Shown here: one piece after another, positions 1-64,000 of the stretch
Layout of the letters: each line of letters starts with the position of its first letter
Numbering within the stretch: position 1 is the stretch's first letter
Virus record (IMG/VR): IMGVR_UViG_3300021256_000060
Strand: one strand, 5' to 3'
DNA: 64,000 bases
From: an uncultured virus (IMG/VR IMGVR_UViG_3300021256_000060)
Lineage: Duplodnaviria > Heunggongvirae > Uroviricota > Caudoviricetes
Program-made: the position numbers and the translations under genes
Notes under the pieces: model-generated
What the model was told of the DNA's origin: nothing
The model's input: the letters and a program-made list of their open reading frames with translations, nothing else
Databases searched by the model: none

Positions 1-40
1 TATTAAATTGAGGCTGTAGATGTTCTTCCTTTATTAGCAT
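1..40 (-). CDS. N-terminal fragment of another head-protein paralog (runs off the window)
   Basis: ATG at 40 reads MLIKEEHLQPQFN, the same MLIK(E) start as the paralog array; GGATG SD-like site upstream. Confidence 0.7.
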   Translation of the reverse strand, partial: MLIKEEHLQPQFN

Positions 41-56
41 TCTTATCACATCCTTC

Positions 57-92
57 AAAAATAAATAGGGAGGGAAACTAATCCCTCCCTTA
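57..92 (-). terminator. intrinsic terminator
   Basis: 9-bp stem agggaggga/tccctccct followed by a T-tract on the minus strand, just after the stop at 130. Confidence 0.8.
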
Positions 93-129
93 TATCTATG
101 TGTGAATTTGAATGAATGAAGAAACTTTA

Positions 130-909
130 TCAACCTAATTTGTTAGCTCCACGCTGCATAGCTTGCAACAGCTTGTCGATTACAGTCATAAGAGCATGTC
201 CAGCTTTCTTGATTGCAGAAGCGATCTTAGCATCTTTTTCCCATTTTGCTTTTGTCATCCATTTAGAATAGATCTTGCGCAATGAAGCAATCTTCTTGGC
301 AATAACATTTCTCGGACGATCTTTGAACTTATTATAGATGCCTTTGATTCGATCGATTTCAAATTTACCATTAGCATTAAGGTTATGAATCGGAGCAGTA
401 ACGCCATGAGTCTGGAAAGATTTCTTCATAGCACCAGCACTCCACTTAACATCGTCTTTTATATCCCCGATAATTCCTTCATCAAGAACTGCTTCGAGAA
501 CACTTTCGTCACCAGATTCTAGATAAGCATCTGTTACTGCTTCGCAGAATTGATAGATCATATCATTCTCACTGATAGGAGCTACGACTATATTAGTCAT
601 TTCATGTACCAGAGACGGATCCTCAATAAGATCAGCTTCATTGACTGCAATGGTCATCTTTTCTGCGTCTACACCGCTAGCTTCAGCAACAGCAACTACT
701 GCATCCATATAAGATTCACAATGATCTTCAGCTAATCGAGCAATGTCAGAAAACCGAACCATTGTATAACCTTCGCCAAAACGACTCATTTCACGAACAG
801 GTACAGTTACAGGCTGCATAGCAGATTCATTCTCATCGAGAAACGTTGCTTCAGTAAGCATGGAAATCGGGTCCAGCTTACTCTGCAACTGTGATTCTTT
901 AATAAGCAT
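130..909 (-). CDS. putative internal head protein, paralog family (acidic prodomain + basic amphipathic C-terminus)
   Basis: Start moved to MLIKESQL (GAGGTG SD); prodomain nearly identical to 2420..3283; candidate cleavage site VLDE-G. Confidence 0.6.
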   Translation of the reverse strand: MLIKESQLQSKLDPISMLTEATFLDENESAMQPVTVPVREMSRFGEGYTMVRFSDIARLAEDHCESYMDAVVAVAEASGVDAEKMTIAVNEADLIEDPSLVHEMTNIVVAPISENDMIYQFCEAVTDAYLESGDESVLEAVLDEGIIGDIKDDVKWSAGAMKKSFQTHGVTAPIHNLNANGKFEIDRIKGIYNKFKDRPRNVIAKKIASLRKIYSKWMTKAKWEKDAKIASAIKKAGHALMTVIDKLLQAMQRGANKLG

Positions 910-929
910 ATATAACACCTCTTTACTTA

Positions 930-2351
930 TCAACCTGCTTTATTCTGCAGATAACCCATCAGTTTATCAATAACGGCAAGAATATTAGCTGCAACCTTTT
1001 TCATCTTTGCAACAACTCCAGAATCATTGGAGGAGCGTGCTTTGTTCATGAAGTTGGTGTAGATCTTACGAAGAGCAGCAATACGTTTACCGATAACAGA
1101 CTTCGGCTGATTCTTATACTTCTTGTACGCATACCATGCACCACCAGCAAGAGCTGCACCTCCGGCAGCAGCTGCACCATACTTGAGCAAGTTGCTCGAT
1201 CCAGAAGCTTTTTTATCAATAGTACCAGAGTTAGAAGCTGCAGCTACAAGAGGAGCATCTGGGCTACTAGCAACTTTGCTAGCAACATTTTCTGTAGAGT
1301 TCTTACCCTCTTCTGCTTTCTTATCTGCCCAAGCTTCCCAGTCAGACTGGTTTTCGCTGCCTTTAGCAGCTCCCCAATTCTGGGATTTCGGCAAACGATG
1401 AGAAGCCTTAGGTTGTTCTTTACGAGCCTCAGCTTCTTCTCGTTTCTTTTCATCCATCTTAGCGAAAGCAGCGCGATTGGTTTCTACCTTTTCTTTAACT
1501 TCTTTATCAATACCATCCTGCGGTACTGATTTCTTAGGATTCTGAATCAGATGATTAGCGATTCTCTCGTTACCTTTCTTACGAGATTTTTCACTGTCAT
1601 TCATCGGAGTAGCCTGAATATTGTTCTGGTCGAAATAACTACGAACATTCATATTTCCGACTTTTGCCTTAGGCTGACCAGTTTTATTTTGAACAGTAAA
1701 TGATGCACGCCCTTTACCTTTAGGTGCAGACGGCGCTCCTTTTTGGCGAGCCGTATACAATCCAGGCATACCCATAGAGCGTAGTTCTTTATCACGCTCT
1801 TCGGTTTTTGCTTTAACCTCAGAAGGTTCTGGCATATTTTGGCCAATCTTTTCTGCTTCTTCTTTAGATTTACCCATCAGAAGAGCAGCCTTCTTACCAG
1901 CAATCTTACGCGGTTTAGCACTTTCCAGCATAATATCCAGAAGATCATCAAAGTTTCCAGATTCTAAACAGAATTCGATTGCATTTAAACAATGCTGGAA
2001 TTCTTCATTCTCTTCAGTAATAGGACGAACGATCATATGATCTGCATCAAACAGATCAGATTCAGAAATAACCGTACCTTCATCCATGACCATAGTCATA
2101 TCTTCCAGACTAAGATCATTCGCTTCTGCGATAGAGCAAATTGCATCTATATATGAAATATTAGCAGACTCGGCTAAACTGGTTATATCTTCCCAATTTA
2201 TTAAAGAAGTTCCCAGGCTGCTATTTTCTACTACAGGAATTTCGTTTGGATGAATGTTGATTTCATCTGGAGATAGATAAACAGCTTCGTTCAGCATGCT
2301 GATGATATCAACATCATTTCCTGACCTAAGCTGAGCTTCTGTAATCAGCAT
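930..2351 (-). CDS. putative internal head protein paralog with long charged insert and Gly/Ala hydrophobic segment
   Basis: MLITEAQL start, shared prodomain, site MLE-S, AAAGGAALAGGAWYAY segment, shared C-terminal KIAxLRKIY...IDKL helices. Confidence 0.6.
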   Translation of the reverse strand: MLITEAQLRSGNDVDIISMLNEAVYLSPDEINIHPNEIPVVENSSLGTSLINWEDITSLAESANISYIDAICSIAEANDLSLEDMTMVMDEGTVISESDLFDADHMIVRPITEENEEFQHCLNAIEFCLESGNFDDLLDIMLESAKPRKIAGKKAALLMGKSKEEAEKIGQNMPEPSEVKAKTEERDKELRSMGMPGLYTARQKGAPSAPKGKGRASFTVQNKTGQPKAKVGNMNVRSYFDQNNIQATPMNDSEKSRKKGNERIANHLIQNPKKSVPQDGIDKEVKEKVETNRAAFAKMDEKKREEAEARKEQPKASHRLPKSQNWGAAKGSENQSDWEAWADKKAEEGKNSTENVASKVASSPDAPLVAAASNSGTIDKKASGSSNLLKYGAAAAGGAALAGGAWYAYKKYKNQPKSVIGKRIAALRKIYTNFMNKARSSNDSGVVAKMKKVAANILAVIDKLMGYLQNKAG

Positions 2352-2371
2352 ATTGATTCCTCCCTACATAA

Positions 2372-2402
2372 ATAGGGAGAGGTCTATAGACCACTCCCTA
2401 TA
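2372..2402 (-). terminator. stem-loop between paralog genes
   Basis: atagggagaggtc/gaccactccctat inverted repeat. Confidence 0.6.
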
Positions 2403-2419
2403 GATTATTTATATAATGA

Positions 2420-3283
2420 TCAACCAGCAGCTTTCTGCAACTTAGCCATCAGCTGATCGATAATAGCCATCAATTTGCCAGCAGCAGCTTTGATACGACC
2501 AGCTACAGAAGCATCAGCATTCTGAGCTTTCTTCATCCATTTTGCATATATGTTGCGAAGAGAAGCGATCTTCTGGCCAATCCAAGATTTAGGTTTACCA
2601 TTAGCTTTCTTCAGAGCAGCAGCACCAACTGCAAGAGCAGTAGCAAGGCCTCCAGCGGCAGCAACAGTACCCTTATTTTTGCTTACAGCATTTGCTACAC
2701 CTGCTGCAACCTGACCAGCTTTTCCAGCCAAAGTATTCGGCTTACGAACATCTTCATTCTCTTGATCGATGAATTTCTTATCAGCACCATCACGATAATC
2801 TGAAGCAAGTCCTTCACAGAATGCCTCAAAATCAGAATCTTCTACAAGAGCTGCTTCAAGCATAGCATCTACTTCAGCCGTATCATCCATATTAGCCCAT
2901 GCATCAATGCACTCAGACACATAACGATATGCCAAGCTGTTTTCGCTAATAGGAGCTACAACGATGTTGGTCATTTCGTCCAACAGGGACGGATCAACAA
3001 TCAGGTCAGCTTCGTCAACAGCGATAGTCATTTTATCTACGTCAACTTCGCTAGCCTCAGCAATAGCAGCTACTGCATCCATATAAGAAACCTGGCTGTC
3101 TTCGGCCAGACGTTCTACATCTGCAAAGCGAACCATTGTTACACCTTCACCAAGACGGCTCATTTCACGAACCGGAATGGTTACAGGCTGAACTCTGGAT
3201 TCTTCTTCACTAAGAAACGTTGCTTCAGCCAGCATGGACATCGGATCCAGCCGACTCTGCAACTGTGATTCTTTAATCAACAT
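2420..3283 (-). CDS. putative internal head protein paralog
   Basis: MLIKESQL start with GGAGG SD; site FCE-G; hydrophobic AAAGGLATALAVGAAA; shared C-terminal helices. Confidence 0.6.
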   Translation of the reverse strand: MLIKESQLQSRLDPMSMLAEATFLSEEESRVQPVTIPVREMSRLGEGVTMVRFADVERLAEDSQVSYMDAVAAIAEASEVDVDKMTIAVDEADLIVDPSLLDEMTNIVVAPISENSLAYRYVSECIDAWANMDDTAEVDAMLEAALVEDSDFEAFCEGLASDYRDGADKKFIDQENEDVRKPNTLAGKAGQVAAGVANAVSKNKGTVAAAGGLATALAVGAAALKKANGKPKSWIGQKIASLRNIYAKWMKKAQNADASVAGRIKAAAGKLMAIIDQLMAKLQKAAG

Positions 3284-3312
3284 GATTAGTTCCTCCATTC
3301 ATTCATTATTTA

Positions 3313-4110
3313 TTAAGCAAACTTGGATTTAATTGTCTTACTAGCCTTCTTCAGCTGCTTAGACAGGAATTCAATAGCCTGTTTGATCTTAGCAATAACT
3401 TTATTGAATACCTTTTTATAGGCAGGTTCGCCTTTGATACGACTAGCCAGCTTGTCAGCCAAGCTACGGAAAGCACTGATCTTCTTAGAGATCCAGTTAG
3501 CAGATTTGCTACCAGCCTGCTTCATTACATTAGCAATCCGGTTACCAATCTCTTCTGCTTTCTTACCAGCTTTACCAGCCTTTTCTTTTACGACTTTAGT
3601 GACTTCAGCTTCGTTAAAGAAAGTATCGAAGTCATCATTTACGAATGCTTCCAACAATGCATCCGTACCTGCCGTATCTCCAGCAGATTCGCCCATGATC
3701 ATATAATCAGTTACGGTTTCTGCCATAATGCTAGCCATGTCGTTCTCGCTAACCGGAACTGCATATACAGTAGCACCGGCTTCGATGAGGCCACGAACAG
3801 TGTCCTCCATATTTACATCTTCCAGTACATGAACCTCATCTACTGAGAAGACTACGGAACTCGGTTGGATATCACTAGCTTCGCAGATCTGTCTCAGAGC
3901 GTAGCCACCATCGCTAATACCATTAGCCATGGAGTATTCCAGAAGATCTTCCAGACGTACTACATTCTTACCCAGACGTGCATTCTCCCGTACCGGAACC
4001 AGTTCAGGATAATAACGGGATTCAGACTCACTCAGATAGCTACTATTTTCCAGCAATTGTAGAGCTTCATCAATTGCGTTAGATTTCATTTGTTCTGCTT
4101 TGATCAGCAT
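3313..4110 (-). CDS. putative internal head protein paralog
   Basis: MLIKAEQ start, VPVREN..LG motif, site FNE-A, Lys-rich amphipathic C-terminus. Confidence 0.6.
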   Translation of the reverse strand: MLIKAEQMKSNAIDEALQLLENSSYLSESESRYYPELVPVRENARLGKNVVRLEDLLEYSMANGISDGGYALRQICEASDIQPSSVVFSVDEVHVLEDVNMEDTVRGLIEAGATVYAVPVSENDMASIMAETVTDYMIMGESAGDTAGTDALLEAFVNDDFDTFFNEAEVTKVVKEKAGKAGKKAEEIGNRIANVMKQAGSKSANWISKKISAFRSLADKLASRIKGEPAYKKVFNKVIAKIKQAIEFLSKQLKKASKTIKSKFA

Positions 4111-4169
4111 GACCTACTCCTCCTTCTTTATAGCATTAACAGCACTTAGCCATTATTTAGATGTATCTC

Positions 4170-4727
4170 TTAACCCTCATCAGCTACTGGCTTTACTTTG
4201 AATACATCAGCATTGGAATCATGCTTGTTAATACCATTGTGGACGGTCTTAGGATCTGGGTCACCACCTGCAGTCTTAGCTGCAAGAATAGAAGGAACGT
4301 TAACTTTGCTGGTTTCTGGATCTTCACCATCACCTACAAAGTTACTGTCACTCTTCTGGAATTGGTTTACTGGAATCTTGTGCAGCAAACCATCTGCTTT
4401 TGCTATACCAGTGGATACACCCTGACCGCAGTTGCAGTTGTCTTTCCCACAGGCACATTCCTCATTCAATTTAAAGAAAGGCATCTTTGCTTCCTCCTTT
4501 ATGTTTTCTTCTTCATTAGAATTGTTATTTCCACGACTTAATTTCTGACGATAGCTTTCCGGTATTTCCCCATTCTTTATGAAGTCTCTAGCTATCCTAT
4601 CCATATTGGATTTGGGTCCTTGGTCTTCATGCCTCTTATCGTACAGTAAACTGGCTATGGTGAACTTACCGTTAGTGGCGCGGTCAATAACGTCCTCCGA
4701 TAAAGAGAATAAGTTTGGGTGTCTCAT
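4170..4727 (-). CDS. hypothetical protein with CxCGxxxCxC motif and internal in-frame start at 4484
   Basis: ORF with GAGG SD; second GGAGG SD before internal MPFFKLNEE. Confidence 0.6.
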   Translation of the reverse strand: MRHPNLFSLSEDVIDRATNGKFTIASLLYDKRHEDQGPKSNMDRIARDFIKNGEIPESYRQKLSRGNNNSNEEENIKEEAKMPFFKLNEECACGKDNCNCGQGVSTGIAKADGLLHKIPVNQFQKSDSNFVGDGEDPETSKVNVPSILAAKTAGGDPDPKTVHNGINKHDSNADVFKVKPVADEG

Positions 4728-4738
4728 ATTATACTACC

Positions 4739-5044
4739 TCATTTCTTAATTAAAGAACCAGTAGTATTCGTAGGACTATTCGGGATTTGTCTTTTTATAA
4801 GAGAAGTCTGCATTTGTTTCTGACCAGCACTAGAAGGATTACCAGCAAACCCTTTAGCTCCTACAGCCTTAGCAAAGTTGTTAACTTTGGTCTGTGCCCT
4901 ATTAGCTGCATTGGTTACTGATCTACCAGCATCTCGTACTCTGTTAACGATTCCGCTTACAGCACTAGATGCATTTCCTAGATTAGTCTGAACACGATTC
5001 TTCACATCATCAAGAAATCCCTCTTGAAAGGTAACGTATCTCAT
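4739..5044 (-). CDS. small basic putative head protein with short propeptide
   Basis: Start moved to MRYVTFQE-GFLD (GAGGG SD); remainder basic. Confidence 0.55.
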   Translation of the reverse strand: MRYVTFQEGFLDDVKNRVQTNLGNASSAVSGIVNRVRDAGRSVTNAANRAQTKVNNFAKAVGAKGFAGNPSSAGQKQMQTSLIKRQIPNSPTNTTGSLIKK

Positions 5045-5057
5045 GATGGTACCCTCA

Positions 5058-5903
5058 TTACATGTAATCATATTTACCGGCAATGATATCTTTGATACGC
5101 TGTACACCAGCCTGATAAGGATCGAGATTAGCAGATTCTTCTACTGCTTCATCTTCGTCTTCTTCCTCATCATCGTCGTCATCCTTTTCTTTGGACTTCT
5201 TAGATTTCTTCTCATCCTTATCGTCGTCCTTATCTTCGCAATCCTTGCATTTCTTATCTTTCTTTTCGGGTTCTTCTTCATGGATTACATCCTGATCTGT
5301 ACCCTTCTTCAGCTCTACATCTTCTTCAGATGCTTGTTTAGCTGCTTCCAGGAACCCTTCCTGCTTGTAGTTCTTCTTTACAAGAGGCAGGCCATATCGA
5401 CCAGTGATAAGATCCAAGAGTTGTTTGGTGTTAGCTACACGACGAATCTTAGCGAAATCTTTCTGATCATTACCGAAAATAGGTTTGCCCAAACCAGGTT
5501 CAGGATTAGCAACACTACCATCAGTATTATGACCTAGGTCTTCCATCTCATCTAAGATTGATGCTTCGTCTACTACGATAGCAACGTCATAGAAACGATC
5601 AGCAACATCGTTAGCTTCCAGTATATTACTAATAGCCGTCTTTACATTGACGACACCATTAGTCAACATATAACGACTGAGATCTTCCATCTCAATCAAA
5701 AGACGACCCAATCGGTCGCTCTGACGAACAACAACCATATCAGGACTAAAACGCATTTCCTGCTCGTTAAGAGAAGGCATATTCGTCAGCATCTGAGCTA
5801 CATCTTCCAAGAGAGTACGATCAGCTGTCTCTGGCAGAGTAAGACCAGACTCATTAATAGCCATTTCGGAAAGGGTCTGTATAGCTGATTTAAACAGTGA
5901 CAT
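5058..5903 (-). CDS. putative head protein paralog with acidic/lysine low-complexity tail
   Basis: VVVRQSDRLG..LIEMEDL and AIVVDE motifs shared with the prodomain; D/E/K-rich C-terminus. Confidence 0.55.
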   Translation of the reverse strand: MSLFKSAIQTLSEMAINESGLTLPETADRTLLEDVAQMLTNMPSLNEQEMRFSPDMVVVRQSDRLGRLLIEMEDLSRYMLTNGVVNVKTAISNILEANDVADRFYDVAIVVDEASILDEMEDLGHNTDGSVANPEPGLGKPIFGNDQKDFAKIRRVANTKQLLDLITGRYGLPLVKKNYKQEGFLEAAKQASEEDVELKKGTDQDVIHEEEPEKKDKKCKDCEDKDDDKDEKKSKKSKEKDDDDDEEEDEDEAVEESANLDPYQAGVQRIKDIIAGKYDYM

Positions 5904-5905
5904 TA

Positions 5906-6817
5906 TTACCCCTCCTTAGAGAATTTGCTCTTGATTTTGTCAATACCACTAGTAATACCATTCTTCACTTTGGAAGCCTGGTTACTAACAGCATCTGCAG
6001 CTTTGCCACCCATCTCCTTAGCACTCTTAGCAGCACCAGAGATCTTCTTACTAGCACTATCCTTCAAATCGAATAGTTTGGATTTAAGTGATTTAGCCAT
6101 AGCTTTCAGCTTATCCATTTGACGAACAATCAGAGCTTTTGCACTAGCCGGAGCTTTCTTGGCTTCAGCCGCCTTAGCAGCAAGTGCCTTACGAACACTA
6201 GCCAGTTTCTTTGATACTACAGATACAGCTCCTGACACTTTGTTTTTGGCTACACCATATGCACCAGATACTTTATCCTTAGCATAGTCATAACCAGAGG
6301 ATACCTTTCCTTTAGCGGCATTAAATCCACTAGAGAGCTTATCCTTAGCATCAGTGATGATGGACTCGTTCAAATAGTTCAAGCAATTTACACTCTCATC
6401 AAGAGTAGCATATTCCTGATCCATTTCAAGAGCTTCCATCAAAGAGCTGTAATACAAGCTATCACTAGAAATACGAGCAACGTGACAGGGAAATCCAGCT
6501 TCGGCTAATTGAGTAAATGTATCAGCCAATTCATCATCAGCAATGATATTTTCTTCATTAGCTACAAAGCCCAAGTTATCCCGAGGAACACTATTAGCTT
6601 CACATACTCTATGGATAGCAAGTCCAGCATCTTCGATGCCATAACACTGAGCAAAACCTAAGAATGATTCCAGCTGAATGAGATCTTGACCAAGACGAGA
6701 ATTATGGCGTACATTTACCATACTCGGGTCAAAAGCACTCTCACTCAGACTAAGATGGTCTATGCTGTCGAGGAGAGCAGTTGCTTCTCCCAACAGCTGA
6801 TTCTGCTTAATCAGCAT
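5906..6817 (-). CDS. putative internal head protein paralog with 11-aa amphipathic repeats
   Basis: MLIKQNQL start, site LNE-S, AKDKLSSGFNA/AKGKVSSGYDY/AKDKVSGAYGV repeats. Confidence 0.6.
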   Translation of the reverse strand: MLIKQNQLLGEATALLDSIDHLSLSESAFDPSMVNVRHNSRLGQDLIQLESFLGFAQCYGIEDAGLAIHRVCEANSVPRDNLGFVANEENIIADDELADTFTQLAEAGFPCHVARISSDSLYYSSLMEALEMDQEYATLDESVNCLNYLNESIITDAKDKLSSGFNAAKGKVSSGYDYAKDKVSGAYGVAKNKVSGAVSVVSKKLASVRKALAAKAAEAKKAPASAKALIVRQMDKLKAMAKSLKSKLFDLKDSASKKISGAAKSAKEMGGKAADAVSNQASKVKNGITSGIDKIKSKFSKEG

Positions 6818-6869
6818 TTTTCATAACTCCTTCCATTATGGTATTAGCTGAACACAGTAGTTCAGCCAT

Positions 6870-6881
6870 TATAGGTTTGTC
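6870..6881 (-). promoter_or_regulatory. putative late promoter NACA-N6-TA
   Basis: GACA-aaccta-TA upstream of 6817; motif recurs in many intergenic regions. Confidence 0.55.
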
Positions 6882-6901
6882 AAGTAAGTTAATTAATTCC
6901 A

Positions 6902-7108
6902 TTAAGATCTAGATTGATTTATTGCCCTTTGCCGTTCATCAACTAGTTTAGCGATATGGGGAGGAACGTCCTTCTCATTCACTTCCGTAGTTGTTTTGTA
7001 TATATTCATTTTCGGCTTACCAAGAAGCTTGTTAGTGGAATTAGTAACAGTAGATTTCAGTTTATCCATGAATCCCTCATTGAAATTTTGTGGTTTAAAG
7101 AACGGCAT
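6902..7108 (-). CDS. small putative head protein with short propeptide
   Basis: MPFFKPQNFNE-GFMD start. Confidence 0.5.
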   Translation of the reverse strand: MPFFKPQNFNEGFMDKLKSTVTNSTNKLLGKPKMNIYKTTTEVNEKDVPPHIAKLVDERQRAINQSRS

Positions 7109-7113
7109 ATCAT

Positions 7114-7680
7114 TCACCACCATTTACTATTATTGGCTACATAGTCTACATTTTTATTCATCAACCATATATAATCTCTCTTGGCTTGAGAAGAACCAGC
7201 CTCTCTATCATTCCAAGCGTCGACTACAGTATCTCTCAGGTCTTTGAATTTCTTTACTAACCAAGCAATGGCCTGTTTAATAGTATAAATCACAGTGGCA
7301 ATGAATCCACCCTCTTCAGCCCTAGCTCTTGCTCTCCTACTTTCCATTTCCTCTAATTTATCTCTTAGAGCACGGAATAGTACTTTAGCAGATCTAGGTT
7401 CTTTAACGAGTTTCCCAGCAGTATATTTGGTGATACCCAATGCAGCACCAATAGCAGTAATTCCCTCATCATCAGCAGATTCATTCAAGTGATTTAATGG
7501 GAACGTGGTATTCTTAATATCCTTAGCAATAATTTGGATATCATCTAGAGTACCACATTCTCCAAGGATAAATTCAGCCATCTTATATTGGAAAATATCA
7601 CTTTCTATATATGCTTCTAAATTATTAGAAAACTCATTAACCATTTCATTTTCTTGAGGGGTATTATCATTAATCAGCAT
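7114..7680 (-). CDS. putative head protein paralog (short prodomain)
   Basis: MLIN start, site LNE-S, C-terminal GFIATVIYTIKQAIAWL helix shared with paralogs. Confidence 0.55.
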   Translation of the reverse strand: MLINDNTPQENEMVNEFSNNLEAYIESDIFQYKMAEFILGECGTLDDIQIIAKDIKNTTFPLNHLNESADDEGITAIGAALGITKYTAGKLVKEPRSAKVLFRALRDKLEEMESRRARARAEEGGFIATVIYTIKQAIAWLVKKFKDLRDTVVDAWNDREAGSSQAKRDYIWLMNKNVDYVANNSKWW

Positions 7681-7694
7681 GATTATCCCTCCAT

Positions 7695-8621
7695 TTATTT
7701 TCTGATACCTCTTAGCTTATTCATAATGGCTTCTTTGAGTCTATTAAGTGCATCTAATCCCTTTTGGAACAGACTCTTCTTATTTTGGTCATAATCTCCA
7801 CTAGCCAGTTTTCTGCCGAAGAAACTAATCTTCTGACTAACCTGGTCAAGCATATCTCTTAGTTTGTCTGCAACAGCTCCAGCTCCACCATTTGCCAGAT
7901 CACCAACAGTACCAGCAAGAGATTTCTTCATACCATTAACAAAGTCACCAACTGCTTCCAAACCCTCACCACCAACACCATGAGCTTGAGCAAAGTTTTG
8001 GATAGCCTGAGTTGGAGCAAAGCTATCCAGTCTACGTCTAGCAGCACCTTCACCAGCAGATTTTACACCGCTGCTTAATGCGTTTTTAACAGAGTTAGCG
8101 CCTACTGCTAATGCACCCATAGCCGTATCTTTTGCGCCTTGATTGATTCCTCTTTTAACTCCTGAGAAAAAGTCTCCAAGACCTTCATTAACAATAGCAT
8201 CAATAGCTTCACTATTATCAGTTTCTACTGCTTCTTGCAACTTATCTCCAAAGGCTTTTACAAGAGGATTCTGACTAACAACTGGATATACTTCCTTGCC
8301 TTCTGTAATAAGAGATCTATATAAATCATATACCTCTTCATTCAGATAAACAGTGCTAGGACGAATGGAGTAGCAAATATTTGCTTCACAAATTCTATTC
8401 ATCTCAGATACTTTCTCAATCAATTCGTTAAAACCAATATTATTCGCATGACAGAATCGATATCCTTCTTCTACACTGATCATATACTGATCACAATTAG
8501 GTCTCTCATAAATCTTAAATAAGCTAAGCTGTTCAGTTTCAGAATCTGCTCCTTCATCAATAGGAAGATAGCTCATCTCTTCTAGAACAGACTTAGTATT
8601 CTCTCTAGTATTAAATAGCAT
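7695..8621 (-). CDS. putative head protein paralog
   Basis: acidic N-half with ICEAN motif, site VNE-G, Gly/Ala/Lys-rich C-half. Confidence 0.55.
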   Translation of the reverse strand: MLFNTRENTKSVLEEMSYLPIDEGADSETEQLSLFKIYERPNCDQYMISVEEGYRFCHANNIGFNELIEKVSEMNRICEANICYSIRPSTVYLNEEVYDLYRSLITEGKEVYPVVSQNPLVKAFGDKLQEAVETDNSEAIDAIVNEGLGDFFSGVKRGINQGAKDTAMGALAVGANSVKNALSSGVKSAGEGAARRRLDSFAPTQAIQNFAQAHGVGGEGLEAVGDFVNGMKKSLAGTVGDLANGGAGAVADKLRDMLDQVSQKISFFGRKLASGDYDQNKKSLFQKGLDALNRLKEAIMNKLRGIRK

Positions 8622-8661
8622 ATTGATTCAACCTCCTTTATAATTACTCTCATGTCTTCCA

Positions 8662-9453
8662 TCATCTATTTAGCATACTATGCAATTTATCAGTCAACTT
8701 TCTTATAGCAGCCTTTATCTTCCATAGTATCTTACCAATTATTCCCTTATTCTCCCAGTGCTCCCTTTCAGCCCGTTCATACTTTGATTCATACTCTGCT
8801 TTTTTGCCAGCTAGTACTCTTAGCTTCTTAATTAACTCTGATCTCTGCCATCTTGGCTTTTTAGCATCATTATCAGCAACATGATCGGCTATCTTCTTTC
8901 CTACATAAAGAGTTCCTAATAGAGCAGCACCTTGTTTAGCTGTTCTTTTTAGATTATCCTTTGCTTCTCTTTTTGCTTGGTTAATCTGTTTAGGAACCTC
9001 ACTTCTAATAGCACTGGTTATTCCATGAACAAAACCATTCTTCAAATCTTCCATATCACTTTCGTTTATGAATTGATCAAAGAGAGTAAAGTCTTGGTAT
9101 TGTTCATAGAATGATATAGCATCCTCTATAAGTTTAGTATGATGCTTGGTATTTAGGGGACGTATAGACACCTTGGTATTCTTAATATACTTCTTTTTAT
9201 TTCTTAGATAATGAGGATTGTTTATTAGCCTAACCTCATCAACTATAACTCCTAGTTTAGATGGATCTACATGATAATGGCTATATATTAGGCCCTCTTT
9301 ACCAGACTCTACTAAAGAGATATAATCATCTAAAAAAATATAGACGGTACCATCAAGAGATTCTATTAATCTAGCTTCTTCAATAGTCATATCTCTATAT
9401 TGTATTCTAGGAAGAGAATCTAATACGCTGGGCTGATCTACAAACTTAATCAT
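8662..9453 (-). CDS. putative head protein paralog
   Basis: site INE-S, hydrophobic GAALLGTLYVG, C-terminal GIIGKILWKIKAAIRKL. Confidence 0.55.
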   Translation of the reverse strand: MIKFVDQPSVLDSLPRIQYRDMTIEEARLIESLDGTVYIFLDDYISLVESGKEGLIYSHYHVDPSKLGVIVDEVRLINNPHYLRNKKKYIKNTKVSIRPLNTKHHTKLIEDAISFYEQYQDFTLFDQFINESDMEDLKNGFVHGITSAIRSEVPKQINQAKREAKDNLKRTAKQGAALLGTLYVGKKIADHVADNDAKKPRWQRSELIKKLRVLAGKKAEYESKYERAEREHWENKGIIGKILWKIKAAIRKLTDKLHSMLNR

Positions 9454-10385
9454 TTTACCAACCCCACTTTACGCCCTAGGGCTTGTATAGCCCATTTAAT
9501 TTTAGCAATAATCTTAGAGATTATTCCCTGCTGTTGAGGAGGAGCCGTCTGTGCTTTACCAGTAAGAATATTTAGCATCTTATTCAGACTATTAATCATT
9601 CTAGTAGCTACTCCTGGATTAGCATTATTTATATTATCCTGACTAGTGAGACTATTAAACATAGCACCCATACCACCAAGTACTGCTACTACTCCAGCAC
9701 CAAATTTAGCTCCTCGAACATATGGTTTCAATTTATCTTTAGTGGTACCAGCAGCTTTGTCTATAGTGTTACCAACTACCTTATTAGCCGTATCAGACAT
9801 GTTACTGATAAACTTCTTTTTTCTTTCAGGATCGCTTAGATAATCTTGAGCACCTTTCATCAAACCACTAGTTAGTTTAGAACCTATATACCCCAAAACA
9901 TCATTCTTGGCTTGATTATAACTATCCTTAGCATCGTTTCCTAGTTTATTCAATCCCTGAAGTTGACTACTAGTCCAAGATAATACACCCTCAGTCAGTA
10001 TCTCAGTCATATAGGTATCTTCAGCAGCTAGATCCATTTCTACTACATCTTCTAATACCTTATCTAATTGGAAATCAGTACCAGCATTGACATACTGCAT
10101 CTTGATATCATTTATAGACTCTAATACAGCATCTCTATATTCTGTATTCTCATAGAACATAGCTTGATGAACTACAGCTATACACTCATTTACTTTATGC
10201 TCTTTAGCAATATCCTTCATAGCTTCAGTAAGAGTAATCTCTTTTTTATTAGCCGTCTCGATAATAGAGGAGAAGTTAACAATACATTCTTCCCTATTCT
10301 TTGGTCTGGCTATAGTCATACTCTCATTAGTAATTCTAGGTAATACCAATGGGATTGGTTTCGTTTGTGACCGTGATATTAACAT
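9450..10385 (-). CDS. putative head protein paralog
   Basis: MLIS start, site LTE-G, hydrophobic FGAGVVAVLGGMGAMF, C-terminal GIISKIIAKIKWAIQAL. Confidence 0.55.
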   Translation of the reverse strand: MLISRSQTKPIPLVLPRITNESMTIARPKNREECIVNFSSIIETANKKEITLTEAMKDIAKEHKVNECIAVVHQAMFYENTEYRDAVLESINDIKMQYVNAGTDFQLDKVLEDVVEMDLAAEDTYMTEILTEGVLSWTSSQLQGLNKLGNDAKDSYNQAKNDVLGYIGSKLTSGLMKGAQDYLSDPERKKKFISNMSDTANKVVGNTIDKAAGTTKDKLKPYVRGAKFGAGVVAVLGGMGAMFNSLTSQDNINNANPGVATRMINSLNKMLNILTGKAQTAPPQQQGIISKIIAKIKWAIQALGRKVGLVK

Positions 10386-11118
10386 TACCAATCACCCCTC
10401 CTTCTTGCTGTTCTCTTAGAGCGTTGTTATATCTATCTATTCTAGTCTGCAAAGTTTTGATTATATCTTCAGTTTTAGGGAACTCATAACTACCAGTAGG
10501 ATCTATATAAATAGACGATACATTCAGTATCTTTGTTTCTTTAGCAAACTCATATTGAGCAGAATAGTGCTCATTGGTTGCTAGTATACGTTTCAGTTCA
10601 GGGTCGATCCAAGGATCGTACTCTTTGAAGAAAACTTTGTAATACCCGAAAGGTGCGAATGTAGGAACGAATAGGAACCCATTATGAACCAACTCATGTA
10701 CTGTCTCAGATAATGGTATTAAGCCTATAACCATCCTATAGTGATTCCACATAACCTCTTGAGCTATATCATTCTCCTCTATAGATTCATGTAAAGCTAA
10801 TCTCTTTTGGTATACAGTAGCAACTATATCAAATAAAGTAGGAATAGCATGATGAATATGTATGTGTATTGACGGAGTATCTAAATTGCTCACGTTCTTA
10901 TAGAAAGCGCATTTATTCATATCAGAGTGTTGTCTCAGAAACTGGATCATTCTCTGATAACACCATGACTGTCTACAAATACGTTCTACAGCAAAAAAGA
11001 ATTTAGTAAGATTCTTAGACTTAGTCAGATCATAATCCTCAATATCAAATTCAGGAAGATGATCGATTTTAATTACTTCCTTTGGTTCAGGAAGTGGTAC
11101 AGAGCAGTATTGCATCAT
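10336..11118 (-). CDS. HNH-like (His-Me finger) domain protein
   Basis: C...IHIHH...LIPLSETVHELVHNG pattern. Confidence 0.5.
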   Translation of the reverse strand: MMQYCSVPLPEPKEVIKIDHLPEFDIEDYDLTKSKNLTKFFFAVERICRQSWCYQRMIQFLRQHSDMNKCAFYKNVSNLDTPSIHIHIHHAIPTLFDIVATVYQKRLALHESIEENDIAQEVMWNHYRMVIGLIPLSETVHELVHNGFLFVPTFAPFGYYKVFFKEYDPWIDPELKRILATNEHYSAQYEFAKETKILNVSSIYIDPTGSYEFPKTEDIIKTLQTRIDRYNNALREQQEGGVIGNVNITVTNETNPIGIT

Positions 11119-11151
11119 TTTAACTCACCCCTTTCAATTAGGTGTCGTAAT

Positions 11152-11163
11152 TACCTAAATGTT
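11152..11163 (-). promoter_or_regulatory. putative late promoter AACA-N6-TA
   Basis: AACA-tttagg-TA at the head of the structural cluster; matches the AR9 non-virion RNAP consensus. Confidence 0.6.
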
Positions 11164-11228
11164 GCGCATGGGGCATTTTAGGCAAAAAAAAGACGGCCCA
11201 CTAAGGGGCCAAAGTAGATGTGAGGATA

Positions 11229-11546
11229 TTAAAGCTGAATCTCTAACAATTTCTCTAACTGTTTGCCGTCTGTGAGATCCATGGTAGCCGGAACGCAGCA
11301 ATGGGCGAAAATGAACTGACTCGGTTCTCCTACAGGACTTATCTCAGTGGTAATAGCTGCCATCTGCTGCTCCTCATCGTTGTAATTCCATACAGGAGCG
11401 ATTCCAACTGCCTTGTCTTTGAAATTGGCTGTGGTCAATATTTTGGCCATCGCATCCTGCGGAGACAGATTGAATTGTGTAATCACTGATACATGAATGG
11501 AGTCGGTTTCCAATAACTGAGTTAAACGGATAATCTTGTAAATCAT
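11229..11546 (-). CDS. hypothetical protein, probable paralog of 12689..13012
   Basis: both have YK(I/L)I start, AMA, FKDK and LE(I/L)xL end. Confidence 0.6.
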   Translation of the reverse strand: MIYKIIRLTQLLETDSIHVSVITQFNLSPQDAMAKILTTANFKDKAVGIAPVWNYNDEEQQMAAITTEISPVGEPSQFIFAHCCVPATMDLTDGKQLEKLLEIQL

Positions 11547-11806
11547 TTTAATCCCTCCATAAATTCTCCAAGTCTTTCAATATCAGACTTTAGACGATCT
11601 TTAAACTTCTCATCCATGGGAGTGGTCCTTCCAGTCATCAACTGGTAAGCACAATGGTTCTCCCATCCTTGTAATGTTTCTAAAATTGGTTCAGCAAGTT
11701 CTTTTAGTTTTTGTAGTTCCTCATCCCTCCCCTGAGACTCAAGATTATAATACATATGATTTACTTCTGTTCTCAATAGTTCTACTAATCTAAACAACTT
11801 AAACAT
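11543..11806 (-). CDS. hypothetical protein
   Basis: ORF with GGAGG SD, overlaps the next gene. Confidence 0.6.
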   Translation of the reverse strand: MFKLFRLVELLRTEVNHMYYNLESQGRDEELQKLKELAEPILETLQGWENHCAYQLMTGRTTPMDEKFKDRLKSDIERLGEFMEGLK

Positions 11807-11826
11807 TCTACCTCCCTCCTAATAAC

Positions 11827-12126
11827 CTATGAATTAGATTTCCTAGTCTTCTTGCCATCTTTACTCTTCTTCTCATTGAACTCAGCCTCCTCCTGGTACT
11901 TATCCAGCCACTCAAGACGCATTTTGCTCGCCTTTTTAATGTTAAAGGTATACTCACACCTTATTTCCTCTGCTTCTTCTTCCATGCATAGTAATACATT
12001 ATAAAGAGCGATTACCATCCCATAATTAGCCTTGTCTTGGTAAGTGCGGATGCGTAATTTCATACGACTCCGCATTATCTTTACAAGTTCGATAAAATCC
12101 TCTTTTGCCATGCTATCAATTTCCAT
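11827..12126 (-). CDS. hypothetical protein
   Basis: ORF with GAGG SD. Confidence 0.6.
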   Translation of the reverse strand: MEIDSMAKEDFIELVKIMRSRMKLRIRTYQDKANYGMVIALYNVLLCMEEEAEEIRCEYTFNIKKASKMRLEWLDKYQEEAEFNEKKSKDGKKTRKSNS

Positions 12127-12138
12127 GATATATCCTCC

Positions 12139-12588
12139 TCACATATGCGGAATCCATTTCTTCAGGAATTCAATAAAATCGTAATTCCTTTCTACTTCGA
12201 TTTTGTCTAAATTAAGATCCTTGCATAAATCTAATAATTCTTCATCACTAGCTCCTCCTTTTGTAGCAAATGCTACTACTTCAATTAACTTACACTTCTC
12301 CTTATAATCTTCATCCTTATAATTTAAAATGATATAAGAGACTAATGGATCAAAAACTGGAGAGGTATTATGAGTCATTTCTCTCCCGATACGCTCTATT
12401 ATTCCATAGAATGATAACCATCTTATTCCTCCCTTCTCCCAATTTGACACTGTTTGCGGCGATACGCTGAATACTTCGGCAAATTCCCTAAGAGAATATC
12501 TGCCAAGATAGCGGATATTCCTTATATTTGCTGATAGTGCATTGAGCTTCATCAGATCATATTTATCTGCTGGATATTGCATCCCCAT
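12139..12588 (-). CDS. XRE-family helix-turn-helix protein
   Basis: NIRNIR...SLREFAEVFSVSPQTVSNWEKG. Confidence 0.85.
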   Translation of the reverse strand: MGMQYPADKYDLMKLNALSANIRNIRYLGRYSLREFAEVFSVSPQTVSNWEKGGIRWLSFYGIIERIGREMTHNTSPVFDPLVSYIILNYKDEDYKEKCKLIEVVAFATKGGASDEELLDLCKDLNLDKIEVERNYDFIEFLKKWIPHM

Positions 12589-12612
12589 GATACATCATCT
12601 CCTTTCACTATT

Positions 12613-12621
12613 ATAATATAT
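12613..12621 (-). promoter_or_regulatory. putative early promoter ATATATTAT
   Basis: recurring intergenic motif resembling the phiKZ early TATATTAC. Confidence 0.55.
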
Positions 12622-12688
12622 CATCATATTTGGTTCAATTTACAGACAAACAATGGAGTCTCAGTTAAGAGACTCCACTATAGTTATA

Positions 12689-13012
12689 TTACAATTCCAA
12701 TAATGCTTCAATCTGATCTATGTATTCAATCTGCATATCACTAGGAATTACTGCATATGCAAGAAGAGGATCTTTAGCCTTATCATCTACCTCTTCAATA
12801 GTTCTAGCACAGTAGAGAGTCATAACCCCACCTTGAGACCTATCTTGTACAAGCCCAATATGGATTTTCTTATCCTTAAATAGATCTACCATAGTAGCCC
12901 AAGCCATAGCCTGTTCTTGGTTAATTCCCTTACGTTCTTCGATATGAGAGATGAAATATCCTCCTTCTTTGTTACTAGAATCCTTCTTAATACCAATCAG
13001 TTTGTAGTTCAT
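12689..13012 (-). CDS. hypothetical protein
   Basis: ORF with GGAGG SD and downstream hairpin. Confidence 0.6.
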   Translation of the reverse strand: MNYKLIGIKKDSSNKEGGYFISHIEERKGINQEQAMAWATMVDLFKDKKIHIGLVQDRSQGGVMTLYCARTIEEVDDKAKDPLLAYAVIPSDMQIEYIDQIEALLEL

Positions 13013-13125
13013 ATTATCAACCTCCTATATATCTATACTTAATGGTTATTGAAAAAATCAAAATAGAAAAGGGTAGGCATGGAGGCCTACCCTAGACTAT
13101 TTTTTAGAAGTTTCATGATGCCAAG

Positions 13126-13206
13126 TGACGGAACTACTCAGACTCGCACTGAGATTCTCAGGAAAAATTGGCAAAACCTGAGCTTCTACTATTGAATTAT
13201 AGTTCC
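13126..13206 (-). ncRNA. tRNA-like RNA with expanded 14-nt anticodon loop
   Basis: acceptor GGAACTA/TAGTTCC, D-arm, anticodon stem TCAGG/CCTGA around TTTTGCCAATTTTT, T-arm CTCAG-TGCGAGT-CTGAG, 3' GTCA. Confidence 0.7.
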
Positions 13207-13338
13207 ATGAATCTAGGACTCGAACCTAGATTAGTTTATATCAATGGGAGCTTCCAACCCATTTGATATCGGAGGTGGGAGAGGTAGAAAAACATATAAA
13301 AAGCCCTCTCCCATAGCAATAGGATTCTACTGCTACAT

Positions 13339-13347
13339 GTAATATAT
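13339..13347 (-). promoter_or_regulatory. putative early promoter ATATATTAC
   Basis: exact TATATTAC upstream of the hairpin and tRNA-like cluster. Confidence 0.55.
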
Positions 13348-13375
13348 ATTGACTCTCGAAAATGAGGGGAATATC

Positions 13376-13415
13376 AAAAAAGAAGAAGAATAGGTGATCA
13401 GACTATCTTCTTCTC
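13376..13415 (-). terminator. intrinsic terminator
   Basis: GAGAAGAAGATAG...CTATTCTTCTTCT followed by TTTT on the minus strand. Confidence 0.7.
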
Positions 13416-13424
13416 ATTCTCGGA

Positions 13425-13754
13425 TGTCCCAAATAAGACCAATAGTTATCCAGACTAACCTAAGCATACGACCATTACCCACTATCAGTGAGTAAGACGT
13501 TCTTCGGTTTAATTTATAGACAAAAGAACATCCGAACTAGTTAAGGAATCGCGACTAGGTGACTAATATGTCGTTATCAATTCCTTCATACTTCCAGTAC
13601 TGCTGTATAGTATGGCCCGCACCTTCGCGGTTCACGGAATCAAACTAGTGTACCAGTCTTGGACTCTGATACTTTGTCTTTTAGACTCATCTCTGCACCT
13701 ACGAGAAGGTCTCGGTAATTATAAATAATACTCAAGGATAGACTACTTGAAACA
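13425..13754 (-). ncRNA. large structured non-coding RNA (RNase P-like topology, unconfirmed)
   Basis: no ORF; 12-bp terminal helix including G-U pairs, nested long-range helices, own promoter (13822-13833) and terminator. Confidence 0.6.
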
Positions 13755-13821
13755 GCATTCTCATGAACACATATTCATCTCTCCGTATGAATATATCAAG
13801 AATTACATCAATCTCCACGAG

Positions 13822-13833
13822 TACTATATTGTC
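13822..13833 (-). promoter_or_regulatory. putative late promoter GACA-N6-TA
   Basis: GACA-atatag-TA upstream of the non-coding structured region. Confidence 0.55.
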
Positions 13834-13857
13834 ACTAGTATATTTATTTTTTAAATA

Positions 13858-13943
13858 TGGTGCGCCCGACAGGAATCGAACCTGCACGTTCTTAAAACAA
13901 TGGATTCTAGGTCCACAGCGTCTGCCTATTTCGCCACGGGCGC
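13858..13943 (-). tRNA. tRNA-Leu (anticodon UAG), encoded CCA, C at position 33
   Basis: cloverleaf GCGCCCG...GTGGA-CCTAGAA-TCCAT, long variable arm, GGTTCGATTCC, A73, CCA. Confidence 0.9.
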
Positions 13944-13949
13944 AAAATA

Positions 13950-14471
13950 TTAAATCCTAAAGTATGGATTATAATAGTTATAATAAGTATTATTATAAAT
14001 AGTACAAGCCACGCCTTTATATCTATCACCAATAGGGATACCTAGTTGATTATATCTAGCTATTCTGCCAGCACATCTTTTACTACAAGTTATAACCCTA
14101 TTTTTGTGCCTATTAAGATCACGATAGTACCAACCCTGTCGTTTAGCAGTCCAAACAAATTCTTTTCCGCAAACATCGCACTTCATGATCTTATCGAAAT
14201 ATTTAGAATTTTCAAGAGCATGTAATCTTATGTGCTCTTCCTTGGTCATCACAATCAAATTAGATGGGTCATTATTCATTGGATTTTCATCTTTATGATG
14301 CACTTCTTCATCATCCCTCAGTTCTCTTCCCAATACTTTTTCCATTATGACTCTAGGATACGATTTAGAAGTATGAGATCCATCAGCTTTATAGAGTGAT
14401 ATTCTACTTCTTCCAGTCTTATCAATATGAATATTATATTCTTCATCTTCCATATAGTACACCATCCTCAT
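13950..14471 (-). CDS. HNH homing endonuclease-like protein
   Basis: EVHHKDENPMNNDPSNLIVMTKEEHIRLH plus CxxCGKEF...CSKRC zinc motif. Confidence 0.85.
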   Translation of the reverse strand: MRMVYYMEDEEYNIHIDKTGRSRISLYKADGSHTSKSYPRVIMEKVLGRELRDDEEVHHKDENPMNNDPSNLIVMTKEEHIRLHALENSKYFDKIMKCDVCGKEFVWTAKRQGWYYRDLNRHKNRVITCSKRCAGRIARYNQLGIPIGDRYKGVACTIYNNTYYNYYNPYFRI

Positions 14472-14609
14472 TATAGCAAATGAAATTAGTAGTACTATAT
14501 TGTTATATATGTATTATTTTTTCACCTCCCATTAACTGCTTCCACAGTAATAATATGCAATCGAAATTAAAGTTACCCTACTCGTAATTGAGTAGGGTAA
14601 TGGATTATT

Positions 14610-15242
14610 TTAATTTTTGTATTCATTCGGACTGACAGTGCGGAACTGGCGTACTTCTTCTATATCTAATCCTTCACCATTCCCACCTTTTGAGTACTTA
14701 TTCTTACATACTACCTGAACTCTCTTTATCTCATCAGAGTCAAAAGTGATATATAACAGATAGCCTTTATTATTACCAGCATCTAGTATATAAGAACAAG
14801 TGGCATTAGTTACACTATTAACACCATTACTACTTCTAGCCTTTCTCTGAAGAGTAAGCTCTTTAGTCTGACTAGTCTCATAGTCATAAGAATGAGCATA
14901 ACCCATTCCATGACCATAATTAGCATATGTATAACCAGTATGCTTTTCAGTATCCATAGCATTAGTCAGCTGATAGATCTCAGTCTTATTCATACACATA
15001 GCACCAGGAACCTGGGAACACCAAGTCAACATCTTCTTCTTTAGCTGAGGAGTAATAGTAAATAACTCATTAAAGTATTTACGTTTACTATTCAGATATT
15101 TTTGAGAAGCATGTTTATCAGAAGCCCAAGATTCGGTATCAAAAGAATTCTTAATTGAATCCCATAATTGCCTACCCATGGTAGATATAGACTCGTTTAC
15201 TGTAGTGGATTCATTCAAAGAGTCCCATTTAATCAGTTCCAT
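14610..15242 (-). CDS. hypothetical protein, possibly head-packaged (N-terminal LNE-S/VNE-S)
   Basis: ORF with SD; short propeptide-like N-terminus. Confidence 0.5.
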   Translation of the reverse strand: MELIKWDSLNESTTVNESISTMGRQLWDSIKNSFDTESWASDKHASQKYLNSKRKYFNELFTITPQLKKKMLTWCSQVPGAMCMNKTEIYQLTNAMDTEKHTGYTYANYGHGMGYAHSYDYETSQTKELTLQRKARSSNGVNSVTNATCSYILDAGNNKGYLLYITFDSDEIKRVQVVCKNKYSKGGNGEGLDIEEVRQFRTVSPNEYKN

Positions 15243-15281
15243 AATATAGCCTCCTTATCAAATAAAAATATTACTAAAAAG

Positions 15282-15794
15282 TCATGATGATTTAGGATGG
15301 GTATTATTAGGAACTAGAGTAGGACTAGAAGAAGTTGGTTTAGGAGCACTACTACTAGGAGTAGATGGCTTAGGAGGAGCAATATCGGTAATCTTTGGAG
15401 GAGTAGAACCACCTGCTCCTTTAGAAGTCAATTGCGTCTGTACCTCACTCTTAACCATATCATGAACTGGTTGTTTAATCTGATTGAAATCGAATTTTGG
15501 AGCATCTGTCCCCAGGAATTGCTTAGTAGTATTGATAGAGTTGTCAGACATTCCTAGTTTGCCACCAACCTTATCAACTACCTTGTTTACACCTTTATCA
15601 AATACACCATACGCTTTTGTGAGTAACTTATTATTCTTACTATTAAGATACCCACTTCCGATTGTAGCAGCAGCTACTGGGGCAGCTGCAGCAATATAAT
15701 TTGCTATATCTGGTAGCATACCCAATTCGAACTCATTCAATGGCTTGAATATACCATCTTCTTTAATCGAGTCAAATTTTATATATTGCGCCAT
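15282..15794 (-). CDS. hypothetical protein with hydrophobic segment and Pro/Ser/Thr tail
   Basis: ORF with SD; N-terminal PLNE; IAAAAPVAAATIG. Confidence 0.5.
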   Translation of the reverse strand: MAQYIKFDSIKEDGIFKPLNEFELGMLPDIANYIAAAAPVAAATIGSGYLNSKNNKLLTKAYGVFDKGVNKVVDKVGGKLGMSDNSINTTKQFLGTDAPKFDFNQIKQPVHDMVKSEVQTQLTSKGAGGSTPPKITDIAPPKPSTPSSSAPKPTSSSPTLVPNNTHPKSS

Positions 15795-15840
15795 TATTAT
15801 AACCTCCTTATATATTTCATTACTAAGAGGTCACGATTGT

Positions 15841-16131
15841 TTATTCGAATTTCTTCAGTTTTTCTTTATCGTAATTAATTAATAATTTCCTCTCCTCCTC
15901 AGTGAGATCCTTATAATATCTCTTTGGGAACCTATCATGCCACTCACCATTCCATTCATGTAATCCATTATATCCTACTGGACTACCATCAACGAACTTA
16001 GTAGGGGCGCATTCACTGCAAAGAGCCTTTCCTTCAGCCCACTCTGGCCACATATTTTTCATATCCTTGGACCAATAGAACCCAATAGCGGTATTATCAA
16101 TACCACCACATTTCTCACAACAAAACATAGA
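15841..16131 (-). CDS. zinc-ribbon protein
   Basis: CEKCG and LCSEC pairs; ATG after GGAGG. Confidence 0.6.
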   Translation of the reverse strand, partial: SMFCCEKCGGIDNTAIGFYWSKDMKNMWPEWAEGKALCSECAPTKFVDGSPVGYNGLHEWNGEWHDRFPKRYYKDLTEEERKLLINYDKEKLKKFE

Positions 16132-16198
16132 CATAGTATACCCTCCAATCAAAAAAGAAACGGTAATCCGTAGATTACCGTTTGTGTTAGTGGATTAT

Positions 16199-16468
16199 TT
16201 AGAACAGACGATCGTTAGCTCGTTCCCTTCTGATCTCCAATAAGATATCTTTAATAACACCACCAAGAGCTGTAAGAATTTCAGCATTGATAGGAATTCT
16301 AGCCGGTAGTTTACCAAAGTGAACCACACCAGCTCTATTACCAGCAAATAGTAATAGAGACAGAGCTAGTACAGTCAGACCGACTGTTTTGAGCTGATCT
16401 TTAAATCTCTGATCCTTTTTAAGCTGCTCAAACTCTTCTTTGGTTAACGTAAACTCTTTCTCTTCCAT
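16199..16468 (-). CDS. small membrane protein
   Basis: hydrophobic VGLTVLALSLLLFAG. Confidence 0.6.
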   Translation of the reverse strand: MEEKEFTLTKEEFEQLKKDQRFKDQLKTVGLTVLALSLLLFAGNRAGVVHFGKLPARIPINAEILTALGGVIKDILLEIRRERANDRLF

Positions 16469-16550
16469 TTAGTATCCCTCCTACTAAAAAACAAATAGAA
16501 ATTCCGATACATCCTTTTAGTATAAATAGACTTTCGTCTATTTCACAGCT

Positions 16551-16559
16551 ATAGTATAT
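16551..16559 (-). promoter_or_regulatory. putative early promoter ATATACTAT
   Basis: recurring motif. Confidence 0.55.
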
Positions 16560-16626
16560 TATTGATTTTATATTTGGTTTATTATAAAAAAAACAATACC
16601 CATTTAGGGTATTGTCATTGTATTAA

Positions 16627-17025
16627 TCAATCTTCGTCATCCATATTATTTTGATCGATGATCTGTCTAGCCTCATACTGGTATTCTGGAGGCAGGGAAT
16701 AAACGTCACTATAATTGGTACTTCCTGATCTTCTTAGATAATTTAGTTGAGATGTAGCTTGTACTTGCTTTTGAACGAATTCATCATGTTCCTTTCTCCA
16801 TCTCTCCCTAGTCTCTTCATCTACCTCTCCACTATTACTATGAGTAGTGGTTATTATAGTTGTGGTAGTTCTAGAATTAGGAATCCCTTGGATTGATTTA
16901 GTAGCCACTGGCTTGCTATTAATGTAGTTATCAATAGCCCAACTGATAGTAGAGTCTACTACTGAATGAGGATCTACCATCGTTTGGAATAATACTAACT
17001 CCTTTTCTACGATATTATGCTCCAT
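16627..17025 (-). CDS. hypothetical protein
   Basis: ORF with AGGAGG SD. Confidence 0.6.
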   Translation of the reverse strand: MEHNIVEKELVLFQTMVDPHSVVDSTISWAIDNYINSKPVATKSIQGIPNSRTTTTIITTTHSNSGEVDEETRERWRKEHDEFVQKQVQATSQLNYLRRSGSTNYSDVYSLPPEYQYEARQIIDQNNMDDED

Positions 17026-17085
17026 ACTATACCTCCTTATACAGATAAATGGATCACCTAGAATTAACTAGGTGATCCACATGTC

Positions 17086-17412
17086 TTACTTAGTTAACTT
17101 ATGCATCTCTATGAACACCTTATTATGCTCGAAGAGTTCTTGCTCGATACGATCATATATATCAGAGATATTACCGGCAGTGATAGAGCTAAACTTAGCG
17201 CCATACGATTTCGTAACACTGATCTGATATTCTTTGAGAGTAGTATTATCTATATAGAGACCTGATTTATCCTCATAGTCATCATATACCCATGGATCAT
17301 AATCTGTACTACCCTCATCTATCCAGATGCAATCATATTCCTTATCGTAGACAACACGATTAGCTTCGATCAGGTGTCTAGAACCATTGGAAACATGAAC
17401 ACATAACAACAT
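17086..17412 (-). CDS. hypothetical protein
   Basis: ORF with SD and terminator hairpin at 17051-17079. Confidence 0.6.
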   Translation of the reverse strand: MLLCVHVSNGSRHLIEANRVVYDKEYDCIWIDEGSTDYDPWVYDDYEDKSGLYIDNTTLKEYQISVTKSYGAKFSSITAGNISDIYDRIEQELFEHNKVFIEMHKLTK

Positions 17413-17459
17413 AACTTATTCCTCCTATAGATACAAATTCATATCAATATAGTATAACC

Positions 17460-17684
17460 TCAAATATGAGTCTTATACTTTACTACCTTTTTAGACTTTG
17501 GGACGACCTTTGAGAGTATATTTTTAATTTTATTAATAGTCTCCCTACCATCTTTAGAAATTACCAGTGCTTTGGCTCTATTGATTCCAACCAACCTACG
17601 ATGACCTCTAGAACTAAGAGACTGTGCCCTTGGTAAACTATCAATCACAACTACACCGATATCTTTTTTACCAACTCCTGTCAT
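17460..17684 (-). CDS. small basic hypothetical protein
   Basis: start likely MTGVGKK after GGAG. Confidence 0.45.
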   Translation of the reverse strand: MTGVGKKDIGVVVIDSLPRAQSLSSRGHRRLVGINRAKALVISKDGRETINKIKNILSKVVPKSKKVVKYKTHI

Positions 17685-17688
17685 GGTT

Positions 17689-17955
17689 TTATCTCCTCCA
17701 TATAGATACATAACCATTATTTTGAATTTCATTCTCCATAGCAATGAAGAACTCATTAACACTGCTAAACTTCACAGGAATGGTGCTAAGACCTTTCTTA
17801 TAGATAACAGCATTGCCGGATACGACATCAGATCCGCTCACCTCTTCAGTATCAGTAGGAATACCATTAGAAAAGTAGATAACCTTTCTTTCATTGTTCC
17901 AACCTATCTTTATACATTCCATCATCAGGTTCTTATCTTCGAAGATTACTCGCAT
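17689..17955 (-). CDS. hypothetical protein
   Basis: ORF with GGAG SD. Confidence 0.55.
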   Translation of the reverse strand: MRVIFEDKNLMMECIKIGWNNERKVIYFSNGIPTDTEEVSGSDVVSGNAVIYKKGLSTIPVKFSSVNEFFIAMENEIQNNGYVSIWRR

Positions 17956-17961
17956 ATTTAC

Positions 17962-18270
17962 TTACTTCTCCTTATCGTGTTCTACGAATACAATCTTGCC
18001 CTCTAATGCTCCTAAGTTAGAGGATTCTCTAAACTCATAGGACTTTGGTTTATATCCAGGCTCTGCATCTTCAGTAAGATACCAGAGATTACTCTCCTTG
18101 GGTTCCCATTGTACTGTATAGGGAACTAACTTCTTACCAGCAGGGATATCTATGGTAGTAGTACCGCCAAATCTCTTAGTTACGTATTGAGCATTTAGCA
18201 TATAGAATGTCCCTACCATTACCACTACCAAGAAGACAATGAATCCTAAACATCCTTTTCTTTGGTTCAT
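17962..18270 (-). CDS. membrane-anchored hypothetical protein
   Basis: N-terminal TM; TKRFGGTTTIDIP...KL...WE...LWYLT. Confidence 0.65.
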   Translation of the reverse strand: MNQRKGCLGFIVFLVVVMVGTFYMLNAQYVTKRFGGTTTIDIPAGKKLVPYTVQWEPKESNLWYLTEDAEPGYKPKSYEFRESSNLGALEGKIVFVEHDKEK

Positions 18271-18289
18271 TCTATACCCTCTTTCTCCT

Positions 18290-18691
18290 TTATCTCTTTT
18301 CCAATGTTTCTACTCTGTGTTTCAGACTATTAAACGATTCTACATAAGCTTTTCTCAACTGTTCTGATGTCTCTAGATCATCCTTATACAACTTTAACGT
18401 TTCTGAATAATGATTATCTAGTTCTTTGGTATTATCTATGACCTCTCGTAATTCCTTAGCCTCTTTAGATACTATACATAGCTTAATATAGCTTATAGTG
18501 TAAAAGGCTAAAACCATGAGTATTATAAATCTAACTAACTCATAGTTCTCTCCGGCAATATTTTTAAATTCATCTCCAAAGATCACTGTAATAGTGAATG
18601 AGACTAGTATGATATACATTAAGTCGTCTTTATCATAGACCTTAAGTAATATCTCAATCAGACCCTTAGACTTCTTTTTCTCATTATCCAT
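18290..18691 (-). CDS. two-TM membrane protein with C-terminal coiled coil
   Basis: two hydrophobic segments. Confidence 0.6.
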   Translation of the reverse strand: MDNEKKKSKGLIEILLKVYDKDDLMYIILVSFTITVIFGDEFKNIAGENYELVRFIILMVLAFYTISYIKLCIVSKEAKELREVIDNTKELDNHYSETLKLYKDDLETSEQLRKAYVESFNSLKHRVETLEKR

Positions 18692-19265
18692 TGTTTACCT
18701 CCAGTTTAGAACGATTTATCTTTCTTCTACAATACAGCGAAGCATGCTCAATCATTTTGATAACGATTTTATTCAACTTAGTGTTGGGATCGTTCATAAC
18801 CTCCTCCAAGAAGAATCGGATTTCACCATTCATAACGTTATCATATTTGGTCTTAGAGGTATACCCTTTGTTAATATGGCCAGCCAGACCATTTATGATT
18901 AGAAGATATTCAGCAAAAGACACTAGGTCCTCACTAAATATATTAGTCAGTTTATTATCGAAACCATCTACCTCCAAAGCAACTTGCTCCATCTCATCCC
19001 CAATGAACAGATCGATCATCTCTTTTATGATCTGATCTTTGTACTTATTATCTTTTATATCTAGGCCAGTGAGCTGTCTTTTAGTCTTGCCCATATACTC
19101 TGCCAGCTTATCTATATATAGATAAGTTATACCTCTTGTGATCTGATCATCAAACTTCTCATCACACTTTCTGAGATATTCAGATTTAGAGGTCACCTCC
19201 TCTAATACAATTCTACGTACTCCAAAGAATACACTTTCGTTGATTCCATCTGTGGTCCATTCCAT
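18684..19265 (-). CDS. hypothetical protein
   Basis: ORF with SD. Confidence 0.6.
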   Translation of the reverse strand: MEWTTDGINESVFFGVRRIVLEEVTSKSEYLRKCDEKFDDQITRGITYLYIDKLAEYMGKTKRQLTGLDIKDNKYKDQIIKEMIDLFIGDEMEQVALEVDGFDNKLTNIFSEDLVSFAEYLLIINGLAGHINKGYTSKTKYDNVMNGEIRFFLEEVMNDPNTKLNKIVIKMIEHASLYCRRKINRSKLEVNNG

Positions 19266-19340
19266 TTCTTTTTCCTCCTAATATATGTATATAGAATATA
19301 ATATAGGCTAGGGAATTAACCCTAGCCTACAATTACCCAC

Positions 19341-19769
19341 TCAATTACCGACAATAACTTGTTCTATCAAGTCATGATGGTTCAGAGCCATGAACTTCAT
19401 ATCCTCAGCAGAATTGCTCAGATACATGATTAACAGTTCAGAACCAATCAACTCACCAATAGAACACTTATGTGCCTTGGCCAAGATCTTAAGAGCCTCA
19501 GCCTGATTTTCGGTTAATGTGATACTAATGCGCTTCTTCTCAGACACGACAGATTTCTTCTTTTCAGCCATTTGTTCCATCAACTCATCCCGATTCTGAA
19601 GAGCTGTAGTTAGCTTGTTAGCCGGAGCTCCTTTTGGGACTGGTTTGATATCGACTGGAATATGAGACTTGGTTGATACCTTTGGCTCTTTCTTTTTAGT
19701 AGATGTAGCTTTGGGTTTTGGTTTGGTATCCTTCGTCTTCTTCGTAGTCGATTTCTTTGCTGTTGCCAT
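19341..19769 (-). CDS. ribbon-helix-helix DNA-binding protein with Lys-rich N-terminal tail
   Basis: RISITLTENQAEALKILAKAHKCSIGELI. Confidence 0.6.
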   Translation of the reverse strand: MATAKKSTTKKTKDTKPKPKATSTKKKEPKVSTKSHIPVDIKPVPKGAPANKLTTALQNRDELMEQMAEKKKSVVSEKKRISITLTENQAEALKILAKAHKCSIGELIGSELLIMYLSNSAEDMKFMALNHHDLIEQVIVGN

Positions 19770-20006
19770 GATAGTTACCTCCTAATGATTTGAATTTGTA
19801 CTCATACCCATCATCTATATCATACTCTTCATGATCACGAGTAATATAGAATCTGGGATACATAGTAGCATAATGAAGTTGACTTGCTGTAATACACATA
19901 TTGCTTACCTCTACTCTCTGTCTGCCAAGACATAAGCAATCACACTGCCTACAGCTAGTACAACCACGATAACCGTCCCGACATCCATATTTATTTCCCC
20001 CTTACA

Positions 20007-22706
20007 CTATCTGGCTCTGGTAAAATCGGCAATAATATTAGCACCAGAATTTAGCAGTGCTTTATATTGCTCAATATTCTGAAGCCTTGTTATTATCAAG
20101 TCACAATTAGAGAGATCTAACTCTACGTTATGAGAGATAATAACTGCCTGATCAAAGTTCAGGATTTGCATAATAGTGTAAACTAAACTAAAGAACCTCA
20201 ATCTATTGTCATTGTCGAGATTATTATCTACCTCGTCTAATCTGATTATATTGAACTTCTCAGATGCATTATGCAATAAGACGAAGCTAATAATCATGGA
20301 TAATTGTCCTAGCTGAGAGGCACTCATCATACTGATATCTGGACGTATGCTACCAGTCTCACTATCATAGAAGCTGATCAAGAAATCATCTGCAGTGATC
20401 TCGAACTTCTCTAAAGAGAATCGTCCACCAAACATCATTGCCGATAACTGATTAACCATACTGAGTATTTGATTCATAGTATAATCCATAATCTCAGCCT
20501 GAATACCATTGATCCCTACAGACTGTTTTACCATTTCGATTTTATCGTATAATTGATTATAGTCATTATAATCTTTTCTATACTGCTCGAATAAAACCAT
20601 CTGATACTTGGCTTGTTCTATCTGTTTCTGTAGGTCTGGTATAGATATCATAGACACATCATTGTATTCTATATTAACGGAATTAAGATCCTCCTCATAT
20701 TTCTTGTATAGCTCTACATTATTCAACATAGAATCTATATCTTGAGAGATTTTCTTTATCTCTTCGGAAAACGTCTCATATTCGCGTTTAATAGCCTTTG
20801 CTGTGTTCAGATACTCGACCCTTTGTTTCACGCTTAAAATGGAATTTTGGGTATCTCTAAATAAGGCGAGTGCGCTTTGTTTAGAACCAACTAACTCGTT
20901 TAATCTAGCACTTTTGTCTTCTACGGAACGTTGTAACATCCAACTTTCTTTATTTTGATTTGTTAGACTAGATATCTTCTCTTTAAGAGTCATTATATCT
21001 GCACTAGTACTACTTATTAGATTAACGTAATTAGTGTATTCTTTATAAGCAGATACGTTTATATCTAGCTGCTTTAGTCCTACTATACAATCTACGATAT
21101 GCTTAGTATCCAATACATTTTCTGTATTTGGAAACTTCTTTAGTAGTTTGCTTAGACTAGATATATATTTCACTATATCTCTTACTTGATGAACGCAAGA
21201 TATTAGCTCATCTTGTTCCTTTAGCATTTTCTTAGCATCATCAAGAGAAGATACTAATTCTTCTCTCATTCTTCTAGCCTGCTCATACTGATCATCTGTC
21301 ATCATAGAGTTTCTATCTCTTACTAGACTATTGATGAATGGACAGTCATCTAGATGATTACAATCTTTAGGAATCTTAGCATAATCCTCAGTCCTATTTA
21401 TCAGATCCATCTGGGTAGATATACTACTCTTAACCTCGTCTAGTTTCAGTTCTAAAGATGTTATTAGTTTAGAGTAGTCATTCACCTTAGGATCACAGTT
21501 AATGTACTGGATACTCTTAGATAACAATCCAGGAGTGAATTGGTTTCCTAATACACTAATGGTATTATTGAATCTCTCTATAGCTCCTACAGCTACAGTA
21601 TATTCCCCCTCTGTAATATTATTATACTCATGAAACCCTAGCTTCTCAAAGCATTCGATATAAAATTTCATCTTCTTCTCAGCTTGTTGTAATCTATTCT
21701 GAGTATCTTCCAATAAACCAGGATCGAATAGAGATTTCAGCTTAATAGTATCAGCTTCTAGATCACTTCTTAGATCAGATTCCATTTTAGTAATCTTATC
21801 TAACTCTTCTTTATAGTGTTCTAGTTTAGTCTCTAGTTGTATTTCTTCTTTCTCTTTTTCTTTTAATTCTAGCTCGTCAAAGTTCTTAGCCTCATCTGGA
21901 ATATCATCTATTTTATTTTGCATATCTCTTCTCTTATTCAAGAGATCAGTATATATCTTTATAGGACTACCATCTTTGTCTAAGAGATTCATATTAGCTT
22001 TAATCTCTGATTGCTTAGCTAATAACTCATCTCTCTTTCTTTCTAATATCTTTAGTTCATGACCATTCTTATCTAGATTAGCTTTGATTACTTCTATATT
22101 TCCTAATTGAGATAATTTAGCATTTAATGCTGTTATCATAGATCTTAGAGTACTATGTTTAGCGGCTAGGGTTTTATACATTTTTGCATATGGAGCTATA
22201 GCACTAACTATAAGAGCCATAAACCGTTTCCTTTCTCCTGGCTTCATAGCCCCAATACCTTTACTATTGGCTGATATAGCTGATAGTGCCATATAATCAT
22301 CATTGATATCTAATAAATCACAGATGATATCCTTACCACTAGTCATATTACCATTTGGGTTTAATTCTATTACATTCCCATCTGGATATATTCTTTGGAT
22401 AAAGCATTTACTACCTTTGCTTCTAGTTGTTCTTCCCTTATATCCATTATAGGTTATAGCTAATATGGTACCATCATTGAGATCAAACTCAATAGTCTTA
22501 ATGATATCAGTGTCCTCCATGAATACATTTGGATTTGAAAAGAATGGATGCAATTCGTTTATTATGCTTGATTTACCACTACCATTCTCAGATCTGATTA
22601 CTACTATACGATTCTTACACTTAGTAAAATCGATATTGATCTCAGATCTATTCATTGCATTCATGATATTAGCATATCCTCTTAGATATAACCGTCGTAA
22701 TCTCAT
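20007..22706 (-). CDS. sbcC: SbcC/Rad50-like SMC ATPase
   Basis: Walker A ENGSGKS, long coiled coils, central CNHLDDCPF hook, MSASQ signature, IRLDEVD Walker B, IISH. Confidence 0.85.
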   Translation of the reverse strand: MRLRRLYLRGYANIMNAMNRSEINIDFTKCKNRIVVIRSENGSGKSSIINELHPFFSNPNVFMEDTDIIKTIEFDLNDGTILAITYNGYKGRTTRSKGSKCFIQRIYPDGNVIELNPNGNMTSGKDIICDLLDINDDYMALSAISANSKGIGAMKPGERKRFMALIVSAIAPYAKMYKTLAAKHSTLRSMITALNAKLSQLGNIEVIKANLDKNGHELKILERKRDELLAKQSEIKANMNLLDKDGSPIKIYTDLLNKRRDMQNKIDDIPDEAKNFDELELKEKEKEEIQLETKLEHYKEELDKITKMESDLRSDLEADTIKLKSLFDPGLLEDTQNRLQQAEKKMKFYIECFEKLGFHEYNNITEGEYTVAVGAIERFNNTISVLGNQFTPGLLSKSIQYINCDPKVNDYSKLITSLELKLDEVKSSISTQMDLINRTEDYAKIPKDCNHLDDCPFINSLVRDRNSMMTDDQYEQARRMREELVSSLDDAKKMLKEQDELISCVHQVRDIVKYISSLSKLLKKFPNTENVLDTKHIVDCIVGLKQLDINVSAYKEYTNYVNLISSTSADIMTLKEKISSLTNQNKESWMLQRSVEDKSARLNELVGSKQSALALFRDTQNSILSVKQRVEYLNTAKAIKREYETFSEEIKKISQDIDSMLNNVELYKKYEEDLNSVNIEYNDVSMISIPDLQKQIEQAKYQMVLFEQYRKDYNDYNQLYDKIEMVKQSVGINGIQAEIMDYTMNQILSMVNQLSAMMFGGRFSLEKFEITADDFLISFYDSETGSIRPDISMMSASQLGQLSMIISFVLLHNASEKFNIIRLDEVDNNLDNDNRLRFFSLVYTIMQILNFDQAVIISHNVELDLSNCDLIITRLQNIEQYKALLNSGANIIADFTRAR

Positions 22707-22849
22707 TTAATCACCTCTCAGGATAATTTATGATAGGATATTTCTTACATAGCTCTAGGGAAGTTCTTTCTGAATAAGATATTACAATTTTATTAGTTGA
22801 AAGTATACCTGTATCATCAATTAAAATTATGGATACAGTTCCTAATTTT

Positions 22850-23152
22850 TTAGCTTTCGCTTTCATTCTTTTTCGGGTATTCATAACTAGTTTCGACTCC
22901 TTTCAACCAAAGACATTCTACTTCTTTTATAATACTACCATTAGGCTCTGTTATCTGTACTCTAACATTCCTTTTCTTCTTCTTTGATTTAAACCATGAT
23001 TTACGGTTTATAATAGGGCATCTAATACTAAGTAAATTATTTCTCAACCAAGTAGTATAATTTTGTGTTTCAGAATTGGTTGCAAGTCTATAGGCGAAAT
23101 AGTGCTGTCTTTGTTTTATTAATTTATTTACTAATCTTGATCTTATATTCAT
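22850..23152 (-). CDS. basic hypothetical protein
   Basis: ORF only. Confidence 0.4.
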   Translation of the reverse strand: MNIRSRLVNKLIKQRQHYFAYRLATNSETQNYTTWLRNNLLSIRCPIINRKSWFKSKKKKRNVRVQITEPNGSIIKEVECLWLKGVETSYEYPKKNESES

Positions 23153-23426
23153 ATATTGTTTATCTCCATTTCTTTCTCAAAAATCTATGTGGTTCTCGTT
23201 TCTGATGAATTCTTATATTTTTGCATCTAGATATGTTCATGACTTGGATTTTAGGATCATCATAAATAGTATCTTGACTTTGATGATATATTTTATGATA
23301 TGCGTTAAATATATTTTTCAATCTATTATTCATAATATCACTTCCTTTATAGTGCTGTTTTTGAATATATCAAATATGAGGGAGAGTAGGTTAAATCCTA
23401 CTCTCCTCACTATTATAGTATATGAT

Positions 23427-23726
23427 TCAAAATCTAATTTCGTATACCAAGGCTCCTAGACAGTCAGCAGCGAAATCTCCACTATCCCATCTATCATCCA
23501 CTACCAATTCTTTAGCAGCACCGATTGCTGCTACTGTAAGAAATCTTTCAAAGGCACTCATCTTAGTATGTCTAGCTAACTGATCATTGATCAGATATGA
23601 CACAGCAAAATGAGCAGCCTTATCAGCTCCAATATTATCTTGAATATTATGAATTACGTTTGCGTTACACTGGGTAGGAATAATAAGGGTAACTGCAAAC
23701 AACATAGCAAGAAACCACTTCTTCAT
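23427..23726 (-). CDS. secreted/membrane protein, YfiM/VanZ-like
   Basis: signal peptide; DKAAHF...GAAKE..D...GDFAAD.LG. Confidence 0.6.
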   Translation of the reverse strand: MKKWFLAMLFAVTLIIPTQCNANVIHNIQDNIGADKAAHFAVSYLINDQLARHTKMSAFERFLTVAAIGAAKELVVDDRWDSGDFAADCLGALVYEIRF

Positions 23727-23750
23727 AATTCTCCCCCACTTTAAATTCTC

Positions 23751-24125
23751 TTATTCGTCCCAAGTTACGGTGAAACCAATTGCAGTATTGTCTTCCATAA
23801 CTTCTCTTACTACATATCCCAAAACAAATAAGTTGTTAATAACTGCTCCTCTTAGTTTAGGTTTGAAATCCATGGAAGCAGATGCGTATAATACACTCAG
23901 TGAGTATTTACCCTTAATGGCTTGGGCTTTGATTCGATTAAGAACTCTAGCAGTCAATATATTGATATTCTCCTCATCAGTATAAGTGTCTGCCTTTGCC
24001 GATAGTTCTTTCATCTTAGTAGCAGTGAAGTCATCAAAATCAACTACTACCTCTTCTTTAGTATCTTCATTTTCCGCTCCAGTTCCCTCTTTGGGAACAT
24101 TGTTTAATTGTTCTTCATCAGCCAT
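23751..24125 (-). CDS. hypothetical protein
   Basis: ORF with SD; C-terminus similar to 47890..48195 (GY...I/VxW). Confidence 0.6.
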   Translation of the reverse strand: MADEEQLNNVPKEGTGAENEDTKEEVVVDFDDFTATKMKELSAKADTYTDEENINILTARVLNRIKAQAIKGKYSLSVLYASASMDFKPKLRGAVINNLFVLGYVVREVMEDNTAIGFTVTWDE

Positions 24126-24210
24126 AGTATAACTCCTTTCTATATCAATTTACACTGTTGTCTAAGAAAAATAAAACACGAGGAGCATTACGCCCCTCGT
24201 GCCTATATTA

Positions 24211-24756
24211 TTAGCCAAGAATGGTTTCGAACTTAACACTCTTAGTCAGTTCATTAGTTGTCAACAGAACTACCTTCTTGCTAGTACCAGGAGCTACAGC
24301 CTGAGACTCAGCAACGAAGATGTAATCCGTGCCTTTAGTGATCTGAGTAGCCAGCAGAGCAAACGGTTCTACATTAGAACCAACGAACCCTGCCATGCAA
24401 ACATCATAGGATGCTTTTGCATCAGCCGGGATATTAGTCTTAACGTCGATCTTAACTCCACCAAGACCTTCATAGCCTTCTACTACCGGAGTGATGGATA
24501 CGAGAGAGAATGTTTCCTCTTTCTCATTCAGAACGATAATGACTACATTCTTAGTGTCACGGCCAGTAGTCAGCAGCTGTTCAGCAAGGATAGCATGGTT
24601 GACACTATCACTTACTAACTGTTCACCCAGATAAGCAATCGGAGTATATTCAGCTCCAAAGAATTTGGAGAAGACGTCATAGAAAGCACTAGCTACTTTT
24701 TCAGGCATCTTACCAACAGCAACATTTACATTCCAACCACCAAGTACATTCGACAT
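24211..24756 (-). CDS. hypothetical protein made of two tandem homologous domains
   Basis: LGG..V/I...A...GxxxxPxAxL..Q repeated twice. Confidence 0.65.
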   Translation of the reverse strand: MSNVLGGWNVNVAVGKMPEKVASAFYDVFSKFFGAEYTPIAYLGEQLVSDSVNHAILAEQLLTTGRDTKNVVIIVLNEKEETFSLVSITPVVEGYEGLGGVKIDVKTNIPADAKASYDVCMAGFVGSNVEPFALLATQITKGTDYIFVAESQAVAPGTSKKVVLLTTNELTKSVKFETILG

Positions 24757-24854
24757 TAGAATTCCTCCTTACACAAAAAAGATTGAATGCAATTATGATT
24801 ATGTATTCCTTATAAAAAAGAAAAGAGAGGAGAATAACTCCCCTCCAATCTTAT

Positions 24855-25325
24855 TTATTTCTTTTCGGATTTCTTTTGCTCAATCAGGATATCTCTAACC
24901 TTCATAAGAGCTTTGCCAAGAGCGTTGTACCCCTTACCAGTATCTTGACGTACTCCAATCCAGTCATCCATATGAGTAACCACATGTATCAGATTCTTAG
25001 GATAAGTAGCAATCAACCAGTTTGCCAAAACATGATTCTTGAACTTCAGTAATAATACCTTTTCTAAGTAGAACTCTTTGTTCTCCTCATAATCCTCATT
25101 ATAAGGAAGATTTGCTACTTTCTGTCTAGCTTTATTAGGACTAAGTCTAGCAATCTTTCTCATTATCTTGGGATTAGTACTCTTGAGAGCATAGAATAGA
25201 GTAGCAGCGCATGGGTACGTTTCTCCTTCATACTCAATAGCACTTGGGAACTCCAAGGTCAAATACTTATAACCCGTTTTTACGAAGTCGCGAATCTCTC
25301 CATTAGTTCTGCTTACCGTTGACAT
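24855..25325 (-). CDS. NADAR (YbiA-like) domain protein with degenerate active-site motifs
   Basis: IEYEGETYP...YALK, LKF...LIAT, DDWIG...GKGYNALGKALMKVR. Confidence 0.8.
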   Translation of the reverse strand: MSTVSRTNGEIRDFVKTGYKYLTLEFPSAIEYEGETYPCAATLFYALKSTNPKIMRKIARLSPNKARQKVANLPYNEDYEENKEFYLEKVLLLKFKNHVLANWLIATYPKNLIHVVTHMDDWIGVRQDTGKGYNALGKALMKVRDILIEQKKSEKK

Positions 25326-26228
25326 TTACTTTTCCTCTCCATTCTTTCTAGTTTTAATTATTTGAATCAGCTTAACCAGAGTTATTGCTGGATCGCTGTT
25401 TTCATTCTCATCTAGACACTTCATAGTCTCCATCAGTTTATCGTGTTTCTCAGGATGCTCGGTGAACATATCTGTGCTTACAACCCAAGCTTCATATTCT
25501 GCTAGCTGATACATCATCGGTCTAGCAATACGTTGTATCTTGGTCTCTTCATCAGTAATGTTATTCTCTATCTTTCTATCCACGATAGTACTGTAGTAGT
25601 TAAACCCAGTCAACAACTCTTTGAGTGAATTATCTCTTAACATATCATACGGATAGATATTGAATCTATTGATATAAGACAGTATCATGACTTCTACAAA
25701 GTCCTTGAGGTCTTCATACACTGTCTCTTGAATATATCCCCAGAACTTCTCTCTATCGGTCAGTTCATTTGTCTCTCTAGTACCGTCTGGATTCCATACG
25801 CTACTCATGTGTCTAAAGGACTGGGTGATTACATCTTCTAAGATTATGAATGATCCGTATTTGTGTGCCATATCAGGAATATGGAAGATGCACTTACCCA
25901 TATCCTGTGCTTCGTGTTTCTCGAGTACATCAGTATATGTATCCTCATTGAGAATAGTCTTACCGATATTGACTCCTCTTACCATGTATAGACCAAAGTT
26001 ATCAGCATCCTCTTCATTAAAGGAATCGGTAGAGAGTATTCTAATGAACCACCCTTCTCTAAAGAATACGTTGTTAGGATATATTGTCTCCAGTATTGTT
26101 CTTACCCTTTCTTGTTCTTCTTTACCCATCCACTTAGAGATTGGATTAGCATGCAATATTCTATCCCTTACAAACGTACCTACTTTAAACGGATTTGGAC
26201 CAAGATCTTTAACCATCACTTCTGCCAT
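25326..26228 (-). CDS. hypothetical protein
   Basis: long ORF with GGGG SD before MAEV. Confidence 0.6.
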   Translation of the reverse strand: MAEVMVKDLGPNPFKVGTFVRDRILHANPISKWMGKEEQERVRTILETIYPNNVFFREGWFIRILSTDSFNEEDADNFGLYMVRGVNIGKTILNEDTYTDVLEKHEAQDMGKCIFHIPDMAHKYGSFIILEDVITQSFRHMSSVWNPDGTRETNELTDREKFWGYIQETVYEDLKDFVEVMILSYINRFNIYPYDMLRDNSLKELLTGFNYYSTIVDRKIENNITDEETKIQRIARPMMYQLAEYEAWVVSTDMFTEHPEKHDKLMETMKCLDENENSDPAITLVKLIQIIKTRKNGEEK

Positions 26229-26232
26229 CAAA

Positions 26233-26538
26233 TTATCCCCTTTCATCTACATAACCTATCAGGTTCATACCCTTTTTATTTATTCTCTCCTGATCTTCTA
26301 CTAGCTTGTAGTATTCAGGAGTTGTGATACCATAAATAGAGCTAGTCAATCTAACCTTATTATTACATGTCGGGCATACCCCAGTAATATCTTTATCTTC
26401 TCCGATGATCCTTTCTAGAGTTCTCCCACCAGCAGATGGTAATCCTAACTGATATACGCTAGTCAAGTACAGTAACCGAGAACCACATTTTGGACACAAG
26501 CCAAAGTCTCTAGTCACTACTTCTTTCATCTTTTTCAC
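26233..26538 (-). CDS. zinc-finger protein
   Basis: CPKC and CPTC pairs. Confidence 0.6.
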   Translation of the reverse strand: MKKMKEVVTRDFGLCPKCGSRLLYLTSVYQLGLPSAGGRTLERIIGEDKDITGVCPTCNNKVRLTSSIYGITTPEYYKLVEDQERINKKGMNLIGYVDERG

Positions 26539-26812
26539 CTTCCTCCGGTTCTGTTATTAATACGCTCTCAAAATATCTAGCATGTGCTTTTAGAGACTCG
26601 AATGGATTATCATATTCTTTATTCTCCATTTCTAAAATCTCTTGTCTTGTTTTCTCAAGAACTTCTTTATCAATTCCATATGTATCATGAATCTCATCAA
26701 TCATCTGCTTATCAGAATGGCTTTGTATTATCATTTGCAGTATTGTAACAGCAGCTATTCTTGCTAGAGTATCTTTATCTAATTCAATCAATTTCTTTTT
26801 TAATGGATGCAT
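26510..26812 (-). CDS. hypothetical protein
   Basis: ORF with GGAGG SD. Confidence 0.6.
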   Translation of the reverse strand: MHPLKKKLIELDKDTLARIAAVTILQMIIQSHSDKQMIDEIHDTYGIDKEVLEKTRQEILEMENKEYDNPFESLKAHARYFESVLITEPEEGEKDERSSD

Positions 26813-26902
26813 TCCAATTCCTCCCGTATTATAGTTATGACTGTGTTACTATAATCTTAATAAATTAAAGAGAGATAGCTATTATGCTATCTCTCTCATC
26901 TT

Positions 26903-27151
26903 TTATAATAAATGTCGCGTGTAATGGACTTTCCGAATGTCTCCTTCTCGTACTATAACCGAATCTGGATATGCTATCTTACTCTTATCTCTAATGATAC
27001 TAGTATAAGCTTTAGCAATACCACCTTCGGTCACAACAGTCCCTAGCTTGAAGTCATTACTACTCATTGTTTTAGTGACGCTCTTTAATTGGGCCGCTTC
27101 AGTCTTACTGTATATCCAATATCTTTTAAATATGCTATTAACGTCTGCCAT
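26903..27151 (-). CDS. hypothetical protein
   Basis: ORF with SD and terminator. Confidence 0.6.
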   Translation of the reverse strand: MADVNSIFKRYWIYSKTEAAQLKSVTKTMSSNDFKLGTVVTEGGIAKAYTSIIRDKSKIAYPDSVIVREGDIRKVHYTRHLL

Positions 27152-27202
27152 AATAATCACCCCTTAAAAAGAGTTGTATTCAAACTTTTACACTTATGTG
27201 AG

Positions 27203-27622
27203 TTATATCATTTCTCCAAGATGCTGAGTAGATCCAAATAAGGATTCGATTATCTTAAATATCTTTCCTCTACGTGGACTTCTAACGATAACATTAATCT
27301 TGACCCTATCTGTCATAATTAAGGTTATAACTCGTTGTAAGAAATGAGGATCCATAGCTTCAATGTACTTCTCCTCTTTTTCATTAATCATAATGTAACC
27401 ACGATCATCTTGTTTCAGTATCCACATCTTATCTCCTGGTAGGAATGAAAAATAGTTATATTGATACTCTTTGCTAGTTATGAATGATTTCCCTGGTCCT
27501 CTATCACAGTAACCAACATTAGTTCCATTAGATTTATAAGTCAAGATAAATATGTCACCATATCTAACCCCGTGTTCCCTTAATACTTCTTTTAATGGTC
27601 TAGCATTTATTGCTGCGTACAT
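27203..27622 (-). CDS. hypothetical protein, paralog of 27627..28106
   Basis: shared L...G(V/I)RYG(D/E).F..T..SNG motif. Confidence 0.55.
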   Translation of the reverse strand: MYAAINARPLKEVLREHGVRYGDIFILTYKSNGTNVGYCDRGPGKSFITSKEYQYNYFSFLPGDKMWILKQDDRGYIMINEKEEKYIEAMDPHFLQRVITLIMTDRVKINVIVRSPRRGKIFKIIESLFGSTQHLGEMI

Positions 27623-27626
27623 AATC

Positions 27627-28094
27627 TCACACCTTTATCTGTTTCCCTAACTTATCTTTACTGCAGATAGATAAACTGAGTAGCCTTACTAAGAAATTGC
27701 TTCTATAGCCAGTAGTTATAGGAACTACTTTTAGAGTACCACTTAATATACAATCTCTAATCTTATTCAGAAACTGATCTACTCGTTCTCTATCAGCAGG
27801 AGTGGAAATCCATGCTGGAGATCTAGTGATATGGGTGCAATTTTCGTATTTAGATCCATCTGGGTTGTATAGTTGTAACGTATCATTATACTCATTAGGA
27901 AGTTTAGATCCATAAAAACAGAATAGATCTATCATATATTCTGGATGACAATTACGCATTCTAGAATAGGAATGGGATATGTATCTACCATCACCATTAG
28001 AATGCGTGACCATAAATGGTTCTCCATACCTTATTCCTAGACTGTATAAGTATCTACCTAACTTCCTATTGTTGTCTTCAATCAATGTTACCAT
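27627..28094 (-). CDS. hypothetical protein
   Basis: GGAGG SD before MVTL; paralog of the downstream gene. Confidence 0.55.
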   Translation of the reverse strand: MVTLIEDNNRKLGRYLYSLGIRYGEPFMVTHSNGDGRYISHSYSRMRNCHPEYMIDLFCFYGSKLPNEYNDTLQLYNPDGSKYENCTHITRSPAWISTPADRERVDQFLNKIRDCILSGTLKVVPITTGYRSNFLVRLLSLSICSKDKLGKQIKV

Positions 28095-28115
28095 CCTCCT
28101 AACCAAAATGTGTAT

Positions 28116-28298
28116 TTAGTTTAATAAACTCATTAGATGATCATATTGAGTTCCAGATAGCCTATTGTCATCATATGCTTCTTGGATCTTATACTGAAGC
28201 TCTTCTTCAGTTATACTCACGTTTTCACCATCTACTACATCTGCTACCAATCTCAATAATTTATGATAGTCGCAAGGTTCAAAATAATTATCATACAT
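28116..28298 (-). CDS. small hypothetical protein
   Basis: ORF; C-terminus resembles 28307..28504 (EAY.....QY/C). Confidence 0.55.
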   Translation of the reverse strand: MYDNYFEPCDYHKLLRLVADVVDGENVSITEEELQYKIQEAYDDNRLSGTQYDHLMSLLN

Positions 28299-28306
28299 AA
28301 TGGCAC

Positions 28307-28504
28307 CTACTTTCCCTCTAGTACATCAAATATATTATTACACTGCTCTTTAGTAATTATATCATTGGCATAAGCCTCATACGCTTTAGCTTCTAAATTA
28401 AATCTACGATTCTTGACCTTACTATCATTTTCATCTAATTCGCTTATCTTTTTAGCTCTTCTCAAGTATTGATTATAAATGACATTAGGTCTAGTCTTTG
28501 CCAC
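28307..28504 (-). CDS. small hypothetical protein
   Basis: GTG-start ORF with SD. Confidence 0.5.
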   Translation of the reverse strand: MAKTRPNVIYNQYLRRAKKISELDENDSKVKNRRFNLEAKAYEAYANDIITKEQCNNIFDVLEGK

Positions 28505-28569
28505 TTCTTATCGCCCCATTTTAGAAAATAAAATAAGGGAGAGGGAATTATATCCCCTCCCCACTATAA

Positions 28570-30294
28570 TTATCTATTTGCTGTTAATAACAGCCTCTTT
28601 CTATCTTCGTCACTAATCTTAAAGTCGTTAATGGCCATCTCAGGAACATTGCTATCTTCTAGAACCGGGTTAACCCGTTCTACAATCTGTTTCAGCTTAG
28701 ACCCTTTATTATATTCATTAACGCTGTTAGCTAATCTATCTCTCCATCCAGATGGTTCATGATAATTAGGGTCTACATATCCACCATGAGACAAGCTAAT
28801 GAATGGTACTAATACCGAGCTTGTACCTGGATTAGAAGGAGATGATGTGTTCAAGCAAGATACTCCCAAGCTAGTAGGATGTAAATAACGGTAGATTACA
28901 GGCATAGCTGCGTTACCATTATTCTCGCTTATAGCACTAGGACCATTCTTGCTATATCGTATAGCATTAAAACTATCACAATCAGTTACAGTATCATTGA
29001 AAACTACTATGGATTCTTTTCCCAATTCAGTTAAGAGGTAATCAAATGGGATTATGATTCTCTTCTTGATACTAATAGTATTTACCCGATCACCCATATC
29101 TCCAAGAGTACACATGGCTTTAAAGAGTTTAGGAGCAATCAAGAATGCAGCATATTCCCCAACCCTGAATCTCTTCTGATAAATATCCAGATTAGATTTC
29201 AGAATCAATGCATTATATTCATACATACACCATCTAAGTACTTGATATACATCTTGCATATCATTGTAATCCATTCTAGATATATCTTTAGTAATCAGAT
29301 CATATACCATCTCGAAAGAGCTTAGAACACTAATAGCCTTACTTCTAGGAGTTGCCAAACTATAATGTCTACCTAGGGCTTCCAACCAAGTATCATTACT
29401 ATTTATCCCCTCGTAAGTCATAAACTTACGAGTAGACTCATTAAGAATAGTATTTACTACGTGTTGTAATACATAGTTACTATTAAACAACTGTCTAGGA
29501 ACAGCAACGTAATAGTGGGTTGCATCACTTAATTTAGCAGGCTGGAAGATATAATGATCTTCTGGGAATGGAGGAAGTGTCGGATGAATCCAAATCTGTC
29601 CTCCTAATCCAAGGAACTGAAGACCTCTAGCCAAACCCATCTTTGCAAAGATATATTCACAAGCTGGAAGACTCTTGCTAAAAGTATCACAATCAAAGTG
29701 GACACACTCTACATCCTCATTGGTTATAGTATGTAGGGTATAGATGTTTCTATAGATCTTTATAGGCTGGAAGTTGGTCTTAAATACTACCATAGGATTC
29801 TTGGCATTGCTAGTTTGGTTGTTGTATGTAGATGCATCAACCATCTGAAACATCATTTGACGTTCATTACCATTGAGATTTACATACTGCCCATTAACAA
29901 CCCTAGGAACTGCTAATACAGTTTCTACAATCTCATGTGTATCATATGCCTCTAAGTACATCTCGATGATCAGTATCTTCACATCAGACTCTTTGAGATC
30001 TATGAAGTTGAATCTGTTCTCAGTATTACCTCTAAGTTTGACACTCTTCTTGATAGCAGCCTCTTGGTATTTAGAGAGAATAGCTCTTACTGAATCATAA
30101 TCCTCTATGACCGTAAAGTTACGGATATGAATAGTAAAGTAACTATCCAGTCCCATAGTTTTCTGAATAGAGAGATATAACAACTTGATATTCTCTATTA
30201 TCTCATTCTCATCCCTCTTAAACAGTTCAGGATTGATCTGCAATACATGTTTTGGGTTAGAATTAAACTTTTGGATAAATTGTCCTTGATTCAA
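28570..30294 (-). CDS. multisubunit RNA polymerase beta subunit, N-terminal half (non-virion RNAP)
   Basis: AVPR...LNGNER..FQ and RYLHPTSLGVSCLNTSSPSNPG (cf. RpoB [23 protein letters not shown]). Confidence 0.8.
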   Translation of the reverse strand: MNQGQFIQKFNSNPKHVLQINPELFKRDENEIIENIKLLYLSIQKTMGLDSYFTIHIRNFTVIEDYDSVRAILSKYQEAAIKKSVKLRGNTENRFNFIDLKESDVKILIIEMYLEAYDTHEIVETVLAVPRVVNGQYVNLNGNERQMMFQMVDASTYNNQTSNAKNPMVVFKTNFQPIKIYRNIYTLHTITNEDVECVHFDCDTFSKSLPACEYIFAKMGLARGLQFLGLGGQIWIHPTLPPFPEDHYIFQPAKLSDATHYYVAVPRQLFNSNYVLQHVVNTILNESTRKFMTYEGINSNDTWLEALGRHYSLATPRSKAISVLSSFEMVYDLITKDISRMDYNDMQDVYQVLRWCMYEYNALILKSNLDIYQKRFRVGEYAAFLIAPKLFKAMCTLGDMGDRVNTISIKKRIIIPFDYLLTELGKESIVVFNDTVTDCDSFNAIRYSKNGPSAISENNGNAAMPVIYRYLHPTSLGVSCLNTSSPSNPGTSSVLVPFISLSHGGYVDPNYHEPSGWRDRLANSVNEYNKGSKLKQIVERVNPVLEDSNVPEMAINDFKISDEDRKRLLLTANR

Positions 30295-30306
30295 TTTGCT
30301 TCCCCC

Positions 30307-30969
30307 TTAAATAATAGTAGCTCTCAGTTCTTCTCCTATGGGATTGGCACAACCAGGTTTATCTCTCATAATGAGTTCTACTTCTATATCACTAGCTTCT
30401 GCGATTGCTTTCATCTTACCAAAAGTAATGCTATCAGCAGTAGTGAGAATGCGCATATTGTTAGAATAGTCAGAACCATGACGATGGCGATAACTACTCA
30501 TATCAATATTCTTTTGGTTTAATGCTTTCTTCAACAAAGCGAACTCTGGAGTATCATCAGGTTTGATCATGAACTGAGTTACGTTATCTTTGCATATCAA
30601 TACAGTTCTTTCTGCTGCTTCTAATTGGGCAGTCTTTTGAATCATACCAACTACACCATTAGTATTCTTATTTAGATCAATGATATGGCTTGAAGAATGT
30701 GCCTGTTTATCTTCTGTAGTCTCAGGCTTGGTAAACTTCAATGCTCCACCATAATCTCTTACACCAATAAGAGTAGAGTTTCTTACACCAGCATTTATAA
30801 TAGGATATACATATCCGTTCTTTTCGATAGCAGTATCACTAGCCATGGCTTGCATGGCCTCTGGATTGATACCAGTACGTCTAATATATTCGTCTACAGT
30901 AACAACGTCATACATAGATCTTCCTATGGACATTTTACGCATGGATAATCTCCTTTCTAATATGAGCAA
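30307..30969 (-). CDS. hypothetical protein adjacent to RNAP gene
   Basis: ORF translationally linked to the RNAP subunit gene. Confidence 0.6.
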   Translation of the reverse strand: MLILERRLSMRKMSIGRSMYDVVTVDEYIRRTGINPEAMQAMASDTAIEKNGYVYPIINAGVRNSTLIGVRDYGGALKFTKPETTEDKQAHSSSHIIDLNKNTNGVVGMIQKTAQLEAAERTVLICKDNVTQFMIKPDDTPEFALLKKALNQKNIDMSSYRHRHGSDYSNNMRILTTADSITFGKMKAIAEASDIEVELIMRDKPGCANPIGEELRATII

Positions 30970-31240
30970 TAGTATCTTCTGCTTTTTTCATAGAATCTAA
31001 GATCACAATCTGACTATTATAAATAGCCTGTTGTATAATATCATCAGCAAGCGGACCGTCTTCAGGATCTACAATCAACACCTTGCAGAGTGCGGCTTTA
31101 TGTAGCATGCTTGTCTTGTGGACCTCCGGATCCTTCATATTGTTCGTATTAGAGATCTTCAATACTTGGTATCCATCTTTCATCAACCCAGACGCAATAT
31201 CAATATAATTTTCTTTATCACTTACTACCCCAACTACCAT
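30935..31240 (-). CDS. hypothetical protein
   Basis: start likely MVVGVV after GAGGG. Confidence 0.5.
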   Translation of the reverse strand: MVVGVVSDKENYIDIASGLMKDGYQVLKISNTNNMKDPEVHKTSMLHKAALCKVLIVDPEDGPLADDIIQQAIYNSQIVILDSMKKAEDTIAHIRKEIIHA

Positions 31241-31337
31241 ATTATAATTCCCTCTCTCACTAAAAATAAATATATTCATAGACCTCAATCCCGAGCCCTC
31301 TTTCTAGGACTCGGGACGAGTGTCTACTCTATACTGC

Positions 31338-32000
31338 TTATGCGGCTGCAGTTACGTTAGTATCACCAACAACACCGATTACATCATCTTGCTTGATGAT
31401 CTGCTTCAGGAGTGCACCCGGAGTTACACCGATATATACCTTGTCACCTGCCAGTTCGCTACGGAATGCAACGAGATCACCAATAGCCATTTCCGGATCA
31501 ATCGTAGCATTGAGACGCATATAATCAGCCAGGCAATCGAATACGATGCACAGAACCTGAGTGCTAGTACCTTCAGTAATCTGGTCTTTGGTTTCGCCCT
31601 GTTTGAAACGCCATACAAGCCCACCAACCTGATAGGAAACCTGATCAAAGATAGATTCGGCTTCCTTATTCTCAGCGAAGTTATATACTTCGTAAGTGTT
31701 CTTATCGATATCTGCCTCGTCAAACGTACAGGAGAGAGCCCAGCTACCTTCATCTGCACCTTCTTCAGATTGAGCCATGAACTGCACTACCATTGCAAAA
31801 TGGAACCCGCCATTATAATCACGGAGTTCCAGAGCCACCGGTTTATCCTTGCTCTTATGGATTGCCAAGAACTTAGCGGATGCCTGGAAGTAGAAGCGCA
31901 ATGCATCTACAGTCAGTTCGTCTGACCAACCGAACTGATAACCTTCAGTGATGCGTTTCAGAGTCTCATTGAGAAGTGTCGTGCTAGAAATGTCTTTCAT
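31338..32000 (-). CDS. hypothetical protein, probably abundant; C-terminus resembles the HU/IHF terminal strand-helix
   Basis: strong SD, GC-richer codons, own terminator; GVTPGALLKQIIK. Confidence 0.55.
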   Translation of the reverse strand: MKDISSTTLLNETLKRITEGYQFGWSDELTVDALRFYFQASAKFLAIHKSKDKPVALELRDYNGGFHFAMVVQFMAQSEEGADEGSWALSCTFDEADIDKNTYEVYNFAENKEAESIFDQVSYQVGGLVWRFKQGETKDQITEGTSTQVLCIVFDCLADYMRLNATIDPEMAIGDLVAFRSELAGDKVYIGVTPGALLKQIIKQDDVIGVVGDTNVTAAA

Positions 32001-32082
32001 AAAAAAATACCTCCTAATAAATAAAACATTTAAAAAATTTGATCACTCCACCCGACCAGGATGGAGATGATCATAACACACA

Positions 32083-32340
32083 ATAGTACTGGGACTGAGG
32101 ATCTTAGCGATAATCATAAATGTACATAAAAACGTAAATGACGTAGTCTGGTTAAGGGGAACCATTATTGTTACCATTTACTTCAGTATCTCCTCTATTG
32201 TTATCTTCAGAGCGAATGCTAATCCTCTTAGATCAATGAGTGAGAGATCGACAAATATACAAAATTCAATTTGGGAATACACCAATCATAGATTTATTTT
32301 GTTTTATTATTTATACATGAACCTCGCCAAGTCCTACTAT
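32083..32340 (-). ncRNA. candidate structured ncRNA or long 5' leader
   Basis: promoter at 32358-32366, terminal and nested long-range helices, hairpin at 32041-32072. Confidence 0.45.
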
Positions 32341-32357
32341 TACCCACTACCATCTCT

Positions 32358-32366
32358 ATAGTATAT
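32358..32366 (-). promoter_or_regulatory. putative early promoter ATATACTAT
   Basis: recurring motif. Confidence 0.55.
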
Positions 32367-32462
32367 GCTTGATATTTTTATTACCAAACATCCACTAACT
32401 TAAAATACTCTTAATATAGGCTTATCTACAACTAGTTGGATTTTAATCTTCTACCGTAGTGT

Positions 32463-34853
32463 CTAGTTATTTTTAGATTTTAATATAAGCTCTTGAGCCA
32501 TATCTCTAGTCAATACCATAGGAGTCAATCCAGCACATGACTGTAGATTTTCCCAGGTTACATGTAATGGAGCAGTATTATATGCTTTAGCATATGCTTG
32601 TCCTAAGAACTTGAATGCTTTGGCTACCTTAGTACTCATGTATCCTACATTGGGAACAATAAGAGCATAACAGTCTTTAGTGAATCCAGCTTTTACATCA
32701 GCGTCATAATCCCCTAACTGATTAAACTGATCCGCCAATACTTTATCATGGACACCACTAAATACTATCTTCTTTTTAGGTTGTTTACGTGGATCATACG
32801 GTTCAGTTCTAATCCATCTAAAATTGTTAAAGATAAATCTCAGTTCATCAATCAATAATGGACGTTCTTTTACTATAGTCTCAACTGTAGTTTCACCTAT
32901 ACCATCTATAGCTGCTAGATGACGGAATGTCTCATTCGGTTCATTTAGAACTCGTTCAATTGGGAACTGTTCTAGAATAGCTTTCCAAGTCTTTGCTGCT
33001 ATATTGGTAAATCCTATAGCTCCTATTAGCCTATAATCTGGTAATCCAGCATGTTTGAGATAATCCAATACCCCTATTAAGTTGATTGCATTACCTTTAC
33101 CTATTCTTCTAGCCATCTCATCCCTATCATACGAATATAGCTGAGACAACTTAGTGACCTCAAGAGTCTTAATAGTCTCATAAGAGAATCCTTTGGCATT
33201 TAGTTTCTTCAATGTATTAGATAATCTACCATATGCTCTTTCAGGACACCAGAAGTTAGTACAGAATACACTACTACCAGAATCGGATACATATAGAGGA
33301 CCTCCACAGCTAGGACAAGTGGTTGGGAACTGTTCCAGCTCTCCTAGTTGTTCTGGTTGTAGATGATCTGGAGCTCTTCTTATATAGACTATAACGTCAT
33401 TATTCAGAGTCAGAGTAACTTTATCTCCCTTATGAAGTCCTAGAGTCTTAAATCTCTCATAGGAATGAGCTGTAGTCTTATCGTGAATTGCTCCAAAGAA
33501 CTCTACTGGTAGGAAGTGAGCCATTGGTACTATAACCCCGTCTTGTCCTACACTATAGGTATAGTGAGTGAAGGTACTATATCTCATTAGAGGAGGGAAC
33601 TTAATAGCTATACTATATCTAGGAACAGCCCCTCTCTTACCAAGATACTGACGGATATTTGGATTCAGTATCTCTACTACGATGCCATCATACATGAACT
33701 CTTGATAGTCTCTCAATGCTTGTGCTTCTTCACTGAACTTGTGTACCAAATAGAGTGCAGTATTGAAATCAGCTTTGATTACGCTATAACGGAAGTCTAT
33801 TCCCTTAGTATAGTACTGATTCATAAACATGATTTCAGTAAGTCTATCTACATTAAGACTAGTCTCTAATGGTATTGGAGTAAGATAGTCTCTATACATT
33901 CTAGCATCTAGACTACTAGTCAACCCAATAACTGCATTACGAGCATTGACGTAATTCTTACCAAATCTCTCTTTCAGTAGTCTTAGATTCTCTTTAGTAA
34001 CTATATACTCATTCTTAATACCAATAGGATTACCTTTAGCTAATCCTCTCGCTCTAGCAAAAGTCATGCCTCCTAGTATCGGAGTCATATCCGATGCCTC
34101 ATTATTATCGGTATCCCCTCTAGTACAAGAAGATATGATAGTATCACCATCTACTGTATTCTCAATAGATACACCATCATATTTAAATGATACTACTAGC
34201 TCTATATTGTTAGGATCTAATATCCCCTCTTGACAATACTTTGCTAAAAAGTCTCTCTCAAATATGAGTACTGATGGATCTTGGAAAGCTGCATTATTGA
34301 TAGCATCAGCATTGGTAACATACTTACACTTATCTAGAGTACCACATAGATCCCATTGGTGAGCAGTAGTTCGTGCTTTTTTAGCCACTATTGTATCATC
34401 ATGATGATAGATGAAGTCTTCAGCCATTGGCATAGTCATATTGCTAGTCATTGGTTTGAAGAATACCATCTTGTCATAATCAGGGACTCTATCTACTATC
34501 TTTAGTAATCCCTCTTGAGTCCTACCATTATCTATAGGACTGCTAGCTTCAGTAGCTCCCTTGAAATCTATAGGAGGAGCACCAACTGGAGTAGGTATCC
34601 CTAGATTCTTACAGATTACTATTAATCTATCATAGATATCATCTGGGATGATCGGATTACCACCTATATTATTATAGACTATATTTGCTATCCTTATAAT
34701 AGCTTGAACAGTCAATTGGTTAGTAATTAGCAGATCCTGATCGCTGATAAGTTTAGTAGCAATCTCAGTTAACCTAACACTTTCAGAATCCTGGATAGTT
34801 GGATCACCACCCATTAATCTACTAAGAATAGTATTTAAATATATAAGGTCCAT
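32463..34853 (-). CDS. ligA: NAD-dependent DNA ligase
   Basis: KYDG adenylation motif, TRGD, ARNAVIG, DGIVV, AIKFP, CPSC...C..C zinc finger, HhH, BRCT-like tail. Confidence 0.92.
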   Translation of the reverse strand: MDLIYLNTILSRLMGGDPTIQDSESVRLTEIATKLISDQDLLITNQLTVQAIIRIANIVYNNIGGNPIIPDDIYDRLIVICKNLGIPTPVGAPPIDFKGATEASSPIDNGRTQEGLLKIVDRVPDYDKMVFFKPMTSNMTMPMAEDFIYHHDDTIVAKKARTTAHQWDLCGTLDKCKYVTNADAINNAAFQDPSVLIFERDFLAKYCQEGILDPNNIELVVSFKYDGVSIENTVDGDTIISSCTRGDTDNNEASDMTPILGGMTFARARGLAKGNPIGIKNEYIVTKENLRLLKERFGKNYVNARNAVIGLTSSLDARMYRDYLTPIPLETSLNVDRLTEIMFMNQYYTKGIDFRYSVIKADFNTALYLVHKFSEEAQALRDYQEFMYDGIVVEILNPNIRQYLGKRGAVPRYSIAIKFPPLMRYSTFTHYTYSVGQDGVIVPMAHFLPVEFFGAIHDKTTAHSYERFKTLGLHKGDKVTLTLNNDVIVYIRRAPDHLQPEQLGELEQFPTTCPSCGGPLYVSDSGSSVFCTNFWCPERAYGRLSNTLKKLNAKGFSYETIKTLEVTKLSQLYSYDRDEMARRIGKGNAINLIGVLDYLKHAGLPDYRLIGAIGFTNIAAKTWKAILEQFPIERVLNEPNETFRHLAAIDGIGETTVETIVKERPLLIDELRFIFNNFRWIRTEPYDPRKQPKKKIVFSGVHDKVLADQFNQLGDYDADVKAGFTKDCYALIVPNVGYMSTKVAKAFKFLGQAYAKAYNTAPLHVTWENLQSCAGLTPMVLTRDMAQELILKSKNN

Positions 34854-34868
34854 ATTCTCACCTCCACA

Positions 34869-35234
34869 CTAATATGTTTCTTTAATAAATTGCTCAATGG
34901 TCTTAACAGCTTCCCTATACGATTCTAGATCTAGTACACTTATTGGATCCATTAGACTGACAGCAATCACGTGCCTCAAAGTATCTGGACTTGGTATTAG
35001 TAGTGCTATTACCAATAGTATAGGTCCAGATAAGATAATTGGTATGAATAACTTATGTTTACTAAGATCTTCTATATCCTTCCTATTGCATTCTATTATA
35101 AAGAATAATGTAATAATCGATACTGCTGCCCCGATAAGACCTATACATACTTTCACATCCATCATCCTATTTATGATGAAATAGAATAATGGCGAATAAG
35201 TATGTATCAGATCTAGGTACTGTATTCCTTCCAT
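34869..35234 (-). CDS. two-TM membrane protein
   Basis: two hydrophobic segments, LLIPSPDT. Confidence 0.6.
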   Translation of the reverse strand: MEGIQYLDLIHTYSPLFYFIINRMMDVKVCIGLIGAAVSIITLFFIIECNRKDIEDLSKHKLFIPIILSGPILLVIALLIPSPDTLRHVIAVSLMDPISVLDLESYREAVKTIEQFIKETY

Positions 35235-35292
35235 ATACTCACCTCCAATCAAATAAAATAAATAGGGTAGGTCATTACACCTACCCTATTTC

Positions 35293-37728
35293 TTAGTGAC
35301 GCTCTATCTTTGCTACGTATTTGGGATCTACCCCAATGGATTTGAGTTTAGCAATATACTCTTCTCTAGCCTGATTATACTCTTTGATGCCAATGTCTCT
35401 GTGCACAATCTGCTTGAGCTTAGTACTATTACCTTCTCTCTCCAGTTCTATAGTATGTTGTTGAACTCTATATTTCTCGACAGCATCCAGCTGTTCTTGA
35501 GTAATAGGTCCACCTTTATATTGTAATTCTTCTGGAAGTTTAAATGCAATCTTCTTATGAACTACAGGGACTCTTTGAGCTACTACTCTCAAACAGGGCT
35601 GATATTTAAACTTCTTAACCTTATGGAAGTTAAGACGTTCTCCCAATACTTTCAAGAATGCCTGAACGATATCAGCTGACTGTGATACACAATCCTCATT
35701 TAGTCTTACATCAAATGCAAATGGATCTCCAGTTAACAGTTGTTCATTCAAACGTCTAGCCTCTGGAGAACTACTATTCAGATTGAATTCTTCTATAAAG
35801 ATTTCAGCCCCTACGTGAGAAGATATAGTAGAAGACTCCATCTCTCCATATACTCGTACTGGAGTACTAGCATATCTAGCATTGTGAGTCTTAGCCATTC
35901 TACTCTTGGAGTTCTCATTACGTATATTAGTAGATGCCAATGATACAGCGGAGAACTTCTCTTCTGCCAGCTGCTTAAGACGGAAGATATACTTATAACC
36001 AATTACTACTGGTCTTCTAGTATATACCATTCTAGCCTTACCACTAGAGTCAATCATAGGAACCGCTACATGACAATACTTCTCTAAGAAGGGGAATTCA
36101 TTATATATCATTCTCAGTTTATCAATGCCCATATTAGAACTGATAGGAGCCATTGATACCATAATATATCCGTCATGGAGTATCTCTTCGATAAAGAGAT
36201 CTCTATTGAATTGATTATCATCATCTACAGGATTGAGTCTAGCTCTATCATCCATAGGATCTGGCTTACCATAAGTAAACCTATACTGCATGGCCAACTC
36301 ATCTGCTTGTTCAGGATTTAGTAACCAGATATACTTATGAATCAGTTGGAAGGCTACGTCGTAATCCTTTACATTAGTCTTGATATATTCCAACAATTTC
36401 CAACCGATGGAAGTTATGCTGGTCTCAAATAACTGACCATCATTGAGTCGGTTGATACAAGTACACATTGAATACAATACATCCACGGGATGCCAACGAC
36501 CATCTTTGAGATAATGAGGCATCATACTATCTGGACGAACCTTAGAGATAACACCTTTGCCTCCATATCTATCAGTGATCTTATCTCCTCGTACTAGTGG
36601 TTTATTGTGTTGGATTATGATTTCCATAGAGATATTACTGAATACTTTGTCTTGGATATATTGAGTTCCTTGAGAAATCATAACCATATTATGGAAGAGC
36701 TTTTGGAGTTCATAAGAGACATTGATCTCTTTTCTAGTACCATCCTCATTATACAAGAATGGGCTAACTTTTTTAACAAACTCCTTAGCACATCTCATAG
36801 ATTCATCATAGTATTTCTTTACCTGTTGATAATACATATTATCTTGTAATTTGTCAGGATTATTGCAATACACGTTGATATCTATGACTTTACCATCATC
36901 ACAAAGGAATTTCTTATCATTCATCATGGGTTCTTTTAAACGGTCCCATGACTGAGAGAAGAGTGCTTCTTCATCTTTCATCTCTCTCCTTAATGCACAG
37001 ATAATGGAATTCTCTACTCTCTCACCAATATCTGGGAAGGTTTTGTATTCCTTATCTTTACCGTATCTATTGAGAAGAATGTCATTATCATTTATCTTGA
37101 TCTCTATTTTAGAAATCAATGGAGAAGAGAATCTCTTAGCAGCTGATTCTGAAATAACGATTGGGTCTTCCTTTACATCCTCACATGCAATATACATGGT
37201 AGTCATATTCAGACCTTCTGCTCTATTCAGATTCTCGTCATAAGAAATGGTCTGTTTAATAACAGTACCTTTTCTAACCACATCGTTCAACAGTAAGCTA
37301 TCTAAGTAATCATTATTAAACAGATAACCAAAGAACTCAGTAATGTGATGATACGGGGTACGTTCAATCACACTAATGAGATTGTGTTCTCTATTGTATA
37401 GTATCAACCAATAGTGATCATTGGGTTTGAATGAAAACTTACTGATCTTGGCCAATACCGTATAATCACAATCAGCAGTCAAGAAGTTAGAGCTAGCGTA
37501 GCCTAACTGGTTCTCATATCCAGTAGATATGATAGGAGCTTCAGGTTCTAGAATCTGGATAGCTTGTTCCATCTGAATACCCTGCATGATCTTTCTAGAT
37601 CCTGAATTTGTATTACAGAATGGCTGTTTTAAGCTACGTCCTAAAATACGCTCCAGTTTACCACCCAACCGTTGATTAACTTTCTCGATTTCGTTTATAA
37701 GATTTAAACTTCCGGTACTTCCTTTCAA
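35293..37728 (-). CDS. multisubunit RNA polymerase beta subunit, C-terminal half (non-virion RNAP)
   Basis: NSGSRKIM..QMEQA, GDKITDRYGGKGVIS, RLNDGQLFE, GYKYIFRLKQ, RVYGEME. Confidence 0.9.
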   Translation of the reverse strand: MKGSTGSLNLINEIEKVNQRLGGKLERILGRSLKQPFCNTNSGSRKIMQGIQMEQAIQILEPEAPIISTGYENQLGYASSNFLTADCDYTVLAKISKFSFKPNDHYWLILYNREHNLISVIERTPYHHITEFFGYLFNNDYLDSLLLNDVVRKGTVIKQTISYDENLNRAEGLNMTTMYIACEDVKEDPIVISESAAKRFSSPLISKIEIKINDNDILLNRYGKDKEYKTFPDIGERVENSIICALRREMKDEEALFSQSWDRLKEPMMNDKKFLCDDGKVIDINVYCNNPDKLQDNMYYQQVKKYYDESMRCAKEFVKKVSPFLYNEDGTRKEINVSYELQKLFHNMVMISQGTQYIQDKVFSNISMEIIIQHNKPLVRGDKITDRYGGKGVISKVRPDSMMPHYLKDGRWHPVDVLYSMCTCINRLNDGQLFETSITSIGWKLLEYIKTNVKDYDVAFQLIHKYIWLLNPEQADELAMQYRFTYGKPDPMDDRARLNPVDDDNQFNRDLFIEEILHDGYIMVSMAPISSNMGIDKLRMIYNEFPFLEKYCHVAVPMIDSSGKARMVYTRRPVVIGYKYIFRLKQLAEEKFSAVSLASTNIRNENSKSRMAKTHNARYASTPVRVYGEMESSTISSHVGAEIFIEEFNLNSSSPEARRLNEQLLTGDPFAFDVRLNEDCVSQSADIVQAFLKVLGERLNFHKVKKFKYQPCLRVVAQRVPVVHKKIAFKLPEELQYKGGPITQEQLDAVEKYRVQQHTIELEREGNSTKLKQIVHRDIGIKEYNQAREEYIAKLKSIGVDPKYVAKIERH

Positions 37729-38114
37729 AGATTTTCTCTCCCCTCTTTATAGATATAATTATATTCAGGAATTAATAGCTTAAGTACGTCTAAAATAGCT
37801 CCTTGTATAGTTTCAGTCACTTCGAAACCATGAAGGAAAACTTCTACTTCTTTGGAAATACCTTCCATACCTTTAATCAAACTTGCCATCTTTACCACAC
37901 TTGGATAGATATCATCACTAAGACTAATCTCTTTATCTACAACAAATACTGCATACGTATCAATCATAGGATAGAGATCGACACTACCAATGCATGGGGA
38001 TCCTTTGGTGATATTTTTAATATCTTCTCTCTCGATATCACTAATATTCAAATCCTGTTTATCAAACCATTCTTTTGAGCAAAAGCTCATTCTCAAAACC
38101 ATTTCTTCTTCCAT
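37725..38114 (-). CDS. hypothetical protein
   Basis: ORF with SD. Confidence 0.6.
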   Translation of the reverse strand: MEEEMVLRMSFCSKEWFDKQDLNISDIEREDIKNITKGSPCIGSVDLYPMIDTYAVFVVDKEISLSDDIYPSVVKMASLIKGMEGISKEVEVFLHGFEVTETIQGAILDVLKLLIPEYNYIYKEGRENL

Positions 38115-38204
38115 TTCTATTCCTCTCCTTAAATAGTATAGACTGGAGGGAGCAGTCCTTTTCTCCCTCCATATCTATAGTATGTGCTTCAGCATATTAT
38201 GGGG

Positions 38205-39590
38205 TTAATAGAACCCCTCTAAAATATCGTCGAAGTGCATATTTGCAGATTCGGTTCTATCTATCTCCATTGGAATCTGTCTCAGGATCGGTAACATATG
38301 TTGTTTAAAGGCATTTCTAAACTCGATATCATTATTTATCTTATCCTTGAATGTACCCATAGAGAACTTGAATACTCTTTCAGGATCGAAGGATACGCTT
38401 GCTCCACCACCATATAAGAGTTTAGCGCCTCTTAGGAACTCCAGCATAGAGAGCCAAGGATCAAACCCATTAATGAAGTCATAAACCATATTAATAGGTC
38501 TCTTAATACCAGAAGAGCGAGACTTAACTAAGGATACCTTAACAATACTACCCTCTACATGATATAGATCATCCATCTTCAGTTTAGATGCATTATCCAT
38601 ACGATAGATATTGTTGGCTAAGAGTGTAGCCTTCTTACCCTTAGGAATACGCTCACCTTGTTTCAACCAAGGAACATCCGGAGCCTTGGGGAACATAGTC
38701 ATCTGTACATCGCTACTGAAGTGATTAATACCGAATACAATGATATTAGCAGCCTTCAATAACTGCAAGATAGCTTGCATCATCTGACTCATTACTGCTG
38801 CTGTATGAGCACCATATGACTTACCTTGCAATTGATCTTCATCTACCATCTCTTCAGGCATCAATGCTGCAATGGAGTCAATGAGATATAAGGTAGGAAA
38901 CATCTTTATGATGGGTTTACCATCCAGATCTTTCCTCCCTGAATCATAGATATAATCCTGAGGACGTTCCTTTGTCTTGATATCACTAAGAGTCTTAATA
39001 CGCTGATAGATATTCTCTATAGTAATACCAGAATTACGAATGATATATCTATCATCAAAATCATTCTTGCTGAACTTACTGAGATATCTACGACGTACTT
39101 CAGTCATACCCGATTCTATATCATCTACCATGATAGATGCTTTCGGATATGGACGAGCGATATTAGCAATGATCTGATTTGCAAGAGTAGATTTACCGAC
39201 ACTAGTATTTGCTACCAAGCATACATATGATCCATCGGTAATACCAAGATTATAGTAGTCTTCCAATTCACCAGTCTTAGTATTGAGCTGTTGAGCAATA
39301 TATCCGTTCAAGTAATCAAGAGTAGGAAATCCAGTAGGATATAAGATATCGGGTACTGCTTCATTACTCATAGCTAATCCCATCTTGGCTACCTTAGACC
39401 TAAATACCTCGGTTAATAAGCTAGATGGGCTACCACCTACAATATCATTTGCGGAGTCAATAGCCTTTTTGGCAAAGAAAGGCATTTTTCTGTTGTACTC
39501 CTCCACCAATGAAATTGGTGTCCATTCTTGGAATACAGGAAATTGTGGGTGGTTGGGTTCTCTGTAATTCAATATAATCTCTCCTCTCAA
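38205..39590 (-). CDS. uvsX: RecA/UvsX-like recombinase (start uncertain)
   Basis: PTGFPTLDYL, Walker A ANTSVGKST, DDIESG, LIDSIAAL, GINH, LVKSR. Confidence 0.85.
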   Translation of the reverse strand: MRGEIILNYREPNHPQFPVFQEWTPISLVEEYNRKMPFFAKKAIDSANDIVGGSPSSLLTEVFRSKVAKMGLAMSNEAVPDILYPTGFPTLDYLNGYIAQQLNTKTGELEDYYNLGITDGSYVCLVANTSVGKSTLANQIIANIARPYPKASIMVDDIESGMTEVRRRYLSKFSKNDFDDRYIIRNSGITIENIYQRIKTLSDIKTKERPQDYIYDSGRKDLDGKPIIKMFPTLYLIDSIAALMPEEMVDEDQLQGKSYGAHTAAVMSQMMQAILQLLKAANIIVFGINHFSSDVQMTMFPKAPDVPWLKQGERIPKGKKATLLANNIYRMDNASKLKMDDLYHVEGSIVKVSLVKSRSSGIKRPINMVYDFINGFDPWLSMLEFLRGAKLLYGGGASVSFDPERVFKFSMGTFKDKINNDIEFRNAFKQHMLPILRQIPMEIDRTESANMHFDDILEGFY

Positions 39591-39627
39591 AATATGATGT
39601 ATATGAGTGTCAACGTGGTTCTAATTT

Positions 39628-40446
39628 TTAAGGTAAGTGGATTCTTTTTTCCTTAGCTAGCCTATTAACCACGCTTGCAATATTAGGGAATATATTAGGC
39701 TGTATATTGCTAAATGAGATACGAACCTCATCTATATCTATCTTCTTTTCTGCTATCTCATATAGATAATAGGCTTCTAGTATACTGGATAGATCTTCAG
39801 GTTTTAGACTCTCCAATATACTTAATATAGCACTATTCATTCTATTGGCTATAGTAATATGAGACTCTCCAATCCAATCAGCATCATTATTCTTATCATA
39901 TACGAAAGAATCCTTAGCTGTATAGATGAATAGCATATATACATCCTCTATACTACTGCAACTAGCACAATAGATATCAGTAATTCTCTTAGTAGTCATT
40001 AGGTCTTTACTAGTACACAAGATTACGAAATTCATTCTAGATATGCAATCCTTCTTGGAGAATGAACTCTTTCTTGCTACTGCTAAGAATGCACTCATTG
40101 TTCTATCTAGTCCACAATCAATAAAGGCTTGTACCATTTTCCTATTGGCTACGATTCCTAGATTAATCAATATAACCTTTAGTGTATCATTTGCCTCATT
40201 GATCTCCTTATAGATCATAGCATTACAATAAACTCTTTCCTCATAAGTTAGTTGTACTGCTAGTATTACTTGACTCAATAAAGATAGAAATCTAGCAGAC
40301 TTCTTAAACACATTGAAACAAGGATCATCATTGATATTAGATAGGAATTCTTTATACTGACTAGCTAGAATGAGATATGCCTCCTCTTCTGGTAGGGTCA
40401 GTACTGGTTTTAGTTTCTTTGCGATTTGCTCTGGACCTGTAGGCAT
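39628..40446 (-). CDS. hypothetical protein
   Basis: long ORF with SD. Confidence 0.65.
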   Translation of the reverse strand: MPTGPEQIAKKLKPVLTLPEEEAYLILASQYKEFLSNINDDPCFNVFKKSARFLSLLSQVILAVQLTYEERVYCNAMIYKEINEANDTLKVILINLGIVANRKMVQAFIDCGLDRTMSAFLAVARKSSFSKKDCISRMNFVILCTSKDLMTTKRITDIYCASCSSIEDVYMLFIYTAKDSFVYDKNNDADWIGESHITIANRMNSAILSILESLKPEDLSSILEAYYLYEIAEKKIDIDEVRISFSNIQPNIFPNIASVVNRLAKEKRIHLP

Positions 40447-40531
40447 AAAATCGCCTCCTTAAAAAAGAAAAAATAGGGAGTCTTAAAGACTCCCCTTATT
40501 TGTGTAGATAGGATTGCTCCTACCTACATTT

Positions 40532-41740
40532 TCACAACTCGTCTCTTACTTTGGGGTCACCTACGGTAATGACTTTCTTTTCAGTTTCGAATTGAGAGAA
40601 AAAGCTCTTCTTGTTCTTCTGTACTTTAGCCTTGTCCTTACTTTGGTTTGTACCAATAGGACCAGTACCAAAGCCTAGATTCGTATCCATTCCACTGACC
40701 ATATTAAAGAAGTTATCTTTTGCCAAGTCAGTCTTTTTCATAGCTCTTTCGAACTTATGATATACTTCCTTTATCTCATCAATAGGCAACTTCATACCGC
40801 TAGCGATTACGGCTACACTATCAGTACCATCCCCATCCTGCTTATGACGGAAGATCTCAGTCGGGAATCCATACTTCTTGATGAGCTGGTCATACCCTTC
40901 ATCAATCAATCCCTGAATACGATTAGAAGCAGATACAATAACTCCTAATCTCTTGGCAGACGGTTCAGTAGGAAGGGATACAGACTTATCAATCATAGCC
41001 TGAATAGAATCATTGAACTGTTCAGGTTCGCTGATCTTTTCCAGATCTATGGATTCTACAGTCATGTATCCAGGAGCTGTATTGAGCTTGTAGAGGTCCA
41101 TGTTATCTACATTAGAATCAGACGGATTCAAATCCTTACCAATCAGAATACGAACTCTCTGGCTGAATACCTTATTGGCATATTCTTCAGCAGCTCTACG
41201 GTTATTATCTACCATAGGGAGACAGCTCTTATTGCTGATGGATTGAATCACCATGTTTTCATCGAGATCTTTGAACCATTCAACAGTATTTTTTAATCCA
41301 CGAGCATCATCCTCAAATCCAGTAAATGATACCATGTTTACAGGAATACCATTAGGGAGTTCATCGTTCTTAGTAATGGCCTGGATGTATTTACCCAGAA
41401 TAACAGATGCGCCAGAACCGGTGCCGCCTTCTGAGCTGGTTACAATATGAATTATCTTTTCATCACCATCAATGAGAGCATCAATCGGATTCTCATCAAC
41501 ACTCTGCAGATATTCGATCATCATCTTCTTAGCAAGATCACGATCTTTCCCGCAACCGCCAGTACCTCCTATAATCAAAATATTATCTCGATCAAAATCT
41601 TCTGGAAGATCTCTATCGGTGGAATTGATCAAGAGACATTCGGTGATATCAGCTACCCCGTCTTTGATTAGTTGGATTATAGCTTTATTACCTGCTGCTC
41701 CAACCCCAATGTACTTGCACTTCAAACTCAAATTAAACAC
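40532..41740 (-). CDS. tubulin/FtsZ-superfamily GTPase (PhuZ/TubZ-type)
   Basis: IGVGAAGNK, LINST, GGCGKD, EGGTGSG signature, VDxxD T7 loop. Confidence 0.9.
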   Translation of the reverse strand: MFNLSLKCKYIGVGAAGNKAIIQLIKDGVADITECLLINSTDRDLPEDFDRDNILIIGGTGGCGKDRDLAKKMMIEYLQSVDENPIDALIDGDEKIIHIVTSSEGGTGSGASVILGKYIQAITKNDELPNGIPVNMVSFTGFEDDARGLKNTVEWFKDLDENMVIQSISNKSCLPMVDNNRRAAEEYANKVFSQRVRILIGKDLNPSDSNVDNMDLYKLNTAPGYMTVESIDLEKISEPEQFNDSIQAMIDKSVSLPTEPSAKRLGVIVSASNRIQGLIDEGYDQLIKKYGFPTEIFRHKQDGDGTDSVAVIASGMKLPIDEIKEVYHKFERAMKKTDLAKDNFFNMVSGMDTNLGFGTGPIGTNQSKDKAKVQKNKKSFFSQFETEKKVITVGDPKVRDEL

Positions 41741-41847
41741 AACCTTTCTTATATGATACTATATTTGACGCATATAAACCATGCGGCTTATATCAAACTT
41801 AAATAAAAAGTAAGAGGAGGTTCATTTAGTAACCTCCTCTACTTATA

Positions 41848-42600
41848 TTATAGAGCTTCAATAGCACTATTTGCTACACTAACAATGTCCGAGCTCCAAT
41901 CAGGATCGCTGGCATATCCTGCTTCCTGCATAGATGCAAGGGTAGTATACCCATTAGAGTAGTAATGTTTCTTAATCCACATGGCCCCGGCCATAATACC
42001 TTCATCTACACTAGAACCCATTACATCGGCTTTGCCTGGATCACTATCCACAGCATTAATACCGAAATAATTATGTCTGGTTCTAGCTAAATAAGAAGTC
42101 CCATATCCACTTTCTACTGACGCATGAGCGTATATATAGATTGGATTGAGACCAGTTGCTTCAGCAGCTTTTATGAACGCGGAACCATGACCAGAGAACC
42201 CTGTTTTTCCAATGGTTGATTCATAATAATCAATTATCCTATTCATATCCTCTACTGAGATCGAAGAGTTGGCGCCGATATCTGTATACTCAGAGTATCC
42301 AGACATCTTTAATTGTAATACATTATGTTTTTGGATTCTTTTCTTGTGCGTTATATTCATCGCACTATTGAGTTTATTTGACTGATTTTCTTGTTCATCT
42401 CTAATTTGTTTGAGCATCGCCAGTACTTCTTTTGAAGCTTCGCGGGATTCCTTTAACTCAACCTGTACCTCATTATACTGGTTAGTCAGGTCGTTAACCT
42501 TATATAGCAAAAATCCATTTACTACAATAAGGCCTCCAATTAAAACCTGCATCCAACGAACCCTCTTCATTAAGTTCTGCTTAGTCTCTAAATTCATCAA
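41848..42600 (-). CDS. membrane-anchored GH73 glucosaminidase (peptidoglycan hydrolase)
   Basis: N-terminal TM and coiled coil; AHASVESGYG, NYFGINA, YASDPDW. Confidence 0.85.
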   Translation of the reverse strand: MMNLETKQNLMKRVRWMQVLIGGLIVVNGFLLYKVNDLTNQYNEVQVELKESREASKEVLAMLKQIRDEQENQSNKLNSAMNITHKKRIQKHNVLQLKMSGYSEYTDIGANSSISVEDMNRIIDYYESTIGKTGFSGHGSAFIKAAEATGLNPIYIYAHASVESGYGTSYLARTRHNYFGINAVDSDPGKADVMGSSVDEGIMAGAMWIKKHYYSNGYTTLASMQEAGYASDPDWSSDIVSVANSAIEAL

Positions 42601-42709
42601 ATCATCCTTTCAGGTAGTTGTTCTCCAGACCAGTCTACTTACCTAATAACCTGTCATTCAGACCAGCTGGCGTGGCAAACACCCAGCATGTTACTGCTGG
42701 GTGAGGAAC

Positions 42710-42868
42710 TTACTTGCGATCTGCTTTCTGATTCTGCTGCTGCATCTCTTCGAGCTTACGTCGCAACGCTTCTCGTTCCTGTTCATTATTGGCATGTGTT
42801 ACTCCGAGGCCTAAATCTCCTACTTCAGTTAAGGCCACCATCTCGCCTTCATTATCAGCTTTATACAT
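42710..42868 (-). CDS. small hypothetical protein (52 aa, absent from ORF track)
   Basis: GGAGGTG SD, MYKADNEGEMV...QKADRK*, AACA-N6-TA promoter at 42894-42905. Confidence 0.6.
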   Translation of the reverse strand: MYKADNEGEMVALTEVGDLGLGVTHANNEQEREALRRKLEEMQQQNQKADRK

Positions 42869-43147
42869 AATATATTCACCTCCTTATCGTAATTATTAAG
42901 CTGTTAAAAGGTTCATTAATATCCACACACCATATCTATAGTATATAGTTGAGAGTTAGTTTATAAAAAATAAAGATGGGCAATTTGTCCATCTTTATTA
43001 CCTAATTATCTATAACTAAACATAATGGAGTCACTAGGGATTCCCAACATATTCCTTAGCTCTTCAATACTATACTTATCTTCCTCAGTAAGTAATTCTT
43101 CCTTTTTCTCTTCCTTGCTCTCTACATTATCTTCCATTATACTCTCC

Positions 43148-43897
43148 TTAATATCTCTCTTCTGGTAACTGAACCGATTGATCAGACTCTAGCTCGTTAG
43201 GATCATAGTCAAATTCGTCATGCTCTAGGTCTTCTTCTACCTTCTTTTTGAGCTCTTCAGTATTCATATCTTCTGGTTGTTTTGGAGTAACTTTGAACCC
43301 ATTTGCTTGTTGTTTGGGCTGTTCTTCTTCATGGTGATGATGTTCCTCAGTATGAGTTTCATCATTAACCAGATCAGCCATTGGCCCTACAGCAGCCATA
43401 ATATAGATCTGGATATAATTCTTAATAATCTTATCTTCCATCTCTACAAGATTGCCAGGGAGATATGCAGTAATATCTGCTCTTTGAAGCATATCATTCT
43501 GAGGGCTAATACTATACACAGATACTTTGGTCATACCATACATCTCGCATAGATAATCGATTTTCAATAGCTTGGTATGTACCATATTCACTCCAGTCTC
43601 ATTATCTACCACATAGAAACGTATAGTAGCACTGCTGTTAGTAGGATGCATCACCTCCTGAAGATATACAGCTCCAGGAACTATCGTCTCATCCTTAAAC
43701 TTTACTACATTCTCACTCCCTCTCGGAGTATTCTGAATCCAGTAATCTGTACCCAGTACTCCATTGTTCTCGATGTTGTTCATAACATCATTTGCTTCAG
43801 CAACTGTCTTAAACCAAGCTACCTGCAGCTCCCCAGTAATATTGTTTTTAATTGTCATTTTCACTGGGGTAATAATCTCTGGTTCTAAGAATCTCAT
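43148..43897 (-). CDS. hypothetical protein with His-rich/acidic tail
   Basis: start likely MRFLEP after GAAGG. Confidence 0.6.
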   Translation of the reverse strand: MRFLEPEIITPVKMTIKNNITGELQVAWFKTVAEANDVMNNIENNGVLGTDYWIQNTPRGSENVVKFKDETIVPGAVYLQEVMHPTNSSATIRFYVVDNETGVNMVHTKLLKIDYLCEMYGMTKVSVYSISPQNDMLQRADITAYLPGNLVEMEDKIIKNYIQIYIMAAVGPMADLVNDETHTEEHHHHEEEQPKQQANGFKVTPKQPEDMNTEELKKKVEEDLEHDEFDYDPNELESDQSVQLPEERY

Positions 43898-43970
43898 TTT
43901 AAATACCTTCCTTTCAAAAAACGATCCTAACAACTGTCGCGATAGATGATTAATTAATCATCTATCACTA

Positions 43971-44507
43971 CTATAATATGTGGTTGATTATCGTTTTATC
44001 TCTCGTTTCTTTATTAACCATTCTAAGGTATATCTCCTGGTCTATTATTGTTCTACATCTGCTGTCATCATCTAGATCAATAATACAATCGAATATTGTA
44101 TTTCTGTGGTTCCTCTTAGCAGTTCTAAGCATATATGGTAATTCGTTCTCATCCATATTCCATTTCTTGATAAGAACATTTCCAAAGAATAAATAAGAGA
44201 ATAATCTATCTATCCTTTCTTCTCTATTTGCACACTTGTTAACGTATGATGATAATAATGGTACTATTAGAACGATCTTATTTCCTATAGATAAATGCAT
44301 TATTTTATCTTCAGTAGACCAGAGATAGTTCTTCTTATAAAAAGTATCACTATTCTTTTCATATCTAAATAATATTTCATCTATACTAGATAATCTATTG
44401 TATTTATTAGCCTCATATAAAAAGTTCTTGGTCATTTTCCAAATAATACTACTATTTTCGCACCTTAAGATATTCTTTAAATCATTCTCTATTAATCTGG
44501 TATCCAT
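43971..44507 (-). CDS. hypothetical protein
   Basis: ORF with GGAGG SD. Confidence 0.55.
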   Translation of the reverse strand: MDTRLIENDLKNILRCENSSIIWKMTKNFLYEANKYNRLSSIDEILFRYEKNSDTFYKKNYLWSTEDKIMHLSIGNKIVLIVPLLSSYVNKCANREERIDRLFSYLFFGNVLIKKWNMDENELPYMLRTAKRNHRNTIFDCIIDLDDDSRCRTIIDQEIYLRMVNKETRDKTIINHIL

Positions 44508-44607
44508 ATTATATCCCTCCATTTACACACTAAAACACCACTAGAGGATTATCCTCTAGTGGCATTGATCCTCTTATTAGATACGTCTTCGATATTGTAG
44601 AATCCTA

Positions 44608-45384
44608 CTACTGGCGCTTTACGCCACTCTGGCCTGCTGATTTTTTGGCTAGAGTTCTAGGCAACATACCAGCAACGTTCACCAGGTTGGAATTAAGATG
44701 AGCACCTAATAGATATGCAGAAATAAGATTACGGGCAATAGAATCTGCATTATCAGTAGGAACATCTTTCTGACTAACCATTCCTGATGCTGATATCTGA
44801 TTGTAAAACTTTTGTTTTGCGCTCATTGCATCACCGCGATAAGTAATTAGCTCATGCATTGATTTATCTAGTCCTAATACGGCCATTGATTCCAATTCAC
44901 GGTCTGAGCTATTTGAGTTCTTATCTACGTCTATTAGCAAACCAGTTCTATAATCTCGTTTACTAATATTAGTACTATATCCGGACTTTTTTTGTGCAAA
45001 CTGCTTAAGCCTTTTCAAGGGTAGATATACTACTAGGACTGGATTGGTAGATACTGCTTCACCATTCTTATTCTTATATAGGAATGGCATACTTACTCTT
45101 TCTATTATAGGTACTCCTAAGAATGTCAAGAAGTCAGCTATATCTTCCATCTTAGGATCTACTTCAAACACTTTAGTTTGGAACTTAAGAGGAAAATCTT
45201 GCTTAAAGAATTCTAGAAACTGAGCATCACTCATAGCTGCAAATTTCTTCTTATAGTATTCAGTATTTTGACCAGTCTTGTCTAGTACCTTAAATGCTTT
45301 ATATATTTTCTCTTCACATTTCTTTCTAGCTGCTTTAAGAGCAGGACCAGAAAGAGCTGCTTCTTGAACTACTTCTTCACTCAT
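44608..45384 (-). CDS. probable virion RNA polymerase beta C-terminal fragment
   Basis: PVLVVYLPLKRLKQ..KK...RDYRTG...SDRELESM..LG....HELITYRGD parallels RpoB VGYMYxLKL.H..K...GEME..AL..G....QE.LT.KSD. Confidence 0.6.
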   Translation of the reverse strand: MSEEVVQEAALSGPALKAARKKCEEKIYKAFKVLDKTGQNTEYYKKKFAAMSDAQFLEFFKQDFPLKFQTKVFEVDPKMEDIADFLTFLGVPIIERVSMPFLYKNKNGEAVSTNPVLVVYLPLKRLKQFAQKKSGYSTNISKRDYRTGLLIDVDKNSNSSDRELESMAVLGLDKSMHELITYRGDAMSAKQKFYNQISASGMVSQKDVPTDNADSIARNLISAYLLGAHLNSNLVNVAGMLPRTLAKKSAGQSGVKRQ

Positions 45385-46388
45385 AAGAACCAACCTTTCT
45401 TATGCTGATACTTTTTAATTTTTTCATTAAGCTTAGCAGGATGACTTACTTTATCAGCTTCTTCATTACCTTTTCTCTCCCAATACTCATTTGGTTGATT
45501 TCGGAGATGTGCTTTAAACATTCTAGTTCCTATATTATCTCCTTCTTTAGAATCAAAGCTATCCTTTACATGTTGTTTTAGATTAGCCAATTGTTTCTCC
45601 AAATCAGCTTTGGCTTCAGGAGTCATAGGAGTATCTTTTAGGTCTTGTTCCATTTGTGCGATTAGTGCATTTATTCTACTCAGTAAATGAGGATGTACAA
45701 AATCACTACCACTATTCTTACGTATTTGATTTAACCCATAAAAGAAGTTTAGGATAGGAATGTCTTTTAGTTTCTTATCAAAACTACTTTCTCTATCCAT
45801 ATTCATTTTGGTAAGAGCAGTAGCTAATTCAGTACCATAACCGTACATTACACATAGTTGGTCAGCGAACTTCTCATTAGCCCTCTCATCATAAGACCTG
45901 GTAACTACATAGAAGAATTGATGACCAATTTCATGTAAGAGTACTGCTACTAACTCTTGTACAGATATATTCGGCATAGCAAAGCAACCATATGTTATTA
46001 CTACTGTAAATACAACTGGGCATTTCTTAGTAATGAATCTAAATCCATTATTAGTTACTTTTACTACACTATCCATATCTTCTTTTCTCAGTATCTTATC
46101 CTCTAATGGGAACATATTACCATTATCATCTATTACATGAGTAATAGTACGAGCATTGATAAACAGTTCTGGAGATATGGTTAAGATAGATTCCTTAAAC
46201 CCAAATAGTGAGGTCAATTGTTCTGCTATCTTTTTAAAGATAGGGTCTCTCAATATCTGTTTGTATTTACTCATATTGAGATTTCCTACTGTACTATACT
46301 TAGTCTTTACTTCAGTAAAGAGATCCTCTATTCTAGTGAGCTGTATTGGTTTCCCGAAATACATCTCATTTAGTGGTATCATATCCAT
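45381..46388 (-). CDS. zinc metallopeptidase-like protein (HExxH)
   Basis: ELVAVLLHEIGH, EKFAD...GYG..LATAL.K, HP....RI (M48-like arrangement). Confidence 0.7.
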   Translation of the reverse strand: MDMIPLNEMYFGKPIQLTRIEDLFTEVKTKYSTVGNLNMSKYKQILRDPIFKKIAEQLTSLFGFKESILTISPELFINARTITHVIDDNGNMFPLEDKILRKEDMDSVVKVTNNGFRFITKKCPVVFTVVITYGCFAMPNISVQELVAVLLHEIGHQFFYVVTRSYDERANEKFADQLCVMYGYGTELATALTKMNMDRESSFDKKLKDIPILNFFYGLNQIRKNSGSDFVHPHLLSRINALIAQMEQDLKDTPMTPEAKADLEKQLANLKQHVKDSFDSKEGDNIGTRMFKAHLRNQPNEYWERKGNEEADKVSHPAKLNEKIKKYQHKKGWFL

Positions 46389-46404
46389 AGCGTAATATCC
46401 TCCT

Positions 46405-47613
46405 TTATGCATTCGGATTTGCACGTATTACGTTAATAGCCATATACATATTAAAGGCATATAAATAACTCTGTTTAGTAGCTACCCTATGCTTTCTTTT
46501 TCTAAACCCTACAGAGTAATCATCTAATAGATCCTCTATAATCTCTTTCATTCTGTTAATCATAGGATCTTTAGAATTGGGTTTAGGCTTAGTAACGTAC
46601 TTAATGAATTTAGTACTATTAACAGTTTTGATCTCTTCGTTCACTAAGAAGGAAGATATAACTAGCTCTAAGTATTCTCGTATCTTAGGCATATTATTGC
46701 TATCTTCAAAGATAGATTCCATGATTCCTCTAATCTCGTCAGGTTTAATATTACTATCAGCACATGCTTTGCAAAGAGTATAATCTACATGAGAAGTGGT
46801 TAATCTAGTCATTGTATTCTCAATGCACTGTTGCATCTTGAACGAGTCATTAGTAGTTAGATGATAGTCTCCCCCACCACTTTCACTATCAGTGATATTA
46901 TCAGAGTCATAAGATATATAACTCTTCTGCTCATATGCTTCATAGTACAGAGAGGCAATGTTCTTCATAAATGATTTAATTCGATTATGCAACTGCTGTA
47001 TTACGTATACTATATCTTCGTCATCAAAGTCAGTTATCTGTTTCTTGTAAGCAGTGATCCATGTATTATTAATACTCTTAACTGCTCCTATTACACTACC
47101 TTTAGATTTTATATCAAACTTATTAGATAGCTTATGGTTAATTACATATTCCATTATATGACGATACTTAGACGGTGCTACTGTTTTGAAGAAACCATAA
47201 TGGATAGAAGGATAGTACTTACCAGAAAAGGATTGGTATATCATAGCTAGGTCTAGTTCCTTCTCTTTCTTCTTTAGGAAGAAATATCGTACTATACATA
47301 ATACCACTATAGTAGTAGGATCCTTTGCCTGACTAGGATTAAACGCACTAATACCATAATAATATGCTCCTTTAAGAGCATTCCTAACCTCATTTTGGCT
47401 TATATTAAGAGCAGAAAATAAATCGTCACGATCGTTATCTGTATAATAGATTCTATCACATGGTGCTATATCAAATAAGCTACTAGATCTCTTCTCAATG
47501 AATCTACTAATCATACCTCTCCATTGATTTAATCTAGTAGAGAGAGCACTCTCTACTAGAGGATATATTTTATCTAGAGTAGCTTCAGTGCCAAAGTTAC
47601 TACGTTTAGGCAT
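46405..47613 (-). CDS. hypothetical protein
   Basis: long ORF, GGAGG SD before MPKR, late promoter at 47638-47649. Confidence 0.65.
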   Translation of the reverse strand: MPKRSNFGTEATLDKIYPLVESALSTRLNQWRGMISRFIEKRSSSLFDIAPCDRIYYTDNDRDDLFSALNISQNEVRNALKGAYYYGISAFNPSQAKDPTTIVVLCIVRYFFLKKKEKELDLAMIYQSFSGKYYPSIHYGFFKTVAPSKYRHIMEYVINHKLSNKFDIKSKGSVIGAVKSINNTWITAYKKQITDFDDEDIVYVIQQLHNRIKSFMKNIASLYYEAYEQKSYISYDSDNITDSESGGGDYHLTTNDSFKMQQCIENTMTRLTTSHVDYTLCKACADSNIKPDEIRGIMESIFEDSNNMPKIREYLELVISSFLVNEEIKTVNSTKFIKYVTKPKPNSKDPMINRMKEIIEDLLDDYSVGFRKRKHRVATKQSYLYAFNMYMAINVIRANPNA

Positions 47614-47688
47614 CTCATTACCTCCCTTATAAAATCTTACGCTTATGTCACGCAAGATAAAAAAGGAAGGCTAGATGCCTTCCTTTTC

Positions 47689-47877
47689 TCAGAGGTTATA
47701 CAGTCTCAATTTAGTCTCAATAGAATCCAAGTCCTTCTCTGACTTAGCTTTTGTAGCTTTCTTAGATAAGGACTTGAGGATTCCTATTTTTTGTTTCAAT
47801 ATCTGTGATTGGAAATCCATAGCGTTAATCATACGATTTCTACGTTCAATAAACTCTTCTTGCTCTATATCTGTCAT
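47689..47877 (-). CDS. small hypothetical protein
   Basis: ORF with SD. Confidence 0.55.
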   Translation of the reverse strand: MTDIEQEEFIERRNRMINAMDFQSQILKQKIGILKSLSKKATKAKSEKDLDSIETKLRLYNL

Positions 47878-47889
47878 AGTTCCTCCTAC

Positions 47890-48195
47890 TTATATTACAG
47901 GCCAACTAATATAAAATGATACATCTACAACATTAGTACCTTCATCTTCGGTCATTGTCTGGAACCTAGCTCCATAACCAGCCTTCTTCAACTCATTAAG
48001 TATATTAGATGCGTTATATTTACTCATCTTCATCTCTGGGGTGGTTACACTTATTCCCTTACCTCCTATCTTAGTTACATAAACTAGATAATTTATTAAG
48101 CTAATAGCATCAGATATAGGGACTACCTTTAACCCACATTTGATATTAGCAGATTGGAGCATAGGAACTCTAATAATCTTTTCCATTAGACTCAC
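47890..48195 (-). CDS. hypothetical protein
   Basis: ORF. Confidence 0.55.
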   Translation of the reverse strand: MSLMEKIIRVPMLQSANIKCGLKVVPISDAISLINYLVYVTKIGGKGISVTTPEMKMSKYNASNILNELKKAGYGARFQTMTEDEGTNVVDVSFYISWPVI

Positions 48196-48199
48196 CTTC

Positions 48200-48424
48200 T
48201 TAAAATTTAGTATTTTCTATCTCTTTGTATTTCTTTGACAGTTCTCTAATCTCGTCTAAATTCTTTGCTGATTTGATTTGAGGTTCCAATTCCTTCATCA
48301 TTTTAATACGATGCCTATATTTTATTAACCCATATTTCACTTCATCTAATAGACACTCTTTAGCATCATTCAGGTTTATAACCTCTCTTTTCAATGGAAT
48401 AATAGATTTTATTTTATAGCTCAT
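48200..48424 (-). CDS. small hypothetical protein
   Basis: ORF with GGAGG SD. Confidence 0.55.
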   Translation of the reverse strand: MSYKIKSIIPLKREVINLNDAKECLLDEVKYGLIKYRHRIKMMKELEPQIKSAKNLDEIRELSKKYKEIENTKF

Positions 48425-48480
48425 TTATCCTCCTGTAATAAAAGATAGAAGGGAATGGAAGATTCCATTCCCATCATATC

Positions 48481-50850
48481 TTAGTATACTATCATGACCT
48501 TATTTACGTCAGCAAACATTTTCTTACCAGTATCAACAGTAGATCCTGTCTTGAACCCACTAACTGGGAATTCTTTCTGACTCCTTCCTTCTCTTACCAC
48601 CAATTTAGCATCAGGAGTACAAGTCCAGATTGTATGGATAGTATCTCCTTTAGTTAACTTGATAACTGATGTACCAGCTCTTCCTCTATTAACTCTACCA
48701 ATATGGTCTAATGGTAATCTATTAACATAACCATTCTTGGTTACTACTACCATATCAGTCATCTTAGGTAAGATGAAATTCATACCACTAATAATAGTGG
48801 AAGCAGTAGATACTCTATTACCTTTGGTAGCTCTTCTCAGATAAGGAACTTCTTTTGGATTCAAACGGATAACTTTGTTGGATGTATACAACATGATATC
48901 CATTTTGCTTGGCCCAAATAATACAGAGTTAACATGATCTCCTTCATCTACCCTTGCATATATAATGCCAGAGGTTGGGGCATTGATCACATCATCTATA
49001 TCTATCTTCTTAATATAACCTTGATTAGTTACTGTGAAGATGAAGTTCTTACTCTTACCCTTAGAAGTATCTGCTAAGTTCTTAAGAGTAGTTTCTCTAG
49101 CAGCTCCAATGATATTAGTAGTACAATATTTATTCAATACTCGTACATCAGTACCATCACTGCTAGGTTCAGATAATGGTATTTTATGAACTGGTACTTT
49201 GAATGCTTTCCCTAGAGCACTAAAGAGAACAATATCTTCAGCATTATCTGCTACTAAGACTAAATTCACTTTACCCATCTGAGATGGTGGAACCATATCA
49301 TTCACATTCATTTTCTTAATATAGTTATTAGTCATAATAACCATTTTAAACATACCAGGAGCTATACCCTTAATCTGATTCGGAGATACTAAGACACATT
49401 TCTTGGAATCATTATACTTAGCCTTGATATCTAGCATCTCTTTAATAATAACCTCGTCAATCTGCTTGGGATCTAACAGAATCTTCATAATCTGTTTAAT
49501 CTCTTCATTATAGGCTTTCATCCTATCCTGACATTGTTTCAAATATCCAGCAGATAATTCAGGCAAGGTTACTCTACTCATGAAACGTGCTTGTACTGGA
49601 GACATATTGAATTTCTTCATGAAGAATTCTATAATCTCCGATTTATCATGTGACTTAGATTTTCTGATTAGCTTAATTAATTGATCAATCTTACCAGACG
49701 TCAATAGCATGATATATAATTCAGTTTCATGAATCTTGGTCTTAAGAGTCTGTAGTTTGGCATTGAGCTTACGGAAGATACTCATTCTTCTAAAGTCAAT
49801 AAACCCTAACAGATATTCTCTATAGCCCATAGTAGCCAAGTTATTATTCTTGATAACGATTAGGTTAACCTGTCTAGTCTGACGAATATTGGTATTGGTA
49901 TATAGGAATTCTCTAACGAAGTTAGGATCAGTTCCTTTCTTAAGTACAATGATCTCTTCGAAGTTGTATAGTCTAGGAATCCTCTTATCTACACCAGATC
50001 TAGATATTACGTCGACTATAAATGGCATTTTACCATTCTTAGCCAGTTCCTTAATACGTTCATCAATCTTATAATAGAAGGTGAAGTCTGGAAGTGATCT
50101 TACAATAAGACACGGTTTCCCATCATATTCTCCTATATCTATTATACCTTGAGCTACATAAGTACCATAGCCAGTTTCGTTTATCTTATTCCAATCAGTA
50201 TCCATGATTTCACATGGCATGCACTCATCAGGAATGAGAGTAAACTTGGCTTTAGGATTACGCATCAGTTTAATGGTAACATCAATTACATCTCCTAGAT
50301 TATGACTAGGAATAGTAGTTTTGATACCAACACCAATACCCATCTGACCTAGGATTAGTAACACTGGAATTTTGGCCGGTAAGTATACTGGTTCCATGCA
50401 CTTATTATCATAGTTACTCATCCAGTCAGTAGCACGTTTATCTTCTTTGATATCATTGATGAAAACATCCATAGCGAATTGGGATATTTTACATTCATTA
50501 TATCGAGGCTGTGCAGCGTATGGATCAACCTTAGTACCCCATGAACCACTACCCTCCATGGTAGGATATTTTGTACTAAAGTCATTTATCATATTTCTTA
50601 TAGCTGAGTTTACACCAGCATCACCATGCGGATTGTACTTACGCATAACCTGACCAACTATGTTGGCAGTCTTGATAAACCCTTGTCCGCCAAAGTCATT
50701 AGCAGCGCACCATAGGATCTTTCTTATTACTGGTTTGCACCCATCTATAAAATCTGGAATAGCTCTGTCTCTAGCTACATAAATAGCATAAGCTTGGCTA
50801 TCATCTCTTGCTTGCACAGCAAGATTAACATCAACTAGTTTCTCTGCCAT
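48481..50850 (-). CDS. gyrA: type IIA topoisomerase (gyrase/topo IV) subunit A
   Basis: RAIPDFIDGCKPVIRKIL, YNPHGD, AAQPRY catalytic Tyr, IPSHNL, C-terminal beta-pinwheel repeats. Confidence 0.9.
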   Translation of the reverse strand: MAEKLVDVNLAVQARDDSQAYAIYVARDRAIPDFIDGCKPVIRKILWCAANDFGGQGFIKTANIVGQVMRKYNPHGDAGVNSAIRNMINDFSTKYPTMEGSGSWGTKVDPYAAQPRYNECKISQFAMDVFINDIKEDKRATDWMSNYDNKCMEPVYLPAKIPVLLILGQMGIGVGIKTTIPSHNLGDVIDVTIKLMRNPKAKFTLIPDECMPCEIMDTDWNKINETGYGTYVAQGIIDIGEYDGKPCLIVRSLPDFTFYYKIDERIKELAKNGKMPFIVDVISRSGVDKRIPRLYNFEEIIVLKKGTDPNFVREFLYTNTNIRQTRQVNLIVIKNNNLATMGYREYLLGFIDFRRMSIFRKLNAKLQTLKTKIHETELYIMLLTSGKIDQLIKLIRKSKSHDKSEIIEFFMKKFNMSPVQARFMSRVTLPELSAGYLKQCQDRMKAYNEEIKQIMKILLDPKQIDEVIIKEMLDIKAKYNDSKKCVLVSPNQIKGIAPGMFKMVIMTNNYIKKMNVNDMVPPSQMGKVNLVLVADNAEDIVLFSALGKAFKVPVHKIPLSEPSSDGTDVRVLNKYCTTNIIGAARETTLKNLADTSKGKSKNFIFTVTNQGYIKKIDIDDVINAPTSGIIYARVDEGDHVNSVLFGPSKMDIMLYTSNKVIRLNPKEVPYLRRATKGNRVSTASTIISGMNFILPKMTDMVVVTKNGYVNRLPLDHIGRVNRGRAGTSVIKLTKGDTIHTIWTCTPDAKLVVREGRSQKEFPVSGFKTGSTVDTGKKMFADVNKVMIVY

Positions 50851-51161
50851 TATTCTCCTCCAACGATTTCTTCTACCTGTATTTTGTATTGCTGAAAGAG
50901 TTCTTCGTCTTTAGCTGCTTTATTGAGTCTACCTAAGAGATATGCTTTTGCTTTTTTAATAAATTCTTCATCCATACGAAAGATGGAAAATTCTAAATAA
51001 ACGTCTCCAGCAATATCCTTAACAATGTGCTCAACACGTTTATCTTCCATCTCTGGTTTGATTCTAGTATATACTTTGTTTCCAAGAATCTCCAAAGAGA
51101 TCGTATGCTCCATAGAAGAATTCTCTTTGTTCATAACCAGCTTAGCTACAGGTGTAATCAT
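50850..51161 (-). CDS. hypothetical protein
   Basis: ORF with GGAGG SD. Confidence 0.55.
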   Translation of the reverse strand: MITPVAKLVMNKENSSMEHTISLEILGNKVYTRIKPEMEDKRVEHIVKDIAGDVYLEFSIFRMDEEFIKKAKAYLLGRLNKAAKDEELFQQYKIQVEEIVGGE

Positions 51162-51166
51162 AATAT

Positions 51167-51559
51167 TTAATCCTCCCAAAATGAATAACAAGATATTTGT
51201 GCATCTTTATCTTTAAAGATCCCATTCTGAAATTTCGGATATAGGGTCTCATAGAGATGTGATTGTACTATCTCTATCTCTTCTATATTATTTAAATTCA
51301 ATCCTCTAATTTGAATTAGATCATTAGCCTCTTCTATTGTTCCTAATAACACTTTGCTTGTAGTCTTTGGTTCAATGTAGAGACGCTTAGTATCTTGGTC
51401 TATCATGATATGATAAGTGTCTCTTAGCAAGTGAGCCTTTGGATACTTCTTCATACTAATACGCATTAACGCTAAATCTTCTTTAGGTGGTGGTGAAGTC
51501 TCAATCTTTTCTTTCTTCTTCCCAAACAACCAGTCGAAGATCTTTCTTAGAAAATTCAT
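51167..51559 (-). CDS. hypothetical protein with amphipathic N-terminus
   Basis: MNFLRKIFDWLFGKKK; early promoter at 51580-51588. Confidence 0.55.
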   Translation of the reverse strand: MNFLRKIFDWLFGKKKEKIETSPPPKEDLALMRISMKKYPKAHLLRDTYHIMIDQDTKRLYIEPKTTSKVLLGTIEEANDLIQIRGLNLNNIEEIEIVQSHLYETLYPKFQNGIFKDKDAQISCYSFWED

Positions 51560-51621
51560 AAATATCACTCTCCACCTATATAGTATATAACTTAACGTTT
51601 ACTTACTAGTATGAGTAGTTT

Positions 51622-53046
51622 TTAAAGATTAGGTAGCTTGGTCCCTAAATCAATATCTGGCCCTAGATGGTTATCATTTGGACGGAGCCGAGCATATTTA
51701 AACATCTTGATGTTTCCTAGAGTATTATGCATGTACTCCTTATCAATGTATACCACGAAATGAATTTCTGTAGAGGTTAAAGGTTCAGTAAAGGTTAGCT
51801 TCATATTCTCCCAATCAATAGCTACCTGAATATAATCTACCCAGTTAAATGCCATTATATTAATGAATCTAGATGGAGATATGGCATTGGCTTTAGTGGC
51901 ATCTATAACTTCTCTTAATTCGTTGATGAATATTGGATCTATATCTATAGTTACTGGCTGTTTATTATTGAAGGCCTCCATCTCTTCTTTAGTAGATAAT
52001 TCATATTTAGACCTAAATTCCCAAGGCCATCCATGCTCATCTACTGCAGGAATATTAGCTAGAGTCGTGATACCGAATAAGAATGATTTAGTATCCAATA
52101 CAGTATAGGATTCCAAATGTTCCCTCTGTATTAAAGAGTAGTATGCAAAGAATTTAAGATATGGGAAGAACACCTCACAAGTGAAATTTACTCCAAAATC
52201 ATTGTATATCATATTCCTCTGCTGACCTTGTTGTTTCTGTATTCTAGAGGTTCTGATATGAATTCTGCACCTAGGGATTCTCAAGAAGAATTCCATATTG
52301 CCAGTAGCTTCATTGAACTTATACATCAATGCTAGTTTACTTCTCATATTGAAGTAATGTAGCATATCATTAACCTCATACATACCGTCTTCATTACATA
52401 GACCTGCATCACAAGCTACTTGGCCGATAAGCTCATGAGGTATAGGATAATCTATATCTATATAGTTCTTTTGACTACCTCCTCCTCTAAATGCCATATC
52501 ACATAGAGCAAATACGTCATCTTGAACTGATTTGGTAGATACATGGATATTGAATCCAAACTCCATTCTAACTTCTCCAAAGGCTAGAGATATATAGGTA
52601 TTATGTTCTCGGTCAATAAAAAAAGCATCTCTATAATTACATCTATTATTGTATAAGGTTAGACCCAAATTATATAGGTCTATATTACTACGATTGTATT
52701 CAGTGTCCTCATCTACTGTAATATGAGCAGATGGTTTATTCGTCTTAATCAGTTCTCTCATAGTATATCTCTGAGTCTGATCATGAATGTGAGATAAATC
52801 TAAGTATTTATGCTTAAAGAAATTCTTTGGAAATCTCTTATAAAACCAGTTATTCATATATTGTATAGCTAGGCTGTATGACTGATATAACTGAGCAACT
52901 ATAAGATTAGTTTTGAGTTTATGGTGATTCGTTTTCTTTATATCTATTGGGAGTCCCTTAGTTACTCCAAATCTCTCGAGAACTTCTCGATTAGATAATA
53001 CCTTTACGTATCTTCCTGACTGATGATTTTCCATTTGAATCTTCAC
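51622..53046 (-). CDS. large hypothetical protein, possibly virion structural
   Basis: 474-aa ORF downstream of a late-type promoter (53263-53274). Confidence 0.6.
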   Translation of the reverse strand: MKIQMENHQSGRYVKVLSNREVLERFGVTKGLPIDIKKTNHHKLKTNLIVAQLYQSYSLAIQYMNNWFYKRFPKNFFKHKYLDLSHIHDQTQRYTMRELIKTNKPSAHITVDEDTEYNRSNIDLYNLGLTLYNNRCNYRDAFFIDREHNTYISLAFGEVRMEFGFNIHVSTKSVQDDVFALCDMAFRGGGSQKNYIDIDYPIPHELIGQVACDAGLCNEDGMYEVNDMLHYFNMRSKLALMYKFNEATGNMEFFLRIPRCRIHIRTSRIQKQQGQQRNMIYNDFGVNFTCEVFFPYLKFFAYYSLIQREHLESYTVLDTKSFLFGITTLANIPAVDEHGWPWEFRSKYELSTKEEMEAFNNKQPVTIDIDPIFINELREVIDATKANAISPSRFINIMAFNWVDYIQVAIDWENMKLTFTEPLTSTEIHFVVYIDKEYMHNTLGNIKMFKYARLRPNDNHLGPDIDLGTKLPNL

Positions 53047-53242
53047 ACCTTTCTATACAAGACCGAAGATCTTTATTCTGTTTTTCTAGCTTATCTATTC
53101 TATCTTTCATCTCTTTTGTAACTAATATAAAATGTTCATACTCAGTTTTCAGATGGTTATAACTACCAATCAACCCATTAACTCTCTTATTTAGAAGATC
53201 TATAGTTTGAGCATAGTTAACAAGACTAGGATCATTTACCAT
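52991..53242 (-). CDS. coiled-coil hypothetical protein
   Basis: GGAGG SD before MVND. Confidence 0.55.
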   Translation of the reverse strand: MVNDPSLVNYAQTIDLLNKRVNGLIGSYNHLKTEYEHFILVTKEMKDRIDKLEKQNKDLRSCIERCEDSNGKSSVRKIRKGII

Positions 53243-53326
53243 ATTAATATCCTCCTTTATCTTACAAGAATGTGGTAGAAAGCAAAAAAGAATACCCATC
53301 CAATACAGGATGGGTATTTCATTATT

Positions 53327-53659
53327 TTAACGCTTCATCTCTTCGGCAATATCGATTGTCTTTTCCATACCATCAGCCTTTGCTAAACTGTAGATACGGT
53401 TTCCCTTTACGTTGTAGTACCAATTCTTATACTGAGGGATATACTCAAAAGTATAGAAATCTACAGCTACAGAAGAGCCATTAATAAGTGTATGAATCTC
53501 TGCAGTAAACCATTCATCTCCTCTCCACTTAATAGTGGAATCATCTACTGCCCATTCCATGGATTCAGTAGATTTTACTTCTCTCAGGGCTGCTTCACTA
53601 GTATTATTAATACTGATCAAAGCGATAAGCATAGATACTACTAACATAACCTTTTTCAT
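53327..53659 (-). CDS. secreted protein (signal peptide)
   Basis: MKKVMLVVSMLIAL...SEA; paralog-like to the upstream gene. Confidence 0.65.
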   Translation of the reverse strand: MKKVMLVVSMLIALISINNTSEAALREVKSTESMEWAVDDSTIKWRGDEWFTAEIHTLINGSSVAVDFYTFEYIPQYKNWYYNVKGNRIYSLAKADGMEKTIDIAEEMKR

Positions 53660-53665
53660 TTGTTT

Positions 53666-54022
53666 TTACTCCTTTAAATAACCATATTTTATTAACCAAT
53701 CGACAGCATAAGACTGCCACCAATCAAGATAATCATAGAGAGGTTTTGGTGTATCTTGTCTATTCATAGATACAAACCAATCACCATGTACCTTATAGAA
53801 GATAACAGGGTCAGGATAGGTAACATATTCATTTGCCTTCATATCCTCCATTATTATCTTTACAGCAGCCCAACTCTTCTCATTATTAGTAACTATATTT
53901 TGATCATCTAACCAAAAGGCATAGTTTATATCAGAATACAGATACCAGTGAGTTGCTTCTGCTCCTTTCATAGGGATGAATAAACCGAGGGTAACCAGGA
54001 AAACCAAAAGTATCTTTTTCAT
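53666..54022 (-). CDS. secreted protein (signal peptide)
   Basis: MKKILLVFLVTLGLF...AEA; W..DD..I motif shared with the downstream gene. Confidence 0.65.
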   Translation of the reverse strand: MKKILLVFLVTLGLFIPMKGAEATHWYLYSDINYAFWLDDQNIVTNNEKSWAAVKIIMEDMKANEYVTYPDPVIFYKVHGDWFVSMNRQDTPKPLYDYLDWWQSYAVDWLIKYGYLKE

Positions 54023-54076
54023 TTTTCTTATACCTCCATTCACCTATATAATATATAGTCGAGAGGTTTATAGATA

Positions 54077-54622
54077 CTAATCGCATCGAGCTTCTATAAA
54101 TAATTTAATATCCTTCTTTAATGTATTGGTTATTCTACCTACTGAAGATATCCAATCTGTATTGAACCATACTGTAGACTCACAGTCAATAGCATTAAGA
54201 GATAATGATACGTCCCATGTTAGTTTATCATCAAAATTAAAACTGTGACCTAATGCAGCTGCATGTCTACTAAAGTGGATACCATCATATCCATTATTCG
54301 CCATAGCCTGATAATTGATCTGTGGTTTAAGGAATGCATTTTCGGCTTCTGGTAATTTGATTAACTCATCTGACAGATAATCATCGATATCTTTAATATC
54401 ATATACATTGGCGCTTGGCTTAGGAATTATTAAATATAGCTCGTCCTGTATCCAATCTGGCATATTATAGTAGCACCATTCTATCCATCCTATATCTGAC
54501 GGATTGTCTTTGAATGTACTAGTCCATAAGGCATGTTGAGGTTTATTAACTCCATTAGGTAATAGATTAAACCAACACTTATCAATAGAGAACCCATTGA
54601 TCATTACACATTGTTTATACAT
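54077..54622 (-). CDS. hypothetical protein
   Basis: NKP..ALWTS, W.EWC, YDGIH, DCEST.WFN. Confidence 0.65.
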   Translation of the reverse strand: MYKQCVMINGFSIDKCWFNLLPNGVNKPQHALWTSTFKDNPSDIGWIEWCYYNMPDWIQDELYLIIPKPSANVYDIKDIDDYLSDELIKLPEAENAFLKPQINYQAMANNGYDGIHFSRHAAALGHSFNFDDKLTWDVSLSLNAIDCESTVWFNTDWISSVGRITNTLKKDIKLFIEARCD

Positions 54623-54925
54623 ATTAATTCCTCCTTCACTAATATAGTATATATTACAAAAAAATATTAGTCGATAGCCAGGGAAGGATTATTAATAACC
54701 CTCCCCATACTATCTTTGTAGCATTAGTGCTGTTTGGCATTGGCGATGTAACCTACAAGGAGCCATCCCAAATAGAGTGCTCCTAAGATCCCAAAGCCAA
54801 CCATGATTTCCTCAAATGAACCACTCGTATACATAAGTCATTCCTCCTCTATAAATATCAGTAATAGATTGAAAAATATTTCTATCAAGCGGCATACAAA
54901 ATCAATCATTTCGAACACCCCCAGA

Positions 54926-55285
54926 TCAGAAATGAATATGGATATGAATTTCCTGCTTGTTTTCCTCGATAGGTACGTCGATATCATACTTTTTAAAGAA
55001 TCTGCAGATCTCCTTTGCGCTATCCTCACTAAGACGATAGGGGATAATTCTGGCAATATTCTTGCCTTCGATCTCCATCATCATTTTGTTGATCATTACC
55101 TTGGAATATAATTCATAGTCACGATAAATCGCACTCCGATCGTTATAGACTTTTTCATACTTCTTTTTGAGAAGTGAGAATGCTACCTCAAATTTCTTAC
55201 CAAGCTCTTCTTTCTTTTGAGTCTCAAAAGCCATTTTGCCTGCCACTTCCATAATGCTTCCAAAGATATCTAATGCGTTTGCCAT
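54926..55285 (-). CDS. hypothetical protein (cassette 3)
   Basis: ORF behind the repeated leader. Confidence 0.6.
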   Translation of the reverse strand: MANALDIFGSIMEVAGKMAFETQKKEELGKKFEVAFSLLKKKYEKVYNDRSAIYRDYELYSKVMINKMMMEIEGKNIARIIPYRLSEDSAKEICRFFKKYDIDVPIEENKQEIHIHIHF

Positions 55286-55287
55286 TT

Positions 55288-55336
55288 TAATTATCCCCTT
55301 TCTAAAATGGGGCTAGCAATTATACTAGCCCCTACA
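55288..55336. repeat. 49-bp intergenic direct repeat, copy 1 (hairpin + RBS)
   Basis: taattatcccctttctaaaatggggctagcRattatactagcccctaca; one mismatch to copy 2. Confidence 0.9.
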
Positions 55337-55340
55337 CATA

Positions 55341-55661
55341 TTAACGAGCTGCAGTTTTCTTCATAGCTTCAACACATCCATCTACGGATGCTTTTACTAC
55401 TGGAGCTACAAATGCTTCTAAGAACAGGCTTGCCATTGGGTTTTCTTTTTCCCATTTTGCTAATTCAGCTTTTCTCTTAGCTTCTGCAATTTTGGCCTTT
55501 CTTTTAGCTATTCTTTCTGCCTTTAATCTTGCTTCTCTTTCAGCCTCTTCTGCTTTTTTAGCTTTAGCAGAAAGGTATTTGATAAGAGCAACGAATGGGA
55601 GAAAGATAGCTGCCAGCGCTACAAGCATAACGATAATTTTGATAACGATAGTGGTGAACAT
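55341..55661 (-). CDS. membrane protein with charged helical tail (cassette 2)
   Basis: MFTTI start, N-terminal TM, KAE-rich helix. Confidence 0.65.
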   Translation of the reverse strand: MFTTIVIKIIVMLVALAAIFLPFVALIKYLSAKAKKAEEAEREARLKAERIAKRKAKIAEAKRKAELAKWEKENPMASLFLEAFVAPVVKASVDGCVEAMKKTAAR

Positions 55662-55663
55662 GG

Positions 55664-55712
55664 TAATTATCCCCTTTCTAAAATGGGGCTAGCGATTATA
55701 CTAGCCCCTACA
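55664..55712. repeat. 49-bp intergenic direct repeat, copy 2
   Basis: matches 55288-55336. Confidence 0.9.
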
Positions 55713-55716
55713 GATG

Positions 55717-55884
55717 TTAGTTGATAGACTTTAATGCTCTTCTTGCCGCTACAGCTTTATGCTTTCTAGCAAAATAAGCTTTCTCGGCTTCGTCTGCTTT
55801 TCTCTTCGCATCCTTTTCAATCTTCGTTAAGAAGAAGAACGGAACTCCGAATACTAAAGACAGAATGATAATAGTTGTGAACAT
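55717..55884 (-). CDS. 55-aa membrane protein, paralog of 55341..55661 (cassette 1; absent from ORF track)
   Basis: MFTTIIILSLVFGVPFFFLTKIEKDAKRKA..., AAGGGG SD. Confidence 0.65.
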   Translation of the reverse strand: MFTTIIILSLVFGVPFFFLTKIEKDAKRKADEAEKAYFARKHKAVAARRALKSIN

Positions 55885-56192
55885 GATAAATTACCCCTTT
55901 CTTTTAGGTAACTGATAGAGGATCATAACTATTTTACACATGTATCTATATACATATAACCTCTTATTCACCTCGATAATATACAATTGAAAATATATAC
56001 TTTTACGAAACACAGTCATTTACCATTCAGACAAAAAACGGTTAGAGGGGCATACAAGCCCCTCTTATCAAATATCACCATAATAATATATTAATATTAT
56101 TTTGAAAAATTGCAAAATATTAAGGAGTAGGTCATTATGACCTACTCCCTATGAGTATGATTTTATGGGTAAAACCTTGTGTATATATAAAA

Positions 56193-56736
56193 GAGTTATG
56201 GATTGCGTTAGCTACCTTATACCGGTTATCCTCTGCTTCAAACTAGAATAGCAGTAACCCTCTTCGAGTAGCACGGAATTGTAATAAGGATTTGGTTTAT
56301 CAATTTGGCGGGTTATCAGATTGGGCTCGTTAAAAATACTACCAGGTATAAAAATAGTTTTATCAGGTTATCAGTTTAGGTACGTATATCAATTTAACGA
56401 GTTATCAGTTTAGCCCATTTAAGCATCTTTGTATTTATGTGCTTAATTTGATTGAGGAAATCAATGTGACTCATTGTCCCCATATGTACGCTCAGAGGGA
56501 TTCGAACCCTCGTGATCTTTACGATCGGAAGATTTAAAGTCTTCTGTGTTTAACCACTCCACCACAAGCGTGAACCATTTTGGTTATGTATTAACAGCTT
56601 AGCAAGCTGGTGCAATCCTATTAGTCTTTTCTATTACCAAGAGGTAAGAGCATGTGGCCATAAGACATCTCGATTGCATTAGGAAAAGGCCCTAATTTGA
56701 TTGAGGTTAATTCAGCCTCGTAATCCATAATTACTC
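56193..56736 (-). ncRNA. large structured ncRNA with AAACUGAUAA-type repeats and an embedded tRNA
   Basis: complementary ends (56193-56207 / 56719-56736), many internal helices, six motif copies, terminator-like hairpin at 56125-56149. Confidence 0.6.
56487..56571 (-). tRNA. class II tRNA with UUA anticodon (ochre suppressor-type), no encoded CCA
   Basis: ACGCTTG/TGAGCGT acceptor, GAGTGGTTAAA D-loop, GAAGA-CTTTAAA-TCTTC, long variable arm, GGGTTCGAATCCC, A73. Confidence 0.8.
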
Positions 56737-57014
56737 TAATATATCATTATAGTGTTTCTCAGATACGTATTGGATTTCATCTCTTCGTCTAGTCTCATTC
56801 GCATTGCCTCGATAGCATCATATGCAGTATGTACATTTATCCATGTGTTTAACATACTCTGCAATGACTCTGAGAGAATACGTTCCAATTCACCAGCAAG
56901 TATAGAATCTTTCAGCTTAGGAACGATTTCAACATATAGAGTATGATTTGCTTCATTTATATCTACATAAATATAGTGAAACTCTTCTCTGTATCTGAAT
57001 CTGATGCTATTCAT
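56736..57014 (-). CDS. hypothetical protein
   Basis: ORF between the DIP1984-like gene and the ncRNA. Confidence 0.55.
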   Translation of the reverse strand: MNSIRFRYREEFHYIYVDINEANHTLYVEIVPKLKDSILAGELERILSESLQSMLNTWINVHTAYDAIEAMRMRLDEEMKSNTYLRNTIMIY

Positions 57015-57016
57015 GA

Positions 57017-57748
57017 TTAATAATCAATCTCTACTTTAGTAGAAGCATTGGCCTCACTAATAATAGAGTCGATCCGAACAATGTAATCATTGATTGCATT
57101 GTAGTACTTCTGAATAGCATTGTTGTTGACAAAGTCATGAGGATCGATACGAATGATCTCTACAAGAGCTTCTTCTTTAGCACGTTCCTCATTATATTTA
57201 TCCTGGCTCCAAGACTGTTTGCTGTCAGAGGGGAACTTACGTTCCATCTGATCTGCAACTTCTCTCTTAGCCCGATTCTCGTATTCAGCTCTCTCTTTCA
57301 AATCAGCAGTAAGAGTATTGAGAAGAGCATTAGCGAGACTCTTGAGCGGGTAATCCGTGTTATCGTAGCCAGTTTTGTTGGCGCGACCTTTATAGTTGTT
57401 CTTACGATTAATAGCCTCAGCGATAGTGATTTCTTCTTCTCCTACCTCTTTACCATTAATCAGATCACGGAAGTTAGGTTCACAAGGAACCGTAACCAAT
57501 GTATTGTGATTGGCATGAGTATGTGCCTTCTTGAGAGCGCTCAGTCGAGCCATCAGATCAGTGAATTGCTGGAACTGTTCTTTCTGATGATTGGTCTGTT
57601 CTTCTAGAGAACGAGGACCAACATACTGGCTGTTTTTCAGGCACCAAGTTACAAATCGAAAATCATTTGATTTAATCAGATTAATGATTTGTACCTTTAC
57701 TGATTTTTCCTCTGCCAGAACCTGAGTAAGTGTTAGTTCTTCGTGCAT
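57017..57748 (-). CDS. DIP1984-like helical protein
   Basis: LTxxLAExK start, ANHNTLV, TIAEAI, IDP, IDSIISEANASTKVEI end pattern (family recognised from memory). Confidence 0.55.
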   Translation of the reverse strand: MHEELTLTQVLAEEKSVKVQIINLIKSNDFRFVTWCLKNSQYVGPRSLEEQTNHQKEQFQQFTDLMARLSALKKAHTHANHNTLVTVPCEPNFRDLINGKEVGEEEITIAEAINRKNNYKGRANKTGYDNTDYPLKSLANALLNTLTADLKERAEYENRAKREVADQMERKFPSDSKQSWSQDKYNEERAKEEALVEIIRIDPHDFVNNNAIQKYYNAINDYIVRIDSIISEANASTKVEIDY

Positions 57749-57802
57749 GATTCTACCTCCATTACTTATCAGTTTAGTGTATATTAAAATCTAATTTAGC
57801 CG

Positions 57803-58255
57803 TTAGTTGATAGGCACAATTGATTTCTTAATCAATTCGACTAAACTATCCTTAATATCATCAAATGTACTGTCTTTGTCAGTCAGCTCATAAGTGATAT
57901 TAAACATGTAGTAGGATTTAATCGTACTATCTTGATTTACCTCTACTAAAGGAGTCTTGGTATCATCGTCAACTACCTCAGTGTCATATATAGAGATAAT
58001 TGCTTCAGTGGGATCCTCTTCTTTAACATTGTAGTCACCGACAAATCTAACCTTTTTACCAGTCATCTTTTCTGTAAACTTCTTCCCACTACCGGAAGGA
58101 TTTACATTTCTTTTGCAAACTGTATAGGAATGACCATCTAAGAGAGCCTTGTAGTTAGCGAAAGCTTCAGCATCTTTTAAAGACTCGAAGATAGCGTTAG
58201 GTACAATCTCCCAATAATCTTTATCTCCTACATATACTTCATATATTTCTGTCAT
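57803..58255 (-). CDS. hypothetical protein
   Basis: ORF with SD. Confidence 0.6.
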   Translation of the reverse strand: MTEIYEVYVGDKDYWEIVPNAIFESLKDAEAFANYKALLDGHSYTVCKRNVNPSGSGKKFTEKMTGKKVRFVGDYNVKEEDPTEAIISIYDTEVVDDDTKTPLVEVNQDSTIKSYYMFNITYELTDKDSTFDDIKDSLVELIKKSIVPIN

Positions 58256-58363
58256 GATACATATCCTCCATCCATTATATATTAGTATACATGGTTTTAA
58301 TTTTTAATAAATCAATCACCCCTAGTCATTAGGACTAGGGGCAACTGTTTATTTTAAGATAGA

Positions 58364-60628
58364 TTACTCACACTTACTCCAGCCACAATTACTGCAGGTC
58401 ACACACTTTCCTTCAGGGATAAGTGTTTTCTTCCCGCAATCTGGACACACACGTTTAATAGTATCATCCTCTGTGGGAGTTTCACCAATATCTTGCTTCT
58501 TCATTACCAATTCAATGGCATCAGCTATGGCATTAGAGCAGGAGAGCGATACATCAAGTTCACCATTCCTACGAAGCAGCTGACAAGCAGGACACTGATT
58601 ATTTCTCAGCTCATCCAGTACTCTGGTAAGTTTCACGCCACTACGGAGTGATAGGGAAATCATACGAGTAATAGTATTGATATTAGCTTGACAACCACCA
58701 CTCGCATTAGTGAACACTTCGAAGATATTCCCATCTTCCGTTTTGTTCACTGTCACATACATAGATCTAGCACAGCTAGTACGTACTCGTACAGTAGCAC
58801 CTTCTACGTACTTAGTATTCCTACGACTAGGAGCATCAATACTATCATATGCAGGAACATACCCTTCAGGTACAGATACAAGAGGCTCAGAGGTATCCTC
58901 ATCATCTTTCTTCTTTTCTACACCAAGGATATTACCACGTTCGCATCCATCTACGAATACAGTGATACCTTTAAGACCTTGTTTCCAGGCATCCATGTAA
59001 ATCTCATAGATTTCTTCTTTAGTGGTATCATGCGGAAGGTTAACTGTAGATGATATTGATGCATCCACGTATTCCTGAACGATACCTTGCAAACGTACCC
59101 TCTCAAGATACGGAACATCATGTGATTCTATCAGGAATGGGAATCTCTTCTTAGCCTCTTCTACACTAATACCCTCACAATGGTGGAACCTAAGCAGATC
59201 TTCTACGCCACGTGCATAGACTCTAAAGGTCTTTCCACTATCCTCCATGGAATGGGACGTACGCTCATAAGCGATCTTAAACATAGGTTCAATACCACCA
59301 GTATACTTACCAGCAAACAAACTAATAGTTCCGGTAGGAGCAATAGAAAGAATAGTTCCGTTACGAAGACCATACTTACGAATATCATCATGAAGCTCAG
59401 GATAAGCCTGTATTTGAACAGATTTGAGAGAATAGTCAGCATTGAATTTTTTGAACGGCCCTTTCTTCTTAGCCAATTCGATATCAGTAATGAGAGCCTG
59501 TTTCATGATCTCTTCCATTACGTCACTCATCAAATGACGAGACCCTTCAGAACCGTATCTTATCCCTAATGCTACGAAAGCATCAGCCATACCAAATATA
59601 CCTAAACCAATAGAACGCCAATCATCAATAACCTGCTTATTGAGTTCCAATGGTTGCATATCTCTACCATAGTCCAAGATCTCATCAAGCATACGTACTG
59701 CAAAGTGTACTGTATACTTCAGACGATCATAATTAATGTGAGCGTGGTCGGTAAATTTATCATCGACCATGGCGTACAAATTTATGGAGCCGAGGTTACA
59801 ACTATTTCCGGCGCACGCCCCAAATTCCGCGCACGGATTTGTTGTTTCAATCTTGTATTCAGGATATCCGCTAAGAAGATGGAAGTTATTGATTCTATCA
59901 ATAAACAGGGATCCTGGATCGCCTTTACGCCTTTGACACTCACAGAATTCCATAAAGAATTCTCTTGCATCTATTTCTTTCTCTATTCTAGGAACTACAT
60001 CGTTCTCAAAATGTAGAGTAAACTTCTCATTTTTCTCTACAGCATTCATGAACTCATCTGTGAACTTGATACTGATATTCATAAAAGCCAGTTTCTCATT
60101 CTCTTCCTTAATACGGAGAAATTCAGTGATATCAGGATGCTCACAGGTTAGTGCTACCATAATAGCAGCCCTACGTCCATTTTGGCCTATAACCTGACCT
60201 ACTGTATCAAAGACATTAAGAAATGATACTGCACCGCTACTCTCCATTGCTGAGTTATTTACTTTGGCTCCTTTAGGACGAAGGTTATCAATTGCGATAC
60301 CAGCTCCACCACCATAGGAGAAGATGCGTGCCATGTTTTTAGCAGTATCAAAAATGGCCTCTAGGTTATCTGCAGGAACATTTCCCATTGTATAGCAGTT
60401 TGATAAACTGACTTTTCTCTCTCCTTTATATCCTGCTCCGAACAGTGTACGTCCAGCAGGTAAGAACCATGCCTTATCTAGTAGAGTATATGCATCATCC
60501 TTGATTTCATCACTAAAGATGCTTGCCAGTCTGGGAATGAACTCTTCTGGTTTCTCTCCTTCATGTAGATATTTACGAGTCATGATTCCCATAGAGATTT
60601 CATTGTCATACCATTTCTTTTCACTCAT
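58364..60628 (-). CDS. nrdJ: class II (adenosylcobalamin-dependent) ribonucleotide reductase
   Basis: PAGR, LSNC, GGGAG, RRAA, TNPCAE, CNLGSINL, IAPTGTIS, GIEP, KGITVF, C-terminal TSCPD-like region and CPDC/CSNC ribbon. Confidence 0.92.
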   Translation of the reverse strand: MSEKKWYDNEISMGIMTRKYLHEGEKPEEFIPRLASIFSDEIKDDAYTLLDKAWFLPAGRTLFGAGYKGERKVSLSNCYTMGNVPADNLEAIFDTAKNMARIFSYGGGAGIAIDNLRPKGAKVNNSAMESSGAVSFLNVFDTVGQVIGQNGRRAAIMVALTCEHPDITEFLRIKEENEKLAFMNISIKFTDEFMNAVEKNEKFTLHFENDVVPRIEKEIDAREFFMEFCECQRRKGDPGSLFIDRINNFHLLSGYPEYKIETTNPCAEFGACAGNSCNLGSINLYAMVDDKFTDHAHINYDRLKYTVHFAVRMLDEILDYGRDMQPLELNKQVIDDWRSIGLGIFGMADAFVALGIRYGSEGSRHLMSDVMEEIMKQALITDIELAKKKGPFKKFNADYSLKSVQIQAYPELHDDIRKYGLRNGTILSIAPTGTISLFAGKYTGGIEPMFKIAYERTSHSMEDSGKTFRVYARGVEDLLRFHHCEGISVEEAKKRFPFLIESHDVPYLERVRLQGIVQEYVDASISSTVNLPHDTTKEEIYEIYMDAWKQGLKGITVFVDGCERGNILGVEKKKDDEDTSEPLVSVPEGYVPAYDSIDAPSRRNTKYVEGATVRVRTSCARSMYVTVNKTEDGNIFEVFTNASGGCQANINTITRMISLSLRSGVKLTRVLDELRNNQCPACQLLRRNGELDVSLSCSNAIADAIELVMKKQDIGETPTEDDTIKRVCPDCGKKTLIPEGKCVTCSNCGWSKCE

Positions 60629-60668
60629 CTTAAAACCACCTTTACTATAAAAAATATTTATCAGGTGC

Positions 60669-61016
60669 TCATACAGTAGTTTCAGTTACTAATTTATTTA
60701 TCTTATCCCATAGAGTGGGATTGTTTTCTTTAGTTACAACGGTATTAGATCCATTAGTTAGGTCAACTTCAGTTACCCTATAGCCGTGATAGAAATGTTC
60801 TTCAAAAGAACTATTGTAGGTTACGTAGAAGATATCCTCTTCATTTGGATCTTTATTCATCCACTTATCCTTTATAGTAGGATCAGTGATATGCATCATA
60901 ATCAGATCTAATAGATGATCCTCAGATGTAGCATTGTGGCAGAAAATACCAGGGAGGAAGCATGATGAATCTTCCTCTTTATAAGAGTATTTGGTTATAG
61001 TATATATCTTATCCAC
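60669..61016 (-). CDS. hypothetical protein
   Basis: GTG start with GGAGG SD; AACA-N6-TA promoter at 61041-61052. Confidence 0.6.
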   Translation of the reverse strand: MDKIYTITKYSYKEEDSSCFLPGIFCHNATSEDHLLDLIMMHITDPTIKDKWMNKDPNEEDIFYVTYNSSFEEHFYHGYRVTEVDLTNGSNTVVTKENNPTLWDKINKLVTETTV

Positions 61017-61157
61017 TTCAAAACCTCCTATATAGTGTATTAATCATCTGTTAGTGAGAAAGTATAGTTTTACTATCTCTTTATTAGCCTAATTGTAGGT
61101 TATGAGCCTAAAATAAATAAAAAATAAAGCCGACCAGATATACCGGTCGGCCATACT

Positions 61158-61901
61158 TTATTTTCTCAAGGAGCGGTAACGAGGTCTAAACTTACTATCT
61201 GACTCTGCATCTTCTTCAGTTATAGCAACTGTAGCGGTATGTTCAATAGTATCACCACTGCTGGTACTTGGTTTATTTTCACACTCAGCAGATTCAATCT
61301 TATCCTGTTCCGAGAATGTATCGATTGGAGTTCCATCTGGCCCAACCATAGTGCGAGTTTCCATATCAAGTGGGAAATGCGGAGTCTCTGCATCACACTT
61401 CGGAATATCATTACTATCAATCGGTGTAATCGGTGTAGAATATCTAACAGAATTGTATTTAGACTTCTGTTCCTCTTTATGACAGTCACAGTGATCATTA
61501 CCACAGTTACATTTCTTCTTTGGGACAGTAGAGAATGCTGATGGGAAAAAGGAATGAGTCAGTGCATAGCTTAGTCTGTATATATATACTGAGAACTGTG
61601 CTTCGCCTACTGCATCTTTCAGACGAACTTTTTGATATGCTATTGAACTAACGTGTTTCTTTTGAAAGATAGAGACTTTATATACACTATGGTCTGACCC
61701 TACTATATAGGCTACTGCATCTGTCTCTCTCTTATAGTAATCTGTAGGAACTAAGAACAAGTCTTTTTTATCAGTAATAGCCGATTTGACTAATGTGGCA
61801 AAACGTTGAGTGATATCAACCAATCCATCAAATTCCATAATAACAGGAGCTGATTCTTTGGTTGTATCAATCCTCTGGATACTGATAATAATATCGAGCA
61901 T
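61158..61901 (-). CDS. hypothetical protein with CxCGxDxCxC motif
   Basis: CNCGNDHCDCH. Confidence 0.6.
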   Translation of the reverse strand: MLDIIISIQRIDTTKESAPVIMEFDGLVDITQRFATLVKSAITDKKDLFLVPTDYYKRETDAVAYIVGSDHSVYKVSIFQKKHVSSIAYQKVRLKDAVGEAQFSVYIYRLSYALTHSFFPSAFSTVPKKKCNCGNDHCDCHKEEQKSKYNSVRYSTPITPIDSNDIPKCDAETPHFPLDMETRTMVGPDGTPIDTFSEQDKIESAECENKPSTSSGDTIEHTATVAITEEDAESDSKFRPRYRSLRK

Positions 61902-62094
61902 ACTATCTACCCCACATTCTCTAAGTTATGAGTTAACTACTTTCTTTTTCTTGTTATACTCCACTTTAGGAACACTTTTATTATATTCTCGTCTCACCCA
62001 TGCAGGAACTCTCTGTCCGTTATAGGTATCTTTACGACTCTCTACTCCGAAAGTGAATGCTTTAAATTCCATTAATCTTATCTTTCCTTTCTCA

Positions 62095-62490
62095 TTATAT
62101 AATAGGAGTTCTTTCCATTGTCGGTATTCGTTCCATACCAACTATCATATTATCTAATATCAATCTTAGAATATTCTCATTCTTTTTGATATCTATAGTT
62201 AGGGGAGAGATTCTATTGCTCATACCCATCGTTATTAGATATAAAGCATGAGACCTATCCTCTAGATTGATATAATAATAGGTCTTGTTAGGATTATCTT
62301 TATCTTCTATAGCCCTATTAATAGAAGCTATGAGAAGAATAAGACGATGCTTCAGATTAAATACCATATTACTCGTGAGAGAACATCTCACTCCCTTAGT
62401 ATCTTCATCCAAAACAGTTATTGTTTTTAAACATTCGTCTTTAGTTACATCTAAGTATTTTTCAATCTGGTAATTCCAGTTGGGGATCAT
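62095..62490 (-). CDS. hypothetical protein
   Basis: ORF overlapping the upstream stop. Confidence 0.55.
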   Translation of the reverse strand: MIPNWNYQIEKYLDVTKDECLKTITVLDEDTKGVRCSLTSNMVFNLKHRLILLIASINRAIEDKDNPNKTYYYINLEDRSHALYLITMGMSNRISPLTIDIKKNENILRLILDNMIVGMERIPTMERTPII

Positions 62491-63014
62491 GACACTTTCT
62501 CCATTAACACTTGGTACGCATGAACTTCATTCTTTATTGCTAACTTTACCACGTCCAGATACGTCTCTAGACCATCAACGTATTCACTAACTTCAGACTT
62601 GAGATTATCTAGTTTAGTCATTACATTAGCATTGTGAGGGTGCTTCGTATACACATCAGCATACGTCTCCATAATCTTTTTCTTCAGATCTATATAAGAA
62701 TTCAGAAGAATAGAGTATCTATCTGCTATCTTCATCAATACATTACGGAATTCTTTATCCATAATAGATTTGTATAGCAGTAGTTCATCTAGCTGAGTAC
62801 CGATCCTCTCTGTACGTGATATTACATTTTTGATAGAAATATTGAACCATAATCTACTATGATCACCGAATATAGGATCCGCTTTGGTTCCCAATTTTCT
62901 TAGATAATAATCATGCTTCTTGTTATAAATAACGGATAGCTCTTCTATCCTAGCAGTTAACTCATTATTTCTATCTTGTGCCAGTTTGATAATAGCCTCG
63001 TTAGGTACCATCAT
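62487..63014 (-). CDS. helical hypothetical protein
   Basis: ORF with SD. Confidence 0.6.
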   Translation of the reverse strand: MMVPNEAIIKLAQDRNNELTARIEELSVIYNKKHDYYLRKLGTKADPIFGDHSRLWFNISIKNVISRTERIGTQLDELLLYKSIMDKEFRNVLMKIADRYSILLNSYIDLKKKIMETYADVYTKHPHNANVMTKLDNLKSEVSEYVDGLETYLDVVKLAIKNEVHAYQVLMEKVS

Positions 63015-63028
63015 ATATCCCTTCTTCT

Positions 63029-63322
63029 TTATTCTTGGCCACTATATTTGCCGAATCTACCAATAATAGGATCTCGATATATTCCATTCACTTCGTTAGG
63101 AATATCATCAAATACTGCTATATACTTATAGGGTGTTCCTATATCATTCTTATCATTATCCTTATCATTATATGATGCCAGATAAGCGAATGCCACTCTA
63201 GGAGCCACTTCCTCCAAATGTACTATAACAGTATAAGTCATATCACTGGTGAGTTCGTCTAAAAAGCAGAACTCATCTCCGATGTGTAGTTGTAACACAT
63301 CATCAAATGGCCGGTGTATCAT
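63029..63322 (-). CDS. hypothetical protein
   Basis: ORF with GGAG SD. Confidence 0.6.
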   Translation of the reverse strand: MIHRPFDDVLQLHIGDEFCFLDELTSDMTYTVIVHLEEVAPRVAFAYLASYNDKDNDKNDIGTPYKYIAVFDDIPNEVNGIYRDPIIGRFGKYSGQE

Positions 63323-63337
63323 TGGTCACTATCTCCT

Positions 63338-63664
63338 TTATATTCGTATCCTGTCCTGACAATGGACGTTGTTTAAGAAGTAATACATTGATATCTTATG
63401 GTCTCTAGAATGAGAGAATACTTCTCTACGTTTTCTAAGTCCCAATAGATTATTAATGAACTCATCTACATAGTTCATTATATCAAGCAATGGCTTTCTA
63501 ATGTAAAATACTAACTTTAATCTAGATTTAGATAATCTCAGATTAATCGTTAATCTTCTACTATTGCCATTGTCAATCAAAGCATTCATGATAGTATCTC
63601 TAAGATATAGAGCATTAGCTCTTGTTAGATACTCATCTTCTACTTTGATATTTACTTCTTTCAT
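63338..63664 (-). CDS. hypothetical protein
   Basis: ORF with GAGGTG SD. Confidence 0.55.
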   Translation of the reverse strand: MKEVNIKVEDEYLTRANALYLRDTIMNALIDNGNSRRLTINLRLSKSRLKLVFYIRKPLLDIMNYVDEFINNLLGLRKRREVFSHSRDHKISMYYFLNNVHCQDRIRI

Positions 63665-63669
63665 AGATA

Positions 63670-63978
63670 TCACCTCAATGCGTGATTTCTCTCATTATAG
63701 TTTGGCATATATTTCTTAATTCCAGACTCAGATGTGATAAATTGTTTCGCCAATACTCTAATAGTAGCACTAATACAATCTAGCGATCTATCATCTTTCT
63801 GATCAAAATAGATTAACTTCGGTTTCTTTAGCCTCGCATCTACTACCCCCAGATAATGAGTAAACTCACTATCGAATATATCCAAAGCTATAATACTATC
63901 AGTAATGAAGTGTGGGTTTATTACACTAGGATCAATACCCCTACTCTTCTTTACTAAAGCATAGAAGTCAAAAGTCAT
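63670..63978 (-). CDS. hypothetical protein
   Basis: ORF. Confidence 0.55.
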   Translation of the reverse strand: MTFDFYALVKKSRGIDPSVINPHFITDSIIALDIFDSEFTHYLGVVDARLKKPKLIYFDQKDDRSLDCISATIRVLAKQFITSESGIKKYMPNYNERNHALR

Positions 63979-64000
63979 TAGGAACTGCTTCGCTAATGCC

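Follow-up and report, generated by a model that had tools for sequence, protein, structure and literature searches.

Between a tRNA-Leu gene and a group of tRNA-like genes of an uncultured virus (IMG/VR record IMGVR_UViG_3300021256_000060), the minus strand contains a region that was predicted, from its letters alone, to encode a structured RNA. Two identities had been proposed for it, the first a divergent phage RNase P-like RNA and the second a new class of large non-coding RNA. Is this region expressed as an RNA, how does the RNA fold, and does it belong to a known family? All coordinates below refer to the window, i.e., the whole stretch of 64,000 nucleotides that was analysed, and features of the minus strand are read from the higher to the lower position.

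Genomic setting and expression of the locus

The window is part of the genome of an AR9/PBS1-like jumbo phage from sheep or goat gut. Among named proteins, those of Bacillus phages AR9 and PBS1 come closest (31% identity) to the beta subunit of a split multisubunit RNA polymerase that it encodes. According to Pfam/PHROGs scans, it also encodes a DNA ligase, a topoisomerase II, a ribonucleotide reductase and a weakly recognized tubulin-like protein. Almost all genes of the window are on the minus strand. The sequencing runs listed as matching the locus are 20, of which 7 are RNA runs; they come from 9 studies, all of ruminant-gut type (metagenomes and metatranscriptomes of sheep, goat and other guts).

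On the minus strand, an ORF for an HNH endonuclease (13950-14471, Pfam/PHROGs scans) is followed by a tRNA-Leu with the anticodon UAG (13858-13943, found by both ARAGORN and Rfam), which is directly upstream of the candidate RNA. After the RNA come a terminator, an array of four hairpins which includes a canonical-looking T arm (13345-13207, folding z of -4.63), a tRNA-like gene whose anticodon loop measures 14 nt (13206-13129, 44.8 bits with the Rfam tRNA model, no call by ARAGORN), a second terminator (13093-13070, consensus scan) and an ORF. The proximity to tRNA genes which the original prediction had pointed out is confirmed. The HNH ORF is missing from the nearest related genome among the records compared, G001, which has the RNA; the HNH gene is therefore mobile. 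In the Pfam and PHROGs scans of the window, no reverse transcriptase, RNA-guided nuclease, RNA ligase or Ro-type protein was found among the neighbours, and the window contains no second copy of the RNA.

Contigs from three metatranscriptome runs, each from a different study (X3, X6 and X10), and from one DNA run (X4) were aligned to positions 12800-14200. The contigs of the RNA runs cover only the tRNA-Leu and the interval from about 13439 to 13785 or 13799. Their depth is zero in every bin of 12800-13410 and from 13975 on, which includes the flanking genes, the terminator and the downstream tRNA-like genes. The DNA run covers 27 of the 30 bins of 12800-14200, flanks included, and the signal in the RNA runs is therefore not due to carried-over DNA. 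The metatranscriptome contigs show that a discrete species of about 347 nt (13439-13785, assigned to the minus strand from its G-U pairs) accumulates far above the neighbouring phage genes. That the RNA runs leave the tRNA-like genes (13345-13129) uncovered is no proof of their being silent, since libraries of this kind frequently lose small RNAs.

A 347-nt contig from X6 spans 13439-13785 with no difference from the window, and a 326-nt contig from X10 spans 13439-13764; X6 also contains a second allele, as a contig of 339 nt. The contigs of X3, the deepest run, lie within 13448-13799, and those that reach 13799 have a low depth. Contigs from two studies stop exactly at 13439 with no loose end, where the DNA run continues, although contigs carry neither the strand nor the true ends of a transcript and coincident contig ends are a weak hint. 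The trailer 13416-13438, which carries the 3' strands of two of the pairings discussed below (P1, at 13436-13425, and helix B), is absent from the RNA-run contigs. Longer transcripts must nevertheless exist, since another X3 contig (13770-13909, no differences) joins the tRNA-Leu to the RNA. The locus is also diverse: 16 of the 21 X3 contigs aligned here are less than 95% identical to the window, 4 of these less than 90%, and several further variants occur in the RNA runs.

The promoter had been predicted at 13822-13833. A consensus scan gives none there and lists instead TGGAGA-16-TATATT with an upstream TG, at 13817-13790. The second hexamer, which the TG precedes, belongs to the extended -10-like element TGATATATT (13790-13798), a candidate promoter. 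For a start of the sigma-70/sigma-A type, the 4 nt that separate this element from the end of the contig (13785) are a short distance. The recurrent intergenic motif of the phage, ATATACTATA-N3-RTGR, has a poor and mis-spaced match upstream of the RNA, and a phage-type promoter is therefore not claimed. Position 13785 may be a start or a processing site.

The predicted intrinsic terminator was found as described. It consists of the hairpin GAGAAGAAGAUAG-loop-CUAUUCUUCUUC followed by U6 (13376-13415), as seen from sequence and folding, it is identical in G001, and inspection of the sequence indicates that it is functional in the orientation of the minus strand only. It is outside all RNA-run contigs. 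The array downstream has an AT-rich element of its own, CAATATATATTAC (about 13351-13339), similar to the early promoter consensus of AR9, AAATATATATTAT-N6-G (PMC5312081).

The ORFs that overlap the region are just 31-65 aa long, and both internal ones are broken by indels between the two alleles, which differ by single-base indels at 13722, 13713, 13665 and 13623. By its sequence, the RNA is non-coding, as had been proposed.

Fold of the RNA and its variation between two alleles

G001 is a complete 266-kb virus genome, which has the same locus at 92% identity (811/877). The G001 allele also occurs, 100% identical, in a metagenome contig of 228 kb. The differences between the two alleles concentrate in the RNA, whose divergence between the window and G001 is about 8-12%; the following stretch of about 425 nt (13424-13000) has about four by manual count.

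More distant homologues were sought in several ways. Exact-pattern scans of IMG/VR and of JGI metagenomes, some of them with motifs of the RNA, returned the G001 allele only, and one of the IMG/VR scans was empty. A scan of GTDB genomes gave two chance pattern matches, neither of which matches model R1, which describes the core in 177 columns and not the whole 347 nt. In a search of 50,697 phage records with blastn in distant mode, the tRNA-Leu was the sole match, and searches with the flanking proteins found G001 alone. The relatives recognized by their RNA polymerase beta subunit (G002-G005, 59-62% identity) gave no match to the RNA with blastn or R1, and the flanking genes are not syntenic in them; no R1 homologue was found in three more distant relatives or in two fragments. 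A 369-nt gap within the tRNA cluster of G003 was considered as a possible site of the RNA and holds an ORF instead. Judged from these searches, the RNA family appears so far confined to one ruminant-gut phage lineage. Literature searches on ROOL/GOLLD, on jumbo phages, rumen and tRNA, and on phage RNase P found no description of this RNA.

The core of the RNA (13678-13519) is modelled as a three-way junction, which joins helix D, hairpin E and a four-way junction. In the model helix D is formed by 13678-13673 and 13524-13519. Its strands AGACAAAG (13672-13679) and UUUUGUCU (13518-13525), proposed to pair in the original prediction and recovered by minimum free energy (MFE) folding and alifold, form 8/8 pairs in both alleles (13679-13672/13525-13518); the helix is invariant and is thus untested by variation. 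Hairpin E (13650-13672), GUAUCAG-loop-CUGGUAC, has 7/7 pairs in both alleles, and the three pairs that differ are all kept. The four-way junction (13536-13649) has a 7-bp closing helix, helix C, ACUAGUU/AACUAGU (13649-13643/13542-13536), and three hairpin arms, C1 (13638-13616), C2 (13614-13587) and C3 (13584-13545). The hairpin at 13672-13650 and the multibranch domain enclosed by ACUAGUU/AACUAGU had both been foreseen. Six pairs differ in the arms: four are one-sided changes that keep the pair, one is compensatory (G-C to A-U) and one is broken.

Over the 51 pairs of the core, the comparison of the window with G001 gives 42 invariant pairs, 7 one-sided changes with pairing kept, 1 compensatory change and 1 broken pair. 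Thus 8 of the 9 varying pairs remain paired, mostly through G-U pairs that are possible on the minus strand only. The cells of the core are paired at 99%, against 29-42% when the partners are slid. In the shuffle control, the observed values are equalled in 129 to 255 of 500 shuffles, which is not significant, and the covariation evidence is thin, with two alleles that are about 90% alike. Because this control with two sequences is not significant, the core fold is considered as supported by the sequences, and not as proven.

The same comparison points to the strand. Many of the changes between the alleles are from A-U to G-U or from U-G to C-G, and these would be mismatches if the plus strand were the RNA. 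The G-U pairs that are created or resolved are the main argument by which the minus strand is supported as the RNA strand.

The advantage of the fold over shuffled sequences is mild, with a z of -1.82 for the full 458 nt and of -1.74 for 13785-13439; the 175-nt core has -0.95, and its plus strand -0.94. The 116-nt four-way junction alone is set apart, at -2.64, where 2 of 200 shuffles fold equally well. Thermodynamics alone is insufficient to establish an RNA.

Two smaller hairpins lie on the 5' side of the core. H1 (13755-13770), GUGUUC-AUGA-GAAUGC, has 6/6 pairs in both alleles, two of which differ and are kept. H3 (13702-13714), CGAGA-CCU-UCUCG, has 5/5 pairs in both alleles, and the single one that differs (G-C to G-U) is kept. 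The H3 region also has an alternative pairing, ACCU/AGGU, at 13710-13697. On the 3' side, hairpin F (13459-13507) is hypervariable: it is swapped for a different, shorter hairpin in G001, and loose ends at 13513 in X3 and X6 correspond to a third version.

The ends of the RNA have several possible partners. The 3' tail (13439-13458) contains GGAUA (13451-13447), whose predicted pairing with UAUCC (13740-13736), called P2, is present. In the window this tail can pair with 13747-13736 over 11 bp with a bulged C, and the MFE structure of the 347-nt RNA is closed by 13747-13736/13451-13441, which is P2 extended. G001 preserves the extended closing helix poorly, and the alignment of this part contains gaps. 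Three further long-range pairings compete: P1 of the original prediction, helix A and helix B. The 5' strand of helix A (13814-13827), upstream of the main RNA contigs, pairs with 13738-13725, with 13/14 pairs in the window and 14/14 in G001, where both differing pairs are paired. Helix B is formed by 13535-13525 and 13430-13420, with 11/11 pairs in both alleles and one difference (U-A to U-G) that is kept; it involves the joining strand UCGGAUGUUC (13526-13535), located between the 3' strands of helices C and D, and its partner 13430-13420 is outside the RNA-run contigs. P1 and helices A and B need sequence beyond 13785-13439 and are therefore possible only in precursor or read-through transcripts. 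The mature form may be mis-defined, as helix A, which is supported by two changes, falls outside the accumulated species.

RNase P and other explanations

The resemblance to RNase P that had been described is real as far as the order of the helices is concerned. A closing helix, P2, hairpins, the segment GAGAUGAGUCU, P5, P5.1 and a P7-like helix that closes the four-way junction follow each other as in type B RNase P RNA and its S-domain. The putative P1, UGUUUCAAGUAG (13754-13743) with UUAUUUGGGACA (13436-13425), pairs 12/12 with 4 G-U pairs, and GAGAUGAGUCU, which was compared to CR-I, is found at 13693-13683. At 13683 the window has U where G001 has C; the counterpart in G001 reads GAGAUGAGUCC, one letter closer to the consensus quoted in the prediction. 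A P4-like pairing (13690-13683/13440-13433) has 7/8 pairs in the window. The gene also sits among tRNA and tRNA-like genes.

P1 nevertheless does not serve as an anchor. Mononucleotide shuffling of the 458 nt yields an uninterrupted helix of at least 12 bp, with G-U pairs permitted, in 40 of 60 cases, so such a helix is expected by chance. G001 has three substitutions in P1, none of which preserves pairing, and both terminal pairs are lost. The P4-like pairing falls to 6/8 in G001, with one change kept and one that breaks a pair, over two alleles only. Furthermore, the 3' strand of P1 and all but two bases (13440-13439) of the 3' strand of P4 are beyond the end of the accumulated RNA at 13439, where the contigs of two studies stop. 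P1, which is expected to form from both ends of a mature RNase P RNA, is not formed by the ends of the accumulated species. Rival pairings do better: helix B is complete in both alleles, and helix A is complete in G001.

The bacterial RNase P models RF00010 and RF00011 have no match at E<=10 on 13370-13840 (471 nt, lax filters) or on 12900-14100, nor in G001-G003. Each of the two models does match in 11 of the 14 genomes used as controls, also in some whose RNase P is of the other type. The absence of any such alignment is the outcome that the original prediction had itself named as speaking against RNase P. One could still imagine that a longer form, from about 13760 (or roughly 13785) to 13420, closes P1 and P4 and is a phage-carried RNA derived from RNase P. 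As a divergent or minimal ribozyme, it would cut the phage's own tRNA and tRNA-mimic transcripts; as a dead descendant that only binds tRNA, it would use its S-domain-like four-way junction to grip tRNA elbows and so sequester or shield tRNAs during infection. We regard such an origin, in either version, as extremely improbable. A literature search, which was not exhaustive, found no phage-encoded RNase P RNA, and the present analysis removes a tempting but unsupported claim of one.

Among the other explanations, the one that deserves most attention, unlikely as it is, is that the RNA is a stable by-product with no function, i.e., a structured spacer of the tRNA operon that survives nucleases after the tRNA-Leu has been excised. 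The contig that bridges the tRNA-Leu and the RNA, the free replacement of hairpin F and the lack of the RNA in more distant relatives agree with such a scenario. The divergence of the RNA (about 8-12%, against about 4 differences in the adjoining 425 nt or so) may be read in the same sense, but it may equally stem from a tract of recombination next to the HNH gene, which is mobile and occurs in the window but not in G001. A mere spacer is difficult to reconcile with the retention of pairing in 8 of 9 substituted pairs of the core stems, with a dedicated terminator, and with the abundance of the RNA in runs of three studies where the neighbouring genes are unseen. A role in cis, as a leader or attenuator in which 13436-13420 pairs either with 13754-13743 or with 13535-13525 and so sets the read-through of the terminator into the tRNA-like genes, is distinctly less probable. 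It would give a meaning to the fact that the trailer is shared by two strong and mutually exclusive pairings (P1, 12/12, and helix B, 11/11), with a terminator directly after and co-oriented RNA genes downstream. However, the species that accumulates has neither trailer nor terminator, no riboswitch or T-box matches at E<=10, no cover is seen downstream in the RNA runs, and the array has a promoter-like element of its own, similar to that of AR9 (PMC5312081).

It is very improbable that the locus is transcribed from the plus strand, which would make the fold described above irrelevant. Indeed the contigs have no strand information and the two strands of the 175-nt core differ little in how well they fold, but nine G-U or U-G pairs over the two alleles would become A-C mismatches, all the neighbouring genes and tRNAs are on the minus strand, and the terminator works on that strand only. 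The least probable explanation of all links the RNA, as a group I intron or otherwise, to the HNH homing endonuclease encoded nearby. The presence of the HNH ORF at 13950-14471, the G at the last position of the accumulated RNA and the occurrence of introns in AR9-type phages (an example is g189, PMC5312081) would be in keeping with it. Against it, the Intron_gpI model (RF00028) has no match at E<=10, there is no interrupted gene (joining the flanks by eye yields neither an ORF nor a tRNA), no joints were seen in the RNA runs, and G001 has the RNA without the HNH gene.

A candidate RNA of the phage tRNA island

With Rfam, both at the gathering threshold and at E<=10, only tRNAs and junk were matched. 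Group I intron, T-box, tmRNA, 6S RNA, SRP RNA, HEARO, ROOL and GOLLD have no match at E<=10; ROOL (RF03087) and GOLLD (RF01998) are absent from the matches at either threshold. ARAGORN and Rfam give no tRNA or tmRNA on 13439-13785, the only tRNAs being at 13858-13943, 13129-13206 and 56486-56571. The second identity originally proposed, a new large non-coding RNA, fares better than the first: the RNA is expressed in three studies, the related phage has changes that preserve its pairs, and no Rfam family matches.

The reading that we favour, and consider probable, is that of a stand-alone minus-strand non-coding RNA in the phage tRNA island, a species of about 347 nt with a conserved core, which would be trimmed from a precursor and act as a binding particle. 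The best reading of its relationships is that of a new, narrowly distributed family of stable RNA from phage tRNA islands, comparable in setting to ROOL and GOLLD. The transcript would be made longer, by read-through from the tRNA-Leu or from a start near TGATATATT (13798-13790), would end at the terminator (13415-13376), and would then be trimmed at both ends to the folded body. The RNA would most probably act by binding, and neither by catalysis nor as a messenger: like the other abundant RNAs of phage tRNA islands (ROOL, GOLLD and the RNAC/RNAD of T4), it may work as a stable folded particle, to which a protein, the tRNA-like RNAs or its own copies would bind. In such a particle, hairpin F would form a peripheral arm, either tolerated or setting the specificity.

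Large, abundant, structured RNAs beside phage tRNA genes (ROOL, GOLLD, T4 RNAC/RNAD) are an unexplained class in phage biology. The RNA described here is a compact example of about 350 nt; its junction core is well defined, and natural communities of the ruminant gut give direct evidence of its expression. Its hypervariable arm, of which three or more natural versions exist, marks a site at which change is tolerated or required. Being small, the RNA lends itself to probing, imaging and tests for partners.

Compared with known systems, the RNA resembles RNase P RNA of type A or B (RF00010/RF00011) in its size and in the order in which its helices are nested; it also has a P7-like helix that closes a four-way junction, a GAG...AGUC(U/C) segment and tRNA genes in its vicinity. 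It differs in that no model matches, P1 draws no support from variation and P4 gives a mixed picture over the two alleles, the 3' strands of both are outside the accumulated RNA, and the bases which the original prediction called universally conserved are degenerate. The four-way junction at 13649-13536, with its 7-bp closing helix and three arms, recalls the tRNA cloverleaf (RF00005), but the arms are of 23, 28 and 40 nt and there is no consensus of a T-loop or an anticodon loop.

The RNAC and RNAD of T4 (species 1 and 2) and the tRNA-like stable RNAs of T5 are encoded in a phage tRNA gene cluster; they are stable, roughly 120-145 nt long, and have no known role. The present RNA shares with them the setting in a tRNA cluster and is far longer. 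Among larger RNAs, ROOL is about 580 nt long. According to a recent preprint (bioRxiv 10.1101/2024.12.08.627333), phages or prophages encode ROOL and GOLLD, in many cases close to tRNA islands; both RNAs are highly abundant, and neither has a known function. ROOL first came to light in rumen data, and many GOLLD members exceed 800 nt. The same source describes both as multi-branched RNAs that form RNA-only cages, with no known protein partner. The present RNA has no covariance-model similarity to them at E<=10, measures about 347 nt and occurs in one phage lineage only. What it has in common with ROOL and GOLLD is its phage origin, its setting in a tRNA island, the ruminant habitat and its abundance, in 3 of 3 RNA runs.

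Proteins encoded in the window

The ORF at 13950-14471 (minus strand), which adjoins the tRNA-Leu gene, encodes an HNH_3 and treble-clef endonuclease. It is missing from G001, the nearest relative found (a complete 266-kb virus genome): the aligned flanks are 645 nt apart in the window vs 276 nt in G001. The endonuclease is a free-standing mobile nuclease, and the greater divergence of the tract passing through the RNA gene may be due to the insertion of this ORF. Elsewhere on the minus strand, the window encodes a NADAR-domain protein (24855-25325, E 1.7e-13) and a protein with a weak tubulin/FtsZ-like match, under the Pfam cut-off (40532-41740).

Hairpin array and tRNA-like gene

Downstream of the RNA gene, four strong hairpins form an array at 13207-13345 (minus strand; folding z -4.63), whose copy in G001 is 100% identical. 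The final hairpin resembles a canonical T arm (GGUUCGAGUCC), and no acceptor stem of a cloverleaf is evident in the array. The contigs of three metatranscriptome runs, libraries from which small RNAs are often lost, give it zero cover.

The neighboring gene at 13129-13206 (minus strand) matches the Rfam tRNA model with 44.8 bits and receives no call from ARAGORN. It is likely a tRNA mimic, because its anticodon loop is 14 nt long and its T loop is non-canonical. The loop is one C longer in G001.

UUA-anticodon tRNA and adjacent repeats

ARAGORN calls a class II-sized tRNA with a UUA anticodon at 56486-56571 (minus strand) as "tRNA-Stop"; it would read the codon UAA, and G001 likewise has it. 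Because the ORFs of the window are long under table 11, recoding, if there is any, is not general. Downstream of this tRNA lies a 1-kb non-coding gap, in which a CTGATAAC/TTGATAAA-type repeat occurs at least five times (56300-56440, minus strand); the copies are possible protein-binding iterons.

Promoter-like motifs

The motif ATATACTATA-N3-RTGR recurs in the window immediately 5' of the ribosome-binding sites of many minus-strand genes (e.g., at 54652, 51588, 42946, 38185, 32366, 23423, 16559 and 12621). It is probably a promoter belonging to the phage itself, and it is unlike either consensus element of the Bacillus phage AR9. CAATATATATTAC, ahead of the hairpin array, is similar to the early promoter consensus of AR9 (PMC5312081).

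Follow-up and report, generated by a model that had tools for sequence, protein, structure and literature searches.

A previously undescribed class of large, intricately folded RNAs in animal-gut jumbo phages, with an array of repeats that reappear in the leader of the neighbouring gene

Results

The window, by which we mean the whole stretch of 64,000 nucleotides analysed here (IMG/VR record IMGVR_UViG_3300021256_000060), carries on its minus strand a gene for a 243-residue protein, a 92-codon open reading frame and, downstream of both, a stretch that a preliminary description of this DNA had marked as free of genes and as a candidate structured RNA (Table 1). The absence of genes is confirmed, as there is no open reading frame of 60 or more codons in 56193-56735. 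We rejected a coding reading of a 35-codon frame whose AUG lies within the 5' strand of the terminal helix, because this frame meets a stop at codon 3 in lineage L024 and lacks its AUG in the L014 and L016 groups (by eye). The segment 56193..56732 belongs to a class of large, intricately folded RNAs (about 445-580 nt) from animal-gut jumbo phages that had not been described before. At every retrieved locus with enough flanking sequence, down to 31% protein identity, the element was found 3' of a homolog of the 243-residue protein gene. Since automatic searches for the terminal helix were too noisy in this AT-rich sequence, the ends of the element were set with anchors instead. L028 and L030 are a close pair, as are L014 and L015, so the number of independent lineages is below the 12 compared here. 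No close DNA match was found among annotated phages, which gave weak protein matches only (Brevibacillus phages, 32% identity over 46% of the query). A scan with 16-mers recovered 45 loci, of which only three matched our model R1, all in already known genomes, and a search of one genome per prokaryote species returned no homologs.

Table 1. Features of the locus and the second leader copy, in window coordinates.
Feature	Position	Strand	Details
Leader copy of repeat, CUAAACUGAUAA	57766..57777	minus	5 nt upstream of GGAGG of 243-aa gene
243-aa protein gene	57017..57748	minus	always upstream of the RNA
92-aa open reading frame between 243-aa gene and RNA	56736..57014	minus	in window and G001 only
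Whole non-coding RNA element, ~540 nt	56193..56732	minus	5' end near 56732, 3' end near 56193; ends from covarying terminal helix and metatranscriptome contigs
Terminal helix P1, 5' strand, UAUGGAUUACG	56719..56729	minus	pairs with 56197-56207
3-bp helix P1b, 5' strand, GCU	56714..56716	minus	pairs with 56211-56213
Pseudoknot 5' segment, CAAAUUAG	56692..56699	minus	complementary to hairpin B loop
Class II tRNA within linker	56486..56571	minus	ARAGORN anticodon tta; loop CUUUAAA, anticodon UUA (ochre-suppressor type), discriminator A73
Repeat array, 5-6 sense-oriented copies	56297..56413	minus	consensus YUAAAYUGAUAA; around internal helix
Conserved CCAAAUCC box at array 3' edge	56288..56295	minus	aligned block
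Hairpin A, ACUC-GAAGA-GGGU	56257..56269	minus	GA(A/U)GA loop flanked by 4-5 pairs
Hairpin B, CUGCU...AGCAG	56233..56254	minus	loop 56239-56246, CUAGUUUG, is pseudoknot 3' partner
3-bp helix P1b, 3' strand, AGC	56211..56213	minus	pairs with 56714-56716
Terminal helix P1, 3' strand, CGCAAUCCAUA	56197..56207	minus	pairs with 56719-56729
Terminator-like hairpin downstream of RNA	56121..56151	minus	second such hairpin at 56044-56065
Second leader copy of repeat, UAAAUUGAUAUA	24141..24152	minus	equals array repeat 2; 4 nt upstream of ribosome-binding site of 124-aa gene

Comparison of the relatives bears out the claim that this RNA is structured. The complementary ends noted earlier were found again (56196-56207 with 56719-56730, 12 nt, 92% complementary) and form the 11-bp helix P1, in which both sides have changed at five of the 11 pairs across 16 sequences and in which G.U and U.G pairs at two positions indicate the gene strand. 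Immediately inside P1, all three pairs of the short helix P1b have changed on both sides (GCU/AGC, GCA/UGC, UUC/GAA and GUG/CAC). When the two helices are taken together, 92.4% of cells are paired, compared with 29-47% when the strands are slid against each other; both sides have changed at eight of 14 pairs, and the covariation of 0.446, against 0.162, was equalled in none of 500 shuffles. The loop of hairpin B is complementary to a segment close to the 5' end, and the resulting pseudoknot duplexes are more stable between cognate partners (mean -11.6 kcal/mol) than between non-cognate ones (-7.8 kcal/mol), with none of 20,000 permutations as good. Hairpin A occurs in every one of 11 lineages, which among them have four different stems (2 of 20,000 permutations as good), and a model-guided count over hairpins A and B gave only 67% pairing, compared with 26-53% when slid. 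Of the five nested helices proposed from the window, tgcaatc/gattgca and ctcgttaaa/tttaacgag with tgggct/agccca could be followed by eye in relatives, whereas gctac/gtagc and ggtta/taacc were not found in other lineages. For the 5' domain, folding of the consensus gave a weak structure (-4.4 kcal/mol, six sequences), and the window sequence folds about as well on one strand as on the other (z of -2.8 and -3.1); G.U pairs in the element are consistent with the gene strand only. The layout is one of 5' and 3' domains joined by the terminal helix, the 3-bp helix and the pseudoknot, with a variable linker between them, and the flanks are structurally better conserved than this linker.

The element is also expressed. 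Three studies yielded metatranscriptome contigs (541, 546 and 512 nt long) that span 56188-56728, 56181-56726 and 56200-56710, respectively, at depths of 12-58, and a fourth study contributed a 295-nt contig at a depth of 194. Neighbouring genes reach depths of 2-5 and the flanks 0, and the element lies at 4-40 times the depth of the neighbouring genes, figures that indicate neither the strand, the exact ends nor the true level of the RNA. The RNA occurs as a discrete, abundant species in which the tRNA is still embedded. A scan for sigma-70 promoters gave nine promoter-like sites, with 7.4 expected, none of them positioned to drive the RNA. A TATAAT sequence, seen by eye only, lies at 56746-56751.

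The tRNA in the middle of the element, overlooked in the preliminary description, scores 57 bits against the Rfam tRNA model RF00005 (gathering score 29), with a cloverleaf and a seven-nucleotide anticodon loop. A tRNA lies inside the element in seven lineages (the window, G001/L019, L020, L021, L022, L026 and L031), three of which have a stop-codon anticodon, UUA in the window and L021 and UCA in L031, as predicted from sequence. In the sister phage, which is 97% identical, the same tRNA body carries the anticodon GAA with C33. TAA is the commonest stop codon in the window (53 of 87 crude calls), where we found no sign of TAA recoding; in-frame neighbours numbered 11 of 87, not above expectation. 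The presence of a tRNA within the element in these seven lineages would suit a plain tRNA transcription unit, whose structured leader and trailer would serve tRNA processing or stability only. We regard this as barely credible, since L024, L028, L030, L014, L015 and the L016 group have kept the whole RNA without any tRNA, the structure of the flanks is more conserved than the linker that holds the tRNA, and the contigs retain the tRNA unexcised.

The element also holds the repeat array, a similar form of which occurs in all relatives, with up to about 12 copies in L028. The six copies of a WTATCA core that first drew attention to the region are all present, starting at 56297, 56313, 56360, 56368, 56386 and 56402; WTATCA itself occurs 151 times on the plus strand of the window, and random placement gave six copies clustered within 112 nt in 3 of 2000 trials. 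Exact copies of the 12-mer TTATCAGTTTAG are confined to 56368, 56402 and 57766 in the window, where matches with at most one mismatch number four, compared with 0.77 expected, a count that none of 100 shuffles reached. The genome-wide count proposed earlier, carried out in the complete 266-kb genome of the sister phage (G001), gave exact copies at the same three places only. The copy at 57766 lies in the leader of the 243-residue protein gene, and among the 82 other leaders of the window only that of a 124-codon gene matches the element equally well. The 124-residue protein resembles nothing found and has no homolog in genomes G002-G004. A reading of the repeat as a general promoter or leader word was rejected, because five of the eight occurrences of AAAYTGATA on the gene strand of the window fall at this locus.

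The link between leader and array holds beyond the window. A word of at least 11 nt is common to the leader and the array in eight of 12 lineages, and this word is lineage-specific; in the 342-kb genome of a distant relative (G003), it is a different 12-mer, again confined to leader and array. Cognate leaders and arrays share words of 11.4 nt on average, compared with 8.9 nt for other combinations (3 of 20,000 permutations), and sense exceeds antisense in 11 of 12 lineages, although the match does not stand out in L022, L024, L014 and L016. The regions downstream of the homologs thus show what had been proposed as a check, namely covarying structure together with short repeats that match their own leaders, the latter in these eight lineages. 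The recurrence of the repeats before the neighbouring gene points to a putative common binding partner.

Such a partner might act on DNA, with the array serving as operators, iterons or a centromere-like array for a DNA-binding protein, the leader copy as an operator at the promoter of the 243-residue protein gene, and the RNA fold being a separate matter. Direct-repeat arrays are typical of iterons and partition sites; in the window a TAATAT box immediately precedes the leader copy, which could therefore overlap a transcription start, similar boxes are seen by eye in L020 and L021, and TATAAT-like boxes lie downstream of a mini-array in G001. We nevertheless consider this most unlikely, because the repeat copies are all sense-oriented in every lineage, the repeats form part of an abundant transcript, the spacing between leader copy and ribosome-binding site is fixed at 3-6 nt in eight leaders (by eye), and there is no GC skew switch at the locus.

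The 243-residue protein belongs to a family of which we collected 30 homologs and 48 representatives. It matched no Pfam family, none was common to 35 homologs, and it matched no NCBIfam family; at E up to 0.1, NCBIfam returned only an unrelated GspM model (0.058). It had been described as DIP1984-like, a name that holds at the level of fold, although not as a sequence-profile match: the best structural match is PDB 3kdq of Corynebacterium diphtheriae, which we take to be DIP1984 (VIA Z 11.1 with 151 of 152 residues aligned, the next match reaching 7.4; Foldseek E 8.8e-4), at 15-17% identity and with the phage protein about 90 residues longer. As 3kdq has no known function, the match offers no functional explanation. 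No known RNA- or nucleic-acid-binding domain was recognised in the protein, which is acidic (pI 5.63), as are most of its relatives (29 of 35 homologs below pI 7), and this charge counts weakly against it as the binder of the repeats. The adjacency of gene and RNA may be plain synteny; a downstream gene, encoding 474 residues, is also conserved, in six lineages. The 92-codon frame was found by tblastn at none of the 12 relatives' loci, and the complete G001 genome contains no match to T4 RegA (PF01818) at E up to 1.

Discussion

The earlier interpretation of this locus as a ribonucleoprotein system stands in so far as it recognised a structured RNA, the adjacent 243-residue protein gene and the repeat in that gene's leader; its toxin-antitoxin variant has found no support, and it overlooked the tRNA and a layout of the ROOL and GOLLD type. 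The RNA belongs to a class that is ROOL/GOLLD-like but new, and it is probably a multivalent binding platform. On balance we lean towards a large folded RNA whose repeats dock, and so titrate, a sequence-specific repressor of mRNAs with the word in their leaders, with the 243-residue protein as our guess for the factor. The 5-12 sense-oriented UAAAC(U)G(A/U)UAA repeats, which flank a central hairpin, would be single-stranded docking sites for this factor. As the same word stands just upstream of their ribosome-binding sites, the factor would repress the mRNAs of the 243-residue protein gene and, in this phage, of the 124-codon gene, while the RNA, as a platform or sponge, would titrate it. The most economical candidate would be the 243-residue protein itself, which may thus be under autogenous control.

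A rival account, which we judge unlikely, dispenses with a dedicated protein: the RNA would assemble alone into a multimeric cage or scaffold as ROOL and GOLLD do, the array would be a flexible interior linker or a docking site for RNA-RNA contacts or for the ribosome or S1, and the leader copies would be translational enhancers or ribosome-binding words. The two-domain layout, with a tRNA inside a variable linker, is indeed that of ROOL and GOLLD; the 243-residue protein is acidic; in L025 the loop of hairpin B complements the array repeat itself (by eye); and GOLLD binds ribosomes in pull-down assays, according to the cryo-EM paper that cites them. This account leaves unexplained why a word so rare genome-wide reappears, in lineage-specific variants, before the adjacent gene in its leader, and the word is not a general enhancer, because it stands in only two of the window's 83 leaders. 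Returning to the titration of a repressor by the array, an extension that we hold to be distinctly unlikely would make the element a ribonucleoprotein timing device, in which a stop-codon tRNA with a fast-changing anticodon would be held in the folded or multimeric RNA while the array keeps back a translational repressor of the gene next to it; once the RNA was processed or opened, both would be freed together, altering stop-codon reading in the infected cell.

Among known systems, a short single-stranded word that is present many times over in a non-coding RNA and again beside the ribosome-binding sites of target mRNAs is familiar from the logic of CsrB/RsmZ-type sponges and of autogenous repressors such as T4 RegA and ribosomal proteins. 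The likeness to these sponges and autogenous repressors is one of logic only, seen here in five to six word copies in the RNA and a copy in the leader, and the word here is the A/U-rich UAAACUGAUAA and not the GGA of CsrB. The partner gene of OLE adjoins the RNA gene, and we know of no repeat array or embedded tRNA in OLE. OLE differs further in being bacterial and not of phages, its proteins are unrelated, and the element gave no Rfam OLE match. The likeness lies in OLE being a large ornate RNA which, according to published abstracts, acts as a ribonucleoprotein, with its Oap proteins.

Rfam searches of the window and 13 relatives, at the gathering scores and at E up to 1, found tRNAs only, beyond chance-level matches. 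These chance-level matches were to a snoRNA, a plastid UTR and a parechovirus CRE. The ROOL model (RF03087, cut-off 99.1 bits) had no match at E up to 10 in G001 and none at E up to 1 in 55900-57900 of the window or in the 13 relatives. The GOLLD model (RF02032, cut-off 150 bits) did not match at the locus; its match in G001 reaches 9.7 bits only (E 0.48) and lies away from the locus, at 139331-139535. In the excerpted accounts, ROOL is a large, intricately folded RNA of about 580 nt that was discovered in cow rumen and is borne by phages and prophages, often near tRNAs and very abundant where measured (PMC5737381, 10.1101/2024.12.08.627333). The present element is likewise a large phage-borne RNA near tRNAs with a variable linker, a resemblance of layout only; ROOL itself forms an octameric RNA-only nanocage. 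ROOL has no known protein partner, and those excerpts mention no repeat array matched to the leader of a neighbouring gene. GOLLD, as excerpted, is again a large RNA of phages in which the 5' domain and the 3' domain are distinct and the variable linker in some cases contains phage tRNAs, but it exceeds 800 nt and the description has its domains lying apart and not intertwined. To date, no large ornate phage RNAs besides ROOL and GOLLD have been described, and for these two the structures are solved but the function is not known. The element described here represents a third, unrelated class, which combines their layout with a word that links the RNA to particular mRNA leaders and with one conserved neighbour gene. 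The stop-codon anticodons and the anticodon change between phages that are 97% identical bring stop-codon reading into the long-standing question of why such RNAs are found with tRNAs, and the class offers a functional handle that ROOL and GOLLD lack, namely candidates for the ligand site, the targets and the protein.

A conserved gene-free architecture 3′ of the 243-aa protein gene

The preliminary description had reported a gene-free region with complementary ends, a cluster of WTATCA motifs and an exact 12-mer recurring in the leader of the adjacent 243-aa protein gene, and had proposed that this protein binds the motif. The observation is confirmed and its interpretation is partly supported. 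End-to-end complementarity was found as repeat I19, and all six WTATCA copies are present, in a cluster of a size that 3 of 2000 random placements of the window's 151 sites reproduced. The window has three copies of the 12-mer, which is not frequent genome-wide, the exact word being confined to the same three places in all 266 kb of the sister genome G001. The gene-free region also contains a tRNA gene (ARAGORN; Rfam, 57 bits), which had gone unmentioned.

Homologs of the 243-aa protein number 30 in one collection and 48 cluster representatives in another; no Pfam family is common to the 35 homologs compared, the only solved structure resembling the 243-aa protein is 3kdq, a functionally uncharacterised protein from C. 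diphtheriae, and the protein atlas gave just a weak lead, DUF7873. Loci were obtained from about a dozen lineages (protein identity 31–100%), and every locus with sufficient flank has a gene-free stretch of the same architecture 3′ of the homolog. This element comprises, in order, a 5′ strand pairing with the extreme 3′ end, a 3-bp helix, a segment pairing with a hairpin loop of the 3′ domain, additional 5′-domain hairpins, a variable linker, UAAAC-type repeats arrayed on both sides of a central hairpin, a CCAAAUCC box, a hairpin with a GAAGA loop (hairpin A), a second hairpin (hairpin B) and the 3′ strands. Between anchor words it measures 443–572 nt across relatives. In the window and G001 an additional 92-aa ORF lies between the 243-aa gene and the RNA. 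Downstream of the RNA is the gene for a 474-aa protein conserved in six lineages (40–54% identity), for which we found no family and no solved relative.

Every substantial ORF of the window is on the minus strand, coding density is ~89% with the standard code, and 53 of 87 crude calls end in TAA, the most frequent stop. Since ribonucleotide reductase and topoisomerase II are among the genes present and the nearest record, G001, which is 97% identical at the locus, is a viral contig complete at 266 kb, we assign the window to a jumbo phage. It also encodes a NADAR-domain protein (Pfam E 1.7e-13) and has a ~130-bp intergenic element with four further copies in G001 (73–91% identity).

Coordinates of features in the window and of related tRNAs
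Feature	Position	Strand	Remark
243-aa protein gene	57017..57748	-	
Element (RNA)	56193..56732	-	
Terminal helix P1	56719-56729 with 56197-56207		
Terminal helix P1b	56714-56716 with 56211-56213		
Repeat array	56297..56413	-	sense repeats
12-mer	56368, 56402, 57766		57766 in leader of 243-aa gene
Hairpin A	56257..56269	-	
Hairpin B	56233..56254	-	loop is 3′ pseudoknot partner
Embedded tRNA	56486..56571	-	class II
tRNAs compared with it	L013:5178-5263; L020:1506-1591		
Class I tRNA	L031:1761-1835		anticodon UCA
tRNA-like stretch	L025:4960-5045		in linker
14-nt direct repeat	56444-56457 and 56693-56706		window and G001 only
Contig of run X2	56188-56728		541 nt; depth 21.4
Contig of run X5	56181-56726		546 nt; depth 11.9
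Contig of run X3	56200-56710		512 nt; depth 57.5
Contig of run X1	inside element		295 nt; depth 193.5
474-aa protein gene	51622-53046	-	
124-aa protein gene	23751-24152	-	
NADAR-domain protein gene	24855-25325	-	
Intergenic element	~55880-56010		~130 bp

Covariation supports a folded RNA

The terminal helices were tested in 16 distinct full-length sequences, eight of which form one near-identical group, so that the cell counts overstate the number of independent events: pairing holds in 92.4% of cells, compared with 29–47% when the partner is slid by 1–3 columns, and both sides have changed in 8 of the 14 pairs. Their covariation score is 0.446 against 0.162 ± 0.025, none of 500 shuffles scoring as high. 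G.U or U.G pairs occur at two terminal-helix positions in 11 sequences, and U.G also in hairpin A; because the opposite strand would have A.C mismatches there, we read the RNA on the gene strand. Single-sequence folding does not tell the two strands apart (z −2.8 and −3.1).

The pseudoknot was examined by an alignment-free test in nine lineages, with L028 and L030 forming a close pair. Within the same phage, the 5′ segment pairs with the hairpin B region at a mean of −11.6 kcal/mol, versus −7.8 kcal/mol across lineages, and 0 of 20000 permutations were equally good. In each of the 11 lineages compared, hairpin A has 4–5 pairs; its stems are ACUC/GGGU, GCUU/AAGC, CCAU/AUGG and CCAC/GUGG. In the model-guided alignment, a register shift of one column from one subgroup to another leaves hairpins A and B just 67% paired. 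RNAalifold of six 5′ domains gave only −4.4 kcal/mol but nonetheless recovered the GGYC/GRCC pairing.

The element is represented in metatranscriptomes

Nineteen RNA runs from 10 studies, animal-gut metatranscriptomes according to their run records, contain 13–26% of the words sampled from a 2.4-kb stretch around the locus. When four runs from four studies were mapped onto the locus, three had a single whole contig on the element, with ends agreeing within ~20 nt with those previously set from covariation. In the same runs, contigs of neighbouring genes have a depth of 2–5 and the flanks (55900–56142 and 56791–57114) have no contigs. The element contigs read through the embedded tRNA. They are good but not final evidence of a discrete, abundant RNA, and give no proof of strand, ends or level.

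The embedded tRNA varies in its anticodon loop

The embedded tRNA has a long variable arm, and its 86-nt body is identical in the window, G001 and the relative L020, save two further G001 changes (variable arm and discriminator). One body thus carries differing anticodon loops in near-identical phages. The window has CUUUAAA, with the ochre-type anticodon UUA, whereas the loop of L020 is CUUGAAA (UGA) and that of G001 is CCGAAAA (GAA, with C33). The discriminator base likewise varies (A73 or U73). The more distant L021 again has UUA, and RNA contigs contain both UUA and GAA versions. The L031 element has a UCA (opal-reading type) tRNA and an AGA tRNA, and that of L026 a UUG tRNA and a second tRNA; the whole G001 genome has two tRNAs only. 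The anticodon in this RNA class is variable and often of a predicted stop-reading type.

The element has no tRNA in lineages L024, L028, L030, L014 and L015 or in the L016 group; the RNA is therefore more than tRNA flanks. Part of the L025 linker resembles a tRNA, having a T-arm-like GTTCGATTC and ending 3′ in GCCA, and is called by neither ARAGORN nor Rfam. The exact 14-nt repeat on either side of the window tRNA is, on the RNA strand, the pseudoknot 5′ segment duplicated immediately 3′ of the tRNA, and the 3′ half could therefore form the pseudoknot alone if the tRNA were excised.

The repeat array is tied to specific mRNA leaders

Repeat copies are in the sense orientation throughout. We compared the longest exact word common to each homolog's leader (−45 to −1) and element, with the elements of other phages as control. 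Its mean length is 11.4 nt within the same phage versus 8.9 nt with other phages (equalled in 3 of 20000 permutations); the word reaches 11 nt or more in 8 of 12 lineages, and in 11 of 12 it is longer than in the antisense control. A match to the element as good as that of the homolog's leader was seen for 1 of 82 other leaders in the window and for none in L025 (0/10), L028 (0/4), L030 (0/6), L015 (0/8) and L031 (0/1); the fractions are higher in L024 (2/8), L014 (7/8), L016 (2/3) and L022 (1/1). The sole such leader in the window is that of a 124-aa gene without a family assignment; it repeats 12 nt of array repeat 2 exactly, at a distance of 4 nt from the downstream ribosome-binding site, and three distant complete genomes contain no homolog of the gene's product. 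One of these distant genomes, G003 (342 kb), has exactly two copies of TAAACTTTTATA, one in the array and the other 40 nt before the start codon of the homolog. By eye, the leader copy ends 3–6 nt before GGAGG in eight leaders, a position that would suit control of ribosome access. Outside the window, a 71-aa ORF of G001 is immediately followed by a tandem mini-array (~6400–6460, minus strand) with some four AACUGAU-type words, a further candidate site for whatever recognises the repeat.

The most evident candidate binder of the repeats is the 243-aa protein, given where its gene lies and that its leader carries the word. This is a weak step: the protein is acidic and without known domain, and the adjacency of gene and RNA may partly reflect synteny, both of which count against it. 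The repeats may instead be used through a DNA-level role, a host factor, the ribosome or RNA–RNA contacts.

Comparison with known large phage RNAs

Rfam searches of the window and 13 relatives returned tRNAs only, and the ROOL and GOLLD models did not match the element. Our literature search found no description of this RNA; one may exist in journals beyond those searched. ROOL and GOLLD are described as large phage or prophage RNAs, frequently near tRNAs, both with a non-conserved linker that in GOLLD sometimes contains tRNAs (PMC5737381; cryo-EM study 10.1101/2024.12.08.627333). The element has nothing in common with either in sequence but shares their layout: it is a large phage RNA that is new, expressed and supported by covariation, with the ROOL/GOLLD layout, an embedded tRNA and a repeat array.

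Follow-up and report, generated by a model that had tools for sequence, protein, structure and literature searches.

A transcribed phage tRNA with an ochre (UUA) anticodon inside a larger conserved RNA: a possible orphan suppressor in a standard-code jumbo phage

The classical ochre suppressors of E. coli are UUA-anticodon mutants of tRNA-Tyr, tRNA-Lys and tRNA-Gln, in which a single anticodon substitution gives a weak reader of UAA (and UAG) while recognition by the synthetase is kept. Those are laboratory-selected chromosomal mutants, whereas the tRNA discussed here is a natural phage allele present in several metagenomes. Closer in kind is a crAss-like phage of the alpha group, where a tRNA-Gln went from TTG to TTA in one of several near-identical genomes with TAA not reassigned, a situation that its authors read as 'pre-emergence' (Yutin et al. 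2021, PMC7886860). Our case resembles it in having an ochre anticodon reached by point change in one of near-identical phages, again with no reassignment of TAA. It differs in three respects: the body is of class II (Leu or Tyr type) and not Gln, the sister genome has C33-GAA and U73 in place of an ancestral sense anticodon, and the tRNA is embedded in a conserved RNA of about 547 nt.

Two cultured jumbo phages with the standard code also have a UUA tRNA of unexplained role, namely Klebsiella phage phiKp24, with an annotated tRNA-Sup-TTA (PMC8386662), and megaphage G, with an annotated tRNA Sup:UUA (PMC12484599). These are bare annotations, which we liken to ours by description and not by sequence, and the descriptions concerned mention neither an allelic switch of the anticodon nor a host RNA. 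The suppressors of Borges et al. (10.1101/2021.08.26.457843) are likewise phage-encoded, presumably host-charged, and from animal-gut phages of low GC. According to that account, however, it is the late genes of their phages that contain TAG or TGA in frame, and the only changes are TAG to Q and TGA to W, while here the codon in question is TAA, the commonest stop, with no in-frame use in the DNA that we analysed.

Units of a tRNA and a Theta (HDV-like) ribozyme, as described in PMC10879173, are similar in that a CCA-less gut-phage tRNA of Leu or Sup kind is followed by a conserved non-coding RNA. The suppressors linked to ribozymes are given there as 99.7% amber, and the supplement's tRNA-ribozyme pairs include rows called Sup TTA. 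The defining feature of such a unit is an HDV-like cleavage site within 5 nt on either side of the tRNA 3' end. A simplified descriptor scan (not RNArobo) found no HDV-like nested double pseudoknot near that end (56486); its 3 matches, two at 56317 and one at 56274, are at chance level (shuffles: mean 1.7, maximum 17). With no Rfam match to the HDV family at E up to 10 either, we rejected such a ribozyme. GOLLD and ROOL, the latter first found in rumen data, are, as described, abundant phage-encoded non-coding RNAs of several hundred nucleotides associated with tRNAs (10.1101/2024.12.08.627333, PMC5737381), and the RNA around our tRNA is like them in these respects. Its 547 nt make it shorter than GOLLD, and an Rfam search of 55300-57100 on both strands, with E allowed up to 10, matched neither GOLLD nor ROOL nor any other large-RNA model, so we do not assign the tRNA flanks to any Rfam family.

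The window (the whole 64-kb stretch of DNA analysed here) is part of a jumbo phage of about 266 kb from ruminant guts, which uses the standard code. Its closest relative, G001, is a complete genome with 4.0% nucleotide mismatch overall. The features relevant to the argument are these:

56180 to 56727, minus strand: discrete transcript of about 547 nt containing the tRNA, read from 56727 to 56180 (contigs of RNA runs)
56572 to 56727, minus strand: 5' leader, invariant against the relative at 56604-56727 and with 5 differences at 56572-56603 (alignment)
56487 to 56571, minus strand: class-II tRNA with long variable arm, anticodon UUA and A73, without encoded CCA (ARAGORN and Rfam)
56549, minus strand: A22 of the tRNA, G in RNA contigs and A in all DNA sources (contig comparison)
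56535 to 56537, minus strand: anticodon, with U34 at 56537, U35 at 56536 and A36 at 56535 (ARAGORN, Rfam and reading of the sequence)
56180 to 56486, minus strand: 3' trailer of 307 nt, 0 of 307 differing from the relative (alignment)
56444 to 56457, no strand: 14-nt exact direct repeat of family D5, trailer copy (repeat search)
56693 to 56706, no strand: 14-nt exact direct repeat of family D5, leader copy (repeat search)
56121 to 56151, minus strand: terminator-like hairpin about 30 nt past the 3' end of the RNA contigs (hairpin prediction)

The phage tRNA gene is real and is transcribed. ARAGORN, the check proposed in the initial annotation, calls a tRNA-Stop with anticodon (tta) on the minus strand at 56486-56571, and RF00005 of Rfam agrees end to end at 56487-56571 (-) with 57 bits (gathering score 29 bits; E 1.2e-9; model positions 1-71 of 71), the two giving a length of 85/86 nt. 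The acceptor stem ACGCUUG/UGAGCGU is weak, since it has A1-U72 and two G.U pairs (U6.G67, G7.U66). U8 and A14 are present, the D stem has 3 pairs plus G13.A22, and G18 G19 lie in the D loop. The anticodon stem GAAGA/UCUUC, perfect in 5 of 5 pairs, closes a 7-nt loop, C-U-UUA-A-A, with U33 at 56538 and a purine, A37, at 56534. The variable arm is GAUC-GUAAA-GAUC and the T arm GAGGG-UUCGAAU-CCCUC, with G53-C61; A73 (56487) is followed by CAU, so that CCA is not encoded. The arms of the cloverleaf reappear in the single-sequence fold. The tRNA thus has everything expected of a canonical elongator (RF00005 match above gathering, U33, purine 37, U8, A14, G18G19, T loop), and the initial annotation was right in all structural details that it gave, from loop, anticodon stem, D and T arms and variable arm to A73, A1-U72, the two G-U pairs and the missing CCA.

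A sequencing error at the anticodon would have refuted the initial annotation. UUA is found in contigs of RNA runs X3 and X4 (two studies) and of DNA run X12 (a third study), all spanning the anticodon with no alternative letter there. Because the same anticodon recurs in three other runs from three studies, we exclude such an error. Indeed the whole tRNA, anticodon and A73 included, is identical in four data sets (the window, X3, X4 and X12), and the X12 contig pairs it with the five upstream variants of the relative, so the UUA allele exists on two backgrounds. A read-level check had been advised for 56535, which is A36; the relative differs at 56536-56538.

The suggestion that the tRNA lies inside a larger RNA is supported as well. 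The X3 contig covers 56179-56727 and the X4 contig 56181-56726, while X15 has two contigs, 56181-56486 and 56568-56725, which stop at the tRNA borders 56486 and 56568. In all three RNA runs examined, from three metatranscriptome studies, contigs are confined to 56179-56727 with zero cover on the flanks 55600-56160 and 56773-57100; this extent is that of assembled contigs, which cannot show RNA ends, CCA tails or charging. The contig of DNA run X12 extends to 56787. Of the words in a 901-nt query, thirteen RNA runs contain 0.38-0.60; the fraction expected for the transcript is 547/901, or 0.61. The predicted fold of the 547-nt RNA has an MFE of -126.8 kcal/mol (z -2.26) with both ends paired. 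Its trailer, 56180-56486, contains repeated units with CTGATAAC and AAATTGATA (families D1 and D3), the two D5 copies flank the tRNA, and a second terminator-like hairpin follows at 56065-56044. The tRNA gene sits in the region's most conserved and most highly represented RNA, which we regard as a candidate new large phage non-coding RNA. A search with the trailer motif gave 15 loci, of which only that of the relative is homologous, and a repeat-pair pattern search for distant homologues returned the relative only.

Does this phage read TAA as sense? The initial annotation held that it is not globally recoded, and stop counts and coding coverage confirm it. The 92 greedily chosen minus-strand ORFs cover 90.7% of the window and end in 56 TAA, 25 TGA and 11 TAG; TAA is the commonest stop in the relative too. 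Treating TAA as sense leaves coding coverage of the window at 89.8% (89.8% before) and moves that of the relative's complete genome from 90.5% to 92.6%, and under code 11 every 20-kb bin of the relative is 0.84-0.99 coding. The marks of a recoded phage, in-frame stop use and a rise in coding density of 5-10%, are found neither in the window nor in the relative's genome, which has no suppressor tRNA. Set against its orthologue in the relative, no gene of the 64-kb window is split by TAA. Stop counts, coverage and intact orthologues together rule out global or local recoding of TAA both in the window and throughout the relative's genome.

Subtler uses of a suppressor leave no trace in the window either. 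Stops are identical to the relative's in 84 of 92 ORFs, and 51 of the 56 TAA stops are TAA also in this suppressor-less phage; among the changed ones, two are TGA here and TAA there, and one is TAA here and TAG there, so the 92 stops give no signal of adaptation away from TAA. Compensation of a nonsense mutation was rejected, since in the 64 kb (about a quarter of the genome) no in-frame TAA stands opposite a sense codon of the relative; the one terminal TAA that does so closes ORF 18290-18691 (the relative has AAA there), and this ORF meets another stop 5 codons on. Extensions of at least 50 codons past the stop occur in 9 of the 56 TAA ORFs and in 2 of the 36 TAG/TGA ORFs. We reject the long post-TAA extensions as read-through products, as each of them is simply the following gene, lying in frame, and the relative has the TAA too. 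The proposed search for conserved extensions after TAA thus found none that is TAA-dependent in 64 kb. The relative's complete genome encodes no CCA-adding enzyme (PolyA_pol), release factor (RF-1) or TyrRS/TrpRS (tRNA-synt_1b).

With regard to isotype, the earlier judgement that identity is ambiguous was justified, as signals of Leu, Tyr and Ser type conflict. Bacterial tRNA-Leu has a long variable arm and discriminator A73, and both are present here. LeuRS needs A73 and ignores the anticodon, hence one expects it to attach Leu to a Leu body even when the anticodon is foreign; TyrRS needs A73 and U35. UUA is one substitution from the sense anticodons of two class-II tRNAs, Leu UAA (by A35U) and Tyr GUA (by G34U). 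In favour of Leu, the anticodon arm and position 26 equal those of the phage tRNA-Leu(UAA) of SonariX, Carin-5 and phiKZ except at position 35, and among the best 60 of 255 matched phage records 40 are tRNA-Leu (the others being 1 Tyr, 1 Ser, 2 Glu, 1 Asp, 1 Thr and 14 unannotated or other). Among its Leu codons the phage uses TTA and CTA most, and its only other tRNA, Leu(UAG), reads CUA and has the loop CCUAGAA, with C33. The D loop is not of Leu type, though: instead of A15-U48 and four bases before G18G19, the form of 5 out of 5 aligned Leu tRNAs, it has G15, C48 and three bases. Salmonella phage SA002 has exactly this D loop, GAGUGGUUAAA, in its annotated tRNA-Tyr; with G15 and C48 it also comes close to that of a tRNA-Ser and does not differ from that of a Ser-type MAG tRNA. 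The other elements of Tyr (A73, long variable arm, U35, an A14-G15-Y16-G18-G19 D loop) are all there, but in place of the G34 and G1-C72 expected of tRNA-Tyr we find U34 and A1-U72. A search of bacterial genomes with the D-arm pattern to fix the isotype gave five loci, of which a single one is a tRNA, the Ser-type oddity. Anticodon variants of tRNA-Leu, -Ala and -Ser that mistranslate are described in yeast and mammalian cells (PMC11028032); our tRNA is a phage one, and its D loop is unlike that of the phage Leu tRNAs aligned here.

A further hint comes from position 22. At 56549 X3 and X4, the two RNA runs that cover it, have T>C (plus strand) at full depth, so that A22 is read as G, whereas A stands on the RNA strand in four DNA sources (the window, the X12 contig, L001 and L007); run X2, from the same sample as X3, contains 1.00 of the window's words. 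The methyltransferase TrmK makes m1A22 in Leu, Ser and Tyr tRNAs and, as reported, does not read the anticodon loop (PMC9801127). The context here (G13.A22, U8, G18G19, a variable-arm stem) is that of a TrmK site. This suggests a possible tRNA modification, and with it that the cell treats the RNA as a tRNA. The difference could also be a strain allele.

In our opinion the best single explanation, which we give slightly less than an even chance, is that an 'orphan' ochre suppressor, Leu or Tyr in type, arose here not long ago, relying on host enzymes for maturation and charging and standing outside any change of the code. To judge from its letters, the window allele keeps the canonical decoding features (U33, A36-A37-A38, G18 G19, UUCGAAU, A73). 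Host RNase P would cut the 547-nt RNA at 56572/56571; with no encoded CCA the tRNA would be a substrate of RNase Z, which would cut directly after A73, and a host enzyme would then add CCA, the relative's genome having no PolyA_pol. A host synthetase, with LeuRS and TyrRS as candidates, would charge it, and Leu or Tyr would be inserted at UAA at a low level. Read-through would mostly add short C-terminal tails, because the next in-frame stop is usually within a few codons: 37 of the 56 TAA-terminated ORFs have one no more than 10 codons on, which should make read-through tolerable. Certain points speak against a suppressor: no gene in 64 kb needs suppression of UAA, the relative has C33-GAA and U73 at this site, isotype signals conflict, the acceptor stem is weak, and the A22 difference is possibly a strain allele. 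Regulated read-through, disturbance of host termination and a decoy or processing module, all raised in the initial annotation, may be its roles.

The comparison with the relative raises the most serious rival to a suppressor. The two phages are collinear in long blocks of 89.6-97.6% identity from about 2.8 kb of the window onward, and only short, more divergent pieces (66-84%) match in the first 2.8 kb or so. The outer 431 nt of the RNA (56180-56486 and 56604-56727) have 0 differences against the background of 4.0%, while the 32 nt directly before the tRNA (56572-56603) have 5, all recurring in the X12 and X15 contigs, and the tRNA has 5 in 85 nt: positions 33, 34 and 35, one variable-loop base and 73. 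All five are unpaired, every stem is the same in both alleles, and neither the D loop nor the T loop has a substitution. Where the window has the loop CUUUAAA and A73, the relative has CCGAAAA, that is C33 in place of U33 and anticodon GAA, with U73; its C33, G34 and A35 fall at 56538-56536, and its copy scores 49.9 bits with RF00005, against 57. The UUA anticodon is therefore not kept in the closest related phage. The proviso that a relative might carry a sense anticodon while the present copy decays was right about the anticodon and wrong about the decay: the non-canonical features (C33, U73, the lower score) are in the relative's copy, and the window's copy does not appear to be decaying. 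From these two alleles the locus looks like a tRNA slot that changes fast while the larger RNA around it is conserved, with UUA as one variant. Further alleles proved scarce, since a search by anticodon-arm pattern gave the same relative in viral contigs and nothing in genome contigs, and among 48 RNR-anchored metagenome loci the tRNA occurs only in L007 (87% RNR identity), as the GAA allele. Neither megablast of 55000-58500 against phage records nor a search of the tRNA against E. coli genomes gave a match.

Since the relative combines C33-GAA with U73, decoding function does not seem to be conserved at the locus, and differences confined to unpaired positions are the pattern predicted by a constraint on structure only. 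Hence the tRNA may be a tRNA-shaped, non-decoding module or cargo of the larger RNA, selected for its fold alone (an RNase P/Z signal, a structural or linker element), with UUA incidental; we consider this unlikely, if well worth arguing. The invariant outer domains, the untouched stems, an allele in the relative (C33, U73, and a Phe anticodon on a class-II body) that is hard to square with normal decoding, and X15 contigs ending at the tRNA borders all fit it. Linkers of GOLLD sometimes contain tRNAs (10.1101/2024.12.08.627333), and a B. cereus pseudo-tRNA is reported to have no function in translation (PMC3399842). On the other hand, all decoding features (U33, A36-A37-A38, A73) are retained in the window allele, which is the same on both of its backgrounds. 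Drift is unlikely to have placed three neighbouring substitutions exactly at 33-35: mismatch runs of at least 3 number 53 in 60,030 aligned columns, mostly within divergent patches, and this is the only isolated one in the conserved stretch around the tRNA. A kissing partner that co-varies with the anticodon (TTT to CGA or like) is absent from the window. Rfam gave no large-RNA family, the homologue searches found no distant members, and the structure of the scaffold is a predicted one.

A related proposal, which we find doubtful, takes the tRNA as exchangeable cargo of an undescribed, abundant phage scaffold RNA and the switch between UUA/A73 and C33-GAA/U73 as selected re-targeting (towards stop read-through, mistranslation or evasion of defence) and not as drift. 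The invariant 124-nt 5' and 307-nt 3' domains are predicted to pair with each other, so the logic would be that of GOLLD, with unrelated sequence.

It is improbable that the slot takes part in an arms race with anticodon-loop nucleases or toxins, UUA and C33-GAA being escape or decoy variants. The fold is intact and the differences do cluster at the discriminator and within the anticodon loop, C33 recurs in the window's Leu(UAG) tRNA (CCUAGAA), and phage tRNAs with changed anticodon loops are described as evading tRNA-targeting defences (PMC10264068, PMC11555353). Those cases, as described, keep the triplet to replace a depleted host tRNA, however, whereas the triplets here read stop or Phe. 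Moreover, no nuclease or defence context was identified, and only two alleles are known.

Equally hard to credit is a dispensable tRNA gene in early decay, with neutral or slightly harmful anticodon mutations in both lineages. Neither lineage has a sense anticodon that fits the body, and no dependent gene was found in the window, as such decay would have it. Yet stems, D loop and T loop are free of substitutions in both alleles, four data sets and two backgrounds show the UUA allele unchanged, and no RNA of the region is more conserved or more highly represented than the one that holds the gene.

Very little speaks for true reassignment of TAA, or programmed read-through, in genes outside the window, although the window is only about a quarter of the genome and recoded phages are described as concentrating in-frame stops in late and lysis genes (10.1101/2021.08.26.457843); large phage surveys, by their own account, saw no recoding of TAA (PMC13037316, 10.1101/2021.08.26.457843). 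The relative, collinear with the window in its long blocks, is 90.5% coding under code 11, gains only 2.1 points and has no suppressor tRNA, and TAA is the commonest stop in both genomes.

A T-box decoy we dropped: anticodon and discriminator are the two T-box contacts, GAA with U73 is a misfit for a Phe T-box, and we know of no T-box with UAA as specifier.

Orphan ochre suppressors in standard-code phages are already published and their purpose is unexplained. What this locus adds is a clean natural comparison: between phages about 96% identical, the tRNA differs at the discriminator, at a single variable-loop base and within the anticodon loop, and nowhere else. Several metatranscriptome studies moreover give direct evidence that it is transcribed, and the RNA around it is defined and abundant. 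Comparing the UUA allele, the GAA allele and a restored sense anticodon would tell whether such phage tRNAs are working suppressors, a first step of recoding or tRNA-shaped parts of an RNA.

Of the two tRNAs that ARAGORN detects in the window, one is called tRNA-Stop, anticodon (tta), at 56486-56571 (minus strand), and the Rfam tRNA model matches it over its full length at 56487-56571 (minus strand), scoring 57 bits where the gathering threshold is 29. Together with the minus-strand sequence, these calls bear out every structural detail given in the initial annotation. In both the closest relative (L001, also G001) and a second assembly (L007), the gene at the syntenic position carries the call tRNA-Phe(gaa), and the parts of the window's tRNA, with the five differences from the relatives' tRNA in all, are as follows.

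Acceptor stem, minus strand: ACGCUUG/UGAGCGU, with A1-U72, U6.G67 and G7.U66
U8, minus strand: present
D stem, minus strand: three pairs and G13.A22
D loop, minus strand: G18 G19
Anticodon stem, minus strand: five pairs, perfect
Anticodon loop, minus strand: CUUUAAA; 56538 is U33, and 56537-56535 form the anticodon
56538, 56537, 56536, minus strand: U33 U34 U35 in the window, C33 G34 A35 in the relative
Variable arm, minus strand: 4 bp and 5 nt
56521, minus strand: variable-loop base that differs from the relative
T arm, minus strand: canonical
56487, minus strand: discriminator, A73 in the window and U73 in the relative; the next bases are CAU, not CCA

The stem, D-loop and T-loop positions show zero differences. 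Five further differences from L001 lie in the 32 nt directly upstream of the tRNA; beyond these, 124 nt upstream have zero differences, as do 307 nt downstream of the tRNA. The anticodon change is the lone three-mismatch run within an otherwise invariant stretch, while the remaining 52 such runs between the window and L001 are mostly inside divergent patches. The window allele is one substitution away from a sense anticodon (Leu or Tyr reading), the relative's allele two, plus U73.

All long ORFs of the window are on the minus strand, with PHROG matches that include split RNA polymerase beta subunits, ribonucleotide reductase, topoisomerase II, an NAD-dependent ligase, a UvsX-like recombinase, an SbcC-like protein and an endolysin. 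Because the closest record, the IMG/VR contig L001, has 266,420 bp and a completeness rated 100%, we regard the phage as a jumbo phage. The two are collinear, with 89.6-97.6% identity in every long block from about 2.8 kb onward, only short, more divergent matching pieces (66-84%) before that, 85-99% identity in the ORFs neighbouring the tRNA, and an overall mismatch of 4.0% (60,030 aligned columns). The L001 genome has two tRNAs, and a search of it for RF-1, PolyA_pol and tRNA-synt_1b domains found none.

That TAA is still a stop and the genome not globally recoded, as had been stated from the sequence, holds true. Among 92 minus-strand ORFs, greedily chosen and covering 90.7% of the window, 56 end at TAA, 25 at TGA and 11 at TAG, and coding coverage of the window is 89.8% whether or not TAA is taken as sense. 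By tblastn we found no genes of the window split by TAA relative to their L001 orthologues; the in-alignment stops that it placed are non-coding heads of stop-to-stop frames or weak paralogous matches. The stop codon is identical in the window and L001, which is without the suppressor, in 84 of the 92 (51 of them TAA); the differences include TGA in the window but TAA in L001 (two), TAA in the window but TAG in L001 (one) and a window TAA that is AAA in L001, with a further stop 5 codons on. Given unsplit genes, unchanged coverage and shared TAA stops, the phage is not recoded, and no client gene for the suppressor is identified in the window. At 28570-30969 (minus strand) a single TAA separates a 220-aa ORF from a 574-aa polymerase-like ORF in the same frame, and at 52991-54043 (minus strand) three ORFs of about 110 aa each are chained in one frame with a single TAA between neighbours; since these separators are kept in L001, they are ordinary stops.

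Part of 56100-57000 is present in 20 runs from 10 studies; 13 of the runs are animal-gut metatranscriptomes with 0.38-0.60 of the words. Contigs of four runs were aligned to the window.

56179-56727, X3 (RNA): single contig, one difference from the window, at 56549
56181-56726, X4 (RNA): single contig, one difference from the window, at 56549
56181-56486 and 56568-56725, X15 (RNA): contigs stopping at the tRNA borders, the first differing at 56273, the second with the relative's five upstream variants
56226-56787, X12 (DNA): the relative's five upstream variants and 56753; tRNA the same as the window's

The three RNA runs have no coverage of 55600-56160 or 56773-57100, so DNA carry-over is an unlikely source. 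RNA contig ends from three studies lie within 2 nt of one another, and the 3' end is the point at which conservation drops: past 56180, identity to L001 falls to 92%. As the initial annotation had supposed, the tRNA lies inside a larger RNA, a discrete molecule of about 547 nt with better representation than the flanking mRNAs. Counting the window together with the contigs of X3, X4 and X12, the UUA allele occurs in four data sets or more, with two different backgrounds upstream. The 547-nt RNA has a fold with z = -2.26 in which the ends are paired, carries one copy of a 14-nt exact repeat on either side of the tRNA and has a trailer of repeated units; two terminator-like hairpins lie downstream. 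Within it no Rfam family besides tRNA matched at E up to 10, and sequence and pattern searches found no distant homologues. The segment 56180-56727 (minus strand), its outer 431 nt identical to L001 at 4% mismatch overall, is a candidate for a new large non-coding RNA of phages.

The isotype had been described as ambiguous, and we agree. By annotation, the closest sequences are tRNA-Leu (40 of 60 rows among the matches listed, out of 255 matching records), the anticodon arm and position 26 are those of the Leu(UAA) tRNAs of SonariX, Carin-5 and phiKZ save A35->U, the variable arm aligns with that of Carin-5 Leu, and the acceptor stem differs from that of the window's own Leu(UAG) tRNA by transitions only. 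The phage's top Leu codons are TTA (19.8 per mille) and CTA (15.2 per mille), and the other tRNA reads CUA. On the other side, an annotated phage tRNA-Tyr and a Ser-type (G73) MAG tRNA share the D loop GAGUGGUUAAA combined with G15 and C48, and a phage tRNA-Ser comes close to it; all five compared Leu tRNAs have the other arrangement. U35 and A73 fit Tyr; the G73 required for Ser is absent. From these sequence features we tentatively favour leucine, hold tyrosine to be a serious but lesser possibility, and consider another identity, or no charging, rather doubtful. The Ser-type tRNA, on a Verrucomicrobiales MAG contig (L081 55-146, minus strand), is a 92-nt class-II tRNA with the same D arm and the anticodon UAU, called Ile by ARAGORN, and so a further long-arm tRNA with an anticodon unsuited to its body.

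At position 56549 (A22, facing G13) both RNA contigs that cover it, X3 and X4 from two studies, have G; the DNA sources, four in number (the window, X12, L001 and L007), have A. Run X2, which shares its sample with X3, contains a fraction of 1.00 of the window's words. According to PMC9801127, TrmK makes m1A22 where A22 faces a purine at 13, in Leu, Ser and Tyr tRNAs; it needs U8, G18/G19, the D stem, the T loop and a variable-arm stem, ignores the anticodon loop, and its product causes high mismatch rates in reverse transcription. By this analogy the difference fits a cell handling the RNA as a tRNA, and the contig data are compatible with m1A22, with another RNA-level change and with a strain allele. 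An m1A22 reading would indicate a host with TrmK, an enzyme typical of Bacillota.

In our opinion the likeliest reading, which we hold tentatively, is a working ochre suppressor without a client. The 547-nt RNA would be transcribed and cut by RNase P and RNase Z, the host would add CCA, its LeuRS or TyrRS would charge the tRNA, and UAA would then be decoded at a low level, giving mostly short tails; the next in-frame stop is at most 10 codons past TAA in 37 of the 56 TAA ORFs. An event of the same kind, tRNA-Gln TTG->TTA in one of several near-identical crAss-like phage genomes, occurred likewise without reassignment (PMC7886860). The main rival, which we consider serious but less probable, is that the larger RNA needs nothing more than a tRNA shape. 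It would account for the location of every tRNA difference at unpaired positions and for an allele in the relative that appears unfit for decoding; however, it leaves unexplained three adjacent changes at positions 33-35 and an identical UUA allele on two backgrounds. Counter-defence and early decay of the tRNA both seem to us improbable. Recoding elsewhere in the genome we regard as barely credible: taking TAA as sense raises coverage of the whole L001 genome from 90.5% to 92.6%, and under code 11 each 20-kb bin is already 84-99% coding.

The second window tRNA, Leu(UAG) at 13858-13943 (minus strand), encodes its CCA and has the loop CCUAGAA, with C33. It matches L001 Leu(UAG) in the acceptor stem and the 3' flank, but the D, anticodon, variable and T arms are very different, and directly upstream an HNH endonuclease ORF (13950-14471, minus strand) is absent from L001 (571 nt versus 204 nt). 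The arrangement suggests that part of a tRNA gene was replaced in connection with a homing endonuclease. About 200 bases at 55679-55873, with a 55-aa ORF (55717-55884), are extra relative to L001 and bounded by a 32-nt direct repeat of 84% identity (55648-55679 and 55871-55902) that spans the next gene's ribosome-binding site and start, which looks like a local duplication. The sequence 55881-56007, a stretch of about 130 nt lying upstream of the small ORF, recurs at G001 187797-187922 (91%) and, on the other strand, at 60345-60479 (83%); it is possibly a regulatory element present in several copies. The RNR frame of a less closely related sequence (L051 1-2780 and 4109-5190; RNR 64% identical) is split over three ORFs. 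Four tRNAs come next, among them 77-nt ones called Leu(tag) and Leu(taa) that have no long variable arm.

Standard-code phages with UUA-anticodon tRNAs have already been published (PMC7886860, PMC8386662, PMC12484599), and large surveys report no TAA recoding (PMC13037316; 10.1101/2021.08.26.457843). What is new here is that the anticodon and the discriminator have switched together between near-identical phages, and that the tRNA is embedded in an invariant, abundant 547-nt RNA, to which a possible A22 modification mark may be added.
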